Source of the DNA: Candidatus Poribacteria bacterium
GTDB taxonomy: Bacteria; Poribacteria; WGA-4E; WGA-3G
DNA length: 64,000 nt
NCBI GenBank assembly: GCA_965214095.1
Contig: OZ243938.1
Span: 4,000,001 to 4,064,000 of the forward strand
Direction of reading: 5' to 3'
Shown here: in pieces, positions 1-64,000 of the stretch
How positions within the stretch are numbered: the stretch's first letter is position 1
Layout of the letters: every line of letters begins with the position of its first letter
Notes under the pieces: generated by a model
Told to the model about the DNA's origin: nothing
What the model saw: only the letters and a program-made list of their open reading frames with translations
Databases searched by the model: none
Made by a program: the position numbers and the translations under genes

Positions 1-34
1 TAGAGTTTTCTGACTCCTTGCCAGAAATGGCAAA

Positions 35-1366
35 TTAGTCAGAATAATCTATTGCATCTTTCATGTGTTTCAAAGCGTCATGTATTTGTGGGAGTTCCTC
101 AAACCCATAAGAGATTCGCATCTGACGTTTACCAACATTAACCATCTCACCATGTGGATGTACGCAATGTTCACCGGGAATATAAATGACCTTTGGATTC
201 GGATTGTTCGTAGGTCCGTCAATATCTACATGTCCTGTTGTACGAGTCAAGAATTTAAAAAAATCAGAGTTTGAATCGGTGGGGGTATCAGTCAGTGTCA
301 GATAATAGTAGAAACCGGCACTTCCACCACGAATAGATTGAACATTATCACCAAGTAATTCGTCAATCCAGATTTTCACCTGTTCAGACTTCTGATGATA
401 ACCACTATTGACCTTCTCAATTTGACTCTCAATACCGTTATCCAGCAGATAACTCGCAATTTCCTGATTGATGAGCGGTGCACTGAAACCGATGTCACTT
501 GTGCGTTGAACGATGCTGTTGAGAAACGATCCTTTTGGACCAATAAGGTAACCGATACGTAATCCCGGAGCAAGTATCTTTGACAGTGTTCCAATTTCAT
601 ATACAATACCAAGTTCATCGTAGCAGGATGCAGACTCCAAAGGTTCAATAGTGTCATCATGCACAAGTTCGGTATAAGCATTGTCAAAAATGAGCGGAAT
701 CTTGTGTCCAACTTCATGTGAAAGCCGAGTGACTATCTCAACTAATTCTTGCTTTCGGTTATCTGACAGAATAGTGCAAGTGGGATTGTTGACGGTCACA
801 AGATAGAGAAACTGGATAGCAGATTTCTCACTACTGCTTAATGACTCTAATCTTTGTTCCAATAGTTCTGTCTGTAGACCTTCATTGTCTTCTGGTATTG
901 CAGTAACGCTAAAGCCTTTCCTTTCAAGGTCGTTGCAATAGATATAATACGTTGGGTCGGCAGTGATGACGATACCAGTAGGGAGAAGATGGGTGATACT
1001 TTCCAGTAAACTGGTCGCTCCGTTCGCACCGATAACAACATCCCTTGAGGAGAAAGTGTCTTGTGTGATACCACCGATTTTGTTGTCAATATAGTATCTT
1101 TTGATAGATTCAATCAGATTAGGAGAACCTTGTGCACCACCATAATTCAGAGATGCACGGTACTTTTCAGGATTAGCAAGCACTGCAACACACGCAGTCT
1201 GTATCTGAAGACGTGGGATTGTGCTTTCGTTCACATATCCCACACCAAGATTGATGTCATATCCATCACGAAAACCGACTGCAAAATCGGTCATCATCTG
1301 GTTGACAGGTGCAGGAATACTTGAGGCTTTCCCGTAATCAGAAAGTCTAATGTTGTCAATTTTCAT
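35..1366 (-). CDS. PLP-dependent aminotransferase class I/II (LysN/MocR-like)
   Basis: NNPT, DNAY and GTLSKILAPGLRIG (PLP lysine) motifs; 443 aa. Confidence 0.85.
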   Translation of the reverse strand: MKIDNIRLSDYGKASSIPAPVNQMMTDFAVGFRDGYDINLGVGYVNESTIPRLQIQTACVAVLANPEKYRASLNYGGAQGSPNLIESIKRYYIDNKIGGITQDTFSSRDVVIGANGATSLLESITHLLPTGIVITADPTYYIYCNDLERKGFSVTAIPEDNEGLQTELLEQRLESLSSSEKSAIQFLYLVTVNNPTCTILSDNRKQELVEIVTRLSHEVGHKIPLIFDNAYTELVHDDTIEPLESASCYDELGIVYEIGTLSKILAPGLRIGYLIGPKGSFLNSIVQRTSDIGFSAPLINQEIASYLLDNGIESQIEKVNSGYHQKSEQVKIWIDELLGDNVQSIRGGSAGFYYYLTLTDTPTDSNSDFFKFLTRTTGHVDIDGPTNNPNPKVIYIPGEHCVHPHGEMVNVGKRQMRISYGFEELPQIHDALKHMKDAIDYSD

Positions 1367-1367
1367 G

Positions 1368-2279
1368 CTATTTCAGCAAATCCTCAAGTGCAGTTTCAAG
1401 TGTAGAATACTGAAATTCATAACCACTTGCTTCTGTTTTTTCAGGAAGAACATTTTGACTCAACATCACAAATTCAGCGAATTCCCCCATCAGCATGTGT
1501 AATGCGAATGCTGGTACTGGAAAAATCGCAGGCTTTCGCAAAACAGAACCGAGCGTTTTCGTGAACTCTATGTTTCTAACAGGATTAGGTGCTGTTGCGT
1601 TTAATGCACCTTGTATTTCATCATTTTCCAAAGAATGTGTAATTATCCCAACCACATCATCAATATGAATCCAAGACATCCACTGTTTACCAGTTCCAAG
1701 TTTACCACCTGCACCAATTTTGAAAGGAGGAAGCACTTGATCCAGTAGTCCACCACCCATGCCAAGCACAAGTCCAATGCGAACATGAACGACACGTATG
1801 CCAAGTTCACTTGCTTTATGACCTTCTGCTTCCCATTCTTGGCAGACTTCTGCGAGGAAATCAGTGCCAACAGGAGCATCTTCTGTAAAACTATCGTCAC
1901 CTGTGGCACCATATAGACCGATGGCAGAAGCACATACAAGTACTTCAGGTTTGGATTCAGATGCAGCGAGTGAGGAAACAAGGTTCCGTGTGGAAAGAAC
2001 ACGACTGTCTTGTATCCGTTGCTTTTTCTTGGCATTCCATCTGCCTGCAATAGATTCTCCAGCAAGGTGAACTACCGCATGTATGTCAGATGTTGCTTCA
2101 GTTGGGAGTTGTTCGGTTTCAGGATTCCAAGCATATATTTCATCTACAGATTGCAATTTTGTTTTGGCCCGTTTAGTGTCTCTTGATACGACATTCACTG
2201 CGTAATCTTTCGTCTGGAGGGCATCACACACTCGTCTCCCGATAAATCCTGTTCCACCAGTGACCAATACTTTTTTCAT
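1368..2279 (-). CDS. TIGR01777-family epimerase/oxidoreductase (YfcH-like)
   Basis: VTGGTGFIG, HLAGE, GKQWMSWIHIDD, NATAPNPV motifs. Confidence 0.92.
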   Translation of the reverse strand: MKKVLVTGGTGFIGRRVCDALQTKDYAVNVVSRDTKRAKTKLQSVDEIYAWNPETEQLPTEATSDIHAVVHLAGESIAGRWNAKKKQRIQDSRVLSTRNLVSSLAASESKPEVLVCASAIGLYGATGDDSFTEDAPVGTDFLAEVCQEWEAEGHKASELGIRVVHVRIGLVLGMGGGLLDQVLPPFKIGAGGKLGTGKQWMSWIHIDDVVGIITHSLENDEIQGALNATAPNPVRNIEFTKTLGSVLRKPAIFPVPAFALHMLMGEFAEFVMLSQNVLPEKTEASGYEFQYSTLETALEDLLK

Positions 2280-2297
2280 GGTTTCCTCCCCTTATGT

Positions 2298-3026
2298 CTA
2301 TTTTGAGAGTTCTGCTAATGTGTCTTCCAGTTGTCTATAATCATCAATCACAGCATCACTGAGAGTGTCATCGGTTTCAGATTTATTGAACCCAGCAAAA
2401 CGAATTGCTTTCATTTCAGCATTCTTTGCACCTACAATATCCGTTCTCACAATATCACCGACATGCAACGCTTCTTCAGGTTTAGCATTGAGTTGTTCCA
2501 ACGTAGAGATATATTGTATTACCTCAGGCTTTGTATGTTCAGTTTCATCAGAAAAAGTAAACGCTGAGAAGTATTGATATATACCATCTTGTTTCATTAA
2601 TTGCCTCACATATTTCCCCGGTGACAAGGCGGAGTCAGAGATTATGCCAAGAGCATATTTCTCACTTAGACTCTCCAATACAGGTTTTACATGTGCTATC
2701 AATACTGGTGGTGATGCCATAAATGCTTTCCCAAGACAGCCAATAAGAGCAGTGATTTCTGCCTCATCAAGCGAAAGTTCTAACGATTCAGCAAAGGTCA
2801 TCAGGCAAGTTTCTACCGAAACACCTTTGTGTTCATACCAACTTGTCATTGATACCTTATATGCGTCATCCAAACCAACGGCTATATCTGATGTAGTGCA
2901 GGAATAACCTTGTTCTGTCAGGTATTGATGGCAGTTTTCAATCCGTATTGCTTGCCGATTCTCCCAGTTTTCCTGTGTGTCTGCATAAAGTGTTTGCCAA
3001 AAATCAAATGTAATTGCTTTAAACAT
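2298..3026 (-). CDS. HAD-superfamily hydrolase
   Basis: FDFWQTL motif I variant, KP and HVGDxxxTDIVGA motifs. Confidence 0.88.
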   Translation of the reverse strand: MFKAITFDFWQTLYADTQENWENRQAIRIENCHQYLTEQGYSCTTSDIAVGLDDAYKVSMTSWYEHKGVSVETCLMTFAESLELSLDEAEITALIGCLGKAFMASPPVLIAHVKPVLESLSEKYALGIISDSALSPGKYVRQLMKQDGIYQYFSAFTFSDETEHTKPEVIQYISTLEQLNAKPEEALHVGDIVRTDIVGAKNAEMKAIRFAGFNKSETDDTLSDAVIDDYRQLEDTLAELSK

Positions 3027-3204
3027 CTTTACTCCTATCTTACTTAGTTTTTCTATCTTCGCAATCCAGATGTCATTTTATCCATTGCAAGATAGGATGT
3101 CAAGAAACAAATAAAATATACAGACTTGTTTGAAATGATAAACGATAAGGTAGGAAGACAAGTTGACTTGTTGGGTTTTATTTTGGTTTGTTTTGAGGAG
3201 TTGA

Positions 3205-3240
3205 ATTGTTTGGTGGGGTCTCTGGACCCCACCAAACAAT
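3205..3240 (-). terminator. Perfect 16-bp hairpin downstream of the dehydrogenase gene; probable terminator or mRNA end structure
   Basis: ATTGTTTGGTGGGGTC-tctg-GACCCCACCAAACAAT; a weaker second hairpin follows at ~3243-3267; no clear U tract on the minus strand. Confidence 0.55.
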
Positions 3241-3271
3241 GTGTATAGGTTTGTCGCTAATCTATACAAAG

Positions 3272-4351
3272 TTATTCCTGAGGATTATCAGATGTTCGCA
3301 CTTTAATTGCATCAGGTGTCAACGCGCCAAGGGGTTTTTCACCATTTAGCACACTTTCAAAATCATCAACAATCATATCAGCAACACGGAGATTTGCATC
3401 TTTTGTCCGACCTGCGATATGTGGCGTGAGAACGACGTTATCTCTATTCCTGAGTTCGTCATCAACGGGTACCGGTTCTCTGTCATATACATCAAATGCA
3501 CCTGCGAGTTCATCTTTCACAATACGTTCACGCAGCGCAGCCATATCAACAGCATGTGCACGCGTGATGATAACGACCAATGACCCCTTACGCAGATTGT
3601 ATATACGTTCACGGTTCAGTAAATGTCGTGCGGATGGTGTTGGTGGAATAGCAACGAATACAATATCTGCACGGTCAACAAGTTCGTCCATATCAACGCG
3701 TTCAACATCCCACTCTTCAAGTAACGCGTCAGGAACATAAGGGTCATATCCCATCGTCGTTGCACCGAATGCACTGCACCATTTTGCAATCTTTCCACCA
3801 ATCTGTCCAAGTCCCATAACCCCTATCTGTTTTGTGCCGAGATCACCGTTCACAAAGTCGGGGTCATCGCAGAATTGATGTGCTACAGGAAGTTTCTCTG
3901 GTCCCCATATCGGGTTGACCCAATCCCACAGTTTTTCTCCGATTGTCATCTTGTGGTGCCACTGTGCTGTGCGTCTCAGAGATGACAATGCCAGTCCAAA
4001 TGCACATTCTGCCACAGATTGTGACCAGGCACGTGTGGATTCAATCACTGGGATGCCACGTTCCATAAACTTCGTGTATGGGATACCGTGTCCAGTGTTA
4101 TCTGTCATTGTACCGAAGACTTTGAGTTTTGGAGCATTTTCAAGACAATCCTCCGTGAAACTGCCGCCAAAATGTGAGATTCCGATAACTTCGCTCAAAT
4201 CCACCTGTTGATGTATAGGGTCTTTACTGGTTGTATTTAGAACGAGTGTTACCCCTAATTCCTCAAGTCGTTTCACCATCTGTTCATGAACGAAGGGCCA
4301 AGAACCCTCTAATCCTGGTGAACGTGTGAATAAAAATTGGTGTGTTGCCAT
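3272..4351 (-). CDS. D-isomer-specific 2-hydroxyacid dehydrogenase
   Basis: GLGQIG Rossmann motif, DVYDREP, LTPHIAG. Confidence 0.9.
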   Translation of the reverse strand: MATHQFLFTRSPGLEGSWPFVHEQMVKRLEELGVTLVLNTTSKDPIHQQVDLSEVIGISHFGGSFTEDCLENAPKLKVFGTMTDNTGHGIPYTKFMERGIPVIESTRAWSQSVAECAFGLALSSLRRTAQWHHKMTIGEKLWDWVNPIWGPEKLPVAHQFCDDPDFVNGDLGTKQIGVMGLGQIGGKIAKWCSAFGATTMGYDPYVPDALLEEWDVERVDMDELVDRADIVFVAIPPTPSARHLLNRERIYNLRKGSLVVIITRAHAVDMAALRERIVKDELAGAFDVYDREPVPVDDELRNRDNVVLTPHIAGRTKDANLRVADMIVDDFESVLNGEKPLGALTPDAIKVRTSDNPQE

Positions 4352-4369
4352 ACAATGATTCCTCCTAAT

Positions 4370-7042
4370 TTAGGTTATTACAATATGTGGTGCAGTTGGA
4401 TATCTACCGCGTCGATTTCCGTAGAGGGTAAGTCCACCTCTGTTTTCTGCATTCCCTTTAACTTCATAACGCACTGAAATTGTCCCATTGGAATTATCAC
4501 TTAAACATGTTTCCTTATCCAACTGAACACGGTATAGGTATCCGTAGTTCCCAAGGTTTTCGTGAATATATGTGAGAACGCCGCGTGCATCTGCGGGACA
4601 ATCGGGTATTGAGATTGTATCCACTTCAGTACCGTTGACAGAGATTGTAACATCTGATGGATATTTCTCAGGTTCAGTTTGACGTGAACCCCCATTTGAT
4701 GAGGATGCTTCGAATACAAGCTCCATCTTTGTTATCTCATCAGGATTGAGTTTCGCTGGCAGCGGCATCTGATATTCAACATATCCTGCACCTTGTGCCA
4801 TTAGGAGTTGATCCTTAACATCCGTTGCACCATCCCACCTGCTGGATGATATGTCACCCGGAAGATGACTTAGCGATGTTAGACCTGCTGCATCCTTAAT
4901 GTATATCTCAAAATTGATGTAATTCCGTGCGACGACAGCACCTGTTTCATCAGATACCCACACATGCAATGTGCCAACTGCTGCATTTGTATCTGGAATA
5001 GTAAGTTTCAGCTGATGCACCTGTTCTACCTGATATTGTGGGAAAGGGATTTCAACACTGTTACTGATAAGTCCATACGTCAGTTCACCGTTCTTTTCAA
5101 GTGTATCCAACTGCCAGTGAAGTGTGGTTCCTTCAATTTGTTTATGTGAGAAGTGGCTTGTGTATATATCTGCAGTAACTATATCACCTGGAGCAACTGT
5201 TGTACCGGGTGGATAATCAATTGCAATAAAATCAAGCGTGTTGATGTCATTGTAATCGTAGCCGAATTCTTTGACGGATCGGTCATAGTTCATAAAACCG
5301 TTGTGTTCCCACTCAATATCTTGTAGTTCAGTGTAGACATAGCCACAGATTTTTGGATGTAACCGCAACTCATTCGTCAGATACTTGAAGCACCAAGCAA
5401 CATCTTTGTCACCTGCCCCTGCGCTGATGCCACCGTATTCACTATTGATCAATGGGACATCTGTCTGTTCGTTATCACCAGCATAATTGAACTTTGAGCC
5501 GGGGTATGTCTGTTCAACAACATTAGCGATGTGATCCTTGGCATGTTGGTAATTATTGATATAGAAGTGCCAAGAGTTAATGTCTGTTTCAACGTGGTCA
5601 TAAAGGCAAGGAGAGTTGTCTTCAATAAGACGCGAAGGGTCAAGCGTTTTAGCTAAATGGTACATCTCACGCACCCATTCTTGACGATCCTTTTGTTCCT
5701 TGTAACCGCCACCACCAAGTCCCCACGTTTCGTTGAAGTTGCACCATGAAATGATGGATGGATGATTGAAATCACGTGCAATGTTACCGCGCAACGTCTC
5801 TACAAATCTACTTTTTGCTAAATCTGTATAGTTGCCAAAGTTTGGAATGTCGCACATAAAAAGCAGTCCCAATTTGTCTGCCCAATAGTAGAGACGCGGT
5901 TCGTCAACTTTGATATGCAAACGAAGGAAGTTGAAGCCAAACTCTTTGGAACGTTCCACATCCGTTCTGATTGCTTCATCGGTCAGGAAAGTATATACAC
6001 CTTCTGGATTGAATGACTGATTGAGTGCACCCAACAGATAAACAGGACGGTTGTTAAGATATATGTAGTTGTAGTCCCCACCTGGTGCCTTCTCAATAGA
6101 GACTTTCCGCATACCAAAATATGTCTGAACCGTATCTAAAACAGAGTCATTTGAGACCAATTTCAACGTGACATAATATAGATTTGGTGTATCCACATCC
6201 CACAGTCGGAGTTTATCGGGTGGAATATCCACAACAATCTCCGTATTTTCTGATGCAGTAACCTGTCCACTCATACCATCGCATTCCCATTGTAATTCAG
6301 TCCCTGATGTAATTTCACCATCAATTGTTACATTAATAGTTGCTGTGCTTTTATCAATATCTGGAGTGATTGGACATTGCTCAATATATGTTGCATTTCT
6401 GGGTTCAAGGTAGACTGTTTGCCAGATGCCGCTTGTACGGGTATACCATCCTATCTGCTTTCCAGCGAGTTGTTCTCCGTGGTCTTGTGCATCATAAGCT
6501 CGGACAACGATTGTTGCCTGTTCGCCTGCTGTAAGCGCATCTGTGATGTCAAATTCAAATGGAAGATATCCACATTCATGTTCACCTATTTTCTTACCAT
6601 TTACCCATACTGCGGTTTCCCAGTCAACCGCACAGAAATGTAGTATGACTCGTTTATCGCCCCAATTTTCAGGTGTTTCGACTGTTCTGCGATACCAACC
6701 GATTGTATGCCGTGGTTCGTGTTTGTAGTTCCCACTATTAACAAGTCCACCACAAGTTATTTCATCTGGCTTTAGGTAGGCATTTGTACTGAGGTAAGTT
6801 GCACTGTCTGCTTGATCTTCTTCTCCCCACGCTGCAAGACTTTCCCATGGATATGGCACGCGGATTTCCAATGGATAATCTGGGGAATCTGAAGAAAACC
6901 ATTCTTCATTGATGCCAATATCCTCCGGGTCAAAAGCAAATTCCCAAGTGCCGTTGAGATTTATCCAATCAACACCATCTGAAGTGCCGCGTTGAAAAAC
7001 GGGTTTTGGATATTCTGGGCGCGGTATTTCTATTCTTGTCAC
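4370..7042 (-). CDS. Glycoside hydrolase family 2
   Basis: RPEYP..WINLNGTWEF, LHFCAVDW, SGIWQTVYLE, GFNFLRLHIK, NHPSIISWCNFNETWG, SEYGG. Confidence 0.9.
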   Translation of the reverse strand: MTRIEIPRPEYPKPVFQRGTSDGVDWINLNGTWEFAFDPEDIGINEEWFSSDSPDYPLEIRVPYPWESLAAWGEEDQADSATYLSTNAYLKPDEITCGGLVNSGNYKHEPRHTIGWYRRTVETPENWGDKRVILHFCAVDWETAVWVNGKKIGEHECGYLPFEFDITDALTAGEQATIVVRAYDAQDHGEQLAGKQIGWYTRTSGIWQTVYLEPRNATYIEQCPITPDIDKSTATINVTIDGEITSGTELQWECDGMSGQVTASENTEIVVDIPPDKLRLWDVDTPNLYYVTLKLVSNDSVLDTVQTYFGMRKVSIEKAPGGDYNYIYLNNRPVYLLGALNQSFNPEGVYTFLTDEAIRTDVERSKEFGFNFLRLHIKVDEPRLYYWADKLGLLFMCDIPNFGNYTDLAKSRFVETLRGNIARDFNHPSIISWCNFNETWGLGGGGYKEQKDRQEWVREMYHLAKTLDPSRLIEDNSPCLYDHVETDINSWHFYINNYQHAKDHIANVVEQTYPGSKFNYAGDNEQTDVPLINSEYGGISAGAGDKDVAWCFKYLTNELRLHPKICGYVYTELQDIEWEHNGFMNYDRSVKEFGYDYNDINTLDFIAIDYPPGTTVAPGDIVTADIYTSHFSHKQIEGTTLHWQLDTLEKNGELTYGLISNSVEIPFPQYQVEQVHQLKLTIPDTNAAVGTLHVWVSDETGAVVARNYINFEIYIKDAAGLTSLSHLPGDISSSRWDGATDVKDQLLMAQGAGYVEYQMPLPAKLNPDEITKMELVFEASSSNGGSRQTEPEKYPSDVTISVNGTEVDTISIPDCPADARGVLTYIHENLGNYGYLYRVQLDKETCLSDNSNGTISVRYEVKGNAENRGGLTLYGNRRGRYPTAPHIVIT

Positions 7043-7120
7043 TATTTCTCCATCCTTGTTTTGTAATTACACAGATTAATTTTATTGTTCATTATATGTA
7101 ATTCGTTGCTTTTGTTCAAA

Positions 7121-8527
7121 TTAAATATTGTCGTTTACTCCTGAATTCTCACTCGGCAACCACAACGAAACCGTAGTGCCTTCACCAGACACACTTTCAA
7201 TCTCAACCGTCCCACCGTGTTCCTCAACAATACGTTTCACGTTTGCTAACCCAAGTCCAGTACCTTTTGACTTTCGTGTAAAAAACGGTTCAAAGAGATG
7301 TTCAATATCATCTTCAGGAATTCCAATACCTGTATCAATGACTCTGATACATACCTTTTCATTTTGTTGAAATGTAGATACAGTTAATGTGCCACCTTGA
7401 GGCATCGCTTCCATTGCATTCAAAACGACATTCATGAATGCCTGTTTGATTTTGTCTGAATCAAAATGTAAATCAGGAAGATCGGACACAAGTTTTAAGG
7501 ATAAATCAATCTGATGGTGTGTTAAGTTTGCTTCCATCAAGGATAAAACAGATTGCAAGAGTGATGCTAATGACTGTTGCTCAAGGTGGAGTTTTGTTGG
7601 ACTTGCAAAATCCATCAAACCTTTGACAATGTTGTCAATCCTTTCAATTTCTTCAAGGATATACTGCAAGGACTGCCGCTGTTCATCTGATGTTTTCGGT
7701 TTCTGCATGAGCATTTGGGACAACATCCGCATAGAGGACAACGGATTACGGATTTCATGTGCAAAAGAAGCAGACATCTTTCCCGCTGTTGCTAAACGTT
7801 CTGCTTGAATCAGTTTATCACGTGATTGTTTAAGTTCCGTTGTCATCTGATTGAATGCTATAGTTAAATCACCTATTTCGTCGTGTGTTTTGACATCACA
7901 CTGCTCATCAAGATTGCCCTCAGCGACCTGTTCCGTAAACCCAACTAAGTCTTTAATCGGTTCAGTGATATTCTTACCGATGCGATGGCTGATGAGTGCA
8001 ACGAGAGCAGTTACAACTATAGCAATGCCCAACATATACAAGGTTAGAGTGCGTTTTGCTTCGGCTATCGTCTCCATCGGACGTAGAAGGCAGTATATTC
8101 TCCCGAGTTCTACAGACCGATAGAAAACTTTATAGTGCTTTCCTCCGAGTGTGACATCATGTGTAATTGGTGGATCTTTCTCATTTTGAAAAGAATCTCT
8201 GACCTGATTGAGCCGCAATACTTCTATTAGATTTTCACGATTATGTTCATCATAGGGTAAATCAGTCAATGTGCTTACGTTAAGTGTGAAATCTGAACCA
8301 AAGATCATTACCTCTACACTGTAAGCCTGTTTATGCTTTTCAATATCTTCTCGAATAAAACCTGTTTCCATAATGACATTGACCCATCCTTGCGTTTCAT
8401 CAATAAACTGTTCGCTATATTTCCAAGCGAAGAGTTCAACTGTTATCAATGGCACGATGATGGTAATGGGGGCAAACAGTAGTAGAAAAGGGAGAACGAT
8501 TTTTCTTTGAATGCTGTGACGACGCAT
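7121..8527 (-). CDS. Membrane sensor histidine kinase (HAMP, HisKA, HATPase); no adjacent response regulator
   Basis: Two TM segments, DEIGDL HAMP, AHEIRNPL H-box, DTGIGI and GTGLGL boxes. Confidence 0.93.
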   Translation of the reverse strand: MRRHSIQRKIVLPFLLLFAPITIIVPLITVELFAWKYSEQFIDETQGWVNVIMETGFIREDIEKHKQAYSVEVMIFGSDFTLNVSTLTDLPYDEHNRENLIEVLRLNQVRDSFQNEKDPPITHDVTLGGKHYKVFYRSVELGRIYCLLRPMETIAEAKRTLTLYMLGIAIVVTALVALISHRIGKNITEPIKDLVGFTEQVAEGNLDEQCDVKTHDEIGDLTIAFNQMTTELKQSRDKLIQAERLATAGKMSASFAHEIRNPLSSMRMLSQMLMQKPKTSDEQRQSLQYILEEIERIDNIVKGLMDFASPTKLHLEQQSLASLLQSVLSLMEANLTHHQIDLSLKLVSDLPDLHFDSDKIKQAFMNVVLNAMEAMPQGGTLTVSTFQQNEKVCIRVIDTGIGIPEDDIEHLFEPFFTRKSKGTGLGLANVKRIVEEHGGTVEIESVSGEGTTVSLWLPSENSGVNDNI

Positions 8528-8657
8528 AGGTGTTCCTTATATCTAAGGCAATAACATCACTTTAACAAAAGTAATTGTTCTTGTCAAGTAAAAGGGATAG
8601 GACTCCAGGGATATTTAGTTTTAGGATTTTTTTAACTTCTACTAAATACCTAAGACG

Positions 8658-8806
8658 GTATGTGCGGTTTCCTAACCAATGCAGAATACCACACGCGTAT
8701 TCTGACGGATTTGTACCAGACACCTTTCATAATAGGTCTTCTCACAGGTTTCGGTGCGGTTCGGCAACCGCACTATGGACATCAATTTAAGGGAATTACG
8801 CTATAA
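8658..8806. repeat. Degenerate REP-hairpin element
   Basis: GTATGTGCGGTTTCCTAACC (8658-8677) and GGTGCGGTTCGGCAACCGCACT hairpin (8753-8774); ends in CTATAA like family A elements. Confidence 0.45.
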
Positions 8807-9069
8807 TTCCAAACTGGTAGCGATTACAGAAAAACGTGGCAGGTCTGTGAGTATTTTAATCACAAGTACTTCCTATCATGAAGTGCACCTTAGCAACACA
8901 GCCAGATCAGCAATAACCTCTTGTGACAACCGCATTCAACCCTCCTTTTTCGCGAAGGTTTTTATTATCATTTTTTCCAAAAACACCAAATTATAATGCA
9001 ATTAATGCAAAATGTTTTTAAGGATACCACATTTTCAACCCAAAACACAACACAACACAACATAACATA

Positions 9070-9284
9070 ATACCATTTCTAATTGAAAACACCGCATTTT
9101 TGTAGCACAAACTGCCAGTTTGTGCCGTCCTTCAAGACATTCTTAACAAATGTTATAGTGAATTATAAATATAAGTTGACACTTTCGACCCACGGTAGGC
9201 GAGGTTTCCTAACCTCGCCGATGCAGAGTGTTCAAGTAATTTCAAAATCTGCTATAATGGGATAAACATTTATAGAAATGGTAT
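9070..9284. mobile_element. MITE-like element family B (TIR ATACCATTTCTA/TAGAAATGGTAT) with GTAG hairpin, containing a nested family A element
   Basis: Perfect 12-bp TIR at 9070-9081 and 9273-9284; GTAGCACAAACTGCCAGTTTGTGC at 9102-9125. Confidence 0.7.
9153..9257 (+). mobile_element. MITE/REP-like element family A (TTATAG...CTATAA ends)
   Basis: GTAGGCGAGGTTTCCTAACCTCGCC hairpin at 9195-9219; close reverse-complement copy at 12889-12993. Confidence 0.8.
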
Positions 9285-9568
9285 AATAAGTACGATATGT
9301 AAGGTGGATTGCAACCAAGTGAGGTATATCTCTACAATTCTATCTCATTAATAGTAGTATTATATCTTCCTCTGTGGGAGTGAACGTCTGTGGGTCAATA
9401 ATTGAAAAACTTGTTCATACATATTTTTTGAACAAAATACCATCATCCATTGTCTTACATTAAGGTATATGGAACCTTTCGCTACTTTTTGTGTATAATT
9501 ATAATGCTTCCCGAATATTTTTCATGTCCAATTTGTAATCCGTTATCCACATAAATAGGAGAATTTGA

Positions 9569-10207
9569 ATGCAAGAAACCAGAGGGAATATGAATCTGTT
9601 TGCTGCTGAGGAATTAGAAGAAATTGACGATGATGAATTGGTTACAAACTTCCAGAATGGTGATAAGAGCGCGTTTAATACACTTGTCCTAAAATATCAG
9701 AATCGTATTGCAAAACTCATATACAGACACACGAATGATGCGGAAACTACAAAAGATCTCTGTCAAGAAACATTCTTGAAAGCATATAAGTCACTCCCAA
9801 AATTTAAACGTGAATCTGCATTTTATAGTTGGCTATATCGCATAGCAATTAATTGTTGTATTGACCATGCGCGACAGCAAAATAGAAGAAAAACAGTGTC
9901 GTATGACGAATTGCCTGTTGAACCAGAGGAGTTATTGGTTAGCAAGCATCCATCTCCGTCTCATCTGGTTGAGATGGAGGAACTCGGAGATATTATTAAC
10001 AAAGCAGTGAATCAGCTTCCAACGAAACAACAACATGTCTTTAGACTACGTTATGAAAAGAAGCTAAAGATTAAAGAGGTGGCTGTACGCATCAATCGAT
10101 CAGAGGGAACGGTAAAAACTCATTTACATCATGCCCATCAGCGGCTTCGTGAATTGTTACGTCCTTATTTGGAAAATCGTCCGTTTGAATGGGACAGTGA
10201 GATATAA
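9569..10207 (+). CDS. ECF sigma-70 factor (RpoE-like)
   Basis: DLCQETFLKAY, FYSWLYRIAIN (region 2); SEGTVKTHLHHA (region 4). Confidence 0.93.
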   Translation: MQETRGNMNLFAAEELEEIDDDELVTNFQNGDKSAFNTLVLKYQNRIAKLIYRHTNDAETTKDLCQETFLKAYKSLPKFKRESAFYSWLYRIAINCCIDHARQQNRRKTVSYDELPVEPEELLVSKHPSPSHLVEMEELGDIINKAVNQLPTKQQHVFRLRYEKKLKIKEVAVRINRSEGTVKTHLHHAHQRLRELLRPYLENRPFEWDSEI

Positions 10208-10249
10208 ATTAGGATTCGTTGTAGTGTTCTATTATTGCTTTCACGATAG

Positions 10250-12166
10250 ATGGATTCTGTTATGAAAACGAAGATTTTTTCAATTCTATTGATCTTGTTG
10301 ATTTTTTCAACGTTCATCCTACCACCTGCTATTGGCAAAGACTACACAACGTGGGAGTTACCCGAAGGTGCTACAGCACGTCTCGGTAAGAGCACGATTG
10401 AAGAAATTAAATATTCACCAGATGGTACACTACTCGCTGTCGCGGGTGAAATGGGTATTTGGCTCTATGAGGCACAGAGTGGAAAAGAACTACATCTTCT
10501 TTTAGGTAACACACAATGTCTGAACGGCATATCGTTTAGTCCGGATGGAAAAACCATTACAAGTGTAAGTAGACTCAGCGTGCGTCAGTGGGATGTTGAA
10601 TCAGGTTTGCATTTAGGAGTACTCACAACACATTCTGGCTATAGTATCGCGTATAGTCCTGATGGTAAACTCTTGGCAATTGGGGGTTATGATGGAGGGG
10701 CAAATGATGTCATCTATCTGTTGGATGCCGAATTTGCTGAACGCTTACACGTTTTCAGGAAACATAAAGGAAGAATTACAAGTGTATCATTCAGTCCAGA
10801 CGGTAGCATGCTCGTAAGTGGAGATGAAACTGGTTTCATTCATCTTTGGGATGTGGTCTCTGGTTCACATTTGTGGACATTTAAAAGGAATAAAATCTTC
10901 AGGAGTCATAATTCTGGGATTACCCATATTTCCTTTAGTCCCAATGAAAAGATAATCGCAAGTGCAAGCGAGAATGGTATCATCCGGATATGGAATACTG
11001 AACCCGGTGACCACCTACGTATTCTCAAAGGACATGGAGGTAGAGTAGATAGCATTTCTTTCAGTCCAGATGGAAAAACTATTGTAAGTGGCGGTTGGGA
11101 TCATACTATTCGTTTGTGGGAAGTCGAATCTGGGGAGCACCTAAACACTTTTAAAGGGCATACAAGTCATATTCGAAGTATTTCTTTCAGTCCGGATGGG
11201 AAAACAATCGCGAGCGGGAGTTGGGACCAAACTATCCGTTTGTGGGATGTCAAATCTGGTAGACAACTGATAACTATCACGGGACATACTGGACGTCTTA
11301 GTAATATAACAATAAATCCGGATGGGAAAACAATTGCGGGTGGATATGGAGGTGATGACTGTATTCGCCTGTGGGATATTAAGTCCAATCAACAACTGCA
11401 AGTTCTCAGGGGGCATGAAATTTCTATTGAGAATGTAGCATTCAGTCCAGATGGAAAATTCATCATCAGTGGAAGTCAGGACAAAACTGTTCGTCTCTGG
11501 GATGTTGCTTCTGCTAAACACTTACACACCTTTATCGGACATACGGGTAGAGTGTTCAGTGTAGCCTTCAGTTCGGATGGAAAAACAATCGCAAGTGGGA
11601 GCCATGACAATACTATCCGTTTATGGGATGTTGACTCTAAAACACATTTGTCAACGCTTAGAGGACATTTATCGGATGTTGCTTGTGTCTCATTCAGTCC
11701 GGATGGAAAAACAATCGCAAGTGGGAGCCATGACAATACTATCCGTTTATGGGATGTTGTTACTGGCAAACATCTGCACACTTATAAGGGACATAAAAGG
11801 ACTGTTGAAGGTATTTCATTCAGTCCTGATGGGAAAACATTCGCAAGCGGGAGTTGGGACCAAACCGTCCGCCTATGGGATGTTATGTCAGGAACAAATT
11901 TGCACACATTTAGAGGTCATACCAGTTGGGTTCGCTGTGTCTCATTCAGTCCTGATGGAGAAACAATTGCAAGCGGCGGTTCTGACAGAACTATCCAATT
12001 TTGGGATGTTGCATCTGGTATATCCACGCGTTCCTTCAATGAACATTCATCTATAAAAAGTCTATCATTTACGCCAGATGGCAACACATTAGTTAGTAGC
12101 AGTATCGGCGGCAGTCTTCTTATCTGGAATCTCGCACCTACGAACAGTAATAGTAATTACGATTAA
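10250..12166 (+). CDS. Secreted WD40-repeat protein (about 14 blades)
   Basis: Signal peptide; repeated GH...SFSPDGKTIASGSxDxTIRLWD units; start may be the second Met (10262). Confidence 0.92.
   Translation: MDSVMKTKIFSILLILLIFSTFILPPAIGKDYTTWELPEGATARLGKSTIEEIKYSPDGTLLAVAGEMGIWLYEAQSGKELHLLLGNTQCLNGISFSPDGKTITSVSRLSVRQWDVESGLHLGVLTTHSGYSIAYSPDGKLLAIGGYDGGANDVIYLLDAEFAERLHVFRKHKGRITSVSFSPDGSMLVSGDETGFIHLWDVVSGSHLWTFKRNKIFRSHNSGITHISFSPNEKIIASASENGIIRIWNTEPGDHLRILKGHGGRVDSISFSPDGKTIVSGGWDHTIRLWEVESGEHLNTFKGHTSHIRSISFSPDGKTIASGSWDQTIRLWDVKSGRQLITITGHTGRLSNITINPDGKTIAGGYGGDDCIRLWDIKSNQQLQVLRGHEISIENVAFSPDGKFIISGSQDKTVRLWDVASAKHLHTFIGHTGRVFSVAFSSDGKTIASGSHDNTIRLWDVDSKTHLSTLRGHLSDVACVSFSPDGKTIASGSHDNTIRLWDVVTGKHLHTYKGHKRTVEGISFSPDGKTFASGSWDQTVRLWDVMSGTNLHTFRGHTSWVRCVSFSPDGETIASGGSDRTIQFWDVASGISTRSFNEHSSIKSLSFTPDGNTLVSSSIGGSLLIWNLAPTNSNSNYD
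11574..11759 (+). repeat. 60-bp exact direct repeat between adjacent WD40 units, 126-bp period
   Basis: 11574-11633 is identical to 11700-11759. Confidence 0.9.
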
Positions 12167-12185
12167 AATACTATGTGGATTAAAC

Positions 12186-12214
12186 TTGACACAAACTAAA
12201 AATTAAGGTATTAT
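12186..12214 (+). promoter_or_regulatory. Sigma-70 promoter of leader-hisI-trpE-trpG
   Basis: TTGACA (12186-12191), 17 bp, TATTAT (12209-12214). Confidence 0.75.
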
Positions 12215-12243
12215 AAAACAAAAGAATTGAAAAGGTAAATACA

Positions 12244-12336
12244 ATGGCTTTTGCTATACACTCCTATTTGAATAGAAATGGATATGATTGGCATTGGTGG
12301 CATTCCAATATCAGTGAAGGGGTGTGTGTGCACTAA
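12244..12336 (+). CDS. Attenuator leader peptide MAFAIHSYLNRNGYDWHWWHSNISEGVCVH (30 aa)
   Basis: AAAGGT RBS upstream; TGG CAT TGG TGG CAT at 12289-12303; lies between the promoter and hisI. Confidence 0.85.
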   Translation: MAFAIHSYLNRNGYDWHWWHSNISEGVCVH

Positions 12337-12370
12337 CGATTTTGTTTTATTATTTTAAAGCTATCTGTAG

Positions 12371-12414
12371 ACCTTATGCACACAACCTATGTGGCATAAG
12401 GTTTTTGTTTTTTT
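12371..12414 (+). terminator. Attenuator intrinsic terminator
   Basis: ACCTTATGC...GCATAAGGT stem followed by TTTTGTTTTTTT; its 5' arm overlaps TGCACACA (12377-12384), complementary to leader TGTGTGCA (12325-12332). Confidence 0.85.
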
Positions 12415-12432
12415 AATCTCGAAGGAGAACAC

Positions 12433-12813
12433 ATGAATATACTATCTGAACTGAAATATGATAGGGACGGATTAGTCACCGCAGTAATTCAGGATCGCGA
12501 AAATAATGAAGTCCTGATGGTAGGTTATATGAACGCGGAAGCGATCAAACAAACGTTGTCAACGGGTAGCGTATGCTTCTGGAGTCGTTCCCGCCAAAAG
12601 TTGTGGATTAAGGGGGAGACTTCAGGACATACACAGACTGTCGAATCTATCGCGGTCGATTGTGATGGCGATGCCTTGCTGATAAAGGTTGAGCAGAAGG
12701 TAGCAGCATGTCATACTGGGTACCGTTCCTGCTTCTTTCGGGAAGTCTCCCCCGATGGTGAGTCAACAGAAGTCGTAGGTGAAAAGATATTTGATGCGGA
12801 TGCGGTTTATTAG
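12433..12813 (+). CDS. hisI: Phosphoribosyl-AMP cyclohydrolase
   Basis: [36 protein letters not shown]. Confidence 0.97.
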
Positions 12814-12888
12814 AAAATAATTTTGCTTATTTTCGTGTCTTAGCATCAGATAGTTGGTTATTTATACCAAAGATAGATAATGAAGGTA

Positions 12889-12993
12889 TTATAGTAGATT
12901 TTGAAATTACTTGAACACTCTGCATCGGCGGGGTTAGGAAACCTCGTCTACCGCGGAACGATAGTGTCAACTTGTATGCTAAATTGACTATAT
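12889..12993 (-). mobile_element. MITE/REP-like element family A, inverted copy of 9153-9257, between hisI and trpE
   Basis: TTATAGTAGATTTTGAAATTACTTGAACACTCTGCATCGGCGGGGTTAGGAAACCTCGTCTAC...GACTATA; same 105-bp length. Confidence 0.8.
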
Positions 12994-13037
12994 TACAATA
13001 TTAGATACAGGCTAAGGATACGAAAAGGAGTTTTGCA

Positions 13038-14540
13038 ATGTATTATCCTACATTGAAGGAATTTAGAGACAAAGCGAAAGAAGGCAACACGATTCCGGTA
13101 TATCGTCCGATTTTGGCAGATATGGAGACACCGGTATCAGCATTCTACAAGTTGATGCCAGACAATTTTGCCTTCTTATTAGAAAGTGTTGAAGGTGGAG
13201 AACAAGTTGCACGCTACTCATTTCTGGGTGGTCAACCGTCAATACTGTTCCATACGAAGGGACATGAGGTGACCATTGAGTATTTGACGAAGGGTGAGAA
13301 GGTGTGCAAGGAATACGATGACCCATTGAAAGCACTTGAAGAGTTGATGCACAATTATCAACCTGTCAAAGTTGATGGACTACCAGAATTCCACGGCGGT
13401 GCTGTTGGGTATATGACTTATGATATGGTGCGGTTCGTGGAAGAATTGCCAGATGATAATGAAGATGAACTACAACTACCCGACTCTTTTTTCATGATTG
13501 CAGAAACATTGCTGATCTTTGATCATGTTAATCATCAGATCAAAGTTGTTGCAAACGCGCATATTGATGGAGATGTTGACGCAGCTTATGCCGATGCAAT
13601 TGGGAAAATAGAGGCATTGGTTGAAAAACTGACAACTGTTTCTGACATATCTGCAGTTGGAAACAGAGAACAGAATACAGAACACCATCCTGATCCGATA
13701 CCTGATCCACAATCTAATTTCACGAAGCCTGACTATGAAGATGTGGTAAGACGCGCCAAAGAATACATCGCTGCGGGGGATATTATTCAAGTCGTGCCTT
13801 CACAGCGGTTCAGTCGTCCTGTATCTGTTGACTCGTTTGATATTTATCGCGCATTGCGAGTGGTGAATCCGTCACCTTATATGTATTATCTTAAGTGTAA
13901 TGGATTTGACATTGTAGGGGCTTCTCCAGAGATGATGGTACGGGTAGAGGATGGTATTGTCCAAACCATGCCAATTGCTGGAACACGTCCGCGTGGGAAG
14001 AATACTGAAGAGGACCAAGCATTAGCGGAGGAACTTCTTTCCGATCCTAAGGAACGGGCAGAACATGTCATGCTTGTGGATTTAGGGAGAAACGACCTTG
14101 GACGTGTATGTGAATACCATTCTGTCAAGGTTACCGATTTGATGATAATTGAAAGGTTTTCCCACGTGATGCACATTGTCTCACATGTTGTTGGAAGGTT
14201 ACGTGAAAATCTATCGGCTTACGATGTTATTCGCGCTTGTCTCCCCGCAGGCACACTCTCTGGTGCACCAAAAATACGTGCAATGGAGATCATTGACGAA
14301 CTGGAATCTACGCGTCGTGGTCCCTATGGTGGTGCAGTAGGCTATTTCAGTTTCTCTGGTAGTGCAGACACAGCGATTACTATACGAACTGCAGTCATCA
14401 AAGATGGGACTGCTTATGTGCAAGCAGGTGGCGGTGTCGTTGCTGATTCAATACCTGAAAATGAATACTATGAAACCGTTAGTAAAGCATGGGCAATGCT
14501 TACTGCTATTGAAATGGCACAACAAGGTCTAATATTATAG
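13038..14540 (+). CDS. trpE: Anthranilate synthase component I
   Basis: [46 protein letters not shown]. Confidence 0.96.
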
Positions 14541-14550
14541 GAGAGAAAAG

Positions 14551-15114
14551 ATGGTATTGATGATTGACAATTACGACTCTTTTACCTACAATCTTGTACA
14601 ATACCTCGGTGAACTCGGTGCGGATTTAGAGGTACATCGCAGTCGGAAAATAGGCATAGATGAATTAGACGTATTGGAACCTGAACGGGTTGTGATTTCA
14701 CCCGGACCTTGCACACCACGAGAAGCGGGAATTTCAAACGATGTGATAAAACACTATGCTGGGAAGGTGCCGATATTAGGAGTGTGTCTTGGACATCAGT
14801 GTATCGGTGATGTGTTTGGTGGTGAAGTGGTGCGTGCTGATAGGTTGATGCATGGTAAGACCTCAATGATAATGCATAATGATAGAGAGCTATTTGAGGG
14901 ATTGGATAATCCGTTTGAAGCGACACGTTACCACTCGTTGATTGTTAAGAAAGACACGTTACCGGATTGTTTGGAAATCACTGCATGGACGGATGCGGAT
15001 GAAATTATGGGGATTCGCCATAAAACTTTGCCGATTTGGGGTGTTCAGTTTCATCCTGAATCAATTCTGACAACAGCCGGAAAGAGTCTATTAGGGAACT
15101 TTTTGGCACTATAA
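14551..15114 (+). CDS. trpG: Anthranilate synthase component II (glutamine amidotransferase)
   Basis: [24 protein letters not shown]; follows trpE. Confidence 0.93.
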
Positions 15115-15140
15115 ATAGGAATTGGAAACAAATAACAGAT

Positions 15141-15911
15141 ATGACAAATTCAAAAGAAAACAAAGTGCCTACACCTGTTCTCGTTTCTTGGTCTTCAGGA
15201 AAAGATTCGGCTTGGGCATTACATACATTACGTCAACAACCTGAAAAATACGATGTGCGTGGTATCTTTACCACTGTTACAAAGACCTTTGACCGTGTTT
15301 CTATCCATTCTACACCTGCGTGGGTTTTGAAACAACAGGCTGAGAAACTCGATGTGCCGTTGTATGAGATACCGATTCCGTATCCTTGTTCAAATGAGAT
15401 ATATGAAGCAGCGATGCGTAAGTTTCTTGCTGAAGTAGAAGCGTTACCTAAGAATTTGACAGCATCTCATTTTGCATTCGGTGATCTTTTTCTTGAAGAT
15501 ATCCGCGCGTATCGTGAGGAAAAACTGCATGGAACAGGTTTCACACCGATATTTCCGGTTTGGGGTGAAGATACGACAATTCTTGCCAATAAGATGATTG
15601 CGTCTGGTTTGCGTGCGATTGTCACTGCTCTCAATCCAACCAAAGTACCTGCTGATTTTGCAGGACGATGGTTTGATGCGGAACTCCTTGCGGAATTACC
15701 TGATGAAGTGGATCCACTCGGTGAGAATGGGGAGTTTCATACTTGTGTTGTTGATGGTCCTATGTTCAGTTCTCCAGTTGCTGCGAAACCCGGTAAAATC
15801 GTGGAGAGGGATATTGTTTCTGCCTCCAAAGACGACGATGACAAAATTCACAGTAGCAACACCTCTCCTCCTACTTATGTGTATGCTGACGTTGTACCTC
15901 TGGATGTTTAG
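15141..15911 (+). CDS. PP-loop ATP pyrophosphatase, MJ0570/diphthine-ammonia ligase-like
   Basis: SWSSGKDS PP-loop, FGDLFLED, DPLGENGEFHT. Confidence 0.88.
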   Translation: MTNSKENKVPTPVLVSWSSGKDSAWALHTLRQQPEKYDVRGIFTTVTKTFDRVSIHSTPAWVLKQQAEKLDVPLYEIPIPYPCSNEIYEAAMRKFLAEVEALPKNLTASHFAFGDLFLEDIRAYREEKLHGTGFTPIFPVWGEDTTILANKMIASGLRAIVTALNPTKVPADFAGRWFDAELLAELPDEVDPLGENGEFHTCVVDGPMFSSPVAAKPGKIVERDIVSASKDDDDKIHSSNTSPPTYVYADVVPLDV

Positions 15912-16004
15912 TCGGGTTAAAACGTAAGCGAAATTAATAATATCACTTTCAACAATCATATCATAACTCTTTTATCATATCACACTCCTATTTGTGCAAA
16001 ATTA

Positions 16005-16038
16005 TGCACCCGATTTGCACCTTCAAGGTGTCACTATA
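16005..16038 (+). promoter_or_regulatory. Putative ECF autoregulatory promoter
   Basis: TGCACCCGATT-N15-TCACTATA; same motif and spacing at 21366-21399. Confidence 0.55.
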
Positions 16039-16058
16039 TGTGAAATCGGAGGTGATCC

Positions 16059-19031
16059 ATGAAAAACAACGACACACAATTAATCCACCGCGCTCTTGAT
16101 GGCGATGATTTTGCCTATGCGGAACTTGTAGAGAAATATCAAAAACAGGTTCACGCGCTTGTGTGGCGGAAAATCGGAGATTTTCATATTGCCGAAGAGA
16201 TTACACAGGATACATTTCTGAAGGCATATCAGAAACTCGGAACACTCAAGAATCCGCATCGTTTTGCAAGTTGGCTCTATGTGATTGCAGCGAACCGATG
16301 CAGCACGTGGTTGCGTAAAAAGAATTCACGTAAGCAACTGTTGGAAGATAAGGATATCACGCAACCTGAAGAAGCGACTTATTCTGAGTATGTGCTTGAG
16401 GAGAACGAACGGATCACCATAGAGACACAACGCGATGTCGTCCAAAAACTCCTTGCAAAGCTTGGGGAAAGTGAACGAACTGTTATGACATTGCATTACT
16501 TCGGAGAGATGTCGTGTGCGGAGATCGGAGCATTTATGGGTGTATCAGCAAATACGGTTAAGAGCCGTCTCCGTCGCGCACAGCAGCGACTACAAAAGGA
16601 GGAAACAATGATAAGAGAGGCTTTAGACAACTTCCAAATATCACCAAATCTGACAGAAAACATTATACGCGAGATTTCACATACAAAACCCACCACGCCG
16701 ACTGGTGGTAAACCTATTGTTCCGTGGGCAATGGCTGTTTCCACTTTAGCAGTGGTGTTGCTGATGATCGGTTTTGGAAACCATCTATCTTTTGGGATTT
16801 TTCAAAAACCGTATAGTCTCGATTCGCCTGCAGAGATGAAGGTTGAGATCGTTGAAGCGTTGATAGTCGCGGACTTGGAGTCCAAACCTGATGTGCAAAC
16901 ACAGAGCACGGGGGCAAACGTTTTTGGTGCGCGAAATAACCTTGAACAGCAACCTAACGATACCACTGTGCTTACTACAGAGACACAAGCAGAGAAAATA
17001 GTTGAAGATTGGACACCTGTGGAAAATTATACACAATGGGAACTGCCAAAAGCTGCGAAAGCACGTTTAGGAAAGGGTGGAATTAGATCAATGCAATTTT
17101 CACCAGATGGTTCTCTACTTGCTCTAGGCAGTAATATCGGTGTGTGGCTATACGATGTCAAAACTGGTCAGGAATTATCCATGTATCCAGGTAATTGTCA
17201 ATCCATTGCCTTTTCACCTGATGGACTTTCCCTTGCAAGTAGTGGTAGAAGTAGTGAAAATGAACTTGTTATTTGGGATGTTTCTACCAGGCCAAAACAA
17301 ATACTGACAGAACCACAACCTGCTGCAGCAGTGTTGCGGTTTGATGATAATAAAACACTCGTCAGCTTGAATAAATCAAGAGACAATATTAACAGATTGG
17401 ACATAAATACTGGCAGAAGTTCCGTAACCCCTATTGGTATTCCTCCTAGTTCCTTTTTATCTGAACCTTATGCACTTTCACATGACAAATTAGCAGTAGG
17501 TAATCAGGATGGAACGATTGATCTGTGGGAAACAACCAGTGGAGAGAGTTATGCCACCTATGGTGAATCAGGTTATAGTAAACATGTTTTCACACTTGCA
17601 TTTTCTCCCGATGGCACGCGACTTGCTAGTGGTGGAGAAGATACATTGGTTCGATTATGGAATATTTTAGGTGATGATGAACCGATTATCCTTCAAAAAC
17701 ATACAGAATGGGTAAACGTTTTAGCATTCTCTCCAGATGGAAAAAAACTTGCCAGCGGGAGTACTGATAGGACAGTTCAATTGTGGGATACTTCAACTGG
17801 TGAACGACTCATGACTTTCACAGGTCACATTAACGGAATCACAGCACTAACATTTGCTCCAAATGGAACAACACTTGCATCAGCAAGTGCGGATGGGACT
17901 GTCAGGTTTTGGAATACAGATAATGGAACTCTTCTACCAACCACTATCACGGGGCATCTGGAATGGGTGCCAACGGTGTCTTTTCTTGGAGATAGCACAA
18001 CACTTGCAAGTGTTGCTTTCAATGGGGTAATAAATTTATGGGATTTGGATACTTCGCTAACAACTATCCAACACATCTCAGGATATCGAGACGGATTGGC
18101 TGCAGTAGCGTTTTCCTCTGATGGAACAAAACTTGCAAACATTGGCATAGAAGGTAAGGCAATCTATGTAACTGGCAATGGTTTTTCAAATGCCAGTAGT
18201 ATACCTGATGATATTATCCGTTTAAAGGATGTAAGAACAGGAAATGAGTTGCAGAATTTGAAAGGTGCGAGAAATTCTGATGCTGTTGTCTTTTCACCTG
18301 ATGGAAACACGGTAGCTTTTGGTGGACACGGGAACATTCGCTTGTGGAATACTGAGACAGATGAGATCACTGAAATTCCTCTCAATAATTACATTGATAA
18401 CAAGGGTGACTCTCACCATGCGAGAGTAACAACTTTGGTATTCTCACCTGATGGAAATGAAATTGTCTGTGGTACAATGGGAGGAAAAGTACATAAGTGG
18501 AATGTCGATACTGGAGAGAGACATATTCGAGATCCGCTCTTTGACACACAAGTACCACTTGCGAAGGAAACACGACGTTTAGTTCGTGCTAAGATAAATC
18601 GTACATCTGATGATAGCGAGCATGATACGAAAAATGTAGAACTGCTTGAAGATGTTGGCATTTCATATAACGAGGCTATATCGACATTAGCATTTTCACC
18701 AGATGGAGGATTGCTTGCTATCGGTAGTACTAGACGCATCCATTTATTGGGCATTGAGAAACAGATCAGTTTCAGGGAACTACTCCGTTCAGCGGAAGTG
18801 TTACGGTTTACACAGGATAACAACATGCTTTTATGTGGACTCATAGATGGTAGAATTGAAGTATGGGAATTGTCTACTGTGGGTATACTGGCAACGCTTG
18901 AGGGACATACTGGGTCTGTGCAGTCTCTGGTATTCTCATCTGATGGAAAAACCCTTGTCAGTACAGGGAAAGATGGTACAATCCTTGTGTGGGATTGGGA
19001 TGAAATGCTTAAAGTATCGGCAGAAGAATAA
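16059..19031 (+). CDS. ECF sigma factor fused to a TM helix and a C-terminal WD40 propeller domain
   Basis: Sigma regions 2/4 (AEEITQDTFLKAY, NTVKSRLRRA), hydrophobic helix PWAMAVSTLAVVLLMIGFG, WD40 repeats to the C-terminus. Confidence 0.92.
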   Translation: MKNNDTQLIHRALDGDDFAYAELVEKYQKQVHALVWRKIGDFHIAEEITQDTFLKAYQKLGTLKNPHRFASWLYVIAANRCSTWLRKKNSRKQLLEDKDITQPEEATYSEYVLEENERITIETQRDVVQKLLAKLGESERTVMTLHYFGEMSCAEIGAFMGVSANTVKSRLRRAQQRLQKEETMIREALDNFQISPNLTENIIREISHTKPTTPTGGKPIVPWAMAVSTLAVVLLMIGFGNHLSFGIFQKPYSLDSPAEMKVEIVEALIVADLESKPDVQTQSTGANVFGARNNLEQQPNDTTVLTTETQAEKIVEDWTPVENYTQWELPKAAKARLGKGGIRSMQFSPDGSLLALGSNIGVWLYDVKTGQELSMYPGNCQSIAFSPDGLSLASSGRSSENELVIWDVSTRPKQILTEPQPAAAVLRFDDNKTLVSLNKSRDNINRLDINTGRSSVTPIGIPPSSFLSEPYALSHDKLAVGNQDGTIDLWETTSGESYATYGESGYSKHVFTLAFSPDGTRLASGGEDTLVRLWNILGDDEPIILQKHTEWVNVLAFSPDGKKLASGSTDRTVQLWDTSTGERLMTFTGHINGITALTFAPNGTTLASASADGTVRFWNTDNGTLLPTTITGHLEWVPTVSFLGDSTTLASVAFNGVINLWDLDTSLTTIQHISGYRDGLAAVAFSSDGTKLANIGIEGKAIYVTGNGFSNASSIPDDIIRLKDVRTGNELQNLKGARNSDAVVFSPDGNTVAFGGHGNIRLWNTETDEITEIPLNNYIDNKGDSHHARVTTLVFSPDGNEIVCGTMGGKVHKWNVDTGERHIRDPLFDTQVPLAKETRRLVRAKINRTSDDSEHDTKNVELLEDVGISYNEAISTLAFSPDGGLLAIGSTRRIHLLGIEKQISFRELLRSAEVLRFTQDNNMLLCGLIDGRIEVWELSTVGILATLEGHTGSVQSLVFSSDGKTLVSTGKDGTILVWDWDEMLKVSAEE

Positions 19032-19433
19032 GTGGCAGTTTAGTCTGTTAGAATCCTATCATTAATTCAGTTGAATATTGTTGTCTCACACATCTACATG
19101 GATGTGTAAGGAAGTAGGCTGGCATACCTCACACTAATTGGAGTTTCAAACCTATTCCACAAGAGAGAATAATTTAACGCGCAGCTTCAAACATGTCTTT
19201 GTCTATCAAAAGTCAGCATTCAGATAATGGATATGTAGTGATGAAGTCGTTTGACATTACAACCAACTTCTCTAATGTCTCCGTGTTGCTTGGGTCGGTT
19301 CTGATTACATGAAAAATTCATAAAAAGTTCCTTCCTTCAGACAAATTGCCAATAGTCTATATTCTTACCGCATTTTGTTGAGGACTCATGGTATAATATA
19401 GGTGAAAAATGCTTTGAAAAGGATAAAGATCTC

Positions 19434-21278
19434 ATGCCAAGAATTGCGGTTCTGATTTTAGTGATATATGTTTTTGTCCAAAACGCTTTTGCCCAAAATT
19501 ATACCCGATGGGGTTTACCCGAAGATGCAAAAATGCGGCTGGGTAAAGGCGGAATAAGAGGAAATATATCCTATTCACCTGATGGAAAGTATTTAGCAGT
19601 CTCGTGTAGCAACGGCATTTGGATTTATGATGCACACACAGACAAACCACTCCAATTCCTCACAGGACATACGGATTTTGTTTTGATGTCAGTGTTCAGT
19701 CCTGATGGGTCATTGTTGGTCAGCGGAAGTGGTGACAAGACTATCCGTCTGTGGGATGCACGCACAGGCACAGAACTACGGACAATGACGAGACATAAGG
19801 AAGGTGTTGAAGGCATAGCGTTCAGTCCAGACGGATCAATTTTAGCAAGCGGAAGTTATGATAATACTATCCGTCTGTGGAATATAAAGACAGGCGCAGA
19901 ACTACGGACAATGGATGGACATGAATCTGGTGTCATAAGCGTTGCCTTTAGTCCGGATGGTGTATTACTGGCAAGTTGCAGTAAAGACATGACTGCGCGG
20001 TTATGGAGTGTACAAACGGGTGAATTGCTGCGGACATTCATTGGACATACAAAAAAAATAAAATACGTATCGTTCAGTCCTGATGGCAAATCAATAGCCA
20101 CCGCCGGTGATGACACTACCATGCGGGTGTGGGATGTGCAGACAGGCGAAGAACGCTACACGATAGAGGAGCACACGGACTTCGTTGATATCGTTGTCTA
20201 TAGTCCGGATGGAAAAATGTTGGCAACCGCAAGCTGGGACGACACCGCACGACTGTGGGATGCGGCAACGGGAGCATACATCCGCACGTTGAAAGGACAC
20301 GAGTCTTATGTGTTGAGCATTGCTTTCAGTCCGGATGGAAAGACACTGCGGACCGGTAGCCGAGACGGTACCCTACGTTTATGGGACACAAACACCGGCA
20401 TGCAGATGCGAACGATAACTGGTCATACAAATGGTGTCAATAGCGTATCGTTCAGTCCGGATGGCAAGTTTTTGGTGAGCGGTAGCAGGGATAACACCGT
20501 TCATTTATGGGACACACAGACAGGTGAATCTGTGCGTGTGCTGAAAGGACATACAAGGCATGTCGCTAAGGTTGTCTATAGTCCCGATGGGAATACCGTT
20601 GTGAGTGCCGATGATGGCGATGTTATTCGCTTATGGGATACACAAACAGGCAAATCTCTGAGGATACTGGATGAAGGTCAATTTTGGATCAATGATCTTG
20701 CTTTCAGTCCAGATGGAAAGAAACTTCTGAGCACAAATGATGACGTTACCATACCTCTATGGGACGTGCAGACAGGTAAACATCAAATCCTTACTGTGGA
20801 CACGAAGGGTATTGTATCTTGCATTGCGTATAGTCCGGAGGGTTCTCAATTAGCATGTGGAAATGATAACACTGTGCTGCTTTTGGATACGACTACGAAT
20901 AAAGTTGTCACCCGTTTTGAAGGTCATACGGATTATGTGCATACGGTTGCATATAGTGCGGATGGCTCGTTATTAACGAGTGCGGCGGGGGATAGAACTA
21001 TACGTCTTTGGGATCCGCAGACGGGCGAATCTGTTCGGACAGTTAGAATGCAAGGTAGAGATAACTCTTGTGTTGCGTTCAGTCCAAATGGAAAGATGCT
21101 CGCGAGTGGTGGTTGGGACAATACCGTTAGTCTGTGGGATGCCCGTACCGGTAATTTCATTATCGAGTTTAAAGCGCATACGTATCCAGTGAAAAGCCTC
21201 GCATTCAGTCCTGATAGTAAGATCCTGGCAAGTAGCAGTAGTGATGGTACCGTGTTGTTGTGGGATGTCGGAAACTGA
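19434..21278 (+). CDS. Secreted WD40-repeat protein
   Basis: Signal peptide ending AFA; about 14 WD40 repeats. Confidence 0.92.
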   Translation: MPRIAVLILVIYVFVQNAFAQNYTRWGLPEDAKMRLGKGGIRGNISYSPDGKYLAVSCSNGIWIYDAHTDKPLQFLTGHTDFVLMSVFSPDGSLLVSGSGDKTIRLWDARTGTELRTMTRHKEGVEGIAFSPDGSILASGSYDNTIRLWNIKTGAELRTMDGHESGVISVAFSPDGVLLASCSKDMTARLWSVQTGELLRTFIGHTKKIKYVSFSPDGKSIATAGDDTTMRVWDVQTGEERYTIEEHTDFVDIVVYSPDGKMLATASWDDTARLWDAATGAYIRTLKGHESYVLSIAFSPDGKTLRTGSRDGTLRLWDTNTGMQMRTITGHTNGVNSVSFSPDGKFLVSGSRDNTVHLWDTQTGESVRVLKGHTRHVAKVVYSPDGNTVVSADDGDVIRLWDTQTGKSLRILDEGQFWINDLAFSPDGKKLLSTNDDVTIPLWDVQTGKHQILTVDTKGIVSCIAYSPEGSQLACGNDNTVLLLDTTTNKVVTRFEGHTDYVHTVAYSADGSLLTSAAGDRTIRLWDPQTGESVRTVRMQGRDNSCVAFSPNGKMLASGGWDNTVSLWDARTGNFIIEFKAHTYPVKSLAFSPDSKILASSSSDGTVLLWDVGN

Positions 21279-21365
21279 TAATGGCAGCATATACAGGATC
21301 AGTCATCTTGTAGGAATGCATCTCTAATCTTCTTATCTAAACACACCCCTATTAATGCAGAATTA

Positions 21366-21399
21366 TGCACCCGATTCACCGTTTCGTGGCATCATTATA
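21366..21399 (+). promoter_or_regulatory. Putative ECF autoregulatory promoter (second copy)
   Basis: TGCACCCGATT-N15-TCATTATA. Confidence 0.55.
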
Positions 21400-21420
21400 G
21401 GGTGAAATCGGAGGTGTACC

Positions 21421-24351
21421 ATGAAAAACAACGATATACAATTAATTCACCTTATTCTTGATGGTGATGATAATGCCTTCACGGAACTTGTAGATAAATA
21501 TCAAAAGCAGGTTCATGCGCTTGTGTGGCGGAAAATCGGAGATTTCCATATCGCTGAAGAAATTACACAGGACACGTTCCTGATAGCATATCAGAAACTT
21601 GCAACGTTGAAAAAATCTCAAAGTTTCTCAAGTTGGCTATATGTTATTGCCACAAGTCTCTGTAGAATGTGGTTTCGTAAAAAGTATCGACGGTCGCAGC
21701 TAATGCAAGACATGGATACTACTTATCCTGAGAATGCAACCTATTCTGAGTATGTACTTGAGGAAAACGAACGGATTGCTGTAGAGACACAACGCGATGT
21801 CGTCCAAAAGCTGCTTGCAAAACTTGGGGAAAGTGAACGTACTGTTGTGACGCTACATTACTTCGGCGAGATGTCGTGCACAGAGATTGGTGAGTTTTTG
21901 GGTGTATCGGCAAATACGGTGAAGAGTCGTCTTCGTCGCGCACAGCAGCGTTTAAGGAAAGAGGAACCGATTATAAGGGAGGCGTTAGACAACTTCCAAA
22001 TATCACCAAATTTGACAGAAAACATCATGCGCGAGATTTCGGTTGAGAAACCTATATCACCGTCTAGTAGTAAACCTTTAGCACCTTGGGCAGTAGCTGC
22101 TTCCACATTAGTAGTGGTGTTGCTTATGATCGGTTTTGGAAATAGCAAATATCTAACGCGTTTTCAGAAACCTTATAGTTTAGATGCTACTGCAGAGATG
22201 ACGGTTGAGATTGTTGATGCACCAATAGTCGCGGACTTAGAATCTAAGCCAGATGTGCGGACACAAATAAGAAATACGAACGTATTAGCACAGCTAATTG
22301 ATCCTGAAGAGAAGCAAAATGATAATAGTACCACTGTATCTGAAGATATACAAACGGAGGAAACCGTGAAAGATTATACACAATGGGAATTGCCGAAAAA
22401 AGCGAAAGTGCGTTTAGGTAAAGGTAAAGTTAATGGAATAAAATTCACTCCAAACGGCACACATTTAGCCGTTGAAACAGCCATCGGTGTTTGGCTTTAC
22501 GATGCAAATACTGGTGAAGAAACTGCTCTATTTACAGAAATTGAAGGTGATAACCTAAGTTTTGACAGATCATACATCAATATGCTGGTTTCTCCTATAG
22601 ATGGCAACACCATTGAATGTCCAGGTGTAACTGGGAACAAGGACTTATGGAGTTTAGAAGAAGACAGTTTGAAATCTATTCTACCGGATCTGTGTCGGAG
22701 TAATAATGTCCTTCAAATTAAAGCACAAAACATAATACTTGTTCATACTGGGTGGAGGATGAATCTTTCGTGGCATGCGACAGCTGGTCTGTGGAATCTT
22801 GTTGATGAAGAAAACAAGTCAAATAATGTAAGACTGACTAAGAGGGAAATGGATATGCAGGTAGCAGTTTCACCAGATGAAAGATTCCTTGCGGCAGCAC
22901 TTAGTAGTAAACTTTTTGGTATAGAATATAAGATGCCTGCTATCCAGGTATGGGACAGAACCACTGGAAAGTGTGTATTCACAGTAGAAGAAACGAAGCA
23001 TGATATTGAAACATTAGTCTTTTCTCCCGATAGTCAAACACTTGCCTTTGCTGACAGTTCCAATATAGTTAAAATATGTGATGTTGAAAGTGGTTCGCTT
23101 CAGTATACATTTAAAGCTGCGGTTCCTTTCCAAACATTAGCATTTTCACCAGATTGTAGTCATCTTGTCAGTGGGAGTACTGATGGAATAGTGCGATTCT
23201 GGACAGTTAAGAAACGCGGAAAACACTCCATTTCTGACCGAATCTTCAAAATCGCAGGCAAGCCTCAACCTTACAAAATGTTAAAAGGACATGCAGAAAA
23301 CTCAAAATTCGCTACAATAAACTTCTCCACAGATGGGAAAAAGGTTGCAAGTGCAAATTCTGATGGGACTATCCGATTGTGGGATACCGATTCAGGCAAT
23401 CAACAAATTACACTGACACAACACTCAGGATCGCAAACTGCATTGGCATTCAACACTAACAACATATCTGAACTGAAAGATGTTACTAAGAACACACTAA
23501 CCAGTATTGGTTTGAGTAATTCTCATTTTTTCGTTTCTGTATGGGACGCTGACAATGGCAATAGGCTTTCTTTTGATATGGTTGATAAAGCTAATCATAT
23601 AGTTTTTGAAGTTGCCATATCACCAGATGGGAGTCTCTTTGTAACCCGTGACAATGTTGTCCGCTTATGGGATACCCAGTCAAAGAGTGTTTTGTCTACA
23701 ATAGGTGATGAAGAATATTTTAGTTTTGGATCTAAAGTAATTTTTTCTCCTGATGGTAAACTCCTTGCAGTAAGTGCTCGTAAAGACAATACTATACAAA
23801 TATGGGATGTGCCTAACCGTAAAACTCGTTGTAGACTTGAGGGACATACGACCTATGTTTACAGCTTAGCATTTTCTCCTGATAACAAAACTGTTATCAC
23901 TTCAGGCTGGACAAATAAGGACGTAACAATTAGATTGTGGGATACCATGACCGGTGCAGTATTAGCATCTATTCCAGACCAAGGTGCAGTCGCATTTGCA
24001 CCAGATGGAAACACCTTTGTTGGAGGCACTCACCTTTATAGGTGGAATCCCACCACACTCGCCTATGACTGTATAGTGCGACTGGAGGATGTAGCCAAAT
24101 CTAATCCGCCAACGTCATTAACATATTCTCCAGATGGCTCAATCATTGTCAGTGGGAATAGAGATGGAATAATTCAATTGCGAAATTCAACTACTGGTAA
24201 AATTATTTCTAATCTGACAGGACATTCAAGTTGGATATCACAGTTTGTATTTTCTGAAGATGAAACAACTCTTGCTACAAGCGGCGGAGATGGCACGATT
24301 CTTATGTGGGATTGGGATGAAGTCCTTGCAGATTTAAAGGTAGGTGAATAA
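21421..24351 (+). CDS. ECF sigma factor-TM-WD40 fusion, paralog of 16059..19031
   Basis: N-terminal ~280 aa very similar to the paralog; WD40 part divergent. Confidence 0.92.
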   Translation: MKNNDIQLIHLILDGDDNAFTELVDKYQKQVHALVWRKIGDFHIAEEITQDTFLIAYQKLATLKKSQSFSSWLYVIATSLCRMWFRKKYRRSQLMQDMDTTYPENATYSEYVLEENERIAVETQRDVVQKLLAKLGESERTVVTLHYFGEMSCTEIGEFLGVSANTVKSRLRRAQQRLRKEEPIIREALDNFQISPNLTENIMREISVEKPISPSSSKPLAPWAVAASTLVVVLLMIGFGNSKYLTRFQKPYSLDATAEMTVEIVDAPIVADLESKPDVRTQIRNTNVLAQLIDPEEKQNDNSTTVSEDIQTEETVKDYTQWELPKKAKVRLGKGKVNGIKFTPNGTHLAVETAIGVWLYDANTGEETALFTEIEGDNLSFDRSYINMLVSPIDGNTIECPGVTGNKDLWSLEEDSLKSILPDLCRSNNVLQIKAQNIILVHTGWRMNLSWHATAGLWNLVDEENKSNNVRLTKREMDMQVAVSPDERFLAAALSSKLFGIEYKMPAIQVWDRTTGKCVFTVEETKHDIETLVFSPDSQTLAFADSSNIVKICDVESGSLQYTFKAAVPFQTLAFSPDCSHLVSGSTDGIVRFWTVKKRGKHSISDRIFKIAGKPQPYKMLKGHAENSKFATINFSTDGKKVASANSDGTIRLWDTDSGNQQITLTQHSGSQTALAFNTNNISELKDVTKNTLTSIGLSNSHFFVSVWDADNGNRLSFDMVDKANHIVFEVAISPDGSLFVTRDNVVRLWDTQSKSVLSTIGDEEYFSFGSKVIFSPDGKLLAVSARKDNTIQIWDVPNRKTRCRLEGHTTYVYSLAFSPDNKTVITSGWTNKDVTIRLWDTMTGAVLASIPDQGAVAFAPDGNTFVGGTHLYRWNPTTLAYDCIVRLEDVAKSNPPTSLTYSPDGSIIVSGNRDGIIQLRNSTTGKIISNLTGHSSWISQFVFSEDETTLATSGGDGTILMWDWDEVLADLKVGE

Positions 24352-24362
24352 GTTTAGGTGTA

Positions 24363-25193
24363 TCAACGTTCTGATTCCAACCACTTTTGAACCCGCGCTA
24401 ACTTGTCAGCGGCAATATGTGCAGCGTTAGCATCTGTTGGGAAATCACCTTTTTCTACTTCCTGCTTATATTGACATATCGCCTCAAAGGTGAGTTGGTT
24501 GTAATCTTGATAACGTTTGGCGTGTTTGAATGGGGTGCCTAACCCCAAAATATCGTTGATAACGAGCACCTGTCCATCACAGAATCTACCCGCTCCTATG
24601 CCAATGGTGGGGATGTCAATCGTCTCTGTGATTATCTGGCTAATCTCTTCAGTGATTTTTTCGAGAACTATAAGTTTTGCACCTGCATCTGCAAGTGCGG
24701 ATGCAGTTTGAATGAGTTCCTTCGCTTTGCTCACCGTTTTACCATGTGTTGACGCTTTAGTGCCGTGAATTTGTGGGTTGTGTCCAATATGTGCACACAC
24801 ATCTATTTCGTGTTCTGTGAGTGCGGTAACAATGGGGATCTTCTCCGTTCCACCTTCCAACTTAACACCATCAGCACCGTTATCCAAGAAAAGGTTCGCA
24901 TTGGCAATAGCTTGCTTGGAATTTCGGTCAGACCCATAAGGCATATCAATGAGTAAATAAGCATCTTTTACACCACGGCGCACAGCCTTGAGATGATGCA
25001 GCATATCCGACATCGTCACTTCCATCTCACTCTTGTAGCCGAGGATATTTGTGCCGACGCTATCCCCAACAAACACGATGTCTATACTTGCTTCATCCTG
25101 CATGCATGCAGTGGGGTAATCGTAGCAGGTTAACACGGTGATGGGTTGCTGCTGTTGTTTCTTGTTCTGGAGATAAATGATGTCTCTTTTCAT
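24363..25193 (-). CDS. panB: 3-methyl-2-oxobutanoate hydroxymethyltransferase
   Basis: LTCYDY, FVGDSVG, DMPYGS, VKLEGG, PTIGIGAGRFCDGQVLV. Confidence 0.95.
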   Translation of the reverse strand: MKRDIIYLQNKKQQQQPITVLTCYDYPTACMQDEASIDIVFVGDSVGTNILGYKSEMEVTMSDMLHHLKAVRRGVKDAYLLIDMPYGSDRNSKQAIANANLFLDNGADGVKLEGGTEKIPIVTALTEHEIDVCAHIGHNPQIHGTKASTHGKTVSKAKELIQTASALADAGAKLIVLEKITEEISQIITETIDIPTIGIGAGRFCDGQVLVINDILGLGTPFKHAKRYQDYNQLTFEAICQYKQEVEKGDFPTDANAAHIAADKLARVQKWLESER

Positions 25194-25214
25194 AGTTGAT
25201 TGGTGGAAATATCT

Positions 25215-26177
25215 TTAAGCTAATACTTCTGCAACGGTTTCTCCTATTGTGGTGAGATCGTCTGCCACAGCAATTCCTGCGTTTTTGAGTGACTTGATTT
25301 TATCCGCTGCAGTCCCTTGTCCACCTGAGATGATTGCACCTGCATGTCCCATACGTTTTCCGGGAGGTGCAGTTTGTCCTGCGATAAAACCGATCACCGG
25401 CTTTGTCATTTCATTCTTGACAAACTGGGCAGCCTTTTCCTCTGCTGTTCCACCAATTTCACCGATTAAGACAACTGCATGTGTTTCATCATCTTCTTCA
25501 AATAGTCTGAGGACATCCACGAAGTTAGTTCCTATCACAGGGTCACCACCGATACCGACACAAGTAGACTGACCGATACCGAGTTGCTTGAGTTGATAAG
25601 CTGCTTCATAGGTTAGTGTTCCGCTTCGGGAGACAATGCCGACATGACCGGGAGAATAGGCAAACGCTGGCATCACACCGATTTTGCATTCCCCTGGCGT
25701 GATGATTCCCGGACAGTTCGGTCCGATTAGCCGAGTTGTATCACGTCCGATTAACTGAGTCTGTTGACTATCATAGGACGGATCGTCCTCTCTCCGCATC
25801 CTTGCCAGTACTCTATTCACGATGATCTTATTGCTACGAGTAAATGCTTTTGCCTTTACCATATCAAGAACAGGAATATGTTCAGAGATACAGATAATTA
25901 ATTCAATACCAGCATCTGCAGCTTCCATGATAGAATCCGCTGCATTGAATTGAGCAGGAACGAAGATTAGAGAAGTATCCGCACCTGTTTCTGCCACACC
26001 TTCAACTACAGTGTCAAATACAGGGATACCGTTGACATCTGTTCCACCTCTGCCGGGGACAGCACCAGCGACAATTTGCGTTCCGTAATCCACACACTGT
26101 TCCGTGTGAAAACGTCCAGAACGTCCTGTTATACCTTGCACTATGACTTTTGTGTTTTTGTTTACGAGTATGCTCAT
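25215..26177 (-). CDS. sucD: Succinyl-CoA synthetase alpha subunit
   Basis: [32 protein letters not shown] phospho-His motif. Confidence 0.96.
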
Positions 26178-26183
26178 ATTCTT

Positions 26184-28226
26184 TTATTCAATAACGAGAT
26201 AACTAACGCTTTTTGCCTCCATTTTAATCGGGATATCAACGTTATAGTTGCGGTCGATTTTATACTGTTTGGGTTCGCCTTCTTTTTCACGAATTTTGGC
26301 AGTCTCAGATAATCCAGTATAGTATAGTGGTAAATTTAGAGTAATATTTTGTTCTGTTCGTGTAGGATTATATAGCATTGCAAGACCACAAGGGGTGAGT
26401 CGTGTGTTTGCGTGGAGTATACAATCCACAGAACGTCCATCTGGTCGTCTTACATGAATAACATCAGACTCTAATATTGTACGATACTTTTTGAAAAAGT
26501 CAACCCATTTCTTGACAACTGCTTTCGTTTGTTCAGTATCAAAAAGTCTGGGACCACGATAACAGGCAATCACGCCACTGCCGAAGTTCTGTGCGAGATG
26601 CGATTCGTAGTCATCAAGGTGGTCGCAAAGCGGTTCAAAAGTCGCGGCTTGTCCACCACCGTGATATTCCACCAATGGAACAAACATCCAACCCATACTC
26701 GGAGTCTTTTCGTAAGTTGCATCGTAAATATTCTGTCGAGCAATTAGAATTTGTCGTTCGCGAGGCAAACTGAAATTCGTTTCGCGGTAACCCATACCGC
26801 ATTTGTTTGAACCGTTGAGGTAATAATTATCTGGTGAATTGATATAGATGCCGCGTTTTCGGCATTCATGATAAAAGTTAACGCATGCTTCCCATTGACG
26901 CAACTGCGAATCTTCCAATCCGTTATGGTGTTCGTGCTTGGTTGATGCACAGACATCGCCGTGATAGGGGCCATCTGTCTCAATAATATCCATACCCGTT
27001 GCATCCATAAAATTCAGAACTCGTTTGACATAGCCATCTCCCCAGCTGCTTGCAAGGCATGCACTCTGTCCAAACTTACTACCGGGTTGACCCGTTTCAG
27101 GGTCAATACAGTTGAATTCTTCACCTACACCCCGTGATGCACACATCAACGTATAACCGCCAAGTTCAATGCCCTTGCTATGTGCATAATCTGCTAACCC
27201 CTTCATTTTAGCGATGTATTCCGGGTCTGTGCTTTCTATATTGTATCCACTACCAAAGGTCATAATCACCATCTCAAATCCAACTTCAGCACACTGGTCA
27301 ATTGCTAAACGGACTGCTTCTGGTTCAGCACTCCGCACGTGCATGAGAATTGGATTCTCTGTGACCTGTGGTGCGACCGTTCGAAACATCTTGCGGCGTG
27401 CAAGTCCTTTGCGTTCACGATCATCACTGTCATGCAGAATCTCAAAGGTGCGAAAACTTGTAAAGGTTTCTCCCGGTTGAATAGATACTCCCGGACCGAG
27501 TGGATAGTGGCTTGTCATCAAGAGTGGCATCTGATAACGGTAATCAACTTGCGTTAGGTATTCTTCATCCGGTCCCCATTGTGTTGTTTGCATTCTACTA
27601 AAAGCATAATCACTCTCAACATGTAGCCGATGTTTTTCCTGCTCGTTGACTGCAAGGATTTCGCAGCTTAGGTCATCCAACGGAATCGGTTCTTGACCAT
27701 CATTGCGAATAGTAATCCACTTGGACAGCACTGGAATGCCTTGGTATAGTTCATAATGCACACACACCTGAAGGCGATCAACTGATTCGGGTGGTGAGAA
27801 CGCAACCGTCAGCGTCACACCTTCTGGTGGATATGGTGAGGATGTTGTAGTACGTCTTTTTTCCCACGGATAGCAAGGTTCAGGTTTACCGATAGTATAT
27901 TCGCGAAATTGGAATGTATTCTCGTCACTGGTCAGATCTGCAATCCATTCGTCATCAAGATATGCGTAGTCTGGTTGTCCTTTCAATCCACCTATTTCAA
28001 TTTGTTGTCCATCAATTGACAGAATTGCCTCTGGTTTGATGCCACGTAGAAAACTGGTTTCGGTAATTTGATTGGAATAATCAACTGTTGCGAAATTCGG
28101 TGCGATGACAAACCTTCGTTGAATGAGTCCGTTACTGAGTATGAGTTGATTGTCAGTTTCTTCTACTGAAGCGGGTTCATGAAAGGGGTGGACTAACCAA
28201 TCGTTTTGTTGTGATGTGTAGTGCAT
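26184..28226 (-). CDS. Putative alpha-galactosidase-like glycoside hydrolase
   Basis: Beta-rich N-terminal domain (VHYELYQGIPVLSKW) plus a TIM-barrel-like region; family assignment tentative. Confidence 0.55.
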   Translation of the reverse strand: MHYTSQQNDWLVHPFHEPASVEETDNQLILSNGLIQRRFVIAPNFATVDYSNQITETSFLRGIKPEAILSIDGQQIEIGGLKGQPDYAYLDDEWIADLTSDENTFQFREYTIGKPEPCYPWEKRRTTTSSPYPPEGVTLTVAFSPPESVDRLQVCVHYELYQGIPVLSKWITIRNDGQEPIPLDDLSCEILAVNEQEKHRLHVESDYAFSRMQTTQWGPDEEYLTQVDYRYQMPLLMTSHYPLGPGVSIQPGETFTSFRTFEILHDSDDRERKGLARRKMFRTVAPQVTENPILMHVRSAEPEAVRLAIDQCAEVGFEMVIMTFGSGYNIESTDPEYIAKMKGLADYAHSKGIELGGYTLMCASRGVGEEFNCIDPETGQPGSKFGQSACLASSWGDGYVKRVLNFMDATGMDIIETDGPYHGDVCASTKHEHHNGLEDSQLRQWEACVNFYHECRKRGIYINSPDNYYLNGSNKCGMGYRETNFSLPRERQILIARQNIYDATYEKTPSMGWMFVPLVEYHGGGQAATFEPLCDHLDDYESHLAQNFGSGVIACYRGPRLFDTEQTKAVVKKWVDFFKKYRTILESDVIHVRRPDGRSVDCILHANTRLTPCGLAMLYNPTRTEQNITLNLPLYYTGLSETAKIREKEGEPKQYKIDRNYNVDIPIKMEAKSVSYLVIE

Positions 28227-28366
28227 GTTAAGTCTTTCTTATATTTTAACGTTAATGTGGAATACATTGTGTAGCAAATAACCGCAATTCTATTATGTAA
28301 TTTCCTCAAATTCTGTTAAGTCGCGTGCATAATCAAGGCAAGCATGAATCTTTTTTCTAATCAGTA

Positions 28367-29140
28367 TTACTTTTTCAATTTCCCCCACTTCGTTGTGAGT
28401 TTCCCATCTGCTTCAACAGAGGCAAATTCTTCAACATAGTTCAGCAAATTTTCCATGAAAAGTTTTGCCATGTCTTTCGTGTTATCATCGTTACCAACGA
28501 TATGATATTTATCTGGTGCAATTGCCATCATCAGGAATTTACCATTTCCATACATTGCTTCCATGATGACAGGATCGCCCAAACTTTCCATTAGCACGTC
28601 AAATCCTTTTTGAGAATTGATAGTTTCCCAAACAGTAGGCCAATTCTGGTGTCTCCAGTCTCTAAACATTTCCTCATTCATACTGTTTGGTTTGTTAAAG
28701 AGCGGATGGTCTGCTGCCAGAATTTCAAAATCTGGACTATCACGGTCACTCCGAACACAACTCAATTCAGGGGGCAACCAATCTACATTCGCTTCGTTCT
28801 GATCAGCTTGAGTTGGTTCCCAGACAATACCACCATTTTCAACGAATTCTTGAATCGCTTTTGCATTCTTATCAAGGTTTTGGTGAAGTACAGCGTTGTT
28901 AGTCGTCATACTTCCGATAAGGAAGATTCTATGTTCTGCTTTAAAAGTTAGTTGTCCACCTTCAAGCGCATTAGTAAGATCATCGTACTCAACTTCGAAT
29001 TCATCCAATGTCTGACGTAACGCATCCACTTTTGTCCATTCATCGGCAAAATCAACGACAGCAATTCCAGCGGCTTGGACAACCATTACGCATAAAACGA
29101 GAGATAAAATATAGCACCCTGCAAACAATCGGAGAAGCAT
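28367..29140 (-). CDS. Secreted protein with conserved C-terminal tail (SVEADGKLTTKWGKLKK)
   Basis: Signal peptide; body resembles a glutamine-amidotransferase-like fold (FVENGG, DHPLF). Confidence 0.75.
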   Translation of the reverse strand: MLLRLFAGCYILSLVLCVMVVQAAGIAVVDFADEWTKVDALRQTLDEFEVEYDDLTNALEGGQLTFKAEHRIFLIGSMTTNNAVLHQNLDKNAKAIQEFVENGGIVWEPTQADQNEANVDWLPPELSCVRSDRDSPDFEILAADHPLFNKPNSMNEEMFRDWRHQNWPTVWETINSQKGFDVLMESLGDPVIMEAMYGNGKFLMMAIAPDKYHIVGNDDNTKDMAKLFMENLLNYVEEFASVEADGKLTTKWGKLKK

Positions 29141-29293
29141 AAGTTTGCCTCCTTATTTTATATTTGGAATTGAGAACTTTTCATTTACCTCTGAGAGTGA
29201 ATTAACACAGAATATTTGTGTGGTTTTCTGCGTTTAGTATTCTACCAAATCAACTCCATCCTTTAACAAATAGGTAGAGGATAGCATTTTATG

Positions 29294-30730
29294 TTAATAC
29301 GCACGTGCAAAAATCGTGATCTCCTCTGATTCCACACCACACACAATACACGTCCCATTCCCATCAGGCTGATCCATCGGAATACATCGGATAGTTGCTT
29401 GCGTTTCCTCTTTCACCTTATCCTCACATTTCTCGTTTCCACACCACCATGTCCTTGCAAATCCATTTTCAACAATCTCTTTAAATCCCTCGTAGTCATT
29501 AGGCTCAAAGGTATTTGCATCTCGGAATTCAGTAGCACGTTTGAGCATATCCGACTGAATTGTGTCAAGTATCTGTGTTGCAGTTTCTGCAACATTTGCA
29601 ATCGGGATGAATGTTTTACCTTCTTTACCGGGGATATCTCGTCTGGCAAAAACAACCTGTTCATTTTCAATGTCCCGGGGACCGATTTCTATCCGTAAAG
29701 GCACACCTTTGAGTTCCCATTCGTTGAATCGCCAACCGGGAGAATATTCATATCTGTCATCAACATGATAGCGGATATTTCCTAACGTCTCACAGATAGC
29801 GTCAACGGTTTGTGTAACGACCTGTTTCGCTTCATCGTTATTTTTCGGAATAATCGGCACAATAACAAGTTGTGTAGGTGCAAGACGTGGTGGAAGCACT
29901 AATCCTTGATCATCTCCGTGTGTCATAATAATCGCGCCAATCATGCGAGTGCTAACACCCCAACTAGTTGTCCAGCAGTGCTGTTGCTTCTGGTTTGAAT
30001 CCAGAAATTGTATTTCAAAGACTTTAGCAAAGTTCTGTCCAAGGTCGTGTGATGTGCCTGCTTGGAGTGCACGTTTGTCACCCATCATCGCCTCAATCGT
30101 ATAGGAAGTTAAAGCACCGGGAAACTTTTCGCTATCGCTCTTACGACCGGGGATAACAGGTATAGCAGCTTCGTTGACTGCAAAATCGGTATAAATATCA
30201 AGGATTCGGAGTGTTTCCTCTTCTGCTTCTTCATGTGTTGCGTGTGCAGTATGTCCCTCTTGCCAGAAAAACTCCATTGTTCTGAGGAAAAGACGCGGAC
30301 GCAACTCCCATCGCACAACATTTGCCCACTGATTGATTAGTACAGGAAGGTCACGGTATGATTGTATCCACTGACTATACATATAACCGATGATGGTTTC
30401 CGATGTCGGACGCACAACGAGAGGTTCTTCCAATTCTTTGCCACCGCCGTGTGTAACAACAGCGAGTTCAGGTTTGAAACCTTCAACGTGTTCTGCTTCT
30501 TTTTCAATGAAACTCATTGGAATGAACAGCGGAAAGGCAGCGTTTTGATGTCCTGTCGCTTTGAAACGAGTATCCAGTTGTTCCTTGACGTTCTCCCATA
30601 ACGCATAGCCATAAGGACGCACTACCATACATCCGCGCACAGGTGCGTAATCTGCCATCTCTGCTTGTCGGATGACCTGTGTATACCATTTTGAGTAGTC
30701 TTCACTACGAGGTGTAATTTTATCAAACAT
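29294..30730 (-). CDS. proS: Proline-tRNA ligase (archaeal/eukaryotic type)
   Basis: VRPTSET, FFWQEGHT, QAGTSHDLGQNF, C-terminal Zn domain ending FARAY. Confidence 0.97.
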   Translation of the reverse strand: MFDKITPRSEDYSKWYTQVIRQAEMADYAPVRGCMVVRPYGYALWENVKEQLDTRFKATGHQNAAFPLFIPMSFIEKEAEHVEGFKPELAVVTHGGGKELEEPLVVRPTSETIIGYMYSQWIQSYRDLPVLINQWANVVRWELRPRLFLRTMEFFWQEGHTAHATHEEAEEETLRILDIYTDFAVNEAAIPVIPGRKSDSEKFPGALTSYTIEAMMGDKRALQAGTSHDLGQNFAKVFEIQFLDSNQKQQHCWTTSWGVSTRMIGAIIMTHGDDQGLVLPPRLAPTQLVIVPIIPKNNDEAKQVVTQTVDAICETLGNIRYHVDDRYEYSPGWRFNEWELKGVPLRIEIGPRDIENEQVVFARRDIPGKEGKTFIPIANVAETATQILDTIQSDMLKRATEFRDANTFEPNDYEGFKEIVENGFARTWWCGNEKCEDKVKEETQATIRCIPMDQPDGNGTCIVCGVESEEITIFARAY

Positions 30731-30765
30731 ATTATTGTTATCAGCTCTCAGTTGTTAGTAGTCAG

Positions 30766-31956
30766 TTATTTGTCAGTTAATGCCGCAATTCCCGGTAGTG
30801 ATTTTCCCTCTAAAAACTCTAATGACGCGCCTCCACCCGTGGAAACATGCGTAATCTGATCAGCAACACCCGCTTGTTGTATGGCTGCAACGCAGTCACC
30901 GCCACCAATTATACTTACTGCATCAGATTCTGCGATCCAATTAGCCACAGAGATTGTGCCTTTAGCAAACTTTTCAAACTCATAGACACCTAAAGGACCG
31001 TTCCATACCACTGTTTTTGCTGATGCAATTCGTTCGCTAAATACAGCAACAGTCTTTGGACCGATGTCTAATCCTTGCCAATCTTCAGGGATAGACTCAC
31101 CATCTACAATAGCAGAGTCGGTGTCAGGATCAAACGCTTTACCAGCAACATGATCTACCGGCAGGAGAACGGTATCTGAAAATCCTTTTTTCTTAATCAG
31201 TGAACTTGCTAAATCAAGTTTTTCTGTTTCAACAAGTGAGTTTCCAATAGAAACACCCATAGCCGCAAGAAATGTGTAAGCCATACCACCACCAATTAGT
31301 AGATTGTCAACCTTCCCTAATAGATTCTCAATCAGCCTGATTTTGTCCGAAATTTTTGCTCCACCAAGGATTGCTATGTATGGACGTTTAGGTTTTTCAA
31401 GAGTTATGCTGAGGTAATGTATTTCGCGTGCCATAAGCAAACCAGTGGCACACTGTTCAAGGTGATGCGTTACCCCTTCTGTTGAAGCATGGGCGCGATG
31501 GGCAGTACCAAATGCATCATTGACGTATATATCTACCAATGAAGCGAGTTTCTCAGCAAACTCGGGTTCGTTGGCTGTTTCCTGTGCATAAAATCGGACG
31601 TTCTCAAGAAGTAGGATCTCGCCATCATCTAAGGACTCAACGGCGTTCTGAACTTTTTCACCAATGCAATCATCAACATGTGCAACACGTTTACCAAGTT
31701 TGCGACTGAGTGCATCAGTGATCGGAGCAGTTGAAAGTTCTTTACGATCTGAGGGAGATCCGATTGTGGGTCTACCTAAATGTGTAACAAGGATGATTTT
31801 TGCCCCGCGATTAATAAGGTCTAACAATGTCGGTAAGGCTGCAGTGATACGGGTTTCATCCGTAATCCTCCCATCTTGCAGCGGGACGTTAAAGTCCACA
31901 CGAACAAGGACACGTTTACCTGCTACCTCTAAATCTGCTAATTCAAGTTTTGCCAT
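30766..31956 (-). CDS. pgk: Phosphoglycerate kinase
   Basis: RVDFNVP, NDAFGTAHRAHAS, STGGGASLEFLEG. Confidence 0.98.
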   Translation of the reverse strand: MAKLELADLEVAGKRVLVRVDFNVPLQDGRITDETRITAALPTLLDLINRGAKIILVTHLGRPTIGSPSDRKELSTAPITDALSRKLGKRVAHVDDCIGEKVQNAVESLDDGEILLLENVRFYAQETANEPEFAEKLASLVDIYVNDAFGTAHRAHASTEGVTHHLEQCATGLLMAREIHYLSITLEKPKRPYIAILGGAKISDKIRLIENLLGKVDNLLIGGGMAYTFLAAMGVSIGNSLVETEKLDLASSLIKKKGFSDTVLLPVDHVAGKAFDPDTDSAIVDGESIPEDWQGLDIGPKTVAVFSERIASAKTVVWNGPLGVYEFEKFAKGTISVANWIAESDAVSIIGGGDCVAAIQQAGVADQITHVSTGGGASLEFLEGKSLPGIAALTDK

Positions 31957-32039
31957 TTTCTCGTTACTGTCTATTTGATCATTTAGGTTTGGAATACTTT
32001 GTTATTTTGAACAATAGAATACAAATCTGCAAATAGCAA

Positions 32040-32327
32040 TTACGCTCCATTCTGTGTATTTTGTATTGTGCGAATAAAATCTTCTAAATGTTCCGCTTGT
32101 ATTGCTTCCTGGAACAGTTGTTTTACCTGTTGTAAATCGTCAATGGTTTCAAGCAATGGTGACAAGACAGGTGTAGTGTTCATTTCAAAACGTTTGTCAA
32201 GTAGAACAACAATAGATTCAATTATTCCTTCTTTTGCTCCTTGTTCTATTCCTTGTTCTATTCCTTGTTCCATGCCGCGTTCCATGCCGCGTTCAATAAT
32301 CATTTCGTAGACTGATGAATTGTTCAC
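32040..32327 (-). CDS. Putative internal small Rpn protein (RpnS-like, 95 aa), in frame
   Basis: GGAGG (32337-32333) 5 nt before an in-frame GTG at 32327. Confidence 0.6.
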   Translation of the reverse strand: MNNSSVYEMIIERGMERGMEQGIEQGIEQGAKEGIIESIVVLLDKRFEMNTTPVLSPLLETIDDLQQVKQLFQEAIQAEHLEDFIRTIQNTQNGA

Positions 32328-33014
32328 AATATCCTCCGATAGAGTTTCTATTAAGTCTTGACGTTCATGTCGTAAACCACTCATTACCCATAACTCAACC
32401 AACAAATTATTCTTTGTTGTCAAGTCAATGGAAAGTTCCTTCGTTAACTCAACACAGTGGGTTGTCCACTCAAGACTTGACATGCCAGCTTTAGGTTTCA
32501 TTAACGGAGTAAACGGCATCAAACCAGGTTGTTTTCCCTGCAGAATTGCTTCACCATCAATCTCATTCAGACGAATCACCTGGTATTCAACAATGAATCG
32601 GTGACCAGGTATATCTTGGATATAGCCACCAGGATCTCTTTTACCAGCAGTTGATCGGAGATAAATCACAAAAGAGTAGACTGGTAATCCATATTTTTCA
32701 AAACATCTACCGATATATCCAACATTCCGCTGTACCATGTTTGGATTCATGCTATCATCTGTCTGAATTTCACAATGAATTAATGTAGGATGTCCATCAA
32801 GCAGTACCTTTGTCAATATGTCCATGTTTCGCACATCAACATTGGTTAAATTGGTGTCAACATGTTCAATAAACTCAAAATTGTTCTCATTCAATAGAAA
32901 CTGGAGCATATCCTCTGGAAAGTTATAAAATGGGTCCTTCGCTACGATGTCAAACTTTTGATGTGGTAAATTAATCTCGTCAGTCCGGGTTTTCGTTTTA
33001 TCTTGTCTGTTCAA
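32040..33014 (-). CDS. Rpn/YhgA-like PD-(D/E)XK nuclease family protein
   Basis: MDIL...LIHCEIQT nuclease core; low-complexity (E/Q)G repeats ERGMERGMEQGIEQGIEQG near the C-terminus. Confidence 0.8.
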   Translation of the reverse strand: MNRQDKTKTRTDEINLPHQKFDIVAKDPFYNFPEDMLQFLLNENNFEFIEHVDTNLTNVDVRNMDILTKVLLDGHPTLIHCEIQTDDSMNPNMVQRNVGYIGRCFEKYGLPVYSFVIYLRSTAGKRDPGGYIQDIPGHRFIVEYQVIRLNEIDGEAILQGKQPGLMPFTPLMKPKAGMSSLEWTTHCVELTKELSIDLTTKNNLLVELWVMSGLRHERQDLIETLSEDIVNNSSVYEMIIERGMERGMEQGIEQGIEQGAKEGIIESIVVLLDKRFEMNTTPVLSPLLETIDDLQQVKQLFQEAIQAEHLEDFIRTIQNTQNGA

Positions 33015-33023
33015 AAAGTGCCT

Positions 33024-34208
33024 TTATGCAATGTTCACTGCATTCACAGCAAGTTCTGCTGCTTCAGATAGTCCTTCGGCCAATTGTAAGTTCAGGTCCG
33101 ATTCAGTGATAATCTGTTTTCCCAATTCAACATTCGTACCTTCTAACCGAACGACAAGAGGAACATTGAGTTTGACTTGTTTCGCTGCTTCAACAATACC
33201 CGTAGCTATAGTATCACATTTCATAATGCCCCCGAAAATATTCACCAGCACAGCCTTTACATTTTCGTCAGCAAGGATGAGACGGAAAGCGTGTGCGACA
33301 GCCTCTACGGATGCACCACCACCAACATCAAGAAAGTTCGCAGGTTCACCACCTTTTTGCTTGATGATATCCATCGTAGCCATCGCCAACCCTGCACCGT
33401 TCACCATACAACCGATGTTGCCATCAAGACGAATATAACTTAAGCCAGATTCACTTGCTTCTAATTCGCTTGGATCTTCTTCATGTGGATCCCGCATTTC
33501 AGCGATATCAGAGTGTCTCCAGAGTGAGTTATCATCAAGGTTGACCTTTGAATCAAGCGCAACGATTTCTAATTCGTCTCCTTCACCAACGATTGCTAAC
33601 GGATTAATCTCTATCAACGAACAATCGCATTCAACAAACGCATTATAAAGACAAGTAATTAACTTGGTCGCATTTGGGATAAGTTGACGATAATTTGTGT
33701 CTGTGATCAGTTTGTAAGCAAAATCTCGTGCTTGGAATTCAGTTAAACCAAAGGCTGGATCAATCTGTGTCCGAATAATCTTATTGGGTGACTTTTCTGC
33801 GACTTCCTCAATATCCATGCCACCTTCTTCACTTCCAATAAGTGTGAGTTGTGATGTCTCTCTGTCAAGTAGAATAGCGAGATAGAATTCTTTCTGTATT
33901 TCAGCGGCTTGGACTATCAGAACTTTTCTAACGAGTTTTCCTTCAGGACCTGTCTGTGGTGTTACAAGCTGCATACCGAGTATATCTTCAGCAAGTTGAT
34001 TAACTTCAGCCAGAGAATTCGCGAGTTTTACGCCACCACCTTTGCCACGTCCACCTGCATGGATTTGTGCCTTGACCACATATTTTGAACTATCAATTGA
34101 TTGTGCAACAGTTTCTGCTTCTTCAGGTGATTCTGCAACTCTACCCGGCAGTGTGTTGACACCGAAGGACTCTAACAGAACTTTGGCTTGGTATTCGTGT
34201 ATATTCAT
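33024..34208 (-). CDS. sucC: Succinyl-CoA synthetase beta subunit
   Basis: [41 protein letters not shown]. Confidence 0.97.
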
Positions 34209-34441
34209 ATTGTTTTTGTGCTATGAAAATCCTTTAGTAATGCCATTCAAATATGATTAATAGTTAGTTTTTTCAAATGAATTATATTTAAAGATTATAC
34301 ATTAGTTGCCCAATAATTGCAAGTTTTTCAATTTGTGTTTATATCACAAAATATTTGAATTTCACTACATAATGTAGTATACTTTGTAACCGATACATGC
34401 AATTTTTATGACAACTATCAAGTAGTAGCACAAGGAGTCCC

Positions 34442-35506
34442 ATGTCAACACTTGGGAGCGAACCAGCACCAACCAAAGAACGCGTCACTGCATATCTAAA
34501 GGAAGTCAAAACCAGAGTAGATGCATGTATCTTTGATTTTCTTCCTACATCCCATGAACACCAAGACGTGCATGAACTCTATCAAATGATGTTAGATTAT
34601 CCCCAACGTGCGGGAAAAGGGTTGAGACCTGCACTCTGTCTGCTCATCTGTGAAGCATTCGGCGGGGATGCTGAACGCGCTGTCAATACTGCTGCCGCAC
34701 TTGAACTGCTACAGAATTGGCTGCTCATCCATGATGATATTGAAGACGGTTCAGAACTCCGTCGCGGTGATCCTTGCCTCCATCAAAAACACGGTATCCC
34801 AATGGCTATTAATGTTGGAGACGCATTGCACTGCAAAATGTGGGAGATGTTACACAGAAACAATAATATACTTGGACATCAACTCGCTTTCAAGATACTT
34901 TCTGAATTTATACAATTAAGCAATCAGGTCGTTGAAGGACAACACATTGAACTGAGTTGGGTACGCCACAATAGGTGGAATATAAACGAGAAGGATTACT
35001 GGACTATGTGTATCCAGAAAACTGCATGGTATACATGCATTACACCGTGCCGTGTCGGAGCTATCATAGGTGGGGCAAATGCTGAAGAAACTGATGTTTT
35101 TATTGAACTTGGGAAAACTTTAGGTGTCGCATTCCAAATTCAGGATGATGTTTTGAACTTAATCGGTGATGTCGGAAGATACGGAAAAGAAATTGCAGGA
35201 GATATCAGTGAAGGTAAACGAACTCTCGTTCTTATCCATCTGTTCAATTCTTGTACACCGAAAGAAGCCCAATCCGTTATTGACATCATGGCACGACCAC
35301 GAGCTGAAAAAACTGATGCTGAAGTCCAAAGTGTCCTACAACTGATGCATAAGTATAACTCTATTCAATATGCACAGAAGTGCTCTATAAAACTACTGCA
35401 GGAAGCAGCAGAACTATTTACTCGGAATTTTGCCCATCTACCAAATAATAGGGCAAAACAACTGTTTTTATCTTTAATTCATTTCTTTGTTGAACGCGAA
35501 TATTAA
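34442..35506 (+). CDS. Polyprenyl diphosphate synthase (GGPP synthase-like)
   Basis: GKGLRP, LIHDDIED..RRG, FQIQDD motifs. Confidence 0.93.
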   Translation: MSTLGSEPAPTKERVTAYLKEVKTRVDACIFDFLPTSHEHQDVHELYQMMLDYPQRAGKGLRPALCLLICEAFGGDAERAVNTAAALELLQNWLLIHDDIEDGSELRRGDPCLHQKHGIPMAINVGDALHCKMWEMLHRNNNILGHQLAFKILSEFIQLSNQVVEGQHIELSWVRHNRWNINEKDYWTMCIQKTAWYTCITPCRVGAIIGGANAEETDVFIELGKTLGVAFQIQDDVLNLIGDVGRYGKEIAGDISEGKRTLVLIHLFNSCTPKEAQSVIDIMARPRAEKTDAEVQSVLQLMHKYNSIQYAQKCSIKLLQEAAELFTRNFAHLPNNRAKQLFLSLIHFFVEREY

Positions 35507-35524
35507 GAAGGAGAATACAATCCA

Positions 35525-36595
35525 ATGGCTATTACGGCTATTTCATCTGGGAAATTGAGAGGACTTATGAAACTTGCAGATGCAAGTGGCAGATTCAAAA
35601 TGATGGCGATTGACCAACGCGGTTCTATGGTGACCGCACTCGCAGATGTCCTTGGCATTGAAAAAACAGATGTGAAATACGATGATGTCGCATCCCTAAA
35701 AACATTGATTACAAGAATACTTGCACCAAATGCCACGGCAATTTTGACAGACCCGATTTATGGACACCCGTATTCAATTACTGAAATACCGCGCGATGTC
35801 GCACTACTTCTGGCTTATGAAGAATCTGGATATGTAAGCGAAGGTGTCAGTGAAAATGAACGTCTTTCCAATCCTATTGAAAACTGGACAATTGCAAAGG
35901 CACAACGGGCGGGAGCAGATGCTATCAAACTGCTCGCTTATTACCATCCAGATGCTTCTGAAGTAACTTTGAAACATCAACAAGCTTTTGTTCGTCACGT
36001 AGGTGAAGAATGTGAAAAACAAGACTTACCATTTCTGCTTGAACTTGTAAGTTATGCGTTTGAGGGCACGACGAAAACCGTTGAGTTTGCAAAACAGAAA
36101 CCGGATCTGGTCATCCGTAGCGTAGAAGAATTCACAGATCCATCCTACAAAGTGGATATTTTAAAATTAGAATTTCCCGCTGATCTAAAATATACTGAGG
36201 AATTCAAGGACAGCACATTTTATGCAGGAGCTTCTGCTTATGACTTAAGTGAAGTTAATGATATCTGTCAGAAATTGGATGAAACTTCAACCTTACCTTG
36301 GGTTATTTTGAGTGCAGGAGTAGATATTGAGGAGTTTATTGAAAACGTCAAACTTGCAACGGCAGCAGGCGCGAGTGGATTCCTATGTGGTCGCGCAATA
36401 TGGAAAAGAGTTTTTGAATACTATCCAGATATCAGTGCTGTGACACAGTTCCTTGAGAATGAGGCGACTACGAATTTCCATAATTCAAATGCAGCCGCAG
36501 AAAACGCCTTGCCTTGGTTTGAGCATCGTCAATTTGGAGGGGTAGAAAACATTCAACTTGCAAAGCAATCGGAAAACTGGGTCCAACAGTATTAA
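35525..36595 (+). CDS. Class I aldolase, tagatose-1,6-diphosphate aldolase (LacD) family
   Basis: MMAIDQRGS, DILKLEFP, PWVILSAGV, GFLCGRAIW. Confidence 0.88.
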   Translation: MAITAISSGKLRGLMKLADASGRFKMMAIDQRGSMVTALADVLGIEKTDVKYDDVASLKTLITRILAPNATAILTDPIYGHPYSITEIPRDVALLLAYEESGYVSEGVSENERLSNPIENWTIAKAQRAGADAIKLLAYYHPDASEVTLKHQQAFVRHVGEECEKQDLPFLLELVSYAFEGTTKTVEFAKQKPDLVIRSVEEFTDPSYKVDILKLEFPADLKYTEEFKDSTFYAGASAYDLSEVNDICQKLDETSTLPWVILSAGVDIEEFIENVKLATAAGASGFLCGRAIWKRVFEYYPDISAVTQFLENEATTNFHNSNAAAENALPWFEHRQFGGVENIQLAKQSENWVQQY

Positions 36596-36631
36596 AGCAT
36601 AGGACTTATGTACTGCGCGCTGGATATTGTC

Positions 36632-37132
36632 CTACGCAAGCAAGTTGTCAAGTTTATTTTGGATTTTACGGGCGATTTCAAGTGTAGTCTCCGCAGGTAT
36701 TTGTCCGCCGATTTCAGCGACTAATACGACAACAGTGTCGCGAACGAAAAGCCAATTCGCTCCAGCTTGCCAAACTGAATCTCCTATTTCAACTTTGTCA
36801 TTGTCAACCGGTTGATAGACAGATTCGCGTCCACCAAATTTTGACAATGATTGCGCAGACAACCGAACTCGGCCCGTATCTGCAGCACTGTTGGCTTCAT
36901 CTGCAGTTTCATAAAACCAATAATTGAGTGCGATTTGTTCAGCAGGGGCATCGTTTAACCACCACCGATCACGCCACCCAAATTGTGCAATTGGCTTTGC
37001 AGGTGCAGTGACCGAATATAACTCTTGTTGAGAACTTAGACGTGCCGAATACTCTGACAAATCCGATTCTGTTAACTGAATTGATTCCAGTGTAATGTTC
37101 ATAATAAACATGATAACATGTTCGCAGCGCAA
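36632..37132 (-). CDS. Hypothetical protein
   Basis: 166-aa ORF with protein-like composition; true start uncertain. Confidence 0.6.
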   Translation of the reverse strand: MRCEHVIMFIMNITLESIQLTESDLSEYSARLSSQQELYSVTAPAKPIAQFGWRDRWWLNDAPAEQIALNYWFYETADEANSAADTGRVRLSAQSLSKFGGRESVYQPVDNDKVEIGDSVWQAGANWLFVRDTVVVLVAEIGGQIPAETTLEIARKIQNKLDNLLA

Positions 37133-37260
37133 ATTCTAATTAAAAACGAATATTTTATAAACATTTTCCTTAAAGAAAGCAACTAATAGATTATGCTTGC
37201 TATTTCTGTGAATATTAATGCATTTTGAAATCGGAGTTGTTTAAAAACTATCATTGCATA

Positions 37261-37381
37261 TTATAGTGGAATTTACAATTAATAGGACACGCCTCAGAAG
37301 GCGAGGAAACCTTGCTCCTACGGGACTTGTGGTACTTGCAAGTGCATTGAAATGTCTTCTTAATTCTAAACTTTACTATAG
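37261..37381 (-). mobile_element. Family A-type TIR element with divergent GTAG hairpin, directly upstream of lptF
   Basis: TTATAGT...ACTATAG ends; minus-strand GTAGGAGCAAGGTTTCCTCGCCTTC at 37297-37321. Confidence 0.65.
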
Positions 37382-37393
37382 TTTCAAGAAATT

Positions 37394-38602
37394 ATGAAAA
37401 TACTTTCTCGTTATTGTCTAAAAGAGTTCATTCCTCCTTTCCTAATAGCACTCTTATGTTTTACTTGTATTATATTGTTTGATGAACTTTTTAGACTTAT
37501 TAAACTCTTCGTAAAAAAGGGTGTTAGTCCTTTTTATTTGATAGAATCACTGTTGTATGTAATGCCTGCAACAGTAGTCTTGTCCATTCCAATGGCTGCG
37601 TTAGTGGCAATCCTTTTAGCGTTAGGAAGACTCTCCACAGATTCGGAAATTATGGCTATGCGTGCACACGGGATTGCATTCCATCAACTTATGATACCAC
37701 TTCTGAGTGCTACTGTTCTATTAAGTGTAATAGACTTGGCAATGATGGAATATGTTTTACCGAAGGCTACTCTCGCATCGGTCTCCCTAAAACGTGACAT
37801 TCAAAAACACAATCCTGCCCTCATACTGGAGGAGGGGACGGTCATGAAAGAACTTCAGAGTGAAGGTAAACTTTGGATGTACGAATCGACTGATCCAGAA
37901 ACAGAAAGACTACAAAATGTAAGAATCTGGGATGAAATTTATCCAGGACAGCCACGTCTAACGTTGGCAAAATCTGCTACACTCGGATATGAAAATGGTA
38001 ACGCTAAATTGACGCTTTACGATGGCGAAACCTTTGAACCACAAACTGATGGATCAGAAGGTTTTAGAGTAACCCAATTTCAGCAACAAAGCATTACCCT
38101 TGATTTTACTCAGAATTTGCAACGCGGTGAATATAAATCGCAACATCCACAGACGATGCGTGTGGGAGAACTAAAGACACATATCAATAAATTAGAGAAT
38201 TCTATAAACCTAAAACCTGATAAAGTTTCTGAATATACCATCAATAAACTCCAGTATGCTAGAGTAGAATTCCACAAGAAGTTTGCTCTCCCATTTGCAT
38301 GTTTAGCGTTTGGTATTGTCGGTATCCCCCTTGGATTTATGGTGAAAAAGAACGGTAGAATGATAGGTTTTGGAATTGGGTTAGCAGTGATACTACTGTA
38401 TTACCTCTTGCTTCAGATAGGTCAAAATTCTGGAATCAATGGAAGACTACATCCAGCCTTAGCGATGTGGTTTCCAAATCTCGTCATCGGTGTAATTGGT
38501 ATTGCACTGCTTACAAGGATGTTCGGTGAAGGTAAGTTTAAATCAATACAGCATAGAGAACGCAAAGTGTCTATAGTTGTCAATAGGAACGCGGAATCTT
38601 AA
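37394..38602 (+). CDS. lptF: LPS export ABC permease LptF
   Basis: YjgP/Q family: GRLSTDSEIMAMRAHG, FHKKFALPFACL. Confidence 0.85.
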   Translation: MKILSRYCLKEFIPPFLIALLCFTCIILFDELFRLIKLFVKKGVSPFYLIESLLYVMPATVVLSIPMAALVAILLALGRLSTDSEIMAMRAHGIAFHQLMIPLLSATVLLSVIDLAMMEYVLPKATLASVSLKRDIQKHNPALILEEGTVMKELQSEGKLWMYESTDPETERLQNVRIWDEIYPGQPRLTLAKSATLGYENGNAKLTLYDGETFEPQTDGSEGFRVTQFQQQSITLDFTQNLQRGEYKSQHPQTMRVGELKTHINKLENSINLKPDKVSEYTINKLQYARVEFHKKFALPFACLAFGIVGIPLGFMVKKNGRMIGFGIGLAVILLYYLLLQIGQNSGINGRLHPALAMWFPNLVIGVIGIALLTRMFGEGKFKSIQHRERKVSIVVNRNAES

Positions 38603-38626
38603 TGTGTTTCATACAGGTAAGAAAAC

Positions 38627-39688
38627 TTGAACATATTGGACAGGTATCTACTAAAAGATTACCTTAAAGCCTTTTTTATCGGCTTCTTATTTTTTAGTGC
38701 ACTCGTTGTAGTCGTCAGATTATTAGATAAAGATATTAAACACTTTGATGAAGGTATCTCTTATCTCACAGCGGTAAAAATCATTCTATACCAAGCACCG
38801 CGTCGGATTATGGAGATTGTGCCGGTTTCTGGTTTTGTCGCCATTTTCTTTGTCCTTGGTCGTATGGTTCGCAATAACGAATTTGTCGCTATGAAAGCCG
38901 GTGGAATAAGTGTCTATAGAATCCTTACACCCATAATTATTGTTACACTGATTCTATGTATAGTCTTCGCAATATTCTATGACCGAGTTGCCTCACCTAT
39001 ATACCATGAAGCAAATCTATTGCAGAAAAAAAGCCGACCGAAACATGGAAGGAATCTTGTTTTCAAAGGGAAAGACAATCGTATTTTTTATTCACATCAA
39101 ATCAGTCTGGATGATAAAGCAATAAGCAAATTGACAATTTGGGAATCAGATAACACAGGGGAACTTGAACGTATTATCTATGCAAAAAAGGCGACTTGGA
39201 CTGAGGCACATTGGCAGTTGAGCAATGGAGATATACGTCTATTTGAAAATGGTGTTGAAGTTGGATATGAGACTTTTGATCAGAAATCTATAGAACGATA
39301 CGAAGACCCCGCACGTTTCATTGGTAGTGATAAAGACCCACGCGCTATGACCATAAAAGAGCTAAAGGAACAGATCGCATATAAAAAGGAAGCAGGTCAA
39401 ATCTCGCGGATTGAACATGTTAAGTTACATCACAAAATTGCATATCCGTTTGCTGCTGTTGTAGTAGTAATGTTAGGCGCACCGATTGCAGTCCGATTTG
39501 GCAAAGCAGGATTTTTCGCTGGATTGGTTATCGCATTCTTTCTTGTGTTTATCTATTGGGCAATCTCCTTTGCAACTTTGGAAGGTTTGAGTGAGAACGG
39601 GAAGTTACACCCGTTTTTAGCATGTTGGGGGGCAAACATAATCTATGGGATTGTCGGTACCCTCCTAATCTGGCGTACACCAAGATAA
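38627..39688 (+). CDS. lptG: LPS export ABC permease LptG
   Basis: ILDRYL, NNEFVAMKAGGIS, HHKIAYPF; follows lptF; TTG start. Confidence 0.85.
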   Translation: MNILDRYLLKDYLKAFFIGFLFFSALVVVVRLLDKDIKHFDEGISYLTAVKIILYQAPRRIMEIVPVSGFVAIFFVLGRMVRNNEFVAMKAGGISVYRILTPIIIVTLILCIVFAIFYDRVASPIYHEANLLQKKSRPKHGRNLVFKGKDNRIFYSHQISLDDKAISKLTIWESDNTGELERIIYAKKATWTEAHWQLSNGDIRLFENGVEVGYETFDQKSIERYEDPARFIGSDKDPRAMTIKELKEQIAYKKEAGQISRIEHVKLHHKIAYPFAAVVVVMLGAPIAVRFGKAGFFAGLVIAFFLVFIYWAISFATLEGLSENGKLHPFLACWGANIIYGIVGTLLIWRTPR

Positions 39689-39776
39689 TTGTTGATGAGA
39701 ATTCGATCTGTATGGCAATTCTTAAACAACTTTCCTACCAAATCAATACTTGTATCAATTTCAATATAATCCGCAA

Positions 39777-40349
39777 ATGAACACTTCAAAACTCGGTGAT
39801 TTCTTCTTTAAAATCCGCAGTTTCACTCCGATCCCGTTTATCATCGCACTTCTATATTTCACAAATCCCACTTGGATCAGTGTATCCATAAGTGTTCTAT
39901 TCATAGTAATAGGAGAATTAATCCGAATTTGGGCAGTCGGATATGCAGGAGGAACGACACGAGCCACAGCACTCGGTGCGGCACGAGATCTTGTCACAAC
40001 AGGTCCGTATAGTTATGTTCGCAACCCTCTCTATCTTGGAAACCTATTGCTCAGTCTCGGTATCACTATTTTTTCTAATGTGCTTTGGTTAATCCCTGTC
40101 TTAATTATAGGATATTTCATTCAATATCTTCCCATCATCTCAGTTGAAGAGAAATATTTACTTGATTCCTGTGGCAACGTTTATCAACAATATAAATCTC
40201 ATATTCCACGATTCCTCCCTCACTTCCGGTCCTATAACAATCAATCCCATCACGATTTTTCTTGGGCACGTGCCTTCAAGAGCGAAAGACGCACTTTGAC
40301 CGCAATAATCTGTGTCATCACTATGATTCTGGTCAGGGATTTGGTCTGA
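39777..40349 (+). CDS. Isoprenylcysteine carboxyl methyltransferase (ICMT) family membrane protein
   Basis: LVTTGPYSYVRNPLYLG, EE..L...Y..Y....PRF; ATG at 39777 preferred over TTG at 39750. Confidence 0.88.
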   Translation: MNTSKLGDFFFKIRSFTPIPFIIALLYFTNPTWISVSISVLFIVIGELIRIWAVGYAGGTTRATALGAARDLVTTGPYSYVRNPLYLGNLLLSLGITIFSNVLWLIPVLIIGYFIQYLPIISVEEKYLLDSCGNVYQQYKSHIPRFLPHFRSYNNQSHHDFSWARAFKSERRTLTAIICVITMILVRDLV

Positions 40350-40398
40350 GTTTGTTTCATCGTCCATCTACAGCGAAAATATTCAAGACATAAAATCC

Positions 40399-40428
40399 TT
40401 GACAATCTTATATGGTATTATATATAAT
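40399..40428 (+). promoter_or_regulatory. Sigma-70-like promoter of the tandem secreted proteins
   Basis: TTGACA-18 bp-TATAAT. Confidence 0.55.
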
Positions 40429-40611
40429 AATTTGAACTGATAATTGCCAAGACAATTATGGTAAAAAATAACCAACCTTATTTTCTAAATCGATCTTCCT
40501 ATAAGAAGTAAATTTGCAAGACAGGTTACTTGTCCAAGAACAGTAATACTTAACTACTTTTCCAGATACATTGTTTAATACAGAACTTCAATCAATAAGG
40601 AGGAATGTGAG

Positions 40612-41322
40612 ATGAATAATTTCGCTTTTTCAATTATGATCTTTTTTCTAATCGCAATCCTGTTCATTATGTCTGTTGACATCGCTTTTGCGCGAACGTT
40701 TAACAATGACTTTGAAACAGGAGACCTTACCGATTGGGAAAAAACGGGAACAGCGTTTGATTTCCAACCAACTTGGGGTGATAACCCAACTGCTCGTAAC
40801 AGAGGTCAACCCTCACAACACCAAGGCGATTGGTGGCTTGGTCTTGCTGAAAGATACCAAGGACCGGAAAAGGGCGCAGCACTCGGACAGAATCCAGGAG
40901 ATTTGGAACAGGACTCAAACGGCAACGTTGCTCCAGATGCACCCCAAGGCACATTAACCTCTATTGAGTTCACAATTGTCGGTGAATCTATGAATTTCCT
41001 AATGGGTGGAGGTAGCCGTGCTTGGGGAACTGCCGAACCTTGTTGTGTTAACCTTGTCATTAATGAAGAGGTCGTTAGAACAATGACCGGTAGTAACACA
41101 GAAAGTTTGACACGTAGAGAGTGGGATGTAGCTGACTTGAAAGGACAAATCGCTCAACTTGTCGTAGTAGATCAAAGCAGTGGTGGATGGGGTCATCCTA
41201 ATTTTGACGATGTACATCAAGCTGATGCAGGTGGAGATAATATTCCATGGGCACAGGTGACTGCCGTTGACGCACGTGGAAAGTTAGCCGTCAGCTGGGC
41301 ACAGATGAAAAAGTACTATTAG
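40612..41322 (+). CDS. Secreted carbohydrate-binding-module-like protein with conserved C-terminal tail
   Basis: Signal peptide AFA; NDFETGDLTDW, GTLTSIEFTI, NFLMGGG, WDV.DLKG, GGWGH resemble accessory modules of GH32 enzymes; tail AVDARGKLAVSWAQMKK. Confidence 0.75.
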   Translation: MNNFAFSIMIFFLIAILFIMSVDIAFARTFNNDFETGDLTDWEKTGTAFDFQPTWGDNPTARNRGQPSQHQGDWWLGLAERYQGPEKGAALGQNPGDLEQDSNGNVAPDAPQGTLTSIEFTIVGESMNFLMGGGSRAWGTAEPCCVNLVINEEVVRTMTGSNTESLTRREWDVADLKGQIAQLVVVDQSSGGWGHPNFDDVHQADAGGDNIPWAQVTAVDARGKLAVSWAQMKKYY

Positions 41323-41327
41323 ATAAA

Positions 41328-41361
41328 ATATTCGGTTCATGTTTCTTCATGAACTGAATAT
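41328..41361 (+). terminator. Hairpin between the tandem paralogs
   Basis: ATATTCGGTTCATG...CATGAACTGAATAT. Confidence 0.5.
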
Positions 41362-41396
41362 ATCATAACTATTCTAAACAGAAGGAGAAATGACTG

Positions 41397-42110
41397 ATGA
41401 ATAAATATGCTTTATCACTCCTGATTATCTGTTTTCTTGCAATCTTTGTCATTATGTCTGTTGACACTGCTTTTGCACGATCATTTAACAATGACTTTGA
41501 AACAGGAGACCTTACCGATTGGGAGGAGAAAACAGGAGATGCATTTGATTTTCAACCCACATGGGGAGATAACCCAACAGCACGAGACAGAGGACAACCC
41601 TCAAAACATCAAGGCGATTGGTGGCTTGGACTTGCAGAGAGATACCAAGGACCGGTTAAAGGCGCAGCACTTGGACAGGAACCAGGTGATATGCAACAGA
41701 ATGCTCAAGGTGGTGAAGCACCTGATTTCCCACAAGGCACTTTAACCTCTATTGAATTCACTATTGTCGGAGAAACTATGAACTTCCTTATGGGTGGTGG
41801 CAACCGTGCTTGGGACACTGCAGAACCTTGCTGTGTCAACCTCGTGAGTAATGGCGATGTCGTTAGAACCGTAACAGGAGATAACAACGAAACAATGACG
41901 CGCAAAGAGTGGGATGTTTCTGATCTAAAAGGTGATACAGTTCAACTTGTTGTTATAGATAATAGTAGCGGAGGTTGGGGGCACCCAAACTTTGACGATG
42001 TACATCAAGCCGATAGAGACGGAGATAATATACCATGGGATAGAGTGCTTGCTGTTGATGCTCGCGGAAAGTTAGCTGTCAGTTGGGCGCAGATGAAAAA
42101 GTATTACTAA
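41397..42110 (+). CDS. Tandem paralog of 40612..41322
   Basis: Highly similar throughout; identical tail AVDARGKLAVSWAQMKKYY. Confidence 0.78.
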   Translation: MNKYALSLLIICFLAIFVIMSVDTAFARSFNNDFETGDLTDWEEKTGDAFDFQPTWGDNPTARDRGQPSKHQGDWWLGLAERYQGPVKGAALGQEPGDMQQNAQGGEAPDFPQGTLTSIEFTIVGETMNFLMGGGNRAWDTAEPCCVNLVSNGDVVRTVTGDNNETMTRKEWDVSDLKGDTVQLVVIDNSSGGWGHPNFDDVHQADRDGDNIPWDRVLAVDARGKLAVSWAQMKKYY

Positions 42111-42129
42111 ACTGAACCGACACAGTAAC

Positions 42130-42157
42130 AGTAGGCGCGCTTTCTAAGCGCGCTTAC
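42130..42157. repeat. GTAG-type hairpin between convergent genes (REP-like, possibly a terminator)
   Basis: GTAGGCGCGC-TTTCTAA-GCGCGCTTAC. Confidence 0.55.
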
Positions 42158-42181
42158 ATCTCATAATTCAACACGCTTCCA

Positions 42182-43135
42182 TCATGGCGAGATTAATTCC
42201 AATCCCGCTCTTTCCCGAAACTTATTATATGTTTTCAATATCCCTTCTTCCATCGTATATGCAGGCGTAAATCCCATCTCATCAGCAATAGCAGATGCGT
42301 CATAGTCCCACGAAATACCGAATACACCCGGTTCCAATGTAATCTGAGCATCAGGCACCAAAGATTCCAAATATGCAACCCCCTCTTTGACAGGTCGGAT
42401 GCCCCCTTTAATATTGAAAACACGCGTCTTCGTCGTCGGGCATGTGCATGCCATGACAATTGAACTTGAAACATCCTCAACATATTGCCAATCCACAGAG
42501 TCGTCTCCAAATGGACATACGTGGGGTTTACCCATCGCAACGTCTTCAATCATCTTTGTCGTGAATGAACTCATACCCCGAGTCCTACCTACACCATAAA
42601 CAGCAGTAAACCGTAGTCCGATTGAATCAACACCGTAAGCATCAAAATAATGCATCGCATATCTCTCATTGAGAGACTTGCATGCACCATAGATAAACTT
42701 TGGGTAGTGCGGTGCATCGTTGAGTATCTGTTGGTGGTTGTAATCTTCAGGAGAACCGAACACCGCGACACTACTTGCCCACACAACACGTTTTATATCA
42801 AAAACACGTGCAGCTTCTAATATATTAATTGTGCCTTCGCAAACTATTTTCAATGCTTGGGGAGGATTCGCATTGCAAGCTGGCACTTGCCACGATGCGA
42901 GGTGAATTATACGATCAATCTCGTGTTCCTGCACTGTACGTAAGACATGTGGAAGGTCAGTTATGTCTCCTTGAACAAAAGTTAGACCTTCAATTTGCGC
43001 ATCTGTGAGTACCATTTTTGGAATGGTTAGGTCATAAGCAAAATCGTAAACGACCACTTTTTCACCAGCGGTTAAAAGATCCCGAATTACATAACTACCG
43101 ATGCAGCCCATACCACCGGTGAGTAGATATGCCAT
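42182..43135 (-). CDS. NAD-dependent epimerase/dehydratase
   Basis: TGGMGCIG, ASS, YGACK (YxxxK). Confidence 0.9.
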   Translation of the reverse strand: MAYLLTGGMGCIGSYVIRDLLTAGEKVVVYDFAYDLTIPKMVLTDAQIEGLTFVQGDITDLPHVLRTVQEHEIDRIIHLASWQVPACNANPPQALKIVCEGTINILEAARVFDIKRVVWASSVAVFGSPEDYNHQQILNDAPHYPKFIYGACKSLNERYAMHYFDAYGVDSIGLRFTAVYGVGRTRGMSSFTTKMIEDVAMGKPHVCPFGDDSVDWQYVEDVSSSIVMACTCPTTKTRVFNIKGGIRPVKEGVAYLESLVPDAQITLEPGVFGISWDYDASAIADEMGFTPAYTMEEGILKTYNKFRERAGLELISP

Positions 43136-43188
43136 ATAAAATACTCCATAATAATGTTGTGATATTGTTATCTATCTGAAATCATTTT

Positions 43189-43524
43189 TCACTCAGGTTT
43201 GTCCATATTCATCGGTTCATCCACATTCACGAGGATATCATCACCCTCAATTTTCACAGGATAGATGGGTAGTTTCTCCTCACCTGGCCAAACACATTCA
43301 CCTGTCTTAACATCAAACTCCCACATGTGCATCGGGCAGGTGACACAGTTCTTGTCAATGAAACCGTAAGTCAATATCCCGCCAAGATGTGGACAAATAT
43401 TGTTCATGGCGAAAAATTCACCTTCAACATTATAAATACCGACTAAAACACCTTCAACTTTGACACCGATACATCTACCGGGTTGTATCTGTTCAGTTGT
43501 CGCAGCTTTTACAAATTGTGACAT
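43189..43524 (-). CDS. Rieske [2Fe-2S] ferredoxin
   Basis: CPH...CPMH ligands. Confidence 0.93.
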   Translation of the reverse strand: MSQFVKAATTEQIQPGRCIGVKVEGVLVGIYNVEGEFFAMNNICPHLGGILTYGFIDKNCVTCPMHMWEFDVKTGECVWPGEEKLPIYPVKIEGDDILVNVDEPMNMDKPE

Positions 43525-43549
43525 ATCTGTTCATACTCCAATCGTTGTA

Positions 43550-43664
43550 ATACCAATTCTAATAATAAATTTCCTTTTTGAATTAGAATGTCCGAGGCGC
43601 AATGAATTGCGCGACTACGAACCATCTATATTTTGAAGGGTATGTTATTTTTTAGAAATGGTAT
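43550..43664 (-). mobile_element. MITE-like element family B with GTAG hairpin
   Basis: ATACCAATTCTA/TAGAAATGGTAT TIR; minus-strand GTAGTCGCGCAATTCATTGCGC at 43597-43618. Confidence 0.7.
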
Positions 43665-43722
43665 AATATATGAATCGAGATAAACGATTCTTTCCATCCT
43701 ATATTTTCAACACAGATAGACA

Positions 43723-45354
43723 TTATCGTGATATGACTTTACCCTCTCCGCGTGGATCAGTACCACCATCTTGACATATTCCTCCATCCCACAGACGAAT
43801 TGCATGACCTGGTCCACCAATACCACCGCTTGCTGAAATATCATGCCCAAGTTTTCTCAATCCTTCAAGCGTTTCTTCACCAGCACGAGATTCCACCTGA
43901 ATTGGTTCAGCACCATCACAGTGAAAACGCGGAGCATCTAACGCAGCTTGCGCGCTGACTTGCATGTCAATTAGACTAACGCTGATATTAAGTTGATTGT
44001 TCTGGATCGTACGACCGCCAGGTATACCATAAGTTGCAAAAGGCATTCCGTCCAATGTTGCAAGGCAAGGACCCATATTGTGGAGTGGACGTTTTCCAGG
44101 TCCAATAGAGTTTGCCAAACCGGGTCTCGGATCAAAACGACCCACACCGTGTCCAAATAGCAGACCAGTTCCAGGTACAGTTACCATTGAACCGAATCCA
44201 CCACCGTGTGTCTGCGTCAACGATACCATATTCCCTTCCGCATCAGCAGTAGAGATATGACTTGTGCAACTCATCGGCTCATAGTAGACTACTTCACCGG
44301 GTTGAGGTGTTTCAAGTCCTGACTTCAATTGTTTACTGAGTTTCGCTGTGAAACTATCAGACAACTCTTCATCTATATCAATATCAACGAAAGCAGGATC
44401 CCCAAAACGACGAAGCCTTTCAACCCAACATATTTTCATTGCTTCGGCAAAGAGGTGAAACCTTTCTGTGAGAGTCATTCCAGCAACGTCATATCCTTCC
44501 ACCAAACGAAGCATCTGCAAAGTGGTTAGTCCTCCTGCACCGAGTGGCGAGGTATAGACAGAATACTCACGGTACTGGATTTTGTAAGGATCTGTAATAA
44601 AGGGACGGTAATTCTTCAGGTCATGATATGTCAAACACCCACCTAATTCCTGAATATGGTTTGCGATTGTTTCTGCGATATGTCCTTCGTAAAATGCTTT
44701 GTGTCCACCTTCAGCAACTGCTTCCAAGGTCCTTGCAAGGTCAGGATTAGTGAGAACTTCACCTCTTTTAGGCGGGGTGCCATTTTTAAGGAACACACGT
44801 GCTGTTTCAGGAAACTCTCTCTTCCAACGTTCAGCATTTCCTGCAATCCCACCACGATTAGCACCATTGGGTGCGTATCCGTAACGAGCAGAATTGATAG
44901 CAGGACGTAACACATCAGAAAGTGGAAGACTGCCATACTCATTTGATGCTAAACAGAGACCTGCGACAACGCCTGGCACTCCAATAGATAGCGGTCCGTG
45001 AACATTTACACGTCCCGGAACACGGTATCCAGCAACTGCATCGGGGGCATCCTCAATTGTGAACATATCTTCGGAAGCGGAGGCAGGTGCAGCACTGTTG
45101 TAATCAATCGCTACAACATCTTGCGTTTTCTTACGATAGATAAGCATACAGCCGCCATAACCAGCAATACCGTTATGCGAAGGTTCAACAACTCCTTCAG
45201 CAAACGCAGCCGCCACAGCAGCATCAACTGCATTACCACCTGCAACCAGCATGTCAAATCCTGCTTTTGCAGTGCGAGGATGGGGACCGACGACAGTCCC
45301 ATATTTCCTTTTGTTTGAATTCACGCTGTATTCCTTTGTAAATGGATAATGCAA
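43723..45354 (-). CDS. ggt: Gamma-glutamyltransferase family protein
   Basis: GGNAVDAAVA, VPGVVAG, TSHIS (catalytic Thr), PGKRP, DPRG. Confidence 0.9.
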   Translation of the reverse strand: MHYPFTKEYSVNSNKRKYGTVVGPHPRTAKAGFDMLVAGGNAVDAAVAAAFAEGVVEPSHNGIAGYGGCMLIYRKKTQDVVAIDYNSAAPASASEDMFTIEDAPDAVAGYRVPGRVNVHGPLSIGVPGVVAGLCLASNEYGSLPLSDVLRPAINSARYGYAPNGANRGGIAGNAERWKREFPETARVFLKNGTPPKRGEVLTNPDLARTLEAVAEGGHKAFYEGHIAETIANHIQELGGCLTYHDLKNYRPFITDPYKIQYREYSVYTSPLGAGGLTTLQMLRLVEGYDVAGMTLTERFHLFAEAMKICWVERLRRFGDPAFVDIDIDEELSDSFTAKLSKQLKSGLETPQPGEVVYYEPMSCTSHISTADAEGNMVSLTQTHGGGFGSMVTVPGTGLLFGHGVGRFDPRPGLANSIGPGKRPLHNMGPCLATLDGMPFATYGIPGGRTIQNNQLNISVSLIDMQVSAQAALDAPRFHCDGAEPIQVESRAGEETLEGLRKLGHDISASGGIGGPGHAIRLWDGGICQDGGTDPRGEGKVISR

Positions 45355-45418
45355 GGTATTTTAAGGTGTTTTCATTGAATTGTCAAGTTTTTCTGGTATG
45401 GATAGTATAGGAATAGTG

Positions 45419-45447
45419 TTGACACATCAAGCATGCTCTTATAAAAT
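45419..45447 (+). promoter_or_regulatory. Sigma-70-like promoter
   Basis: TTGACA-17 bp-TAAAAT upstream of 45572. Confidence 0.5.
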
Positions 45448-45571
45448 TGAATGCGTATAAACCTTTGATTATAGTCCTTATTCACAAAATAATTCTACTG
45501 ATATTTAATCAGATATCGGGTGTCAGCAAACTAACTTATACCATCAGAAACAATAAACTGAGAGGAAAATA

Positions 45572-46822
45572 ATGGATTCAAATACACAACAGAATGAAGC
45601 TCAGAATGTTGAACAGGAAAAGAGAATCATCAACTTATGTACTCAAAACTTGAATACTATCGGAAAAGCGGTTCAGTTATATCTCAACGACAACGATGAT
45701 TACCCTGAGTGGTTATCCGATCTCCACCCCAATTATCTACAAGATGCAAGCAACCTGATCTGTCCTGCTGATAAAGAGAATGGACAGGTATTTCATTCAT
45801 TCAATGAAGATAAAAATAGATCTATCAGTTATGATTACCAGTTTCACCCAGAGTACCGAGAGGAAAAGTCTGAACAACGTTTGATTTACGGAGATGCTAT
45901 GCCACTGGTGCGTTGCAGACACCATAAAAATCAAGAGTTTACATGTCTTAACTTGAGTTTTGCTTTTGAAGTATTTACTTCATCTGGAAATTGGGAATAT
46001 ACGCCAGAGGACATGTATGGAAGTCCAGAAAAATCCATAGAAGCCTTGGAAGCAGGACTAAAGCACCAACCAAAAAACCATCTTGTCGCCGAGTTTGCAT
46101 ATACAACATTAGTCCATCTCTATATTGATGCTGGACGTATGGAGGATGCCAAGAAGTTTGTTAACCGCCTTAAAATGACAATGAATCAGGACAATCTAAA
46201 GACATGGTTTCTCCTTGGTGAATTACTTGAGATGACGAATCAACGTGAAGAGTGTCTGACTATTTTTGAACAACTTGAAGAACAATATCCAGAGGACCGG
46301 GATTTACTCAACAAACTTGCATATATCAACGACAAACTTGGAAATTCTGAAGCCGCTGCAGCCTATGATCGGAAATCCGATCCGAAATATGAACTGTGGG
46401 GTAAAGTTGTATCAGATTTTTCTACAATTGACCTTGATGGGAAACCAATTTCACTCCAGCAATATCGTGGGAAGGTTGTATTACTTGATTTTTGGGGTAT
46501 ATGGTGTGGATTCTGCAGTCACGAAATGCCTAATCTCAAAAAGGTCTATGACACCTACAAGGATCAAGGATTTGACATCATCGGAGTCAGTCTTGATGAT
46601 GAAGAAGCAGTACTACGAGAATATATAAAAGAGAACGACATCCAGTGGCGACAAATTTCCAGTGGCAAAAGGTGGGAAGAGGATCCGCTTGCGAAGCAAT
46701 TTGATATTACCGGTATTCCAACACAGTGGCTTATTGACAAAGATGGCACATTAATCTCGCACAAAGCAAGAGGAGAGGAGTTAAGGAGTTTAGTTAGAGA
46801 CGCACTCAAGAATGATTCATAA
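45572..46822 (+). CDS. TPR plus TlpA-like redoxin, with an N-terminal pseudopilin-body-like domain
   Basis: GKVVLLDFWGIWCGFC..EMP thioredoxin fold; TPR-like helices in the middle. Confidence 0.85.
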   Translation: MDSNTQQNEAQNVEQEKRIINLCTQNLNTIGKAVQLYLNDNDDYPEWLSDLHPNYLQDASNLICPADKENGQVFHSFNEDKNRSISYDYQFHPEYREEKSEQRLIYGDAMPLVRCRHHKNQEFTCLNLSFAFEVFTSSGNWEYTPEDMYGSPEKSIEALEAGLKHQPKNHLVAEFAYTTLVHLYIDAGRMEDAKKFVNRLKMTMNQDNLKTWFLLGELLEMTNQREECLTIFEQLEEQYPEDRDLLNKLAYINDKLGNSEAAAAYDRKSDPKYELWGKVVSDFSTIDLDGKPISLQQYRGKVVLLDFWGIWCGFCSHEMPNLKKVYDTYKDQGFDIIGVSLDDEEAVLREYIKENDIQWRQISSGKRWEEDPLAKQFDITGIPTQWLIDKDGTLISHKARGEELRSLVRDALKNDS

Positions 46823-46951
46823 AATTGAATAATTCCATAGTCAGGTGCGGCTACAACCCTTCCACACTTCACACATCCGATTTTGTTTGACATACAAAAG
46901 ATGAACGGGTAAAATGATAATAAAACAGAATCATAACATAAGGAAAGGAAG

Positions 46952-47755
46952 ATGCAAAAATTAACATTTCTATCTGTCATTCTGTGTTTTCTCCTTGTTA
47001 CTTCAGTGAATAGTGAATTTCTACCAGAGGATAACAGTGCCGATTTTGGGCTGAAATATGGAGAATCAATCACAGGCATACCTCCCAGTAAACCCAAAAT
47101 AGATGGTAAACTTGATGACTGGAGATATGCTGTCTGGGTTGCCTTTGACTCTGAAAAAGAACTACACCGTGGTAAAGGTTCGTGGAAAGGCAAAGATGAC
47201 CTGACAATGACATGGTCAACGATGTATGATGAAAATAATTTCTATTTTGCTGCTGCAGTAATGGATGATATCTTTGCTCCAGCTGCAAATGCTGCTGAAC
47301 CCTGGGGCGGTGATTCAATATTTTTGTATGTGGACTGGGAAAAACTAGGTGTCGGTGTCCCGGTCTTTAAACCCAATTTTGCACGTATCAACAATAAAGC
47401 ACTTGTTACAGACTTCAGTGCAGTTAAAAATCAGAATGTACCTAACTCAGACATCGCTATTACACCTACTCCAGAATTGGGAGAAGGTGGAATGATTTAC
47501 GAAGTAGCTATGCCGTTTGATTGGATTACCAAGGAAAACATTGAAGACGGATCCGAAATCGGGTTTACTCCTGGATATGAAGAGGGGACAGATAACCCCG
47601 AAAAAAGAGCTGATTTAGTCTTTATGTGTTGGAACGGTTTGAATCCTGACGATTCCGCGAATCTTGGAACATTGAAGTTTAGTGGGCCACTCGCTGTCAG
47701 TTCAAAAGGAAAATTAGCGATCACTTGGGGATATTTGAAGAATTCTGATAGATAA
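46952..47755 (+). CDS. Secreted CBM9-like/DOMON sugar-binding protein with conserved C-terminal tail
   Basis: Signal peptide; KIDGKLDDW, YDENNFYF, YEVAMPF; tail AVSSKGKLAITWGYLK. Confidence 0.8.
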   Translation: MQKLTFLSVILCFLLVTSVNSEFLPEDNSADFGLKYGESITGIPPSKPKIDGKLDDWRYAVWVAFDSEKELHRGKGSWKGKDDLTMTWSTMYDENNFYFAAAVMDDIFAPAANAAEPWGGDSIFLYVDWEKLGVGVPVFKPNFARINNKALVTDFSAVKNQNVPNSDIAITPTPELGEGGMIYEVAMPFDWITKENIEDGSEIGFTPGYEEGTDNPEKRADLVFMCWNGLNPDDSANLGTLKFSGPLAVSSKGKLAITWGYLKNSDR

Positions 47756-47819
47756 TAATCTACATGCTAAAAGTGATTGACAATGTTCGGTCGGGAATAT
47801 TAGACTATTCATATACCTT

Positions 47820-48713
47820 ATGCCAGAAAAAACAAACAAGCAAGAAGAACTTTTTATACAACTGCTTGAAAAGATAGACATTTTACTAACTCGTTTGGAA
47901 GCAAACACAAAAGACGCATCAAACGACTGTCTTGACAACTATATCGCATTTAAATGGCAAACGCAAAACGGAAACGGACACCTTGTGCCTGTTAAACACC
48001 CGCATCTTGTTGATAGTGCCGATTTAATCGGTATAAATTCGCAATATACCGTCTTAGATCAAAACACACGACAGTTTCTTCATGGTGTCCCCGCAAATCA
48101 TGCACTATTGTGGGGAGACAGGGGAACGGGAAAGTCATCACTCGTCAAAGCCATGTTGAAACAATATTCGGCACAAAGACTTCGTTTAATCGCTGTCGGA
48201 AAAGATGGACTTGCTCATCTACAAGAAATCGCAGAGCTGCTGTGGGACAGACCAGAACGGTTCCTCCTCTTCTGTGATGACCTTGCTTTTAGCGATCACG
48301 AGCCGGAATATCGCGAACTGAAAGCGATTTTAGAAGGTGGTATTTCTGAATGTCCAGATAACATCCTCATATATGCAACATCCAATCGTCGACACTTGAT
48401 GCCACGACAAGTAGCAGAAAATCAGTATCCACAGAATGAGGAAGATGAACTTTATCCACGGGAGGCAACAGAAGAAAAAGTATCACTCAGTGACCGTTTT
48501 GGATTGCGTATCGCCTTTTACAGAATTTCTCAGAATACATACTTACAGATTGTGTCCCATTATGCACAAAAATTGGGAATTGAGATACAGACCGATGAAT
48601 TACATCGTGCAGCATTGGAATGGGAAGCATCATCCAGTGGACGTTCGGGACGTGTGGCATATCAGTTCATTACAAATCTCGTAGGACAATTAACACTTAC
48701 CGGCGACTATTAG
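47820..48713 (+). CDS. DUF815 AAA+ ATPase
   Basis: GDRGTGKSS, FCDDLAF, YATSNRRHL, EEKVSLSDRFG, RSGR. Confidence 0.92.
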   Translation: MPEKTNKQEELFIQLLEKIDILLTRLEANTKDASNDCLDNYIAFKWQTQNGNGHLVPVKHPHLVDSADLIGINSQYTVLDQNTRQFLHGVPANHALLWGDRGTGKSSLVKAMLKQYSAQRLRLIAVGKDGLAHLQEIAELLWDRPERFLLFCDDLAFSDHEPEYRELKAILEGGISECPDNILIYATSNRRHLMPRQVAENQYPQNEEDELYPREATEEKVSLSDRFGLRIAFYRISQNTYLQIVSHYAQKLGIEIQTDELHRAALEWEASSSGRSGRVAYQFITNLVGQLTLTGDY

Positions 48714-48763
48714 GTGAAAGACCACTTACAGTTTCAATTATTTGTATATAGGAAGTTAAATTC

Positions 48764-49540
48764 ATGAATGACACACTGACACAACAATACCTATTTGATG
48801 TACAAGGTTATTTAGTCATTGAGGATGTTTTGAATTCAGATGAGGTAGCTGAACTCAATCAACGCATTGACGAACAGGAATTGCCTCCACCGGGAAAAGC
48901 ACAAAGATTTGGCAGTGCACCAGACGGTTCCGGATTCTTACAGTGGGGTAAATCGTTCTGTAACCTACTTGATCAGCCAAAGATAATGGAAATACTCCGT
49001 TTTCGTTTGGGAGACTGCTTTCGTCTTGACCGTATCTACGGTATGTATATGAAAGACGGAATGTCAAGAGGTGGTTTGCACGCCGATTATGGGGCTTCAT
49101 CTCCTACCTCAAAGGCAAAACACGGAGAATATTTCCCATTTAGAGATAACGAGATACACAACGGTTTTGTCGTAGTAACATGGAATTTAGCCGACACAGG
49201 ACCTGACTATGGTGGATTCTGCTGCATTCCGGGCAGCCACAAAAGCAACTATAGACTGCCACACGAAATAGCAGCTGCCCCTGAAAAAGCACCATGTGTA
49301 ATTATCCCAAACGCTCCTGCTGGATCTGCGATTATGTTTTCTGAAGCTCTAACACACGGAACAGCTGCATGGAACGGTAAACACCAGCGGCGTTCACTTT
49401 TATACAAATATTGTGTCTCGCACATGGCATGGACATCACGTCGTGTAGCACCACCGCAGGATATCGAATTAACTGAACGGCAAAAGATACTTTTTCGTGA
49501 ACCTGCTGACCCACATCGTCACTTTCCATCTCTCTTTTGA
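48764..49540 (+). CDS. Phytanoyl-CoA dioxygenase (PhyH) family 2OG-Fe(II) oxygenase
   Basis: FDVQGYLV, IPGSHK, EALTHG, RRSL. Confidence 0.88.
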   Translation: MNDTLTQQYLFDVQGYLVIEDVLNSDEVAELNQRIDEQELPPPGKAQRFGSAPDGSGFLQWGKSFCNLLDQPKIMEILRFRLGDCFRLDRIYGMYMKDGMSRGGLHADYGASSPTSKAKHGEYFPFRDNEIHNGFVVVTWNLADTGPDYGGFCCIPGSHKSNYRLPHEIAAAPEKAPCVIIPNAPAGSAIMFSEALTHGTAAWNGKHQRRSLLYKYCVSHMAWTSRRVAPPQDIELTERQKILFREPADPHRHFPSLF

Positions 49541-49631
49541 TGTCTATCGTTAGGTTAGAAACCGCACTAAAGTATTGGAAACCACTACTACAATTGAGAA
49601 ACGTGAAAGTTGATTAGTGTTGGAGAAGTAT

Positions 49632-49661
49632 TTGACAGTCTTCATATTACTAAGGTATAAT
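49632..49661 (+). promoter_or_regulatory. Sigma-70 promoter placed to give a leaderless mRNA
   Basis: TTGACA-18 bp-TATAAT; ATG 7 nt downstream and no RBS. Confidence 0.6.
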
Positions 49662-49668
49662 ACGGTGT

Positions 49669-49875
49669 ATGGCACAATATGATGAAATTGTGAAGCATTT
49701 GATGGATAGATTCGCAAATAAATTCGCTGTACTTGCCTTTGATACACCACTTGATCATTTGACAGAGTTACATCTCACTGCGATTGATACACCCAGTGTT
49801 GAAACATTCACACAAACATTGAATGGATCAGAAGGGCAAACCAATAGTCTCACGCTATGTTCTAATCGTGTATGA
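49669..49875 (+). pseudogene. Miniature, internally deleted Rpn-like gene
   Basis: N-terminus YDEIVKHLMDRF resembles Rpn starts; LDHLTELHLTAIDTPSVETFTQTL resembles the tail of 32040..33014; nuclease core missing. Confidence 0.5.
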
Positions 49876-49942
49876 AACATAAAATAAACAAGACTGTAAT
49901 TATAGTGAATTCATATTCAATTATGTTCAACTATTACACAAT

Positions 49943-50587
49943 ATGGAGGAAAATATGAAGAATGGGAGTATGTTCTGCCTAATATTAATTCTATTATTAG
50001 CAGGTATAATTCTAATACGAACTACTAACGCAGTTCCCAAAAAAGGAACCTTACGGGTCAGTGGTGATAACACTTGGATTGCCTATGTAAACGGAGAGAA
50101 GGTTGCAGAACACGTTAACTGGGATCAACCGACTGTATCAGATTTTGAATTGGATAACGGCTTTGCTGTAATCGCAGTATATGTGCACGATGCCGAACCG
50201 GGTGCTCAAGGAAGAGGAGGATTCCTCGCGGATATTGTACTAGACGACAAACCTGACTACATCGGTACTGGTGAAGATGGATGGAGATGTCAAGCAGGAA
50301 AACCTATCGCAGATCGAAATGATGGTTGGGAAGAAGTGGGTTTTGATGACAGCGATTGGGAAACAGAACTTCAGATTTATGACAAATTTGGTGCCGGAAT
50401 CTGGGGTGGAGGCGCAGCAGCAATGCGCGATATCTTTGGTGATCCAGAATGTACCGCAAATTGGGTATGGTGTGGACCAAACGATGTTGAAGACGACATA
50501 TATTTCCGCTATACAATCGGTCAACTCCCCGTTGAACCAAGTGGTAAAATCACCTCGACTTGGGGCGCATTGAAGAGCGAACGGTAA
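49943..50587 (+). CDS. Secreted beta-sandwich (lectin-like) protein with conserved C-terminal tail
   Basis: Signal peptide; DN...YVNG, GW..VGFDDSDW, ANWVW; tail PVEPSGKITSTWGALK. Confidence 0.75.
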   Translation: MEENMKNGSMFCLILILLLAGIILIRTTNAVPKKGTLRVSGDNTWIAYVNGEKVAEHVNWDQPTVSDFELDNGFAVIAVYVHDAEPGAQGRGGFLADIVLDDKPDYIGTGEDGWRCQAGKPIADRNDGWEEVGFDDSDWETELQIYDKFGAGIWGGGAAAMRDIFGDPECTANWVWCGPNDVEDDIYFRYTIGQLPVEPSGKITSTWGALKSER

Positions 50588-50659
50588 ACTTATTATCTTA
50601 TGGAACGGTTCTTATACAGTTCCATAAGATGCATATATAGAAAGTAAAATCAATCCATA

Positions 50660-51955
50660 CTATTTTTGCGACTGAACTACTTGTGCAATTTTCGTGAAGA
50701 CATCTTCAATATCGGTTAAATCAATACATGAATACGCCACCCGTAACTCAGTTTCGCTCAGTGCGATTATGCCGATTCCGTGTTCATTGAGCAGGATTTG
50801 ACGAACAGTCTCTGCATTCCCAGCTTTTAAAGACAGACAGATGAAATAACCAGCGTGGTTAGGATAGACATCCCAAAGTTCAGTATAACGTGTATCATTT
50901 GCTATCTGTTGTGCCTTCAAGGCTCGATCTTTTAGTATTTCAAAGTGCCGTTGTTTCTGTTCACCATAACCAACTGATTTCATTGCTTCAAGGATAAGTG
51001 TTTGCGATATTTGTGCTGCACCTGATGTGCTTATCCGGATTAACCCACTGAGTTTTTCCTCAATCGGTTGCATTGCACTTTCCGGTAAACCGAATGTCAA
51101 AAACCCGACACGTAAACCCCAAGCGTATTCCTCTTTGGTAGCACCATCAATCTTTACGGACACAACGTTGGAATGACATCCGACTAATACACCGAAAAGG
51201 GATTCATGCATGACATCAGAATCATACCAAAAACCGGAATAAGCATCATCAACTATGACAAGGAGATTGCTCCCATTCTCTGCACACGACACAATTGTAT
51301 CTCTAATCTGATGTGCTTCATTGCGCGTAATTGCATATCCGGTCGGATTGTGTGGAAAATTCAGCAGAATTTGCACCTTGTCAGTAGCAGTCTCATATAG
51401 TGTCCGCCTGAATTCATTGATGTTAAAACACATGTCTGTATTGAAGAATGGGTAGGTTTGGATTACTGCACCTGCTTTTGTCTCAAATATCAGTCTATAA
51501 TTACCCCAATTTTTTTCTGGAAGTATGAGTGTATCACCGGTATTCACAAACAGATCCGAGAGTAGATTGAAACAGTGTGTCATTCCACTCGCCACAATCG
51601 GAAGGCTGATATGTGTTTTTTCAAGTAAGGGGTTTTTTGAACGAATATGAGTCTGCCAGCACCTACGTAATTCTATATTACCGAGAATTGGTGGGTACCC
51701 GTAAACACTCTCTGGAGAAAGTGTTTGCACACTATGATGTGAAACATTCAAATGCATCAGTTGACTATCTGCCGTTGCGACTGCACGGGTTGCATTCATA
51801 CGGTGTGCTTTTACAGATGCTTCCGCACTCTGGCTTAAGATGCCTTTTGGCAAGTAGATACGTTTGCCTAAATCTGAAAGTAATGAGTAAACCGTGGGGG
51901 CTGTCGTGCGGATATGACTATTCAATTCAGCAGCTAAAGGATTAATGTCTTGCAT
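50660..51955 (-). CDS. Aminotransferase class I/II
   Basis: NFPHNPTGY, DDAY, KIDGATKEEYAWGLRVG. Confidence 0.9.
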   Translation of the reverse strand: MQDINPLAAELNSHIRTTAPTVYSLLSDLGKRIYLPKGILSQSAEASVKAHRMNATRAVATADSQLMHLNVSHHSVQTLSPESVYGYPPILGNIELRRCWQTHIRSKNPLLEKTHISLPIVASGMTHCFNLLSDLFVNTGDTLILPEKNWGNYRLIFETKAGAVIQTYPFFNTDMCFNINEFRRTLYETATDKVQILLNFPHNPTGYAITRNEAHQIRDTIVSCAENGSNLLVIVDDAYSGFWYDSDVMHESLFGVLVGCHSNVVSVKIDGATKEEYAWGLRVGFLTFGLPESAMQPIEEKLSGLIRISTSGAAQISQTLILEAMKSVGYGEQKQRHFEILKDRALKAQQIANDTRYTELWDVYPNHAGYFICLSLKAGNAETVRQILLNEHGIGIIALSETELRVAYSCIDLTDIEDVFTKIAQVVQSQK

Positions 51956-52102
51956 TTGATGTTGTTTTTCAATTGAATGTAATGTTATAATAGAAGTATG
52001 TATAGATTGTATACAATTGTGAATTGAGTCAGGTTAAATGTCAACCCAATTTTACAAGGTTTATCCCAAATCTACTAAATTATTGTGAATGATGTGTGAA
52101 TC

Positions 52103-53212
52103 ATGAAAATAATACTTAAAACATTCTTGATAGTTCTATTTGTTGCAATCGTCATTGGGTTTTTATTCTGTGTATATGTCCTCAATGCACCACCGATTGC
52201 ACAAACGGAAGCACCAAAATTACAAGTTCACATCAGTTCAGCAATTCGCGGAAGACCTACTACGAACTCAAAGCCGATCGCATATACCAAAAGTCATTAT
52301 CTTTTTGATATTGACCTGAGGTATCTTAGCAACTTAAACATTGGTGTTTTTTCTAATGAAATGTTGTTCAGTGTGGCTCTTGGACAAAGGGCAAAATACA
52401 GTGCCGGTCTATTAGACAAAGAACTACAGACCTCCTTTGACTGGAAAAAAATGTTTCAAAATTCTTTAGGTGGAGTCGAAATAAAATCAAAATCACCTGA
52501 TGTTAAGGTTGTACTAAGCGGTAAGGATTGGATGCTCACAGATGAAAATGGTGCAGGTTACACCGTCCAAAGAAATGGAAATAAACTCAGAATATATCTA
52601 CCCAATTTTGAAGATGTATTTAACAAAAACAAGGTTTCTCTCTCAAAGGATCTGGATTTCTCCGTTGTTAAAGCAGGAAAACAGTGGATGTTGAAAGATA
52701 ATAAATTTCTCCAGACTTATGAAATAAAGTCTGGTCAGAAAAAATTGGATATTCTACAACAATCGAAGTATCCAATTAAGACGCTACTCTTTAAAGTTAA
52801 TACAGCATCTACAGATACCTTGAGTGAAGGAACATTTAGCCCCGACATTTACGAGGGATTTGAGAAGAAGAATATACCTTTATCTAAAAAAGCTAAGTTG
52901 ATTGCTGCCGAAGACAAAATGAGTTGGGAAGTAATTGATGATACACAGAAGTATGCTATCAGAAACGAGGATGGTTGGTTGAATGTCCGTCTAAATCTTG
53001 AAAGTGATTGGCTATATATTGATATTACCGATAGATTGAAAGGGTGGATTCCAAGTAAGAGTGGATTCATATTCTATCCTCCTGATCCAACGCTCAGTTC
53101 ACGACAGAAACTAAAAGTCAAGGTAATTGGTGTCATGGATAGATTGAAAGAAGCGTTCGGTGTATTTAAAAAACCCGTTCCTCCTCAAAATAGTGAACTC
53201 TCAAATAAATAA
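52103..53212 (+). CDS. Membrane-anchored protein with three internal repeats inside an SH3-like domain
   Basis: N-terminal TM helix; see findings. Confidence 0.7.
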   Translation: MKIILKTFLIVLFVAIVIGFLFCVYVLNAPPIAQTEAPKLQVHISSAIRGRPTTNSKPIAYTKSHYLFDIDLRYLSNLNIGVFSNEMLFSVALGQRAKYSAGLLDKELQTSFDWKKMFQNSLGGVEIKSKSPDVKVVLSGKDWMLTDENGAGYTVQRNGNKLRIYLPNFEDVFNKNKVSLSKDLDFSVVKAGKQWMLKDNKFLQTYEIKSGQKKLDILQQSKYPIKTLLFKVNTASTDTLSEGTFSPDIYEGFEKKNIPLSKKAKLIAAEDKMSWEVIDDTQKYAIRNEDGWLNVRLNLESDWLYIDITDRLKGWIPSKSGFIFYPPDPTLSSRQKLKVKVIGVMDRLKEAFGVFKKPVPPQNSELSNK

Positions 53213-53290
53213 TGTAACTTTATCTGTTTATATTGTAAAACATAGACTCTATATCTGTTACAGGTCAGAACAACAGTTGTCCACATATAC

Positions 53291-54484
53291 ATGAAGATCC
53301 TTTTTTTGTCTCCCACCGTGCCTTACCCTCTCACCGACGGAGGACGCATCCGCGTTTATAATCTACTCAAACAAATTGCACAGGACAACGAAGTTACACT
53401 ACTGGCATTAGAGACTCAACCATCCGATGTTGACAGTGTTTCTCATATCCAACAATATGGTATAGTTGTCCATCTTGTCAAACATTTGCACACACTGCCT
53501 CGTGTTTCTCTGTCTACGCTCCTCAGTGCGTTTTTTAGAAGAAAACCGATTACAGTAGCCCGTTACAATGTGTCTACCTATCGACAAAAGTTACAGGAAC
53601 TGTTAGCATCTGAGTCTTTTGACATTATACATTATGAGATGTTTCATACTGCACAATTCCATACAGAATCAGACCTGCCAAGTGTTCTCTCACAGCAAAA
53701 TGTTGACTCTGCTATTTGGCATCGTCTAACAGGTGAAACAACAAACATATTCTATAAATTGGCATATTGGACACAGCAAATTGCCTTCCAACGTTATGAA
53801 AGTGTGCTAAGTCCAAAGTTTAATGCAGTGACCTGCACATCTGAAATTGATGCTGCCATTTTTGAAAAACACTGTCCGAACGAAATTGTAAAGGTCATTC
53901 CTAATGGAGTTGATGTTTCTCATTTTATGCCTGATTCTGAATCTGAAGACGCAGCACATCTTATCTACATCGGTAGTATGGATTGGTATCCAAACGAAGA
54001 TGCCGTTTCATTCTTTGCAAATGAGGTGTTACCGATTATCCGTGAGAGAGTGCCAAACGTCAACTTTACTATTGTCGGAGGAAATCCTTCAGAAGATATC
54101 CAACGCATAGCAGAAAGAGACGGTGTCGTGGTAACAGGACGTGTGCCAGAGATCAAACCCTACTTCTCAGCTGCAACGGTATTCGTTGTGCCGTTACGGA
54201 TCGGCAGTGGTACGCGCCTCAAAATACTGGAAGCATTGGCAATGGGGAAAGCAGTCGTTTCTACCACTGTTGGGGCGGAAGGTTTGACACTTCAGGATGG
54301 AGATGAGATTATGATTGCTGATGAACCGAACCATTTTGCAGAAGTTGTGATACGTTTACTCACTGATCCCGCACTACGTAAGAAAATTGGTCAAAACGGA
54401 AGAAGACGCGTTGAGCAGGATTATGATTGGCAAAACATCGGAAAAAAATTGCTTACTGTTTATGAGTCAATTCTCAGCAAGTAG
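53291..54484 (+). CDS. Glycosyltransferase family 4
   Basis: PYPLTDGGRIR, IPNGVD, GTRLKILEALAMG. Confidence 0.92.
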   Translation: MKILFLSPTVPYPLTDGGRIRVYNLLKQIAQDNEVTLLALETQPSDVDSVSHIQQYGIVVHLVKHLHTLPRVSLSTLLSAFFRRKPITVARYNVSTYRQKLQELLASESFDIIHYEMFHTAQFHTESDLPSVLSQQNVDSAIWHRLTGETTNIFYKLAYWTQQIAFQRYESVLSPKFNAVTCTSEIDAAIFEKHCPNEIVKVIPNGVDVSHFMPDSESEDAAHLIYIGSMDWYPNEDAVSFFANEVLPIIRERVPNVNFTIVGGNPSEDIQRIAERDGVVVTGRVPEIKPYFSAATVFVVPLRIGSGTRLKILEALAMGKAVVSTTVGAEGLTLQDGDEIMIADEPNHFAEVVIRLLTDPALRKKIGQNGRRRVEQDYDWQNIGKKLLTVYESILSK

Positions 54485-54486
54485 TG

Positions 54487-54626
54487 TTATAGTGAAATGT
54501 AAAAACACTCGCATACTCCGTGGTAGATGCGGTTTCCTAACCGCATCTATGAGACTGAACAAACACCGGTTCGGTTAGGAAACCGAACCTACCGTAGTGT
54601 GTAAATAATTATGGTTTTTACTATAA
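54487..54626. mobile_element. Family A TIR element with two inverted GTAG hairpins (REP doublet)
   Basis: TTATAGT...ACTATAA; GTAGATGCGGTTTCCTAACCGCATC (54523-54547) and inverted GTAGGTTCGGTTTCCTAACCGAACC (54568-54592). Confidence 0.8.
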
Positions 54627-54631
54627 TTGTT

Positions 54632-55420
54632 TCACTCACTCTCAATTTCATATACAACTGTAACACTTATAGTGACAGTAAGTTCACCGGAGACGATTGG
54701 TGTGGATGTACGTTCAGCATCATCAGCGAAGGCTGACTCCGCAACAGCATACGGTATTGGTGGACTTTCGTAATATGAGTTTTCAGTTATAGTAACAGGT
54801 TGCCCAAGTGTTACGCCGCTTGCTTCTGCTATAGTGAGTGCTTTTGCTTCAGCATTTTTCACAGCTAACGCACGTGCTTGTTCTTGTAATGGCGTAGTAT
54901 CTTCAATCATAAACTGAATGGAATTGAGAACGATGCTGTCACCACCTGCTTCGGCGGCATCATCAATCACATTGCTGAGTGTATCCAATTCTCTCACTTT
55001 TGTCTGAACACTGTTATTCACTCTATAACCACGAAGTTTGCGTTCCCCTTCCGAATAATCGTATTGCGGATAGATACTGAAATTCTGCGTTATTATATCT
55101 TTTTCCGCTATACCGTTTGCCTCAAGCGATTCAATCAATGCTGTCATTGCACTTGCTGCTTCTTCGCGTGCATCTGCAACAGAATCTCTCTCAACAGAAA
55201 CGCCTAAGTTAAGCGTTGCGATATCAGGTTCACCTGATACCGATCCGCTTCCATTGACATTTATTGTCCTACCAGATAAAGACGGTGTAAAAACCTGTGA
55301 AACAAGATTTCTATCGCAGGCAGTCAGTGTTGAAACCAGCAATATTAGAATTAGAAGCATGCAATTTCGAAAATTGAAAGAATAGGTATTCCAACCCGAA
55401 CTTTCTTGTGATGTAGACAT
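54632..55420 (-). CDS. SIMPL/DUF541 domain protein, probable lipoprotein
   Basis: LTAC lipobox; VNGSGSV..EPDIATLNLGV; AVKNAEAKA. Confidence 0.9.
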   Translation of the reverse strand: MSTSQESSGWNTYSFNFRNCMLLILILLVSTLTACDRNLVSQVFTPSLSGRTINVNGSGSVSGEPDIATLNLGVSVERDSVADAREEAASAMTALIESLEANGIAEKDIITQNFSIYPQYDYSEGERKLRGYRVNNSVQTKVRELDTLSNVIDDAAEAGGDSIVLNSIQFMIEDTTPLQEQARALAVKNAEAKALTIAEASGVTLGQPVTITENSYYESPPIPYAVAESAFADDAERTSTPIVSGELTVTISVTVVYEIESE

Positions 55421-55453
55421 TAGAGTCTCCTTGATTTTTATATATTCATTACA

Positions 55454-56167
55454 TTAATTTCCAAACAACTTGATCTGTTCAGGTGGGATAGAGATTGAAA
55501 CACCTGCATTGTTTGTAAAATGAATATTTTCATTCCTTTTGATAAGACCAAATAACATTTTTTCGTAGAAAGATAAATCCGTAAACTGTGGTACTGATTT
55601 GTGCTGTTCATTGTAAAAATCAGCATCAATATATGACCATACGCTGTCCCAACGGTTAATTGATTTTGATTTTAGTTTTGTATAGTTACGTACAGCATCA
55701 ACTAATATACCACCATTTGTCCTCTCAAATTTTGCGTTGCTTACGGTTATGTGTGATGGATATGCATGTGCATATACGACAGTATCGGAGGTTTTCCACA
55801 ACATACCTTCTTTTGGCTTTTCTGTCGGTTGTCCATGTTTTGAGACACACATTTTGGTAATATTCTGTGCACTCTTTACCGGTTTTTCTGTGATATATCC
55901 TGCTGCTCGTAGTTTGTTATCTTTGAATGTATAGACGAGAAATGCGGGGACACCAGCAATCTTACTTCTATATACCAGCACGTCATCTGTGCGTTGATAC
56001 ACTTGCATATCTTTCTCAACAAGTAGGACGCGTTGGCGACTGTCCCCCCATCGAGTCTCACGGAAATCGTAATCGTTCGTGTTCTCTTCAGATAGAGTTT
56101 TGGAGATGGATGCACATCCGGTGAGAAGTATGAATATGGGTAGTGCTAAACAGACCATAGTTTTCAT
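55454..56167 (-). CDS. Hypothetical lipoprotein
   Basis: AAGGAG RBS before ATG at 56167; LLTGC lipobox; DFRETRWG. Confidence 0.75.
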   Translation of the reverse strand: MKTMVCLALPIFILLTGCASISKTLSEENTNDYDFRETRWGDSRQRVLLVEKDMQVYQRTDDVLVYRSKIAGVPAFLVYTFKDNKLRAAGYITEKPVKSAQNITKMCVSKHGQPTEKPKEGMLWKTSDTVVYAHAYPSHITVSNAKFERTNGGILVDAVRNYTKLKSKSINRWDSVWSYIDADFYNEQHKSVPQFTDLSFYEKMLFGLIKRNENIHFTNNAGVSISIPPEQIKLFGN

Positions 56168-56273
56168 AATTATACTCCTTATATCTTTTTGGGAGTTAAT
56201 ATAACAATTATTGTAAGTACGTATGAAATGCAATGTTGAAGAAAACTATGTGTCATGACGTAGACAGAAAACT

Positions 56274-57272
56274 TTAATCTGGAGATACTTCCTCAACTGT
56301 TTGTGATGGATTGCCTTCGTTAGTTCCTTCGGTTGTTGCACTCTCCATTAGTTTGTCCGATTTCTTGATTAGATTGTCAACATTGGATTTGAGTAGTCTG
56401 AAAACTTGTTCCTTTTCATCACTATTTACGTATAGTTTTCCACCATCCTCATTACCGATATGTAAGGTTTTGGTTGAACCATCATTAAGTATAGCAGAAA
56501 TTGAGGATGTAGGGGAGTCTAAACCGTATTCTGCAAGTTCTTTTGCCTCAGCGAAGTCGTCAGTCTGTAATTTACTTAACTTATTCAGCAGATTATCAAC
56601 TTGATTTTGAATCACAGCAGCTGTCGTTGGTTGTAACATTTGCCACTTGTTCTCAGCATCTAACATCAATTCAACTGTTTCTTCAGGTGAAGTAATGTTT
56701 ATTTTTGTGACGATGCCTTTATTGAAGTCAAAAATAGTTCTGTCTTTCCAAGTTCGTGTGCTTTTATCAAAAACTCCTTGTAGGTAACCTTTTGCAACGT
56801 AAACATCCTTGGAATCAGCAGCACGCACATAACTGCTTAAAAATCCGGGAGTGTTTTTCCCAACAAACAGATGTGCTATCAACTTATCATTTGCATCCAT
56901 CAATTTCACTTCAACACCGCTGCTATCAACCTGGAATTCAGCTTGTTTTTCTGGATTGTCAGAGACTTTATTGGCATTATCAAATTCTGCCATTTTTGTG
57001 AACAAATCATTTAAAGCTTCTGTATCTGCAGGGTAGTTATCCATTGAAGTGACAAGCCACTTATCATCATGTTTTGTGAGAGTTGATGTTTCACCTTTAG
57101 CAATAATCTCTATTCTTGCTACCTGTTCCTTGTCGAATTTCGGGAAAAGCGCAGTTGCTTCATCAACTTTCTTTTGATAATCACTTTTCCTGAATGGGTT
57201 CTCAAATATCAGGACAAGGAGCAGTAAAAAAACAAATATTCCACTTAGAATGAGTAGTTGTTTCTTTTTCAT
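56274..57272 (-). CDS. DUF4340 domain protein
   Basis: N-terminal TM, two repeats (YPAD, YGLDSP, IGN); last gene of the Gld-like ABC operon; start at MKKKQ chosen. Confidence 0.8.
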   Translation of the reverse strand: MKKKQLLILSGIFVFLLLLVLIFENPFRKSDYQKKVDEATALFPKFDKEQVARIEIIAKGETSTLTKHDDKWLVTSMDNYPADTEALNDLFTKMAEFDNANKVSDNPEKQAEFQVDSSGVEVKLMDANDKLIAHLFVGKNTPGFLSSYVRAADSKDVYVAKGYLQGVFDKSTRTWKDRTIFDFNKGIVTKINITSPEETVELMLDAENKWQMLQPTTAAVIQNQVDNLLNKLSKLQTDDFAEAKELAEYGLDSPTSSISAILNDGSTKTLHIGNEDGGKLYVNSDEKEQVFRLLKSNVDNLIKKSDKLMESATTEGTNEGNPSQTVEEVSPD

Positions 57273-57297
57273 TGTTCTTTTGATTGATTTAATATGC

Positions 57298-58941
57298 TTA
57301 TATCCGTGAACCGTAGGTTCCAACCAACCGTTTTACCCTCCTTTTTAATAGATACCGAATTAACCCGATAATAACGACTAACAGAGGAATACCAACGGTA
57401 CACAAGTATTTGATGAGATTTTTTATTAAACCCGAGACTTCATTTAAGGGTCTGCTTGTTATTGAATGTGAACGTATACCGATAAGAGTGTCTCCAAGGG
57501 TTAACCAGTCAATACAGTTTAAGAAAAACTTGGCACTCTTTGGATTCAGTTGTGATAGGATTCCTCCTGTTCCGACAACAATAATTTGCGTATCGGTACT
57601 ATCTGTAATTGTAGTTCGGTCTTCAGTTTTTGGTGTTGTGTTAGATTTGTCATCCTCATTTTCACCTTCAGAATCCGCTTCTGGTTCTGTGGTTGGGATC
57701 TCTTTATCTGCATAGAAACTTTTGAATTTACCTTCCAAAGCTGCAGCAACAGTAAACACTTGTAAATCTGTCTGTGGAATAGGTGAACCGGGCATTAGGT
57801 TGTATACACCTTGAAAACTTTGTCCAAATTCAGTAGTCTTTGCTAATGCTGTTGCTGTTATCCCCTCTTTCGTCAAGGTCTCTAAAGAACTTGTCCAAGG
57901 TAAAGTCAATTCCTCTAATTGGCTCGTAATAGCGTTTTCTTTTGAAAAATTGGTTTTGTGGATTTTGATAAAATAGATATAAGGTTGAATAAAGGTCATT
58001 CTACCTTGTTGTAGCTGCACAGAATCATGTGATCTGCGATCACCTATAAGATTATTCCCGAGTTTAATACCGTAGTGTTCAAGTAGATCGTTCAAACCAG
58101 TAGCAAGTGGTGTGCCTTGTAGGGTTTGGGGTTGCATCGTAATGGGATCAATTAGGAATAATGCTCTTCCACCGTGCATGATAAACTGGTCAATCTCATA
58201 TTTCTCTCTTTCTGTCAACATCTGTTTTGGTCCTGCAACAACTAAAGTCGTTACAGATGGGTCAACAGGTTCTCCTGTTTGAAGGTCAACCGTCGTGATG
58301 TTATATTGTCCATCTGCATTCTTGTCTAAGAGTTGCCGCAGTTGCTGATTTGCCTGCGTCTGTGCATTGATATCATATTCATCATGTCCGGTCAAGAATC
58401 CGATAGTCTTTACATCCTTGGTCGTCACTTTCACAATTGTGGATGTGAGTTCGTATTCTAAGTTAGCAGTAGATTGAACAACGGGTAGTACTTCCTCTTT
58501 TCCACTATAACCTACGGAAATAGCCATATAGACGTTTGCAATGACGGCTTTATCCTTCTCAAAAACATTGATTGGAACTTCCTGTATACCCTTAAAACGA
58601 AGTTCCTGTTTTTGCGCATCGTCCATATCGCTAGGATTGATATAGTCAATTTGCAGTCTCCGTGAGAACGCATTATATTCATCCAAAACATCTCTGACAT
58701 CCTGTAGTATTTGACCTACTCGTGCGGGTTCCGTTGAAAAGTATACGGTGATTGTGACAATGTCATCTAAATTCTTAATAGTCTCCTTGGTTGATTTGGA
58801 TACGGTATAACGTTTATCCTCAGTGAGATCCAATCGTACAAAACGACGTGCGGAAAGAAAATTAATCAGAACCAGAATGCCAAATATGAGTGCAGCAAAT
58901 GCTAAGGTATTAGCACCGTATCTTATCCGTTTATCAGCCAA
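57298..58941 (-). CDS. GldG-like ABC transporter accessory protein
   Basis: DLTEDKRYTVS..T, LEYELT, FLTGHDE, VAGPK, C-terminal TM. Confidence 0.88.
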   Translation of the reverse strand: MADKRIRYGANTLAFAALIFGILVLINFLSARRFVRLDLTEDKRYTVSKSTKETIKNLDDIVTITVYFSTEPARVGQILQDVRDVLDEYNAFSRRLQIDYINPSDMDDAQKQELRFKGIQEVPINVFEKDKAVIANVYMAISVGYSGKEEVLPVVQSTANLEYELTSTIVKVTTKDVKTIGFLTGHDEYDINAQTQANQQLRQLLDKNADGQYNITTVDLQTGEPVDPSVTTLVVAGPKQMLTEREKYEIDQFIMHGGRALFLIDPITMQPQTLQGTPLATGLNDLLEHYGIKLGNNLIGDRRSHDSVQLQQGRMTFIQPYIYFIKIHKTNFSKENAITSQLEELTLPWTSSLETLTKEGITATALAKTTEFGQSFQGVYNLMPGSPIPQTDLQVFTVAAALEGKFKSFYADKEIPTTEPEADSEGENEDDKSNTTPKTEDRTTITDSTDTQIIVVGTGGILSQLNPKSAKFFLNCIDWLTLGDTLIGIRSHSITSRPLNEVSGLIKNLIKYLCTVGIPLLVVIIGLIRYLLKRRVKRLVGTYGSRI

Positions 58942-58960
58942 AACAATTTACCTCCTAAAC

Positions 58961-59686
58961 CTAACGCCATTTTCTACTTTCTACCATGAGTGTACTCAGA
59001 TATAGAAAAAATCCAGTGATTGTTAAATAGTATATAATATCTCGTGAATCAATGACTCCGCGTAGGATACTACTATAGTGAACACCGAGTCCAAGATAAC
59101 TAAATATTGGAAATAACCAATTGGGAGTGCTAAAAAGCACAATGTCCTCTCCGATAATCAGTAAAGCAAAGCATGCAGAAATCCCAAGAATAAATGCGAC
59201 AATTTGGTTCTCAGTAATCGTTGAAGCAAATAATCCGATAGACAGGTATGCACCACCCATCAAGAGAAGTCCGATGTAACCACATATAATAGTGCCACCA
59301 TCCGGATCACCCAGAACTATGACAGCAATTGGAAGTGCAAGTGAAAAGAGTGCAGTTACTGCGAGCAACCCAAAACTTGCAAGAAATTTTCCTACAACTA
59401 CCTCATAGTCCTTTAGCGGCAAGGTCATGAGTATTTCTGCTGTACCGATCTTTTTCTCCTCCGCCCAAAGTTTCATGGTAACAGAAGGAATAAAGAATAA
59501 AAAAATCCACGGCATTAACCCAAAGAATCCTCGCATTTCGGCTTGACCACTAATGAAAAAAGTTCTGAAGAAAAGCCATGATGAAATAGCAAGGAAAAAT
59601 GTAATAAAGATATATGCAATGGGTGAATTGAAATAACTTCTAAATTCTTTTTTGAAAATTGCGTTGATGTTTTGCATAGTATTCAA
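58961..59686 (-). CDS. GldF-like ABC-2 permease
   Basis: KEFRSYFNSPIAY, AEEKKIGT.E.L.T.P, RGVIDSRD. Confidence 0.9.
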   Translation of the reverse strand: MNTMQNINAIFKKEFRSYFNSPIAYIFITFFLAISSWLFFRTFFISGQAEMRGFFGLMPWIFLFFIPSVTMKLWAEEKKIGTAEILMTLPLKDYEVVVGKFLASFGLLAVTALFSLALPIAVIVLGDPDGGTIICGYIGLLLMGGAYLSIGLFASTITENQIVAFILGISACFALLIIGEDIVLFSTPNWLFPIFSYLGLGVHYSSILRGVIDSRDIIYYLTITGFFLYLSTLMVESRKWR

Positions 59687-59737
59687 TCTTATTTTCGGTG
59701 TAGGGTGTTCAAGGAACGACTAATATAATTTTCGGTA

Positions 59738-60730
59738 TTATTCTTCTTCAGATGAATCCCTTTCTTCTATTATGCTATTAGAGGGTGTATGACTGTTTAT
59801 TCCTGTTGTAAAGTGAAGGAATATATTTTCCAAATCAATCGTTTCATGGTGAAGTTCAACGAGATCCCATTGGTTTTGTTGTGCAGCGTGGAATAATTTG
59901 CTTGACGCATCATACCCCTCTTGTGAGGTCGTTATTTCATAACTCACGACACCGTTATCTGTCTTCACATGGGCAACCCCAGTCACGCCATCCAAATCTC
60001 TTAATTGAGGTGTGATTTCTTCCTCAGTTCCTCTGATAGTAAGATGTACCTTATCCTCACTCCGAACTTGTTCAATTAGGTCCTCTAATGTGCCGTTTGC
60101 AACTATCTTACCTTGATTGATCATCAGAATTCGGCTACATGTTGCGGCAACTTCAGGTAAAATGTGTGTGCTGAATAGAACAAGTTTCTCTTTCCCCATC
60201 TCAATAATCAAGTTTCGAATCTCAATAGTTTGGGTAGGGTCAAGTCCAGATGTAGGTTCATCTAATATCAGGATAGGTGGGTCGTGGATGAGACTTTGTG
60301 CTAATCCGACGCGTTGTCGGTAACCTTTGGAGAGTTCACCAATGTCTTTTTGTATTACCCCTTCAAGTCCACATATATCAATGACCGTATTAATTCGTTC
60401 TTTGCGTTGACTCTTAGGTATATCACGAACTTCCGCCATAAATTTGAGGTATTCAACTACTCCCATATCTACATATAGCGGTGCACTTTCAGGGAGGTAA
60501 CCGACATTTTTCCTGACATCAATGGGGTGTTCAAGGACATTGTAACCGGCAACGGTAGCATTCCCAGCATCTGCGGTGAGATAGCAGGTGAGGATACGCA
60601 TTGTCGTAGTCTTGCCAGCACCGTTCGGGCCAATGAATCCTACAACTTCTCCAGCTTTAGCATCAAATGAGACTTGGTCAACAGCAAGCGTTGGTCCGTA
60701 AGATTTGGTAAGTTCTCTGACTTCAATCAT
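59738..60730 (-). CDS. GldA-like ABC ATP-binding protein
   Basis: GPNGAGKTT, LSKGYRQR, ILDEPTSGLDP. Confidence 0.93.
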   Translation of the reverse strand: MIEVRELTKSYGPTLAVDQVSFDAKAGEVVGFIGPNGAGKTTTMRILTCYLTADAGNATVAGYNVLEHPIDVRKNVGYLPESAPLYVDMGVVEYLKFMAEVRDIPKSQRKERINTVIDICGLEGVIQKDIGELSKGYRQRVGLAQSLIHDPPILILDEPTSGLDPTQTIEIRNLIIEMGKEKLVLFSTHILPEVAATCSRILMINQGKIVANGTLEDLIEQVRSEDKVHLTIRGTEEEITPQLRDLDGVTGVAHVKTDNGVVSYEITTSQEGYDASSKLFHAAQQNQWDLVELHHETIDLENIFLHFTTGINSHTPSNSIIEERDSSEEE

Positions 60731-61017
60731 TGCATATAATATTTCTTTTTAATGTATTAATATTGAGATGTGGTTGGTGAAAAGGATTTCAAACCAACGT
60801 CATATCAGGATAAAACCTTAATAATATTATCATGTTAATCTCTGAATGTCAAGGAAAAATAAATGTATTCATCTGAGACATCTAATTGTCAGAATGCAGT
60901 ATGTGATTCCTGCTGCTGTCTCTAACAAAATATCAATATTTATGTAGGTTACAAACAGAAAGGACAGGTATAAATACCTGTCCCATTAAATAATAATTGT
61001 GTATGACAGAGATAAAT

Positions 61018-61419
<402 letters not shown>

Positions 61420-61638
61420 TTAGATTATCTTATAGTTGTTTGATGAGTGGATATGAAACTATCCTCACCAATAAATTCAGATATTAACTTGACGATTGCC
61501 TATATTTTGCACCTTGATAAATGCATGATGTAGAACCCCGCTCTGTGAAATAAATTGATAACCTACCTGCCAACTTATGTGTATCAATACTATATGTTAT
61601 TTCTCAGCACAGGGTTCTCACCTTACACAAAATGTGTT

Positions 61639-63060
61639 CTATATATCATGATAGAGGAAGAATTCATAAGGATGCGGACGTATATTAACGGCATCTACCT
61701 CATTTTCGCGTTTGTAATCAATCCAAACATCCAGTACATCTTCAGTAAAGACATCGCCCTTGAGAAGATATTCGTGGTCATCCTCAAGTGCATCAAGTGC
61801 ATCTCCAAGAGAAACAGGCGTAGATTCAATATCATCAAGTTCCTCTGGTTCAAGGTCGTATAGGTCTTTATCCAACGGATCCCCTGGATGGATTCTGTTC
61901 TGAATTCCGTCAAGTCCTGCCATAAGCAATGCACTGAATGCAAGGTATGGGTTACAAGACGGATCCGGTGTTCTGAATTCAACCCGTTTTGCCTTTTCAC
62001 TCTTGGAATATACAGGAATACGGACACAGGCACTACGGTTTCTCTGTGAATAAGCAATATTGACAGGTGCTTCATACCCAGGAACTAAACGCTTATAGGA
62101 ATTGGTCGTCGGGGCAATGATTGCGCATAATGAACGCGCATGTGCCAATAAACCACCGATCCAATAAAGTGCTGTTTCACTGAGAAGTGAGTAACCTTGT
62201 GGATCAAAGAATACATTCTTTCCATCTTTCCACAAACTTGTGTGTACATGCATTCCCGAACCGTTATCTTGGAAGAGCGGTTTGGGCATGAAAGTAGCGA
62301 CTAAATTATGAGAACGGGCAACGTTTTTAACGATGTATTTGTACAACGCGATTTTATCACCGACCGTTGTTAGTGTATCATAACGGATGTCAATTTCACC
62401 TTGTCCTGCCGTTCCTACTTCGTGGTGATGGACTTCTACATCAATACCGGATTCAATAAGTTTCAGACAGATTTCAGACCGGATGTCTTGAAGTGTATCT
62501 GATGGTGGAACAGGGAAATATCCTTCTTTATATCTCGGTTTGTAACCGAGGTTAGGATTTTCTTCACGTCCAGAATTCCAACTACCTTCAACTGAATCTA
62601 CGTGATAAAAACCTGAATTCGGTGTCTGGCTGTAACGTATATCGTTCAATAGATAGAATTCTGCTTCAGGTCCCCAAAAACTTGTATCGGCAATGCCAGT
62701 GGACTGAAGGTATGCTTCAGCTTTCTGTGCAATATGCCGCACATCACGCGTGTAATTCTCCAATGTAATTGGGTCTTTTATATTACAGGTAATACTCAAT
62801 GTTGGGATTTGACATACTGGATCAACCAACGCAGTTGCGGGATCGGGAAATAGCAACATATCACTCTCGTTGATCGCCTGAAAGCCACGGATACTTGACC
62901 CATCAAAACCAATACCTTCTGTAAATAGGTCTTCGCTCAATTCATCAACCATAATAGAAAAGTGTTGCCACATTCCCGGCAGGTCCATGAATTTTAGGTC
63001 AACTACTTTAACATTATTTTCTTTTGCAAGTGCAACCACCTCACTTGGTGTCATTCGCAT
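61639..63060 (-). CDS. glnA: Glutamine synthetase type I
   Basis: FDGSSI, HHEV, TFMPKP..DNGSGMH, NRSACVRIP, adenylylation-site DLYDL. Confidence 0.98.
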   Translation of the reverse strand: MRMTPSEVVALAKENNVKVVDLKFMDLPGMWQHFSIMVDELSEDLFTEGIGFDGSSIRGFQAINESDMLLFPDPATALVDPVCQIPTLSITCNIKDPITLENYTRDVRHIAQKAEAYLQSTGIADTSFWGPEAEFYLLNDIRYSQTPNSGFYHVDSVEGSWNSGREENPNLGYKPRYKEGYFPVPPSDTLQDIRSEICLKLIESGIDVEVHHHEVGTAGQGEIDIRYDTLTTVGDKIALYKYIVKNVARSHNLVATFMPKPLFQDNGSGMHVHTSLWKDGKNVFFDPQGYSLLSETALYWIGGLLAHARSLCAIIAPTTNSYKRLVPGYEAPVNIAYSQRNRSACVRIPVYSKSEKAKRVEFRTPDPSCNPYLAFSALLMAGLDGIQNRIHPGDPLDKDLYDLEPEELDDIESTPVSLGDALDALEDDHEYLLKGDVFTEDVLDVWIDYKRENEVDAVNIRPHPYEFFLYHDI

Positions 63061-63168
63061 TTCCTCCTAATGAATCAAAATTTTGCAATCATATCATACG
63101 TACGTGAAGCGTTATCATATTGATTGTACAAAGTAAAAAATTCGATATAATTCTTATGAAGTGAACTG

Positions 63169-63185
63169 TGCAATGTCTATGCCAA
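63169..63185 (-). promoter_or_regulatory. Sigma-54 promoter of glnA
   Basis: Minus strand TTGGCATAGACATTGCA with correct -24 GG/-12 GC spacing. Confidence 0.85.
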
Positions 63186-63325
63186 TATGAAAAACACCTT
63201 AATAAAAGCGCGTTGAATACGCTTTGTTGAGGACAGGTTCATACCCTATTTAGTATGAACATAGATAGAAATGTCGTTTTAATAGAAATGTAAAAATATA
63301 TAATACAAGCCCAAGCGAAAATATA

Positions 63326-63365
63326 TGCTAAATTATTAGGCATAAAATTGCCCAAAATTTCAGCA
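63326..63365. promoter_or_regulatory. Two NtrC-like enhancer sites
   Basis: TGCTAAATTATTAGGCA (63326-63342) and TGCCCAAAATTTCAGCA (63349-63365), both TGC-N11-GCA, 140-180 bp upstream of the sigma-54 site. Confidence 0.65.
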
Positions 63366-63368
63366 GAA

Positions 63369-63962
63369 TTAGGAAGATTTGTCTTGTTTTAATTCAACAT
63401 CTTCAGCAAATCTGCTTGTTTCAGGTCCATCTTGCCCAGCATATTTATTCGACGGTTTGTGTCGGTAAGGCATACTTGATGGTGAAGAAAGTTGTTCAAA
63501 TGTAAAGGCACAAATCCGCATACCTGGATAAAGCATTACTGGCATTCTGCCCAGATTTCCTAACTCCAACGTAGCATTTCCTACCCAACCGGGGTCGAAT
63601 AGTCCTGCGGTACTGTGGACGATAATCCCAAGTCTTCCGAGACTGCTGCGTCCTTCAAGTCGCGCCATCACATCGTCTGCTAATTCAAGCTTTTCATGCG
63701 TTGCGGCGAGAACAAACTCACCTGGTTGCATCGTAAATGCCTCTCCATCAGGGACCATAACTTTTCGCATGAGATCATCCGCATCCACCTTTTCCTTCAA
63801 ATCAATAAACGGATGTTTGCTATGTTCAAAAACGCGAAAAATATTACCTAATCTGAAATCAATTGAACAACTACCCCATTGTGTTTCTGAATCTGGTTCA
63901 GGGTTGATCTTTATTTTTCCTTGGCGTATATATTGTTCTATGTCTACATTTGATAATACCAT
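63369..63962 (-). CDS. dcd: dCTP deaminase
   Basis: SIDFRLG, EGRSSLGRLG, TAGLFDPG, TLEL, KYAGQ. Confidence 0.95.
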   Translation of the reverse strand: MVLSNVDIEQYIRQGKIKINPEPDSETQWGSCSIDFRLGNIFRVFEHSKHPFIDLKEKVDADDLMRKVMVPDGEAFTMQPGEFVLAATHEKLELADDVMARLEGRSSLGRLGIIVHSTAGLFDPGWVGNATLELGNLGRMPVMLYPGMRICAFTFEQLSSPSSMPYRHKPSNKYAGQDGPETSRFAEDVELKQDKSS

Positions 63963-64000
63963 ATTATTATATTACCATTAATTTGAAATGATGTCACGTT

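Follow-up and report, generated by a model that had tools for sequence, protein, structure and literature searches.

The window analysed here is a stretch of 64,000 nucleotides from a Candidatus Poribacteria bacterium, and all positions below refer to it. On its forward strand, the genes hisI, trpE and trpG follow one another and are preceded by a short leader region, upstream of which lies a WD40-repeat gene. The genes at the locus are:

10250-12166, + strand, WD40-repeat gene, the upstream neighbour of the leader
~12421-12427, + strand, Shine-Dalgarno sequence of hisI
12433-12813, + strand, hisI (phosphoribosyl-AMP cyclohydrolase, 126 aa; NCBIfam equivalog, 175.5 bits compared to a cut-off of 126)
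13038-14540, + strand, trpE (anthranilate synthase component I, 500 aa; TIGR00564, 590.7 compared to a cut-off of 517.7)
14551-15114, + strand, trpG (glutamine amidotransferase component II, 187 aa)
15141-15911, + strand, PF01902-type ATP-pyrophosphatase-like gene, starting 26 nt past trpG

The order hisI-trpE-trpG downstream of the leader had been proposed in an earlier note on this DNA and is borne out by these assignments, with hisI and trpE both passing their NCBIfam cut-offs. The PF01902-type gene is possibly the last member of the operon; a gene of this type is also found 3' of trpG in four other loci (L098, L117, L158 and L174). Besides the WD40-repeat gene, an ECF sigma factor gene is located upstream of the leader. 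The his and trp genes of the genome are scattered, and hisI is present as a single copy, being the sole match to PF01502. The upstream region of trpD-trpC comprises just 96 nt and holds no leader, a leader was not evident upstream of trpA, and the two PF00977 genes (hisA/hisF) sit behind other genes. Across the phylum, HisI was present in 149 of the 151 sampled genomes, and hisI directly adjoined trpE on the same strand in 52 of 54 fetched loci. The two exceptions, L166 (genome G027, genus g4) and L173 (genome G042, another class), carry distant hisI genes (43-45% identical); the one in G027 adjoins a zinc-ribbon gene and two CobW genes, and a His leader was not seen at this hisI.

Between the WD40-repeat gene and hisI, we located the following elements of a putative attenuator, the hairpin and the pairing strands being assigned by RNA folding and complementarity:

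12186-12191 (-35) and 12209-12214 (-10), + strand, sigma-70-like promoter, 11 of 12 consensus positions, 17-nt spacer
12244-12336, + strand, leader ORF of 30 codons plus the stop codon at 12334-12336
12255-12265, + strand, strand 1 of the minimum-energy fold, holding the His codon 12259-12261
12289-12303, + strand, Trp-His-Trp-Trp-His regulatory block, from the translation
12318-12333, + strand, strand 2, the predicted 5' strand of the antiterminator, formed by the last leader codons
12371-12416, + strand, intrinsic terminator, from the fold; stem 12371/12372-12401/12402 with one bulged base
12371-12384, 12385-12389 and 12390-12402, + strand, 5' arm (strand 3), loop and 3' arm (strand 4) of the terminator
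12402-12416, + strand, T-rich run of the terminator

The promoter, the 30-codon ORF and its interleaved Trp and His codons had all been claimed before, and each was recovered at the positions given above. The promoter-like site is the best one on the + strand between 11800 and 16200, and a like arrangement, judged by consensus match only, occurs in the aligned loci L009, L011 and L015. By itself this site proves little, since the scan yielded 16 sites compared to 10.6 ± 3.5 in shuffled sequences. A Shine-Dalgarno-like, purine-rich stretch lies about 8-12 nt 5' of the leader ATG. In addition to those in the block, the leader contains a His codon at 12259-12261 and another as its last codon (12331-12333).

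Folding of the segment 12230-12432 gave -54.4 kcal/mol compared to -41.1 ± 3.6 for 200 shuffled sequences (z -3.67), none of which equalled it. The fold contains the hairpin at 12371-12402 followed by the T-run to 12416, which agrees with the terminator postulated upstream of hisI in the earlier note. A simple terminator scan missed this terminator, probably because of the bulged base. The postulated antiterminator pairing was recovered exactly, as 12325-12332 is the reverse complement of 12377-12384 over all 8 nt. The competing helix between 12257-12265 and 12318-12326 is likewise present in the minimum-energy fold, where it includes two G-U pairs.

We then asked how far the leader is conserved among the 52 loci in which hisI comes first (L001-L034, L117, L157-L165, L167-L172, L174 and L213). 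A leader ORF was recognised in 48 of them; L034, L162, L163 and L168 showed no recognisable leader within 433-1001 nt of upstream sequence. Within the window's genus, the ORF occurs in all 20 loci in the same frame, starting with ATG in 19 cases and with GTG in one; counted from the first Trp codon of the block, the stop codon comes after exactly 45 nt in 20/20. The 12-nt core encoding Trp-His-Trp-Trp is invariant across the same 20 loci. In two other families of the order, the first Trp codon is separated from the stop codon by exactly 51 nt in all ten core-bearing leaders. The N-terminal half of the leader peptide varies freely.

By hand count, the exact Trp-His-Trp-Trp core is found in 37 of the 48 leaders preceding hisI, and in 47 of the 48 the Trp cluster has one or more His codons inside it or no more than two codons away, covering 14 of 15 genera and seven families. 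Conservation of the His codons in orthologous leaders had been set beforehand as a point on which the idea of a dual leader would turn, and by these counts the idea is not refuted. The number of His codons per block ranges from 1 to 4, and both synonymous codons are used. His codons are also kept in other orders, at HisI identities down to 54-63% and in rearranged blocks, in which His and Trp alternate, three His codons precede the cluster, or a single Trp codon stands between His codons. Two leaders stand out, that of L023 (genus g2), with one Trp codon and zero His codons, and that of L028, without a canonical start codon. The retention of frame, start, stop and Trp/His codons in a peptide that otherwise varies is the signature of regulatory codons, as opposed to that of an aptamer or a folded peptide. 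The leader observation is real and far beyond chance.

The terminator is conserved as well. In an alignment of 30 leaders, 99.4% of the terminator cells were paired, compared to 24-46% in slid controls, and three pairs were changed on both sides (26 cells in 30 sequences). Covariation of the helices, which had been put forward as a check, thus speaks for the terminator but not for the antiterminator: among ten sequences of families f2 and f3, one pair of the latter was variable, on one side only (six G-U, three A-U and one G-C), and 353 of 500 shuffles of these ten sequences scored as high. What backs the predicted antiterminator is conserved complementarity, not covariation. When all 30-nt windows were tried, the best partner of the terminator 5' arm overlapped the final codons of the leader in all 30 sequences, with duplex energies of -8.4 to -16.8 kcal/mol. 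In 23 of these, at most 15 of 300 shuffles were as good, compared to 16-79 in the other seven. The complementarity is kept though the arm sequences of genus g1 are not those of families f2/f3. In test folds that mimicked a ribosome on the block and a 3' arm not yet transcribed, the antiterminator formed in nine of ten cases, with energies of -14 to -21 kcal/mol; the remaining fold, of L024, was void, as its sequence ended before the terminator arm.

A helix resembling that between strands 1 and 2, which would pair when the leader carries no ribosome, also appeared in the unconstrained folds of relatives from g1, g3 and g6. In the window, as in most loci of its genus, strand 1 holds a His codon. 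The geometry of E. coli trpL, to which the locus had been likened, is found in the relatives with one exception: here, strand 1 is positioned upstream of the regulatory block, by 24-34 nt, and does not contain it. A ribosome stalled in the block would consequently not cover strand 1. Given this position, strand 1 would more likely serve as a guard against readthrough of an untranslated leader.

These features point to a ribosome-mediated attenuator with mixed Trp and His regulatory codons, which we consider probable as the element controlling hisI-trpE-trpG and probably also the next gene. The attenuator reading is strongly supported by the sequence comparison, from which we infer translation of the leader, termination, antitermination and a response to either amino acid. 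According to this model, the transcript would begin a few bases past 12214 and a ribosome would translate the 30-codon leader. With ample charged tRNA-Trp and tRNA-His, the ribosome would reach the stop codon at 12334-12336 and cover strand 2, upon which the terminator at 12371-12402 would form and RNA polymerase would halt in the T-run. With a shortage of either charged tRNA, the ribosome would stall in 12289-12303, or at the His codon in strand 1. The free strand 2 would then pair with the terminator 5' arm ahead of synthesis of the 3' arm, and the polymerase would continue. The element would thereby respond, in the manner of an OR gate, to either of two amino acids that are unrelated in their biosynthesis, in keeping with an operon that combines the single hisI of the cell with the first enzyme of Trp synthesis.

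By the footprint size established in bacterial ribosome profiling, a ribosome at the stop codon would cover about 12316-12346 and with it all of strand 2, and one whose A site holds a block codon would extend to about 12313 at most. These two footprints are consistent with the geometry of the classical race between ribosome and polymerase, as set out in PMC1183508. The same work names attenuators for rare amino acids as the most sensitive ones, by which Trp and His would suit this mode of control. In the model as given there (PMC1183508), a lower fraction of regulatory codons reduces the sensitivity to each amino acid, and this dilution would be a cost for a mixed leader that holds 1-4 His codons among its Trp codons.

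Six genomes in the sample possess trpE-trpG not preceded by hisI. In five of these, a homologous leader with a similar C-terminal end and terminator is located directly before trpE, while in the sixth (L179) trpE-trpG comes without a leader. The blocks of the five leaders contain 4, 2, 2, 4 and 4 Trp codons and, in the same order, 0, 1, 1, 0 and 0 His codons. Both leaders of the other class carry four Trp codons and are wholly devoid of His codons; two of the three from g4 retain one His codon. In a TrpE tree of 26 rows, g4, with an operon lacking hisI, is the sister of g7+g8, with hisI (support 97/94), and the grouping of all three is nested in the clade of the order (support 97/96). For g4, this nesting favours loss of hisI from its operon as the simpler explanation; the tree, being midpoint-rooted only, does not fix the direction of gain or loss for the other change.

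The genome of the window also provides a leader for his genes. Upstream of hisZ-hisG-hisS, a promoter-like site is followed by an ORF of 14 codons, in which His occurs four times (three of these codons being consecutive) and Trp is absent, and then by a long terminator-like stem with seven T in a row. Across the genus, 24 of 25 loci have a Trp-free leader before hisZ that contains three or four consecutive His codons. In these genomes, the codon content of the leaders hence follows the genes: His codons go with his genes, Trp codons with trpE-trpG, and both with hisI-trpE-trpG. The proposal in the earlier note that one leader may read the supply of both His and Trp gains support from this pattern, given His codons in 47 of 48 leaders before hisI and 0-1 in each of the five leaders without hisI. 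We lean slightly towards a broader statement, in which the regulatory codons of the attenuator would track operon gene content over evolution, His codons being present where hisI precedes trpE-trpG and missing or decaying where it is absent. The leader would then constitute a two-input OR gate, supplemented in the window's genus by a long-range helix that hides the trpE ribosome-binding site until a ribosome has finished hisI.

An alternative is a Trp-only attenuator, in which the His codons are kept by a constraint on the nascent peptide or the RNA, or by shared ancestry, and His starvation is ineffective. The Trp codons are in fact the denser and more regular ones, forming a row-like cluster of three in 37 of 48 leaders, and the His codon of two g4 leaders stands there without a hisI in the operon. 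The nucleotide-level invariance of the 12-nt core in g1 might also reflect an RNA constraint, such as a local hairpin over the block that is seen in folds. In addition, the link between hisI and His codons consists of just two independent phylogenetic contrasts; both are as expected, that of g4 being only partly clean. Nevertheless, we regard Trp-only control as unlikely. His codons accompany Trp codons down to about 54% HisI identity, in differing contexts and with both synonymous codons, and several lineages add two or three His codons just 5' of the cluster. In the two hisI-less outgroup leaders, a codon other than His stands between the Trp codons. Finally, hisI is single-copy, and the first his genes of the genome have a His-codon leader of their own. 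Dual sensing of His and Trp would thus be the best-supported explanation, and a fairly probable one.

Control could also be non-ribosomal, through a protein or ligand binding the RNA or through an effect on translation, with the ORF being incidental or encoding a peptide with a function of its own. Such control would fit the absence of antiterminator covariation, and translation of the leader ORF is itself predicted from sequence. It is improbable, however, in light of the conserved frame, start, stop and Trp/His codons in an otherwise variable peptide. Moreover, the hisI ribosome-binding site lies outside the hairpin, and 24-26 nt separate the end of the T-run from the hisI start in the majority of loci of the genus. 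No riboswitch, T-box or other Rfam family matched the region or seven related loci. For 11500-13500, the Rfam search at E up to 10 included Trp_leader (RF00513), His_leader (RF00514) and T-box, and returned four chance-level matches (E 1.9-8.9) far under their gathering scores; the seven related loci, among them the hisZ leader locus, gave no match at E up to 1. Very improbable is the reading of the hairpin, which lies ~205 nt past the WD40 stop codon on the same strand, as the plain terminator of the WD40-repeat gene, with an unregulated promoter of hisI and a chance ORF, as the best promoter-like site sits between that gene and the leader, leader and hairpin stay with hisI or trpE despite differing upstream sequences, and conservation of the ORF and of its codon content greatly exceeds what chance would give.

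A crude scan of the genome for a short ORF, a hairpin and a T-run before long ORFs returned 56 candidates, among which the hisI leader alone has a Trp cluster; the scan is insensitive, having missed the hisZ leader, and gives no basis for claiming absence. Four top-ranked other candidates were checked and found to be false positives, preceding DUF5916, TPR or unannotated genes. In a collection of genome contigs, the six-codon pattern His-His-Trp-His-Trp-Trp was present at at least 117 loci; among the matches listed, three are upstream of hisI-trpE-trpG, all in relatives, and the remainder look like chance. One match to the pattern is in G040, from another family of the same order, and another has a HisI that is 91% identical to that of the window.

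Whether the leader could act on trpE and trpG as well depends on the hisI-trpE spacer, in which two features were identified:

~12824-12857 pairing with ~12995-13032, + strand, hisI-trpE spacer helix (12824-13032), which includes the trpE Shine-Dalgarno sequence and has the repeat in its loop
~12890-12997, dispersed repeat of about 105-110 nt, with 144 blastn hits in its own genome, 92 of them at least 90 nt long

hisI and trpE do not abut in the window, where they are 224 nt apart. The spacer measures 42-556 nt in the window's family f1 and 9-58 nt in families f2-f7, except for 82 nt in L029, L030 and L033, 116 nt in L034 and 121 nt in L165. The dispersed repeat is absent from the hisI-trpE spacer of close relatives. 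On the + strand of 12814-13037, no terminator-like or promoter-like site was scored, by a scan that also missed the leader terminator. Pairing of the first with the last 45 nt of the spacer yielded -23.2 kcal/mol compared to -12.2 ± 2.9, with 0 of 200 shuffles as good. Among the spacers of at least 100 nt in the genus (L001-L020), 17 of 19 had at most 7 of 200 shuffles as good; L009 and L011, and also L117, lay above this limit. The pairing suggests that trpE may be translationally coupled to hisI through the spacer helix, and a helix that sequesters the trpE ribosome-binding site would lend indirect support to a single hisI-trpE transcript. The 224-nt spacer of the window and its repeat weigh against taking co-transcription of trpE as proven.

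Among known systems, the locus resembles E. coli trpL (RF00513) in having a short leader ORF that contains neighbouring Trp codons, a terminator immediately upstream of the first gene, and a predicted antiterminator that would use the terminator 5' arm, as well as in the presumed control of trpE and trpG, in line with trp-type attenuation as summarised in PMC1183508. It differs from trpL in that the leader is 30 codons long with interleaved His codons, that the first controlled gene would be hisI, and that it matches the RF00513 model neither in sequence nor in structure. With hisL of Salmonella and E. coli (RF00514), it shares His codons in a leader ORF before the terminator of a his gene. 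The hisL leader contains an uninterrupted run of seven His codons and controls the complete his operon. Unlike hisL, the present leader mixes 1-4 His codons with Trp codons, has hisI as the only his gene under its presumed control, and does not match RF00514. The closer analogue of hisL is the His-only leader before hisZ-hisG-hisS in the same genome.

Leaders with several kinds of regulatory codons are known: that of the E. coli thr operon has Thr and Ile codons, and those of ilvGMEDA and ilvBN have Leu, Val and Ile codons. In these as in the leader described here, a single ORF mixes the codons of several amino acids, and any shortage would relieve termination. The thr and ilv operons are listed as attenuator-controlled in PMC1183508. 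They serve one connected pathway family each, whereas here the pathways are separate and the mixture mirrors a hybrid operon. hisI is presumably also located beside trpE in Actinobacteria (Mycobacterium, Streptomyces), where the same two genes would be neighbours in another phylum. For Actinobacteria, the conclusions of PMC1262725 describe candidate RNA elements for tryptophan genes, none for histidine genes and no mixed leader; likewise, no His+Trp leader is mentioned in the passages of PMC9413887 that matched the search. A full-text literature search, the scope of which did not extend to older comparative papers, returned neither a His+Trp leader nor attenuation in Poribacteria, in agreement with the earlier note, which knew of no such leader. 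A leader for the two amino acids His and Trp is therefore most likely a new twist on known attenuation, with no published report in the literature searched.

Attenuation by leader peptides is textbook knowledge, and one expects its regulatory codons to correspond to what a single pathway family produces. If the proposed dual sensing is true, the codon content of a leader can be re-written for a new operon make-up, and the element would represent a natural two-input switch. The leaders with and without hisI provide a comparative "natural experiment" on this point. If true, the finding would also extend leader-peptide attenuation to an uncultivated candidate phylum, and it would point to a coordinated supply of HisI and anthranilate synthase in these organisms.

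Elsewhere in the genome to which the window belongs, an arrangement resembling an attenuator precedes histidine genes, at a locus (L154) on contig C1:

C1 about 2322234-2322278 (L154:7234-7278), minus strand: leader ORF of 14 codons, upstream of hisZ-hisG-hisS
L154:3386-7025, minus strand: hisZ-hisG-hisS

A promoter-like site is followed by the 14-codon ORF, which contains four His and no Trp codons; after the ORF come a long stem and seven consecutive T. Of 25 loci from the window's genus, 24 retain the leader, and an Rfam search of the locus matched no family. The arrangement looks like a His-only attenuator for hisZ-hisG-hisS.

The remaining trp genes of this genome were inspected as well:

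C1:697180-698974, minus strand: trpD-trpC
C1:1353208-1354011, plus strand: trpA

The region upstream of trpD-trpC spans only 96 nt and bears a promoter-like site, while trpA is solitary and lies 3' of repeat-rich DNA; a leader ORF was sought upstream of both and was absent from both. Within the Trp pathway of this genome, attenuator control appears to be limited to trpE-trpG.

For genus g4, a lineage with hisI outside the trp operon, we examined the hisI neighbourhood of one genome, G027:

L166:2-2936, minus strand: hisI neighbourhood of G027

Its sole hisI match (167 aa, 43% identical) adjoins three genes, one encoding a zinc-ribbon protein and two encoding CobW-type GTPases, and this group may represent a zinc-related gene cluster. 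The region upstream of this hisI showed no His leader.

The following genes lie on either side of hisI-trpE-trpG:

window 9569-12166: ECF sigma factor gene, then gene for a 638-aa WD40-repeat protein
window 15141-15911: PF01902 gene (diphthamide-synthase-like ATP pyrophosphatase), 26 nt 3' of trpG
window 16059-19031: second WD40-repeat protein gene (990 aa), 3' of the operon

The PF01902 gene also comes next after trpG in four loci of relatives (L098, L117, L158 and L174). In genus g5, trpE and trpG are separated by about 720 nt (L024, L025 and L031, from genomes G037, G028 and G040), enough room for an extra gene.

Two features were found between hisI and trpE:

window 12824-12857 with 12995-13032: long-range helix pairing the 5' end of the hisI-trpE spacer to its 3' end
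window about 12890-12997: dispersed repeat, about 105-110 nt long, that forms a hairpin (blastn and folding)

The repeat, which has 144 blastn matches in the genome and folds at -31.5 kcal/mol, is inserted here into the loop that the spacer helix closes. L016, L017 and L019 have other insertions, placed between the terminator and hisI; in these loci 186-312 nt separate the T-run from hisI. The helix was found in 17 of the 19 long (at least 100 nt) hisI-trpE spacers of the window's genus; L010 and L013 show changes in it that look compensatory. The trpE ribosome-binding site is paired within the helix, which may couple translation of trpE to that of hisI.
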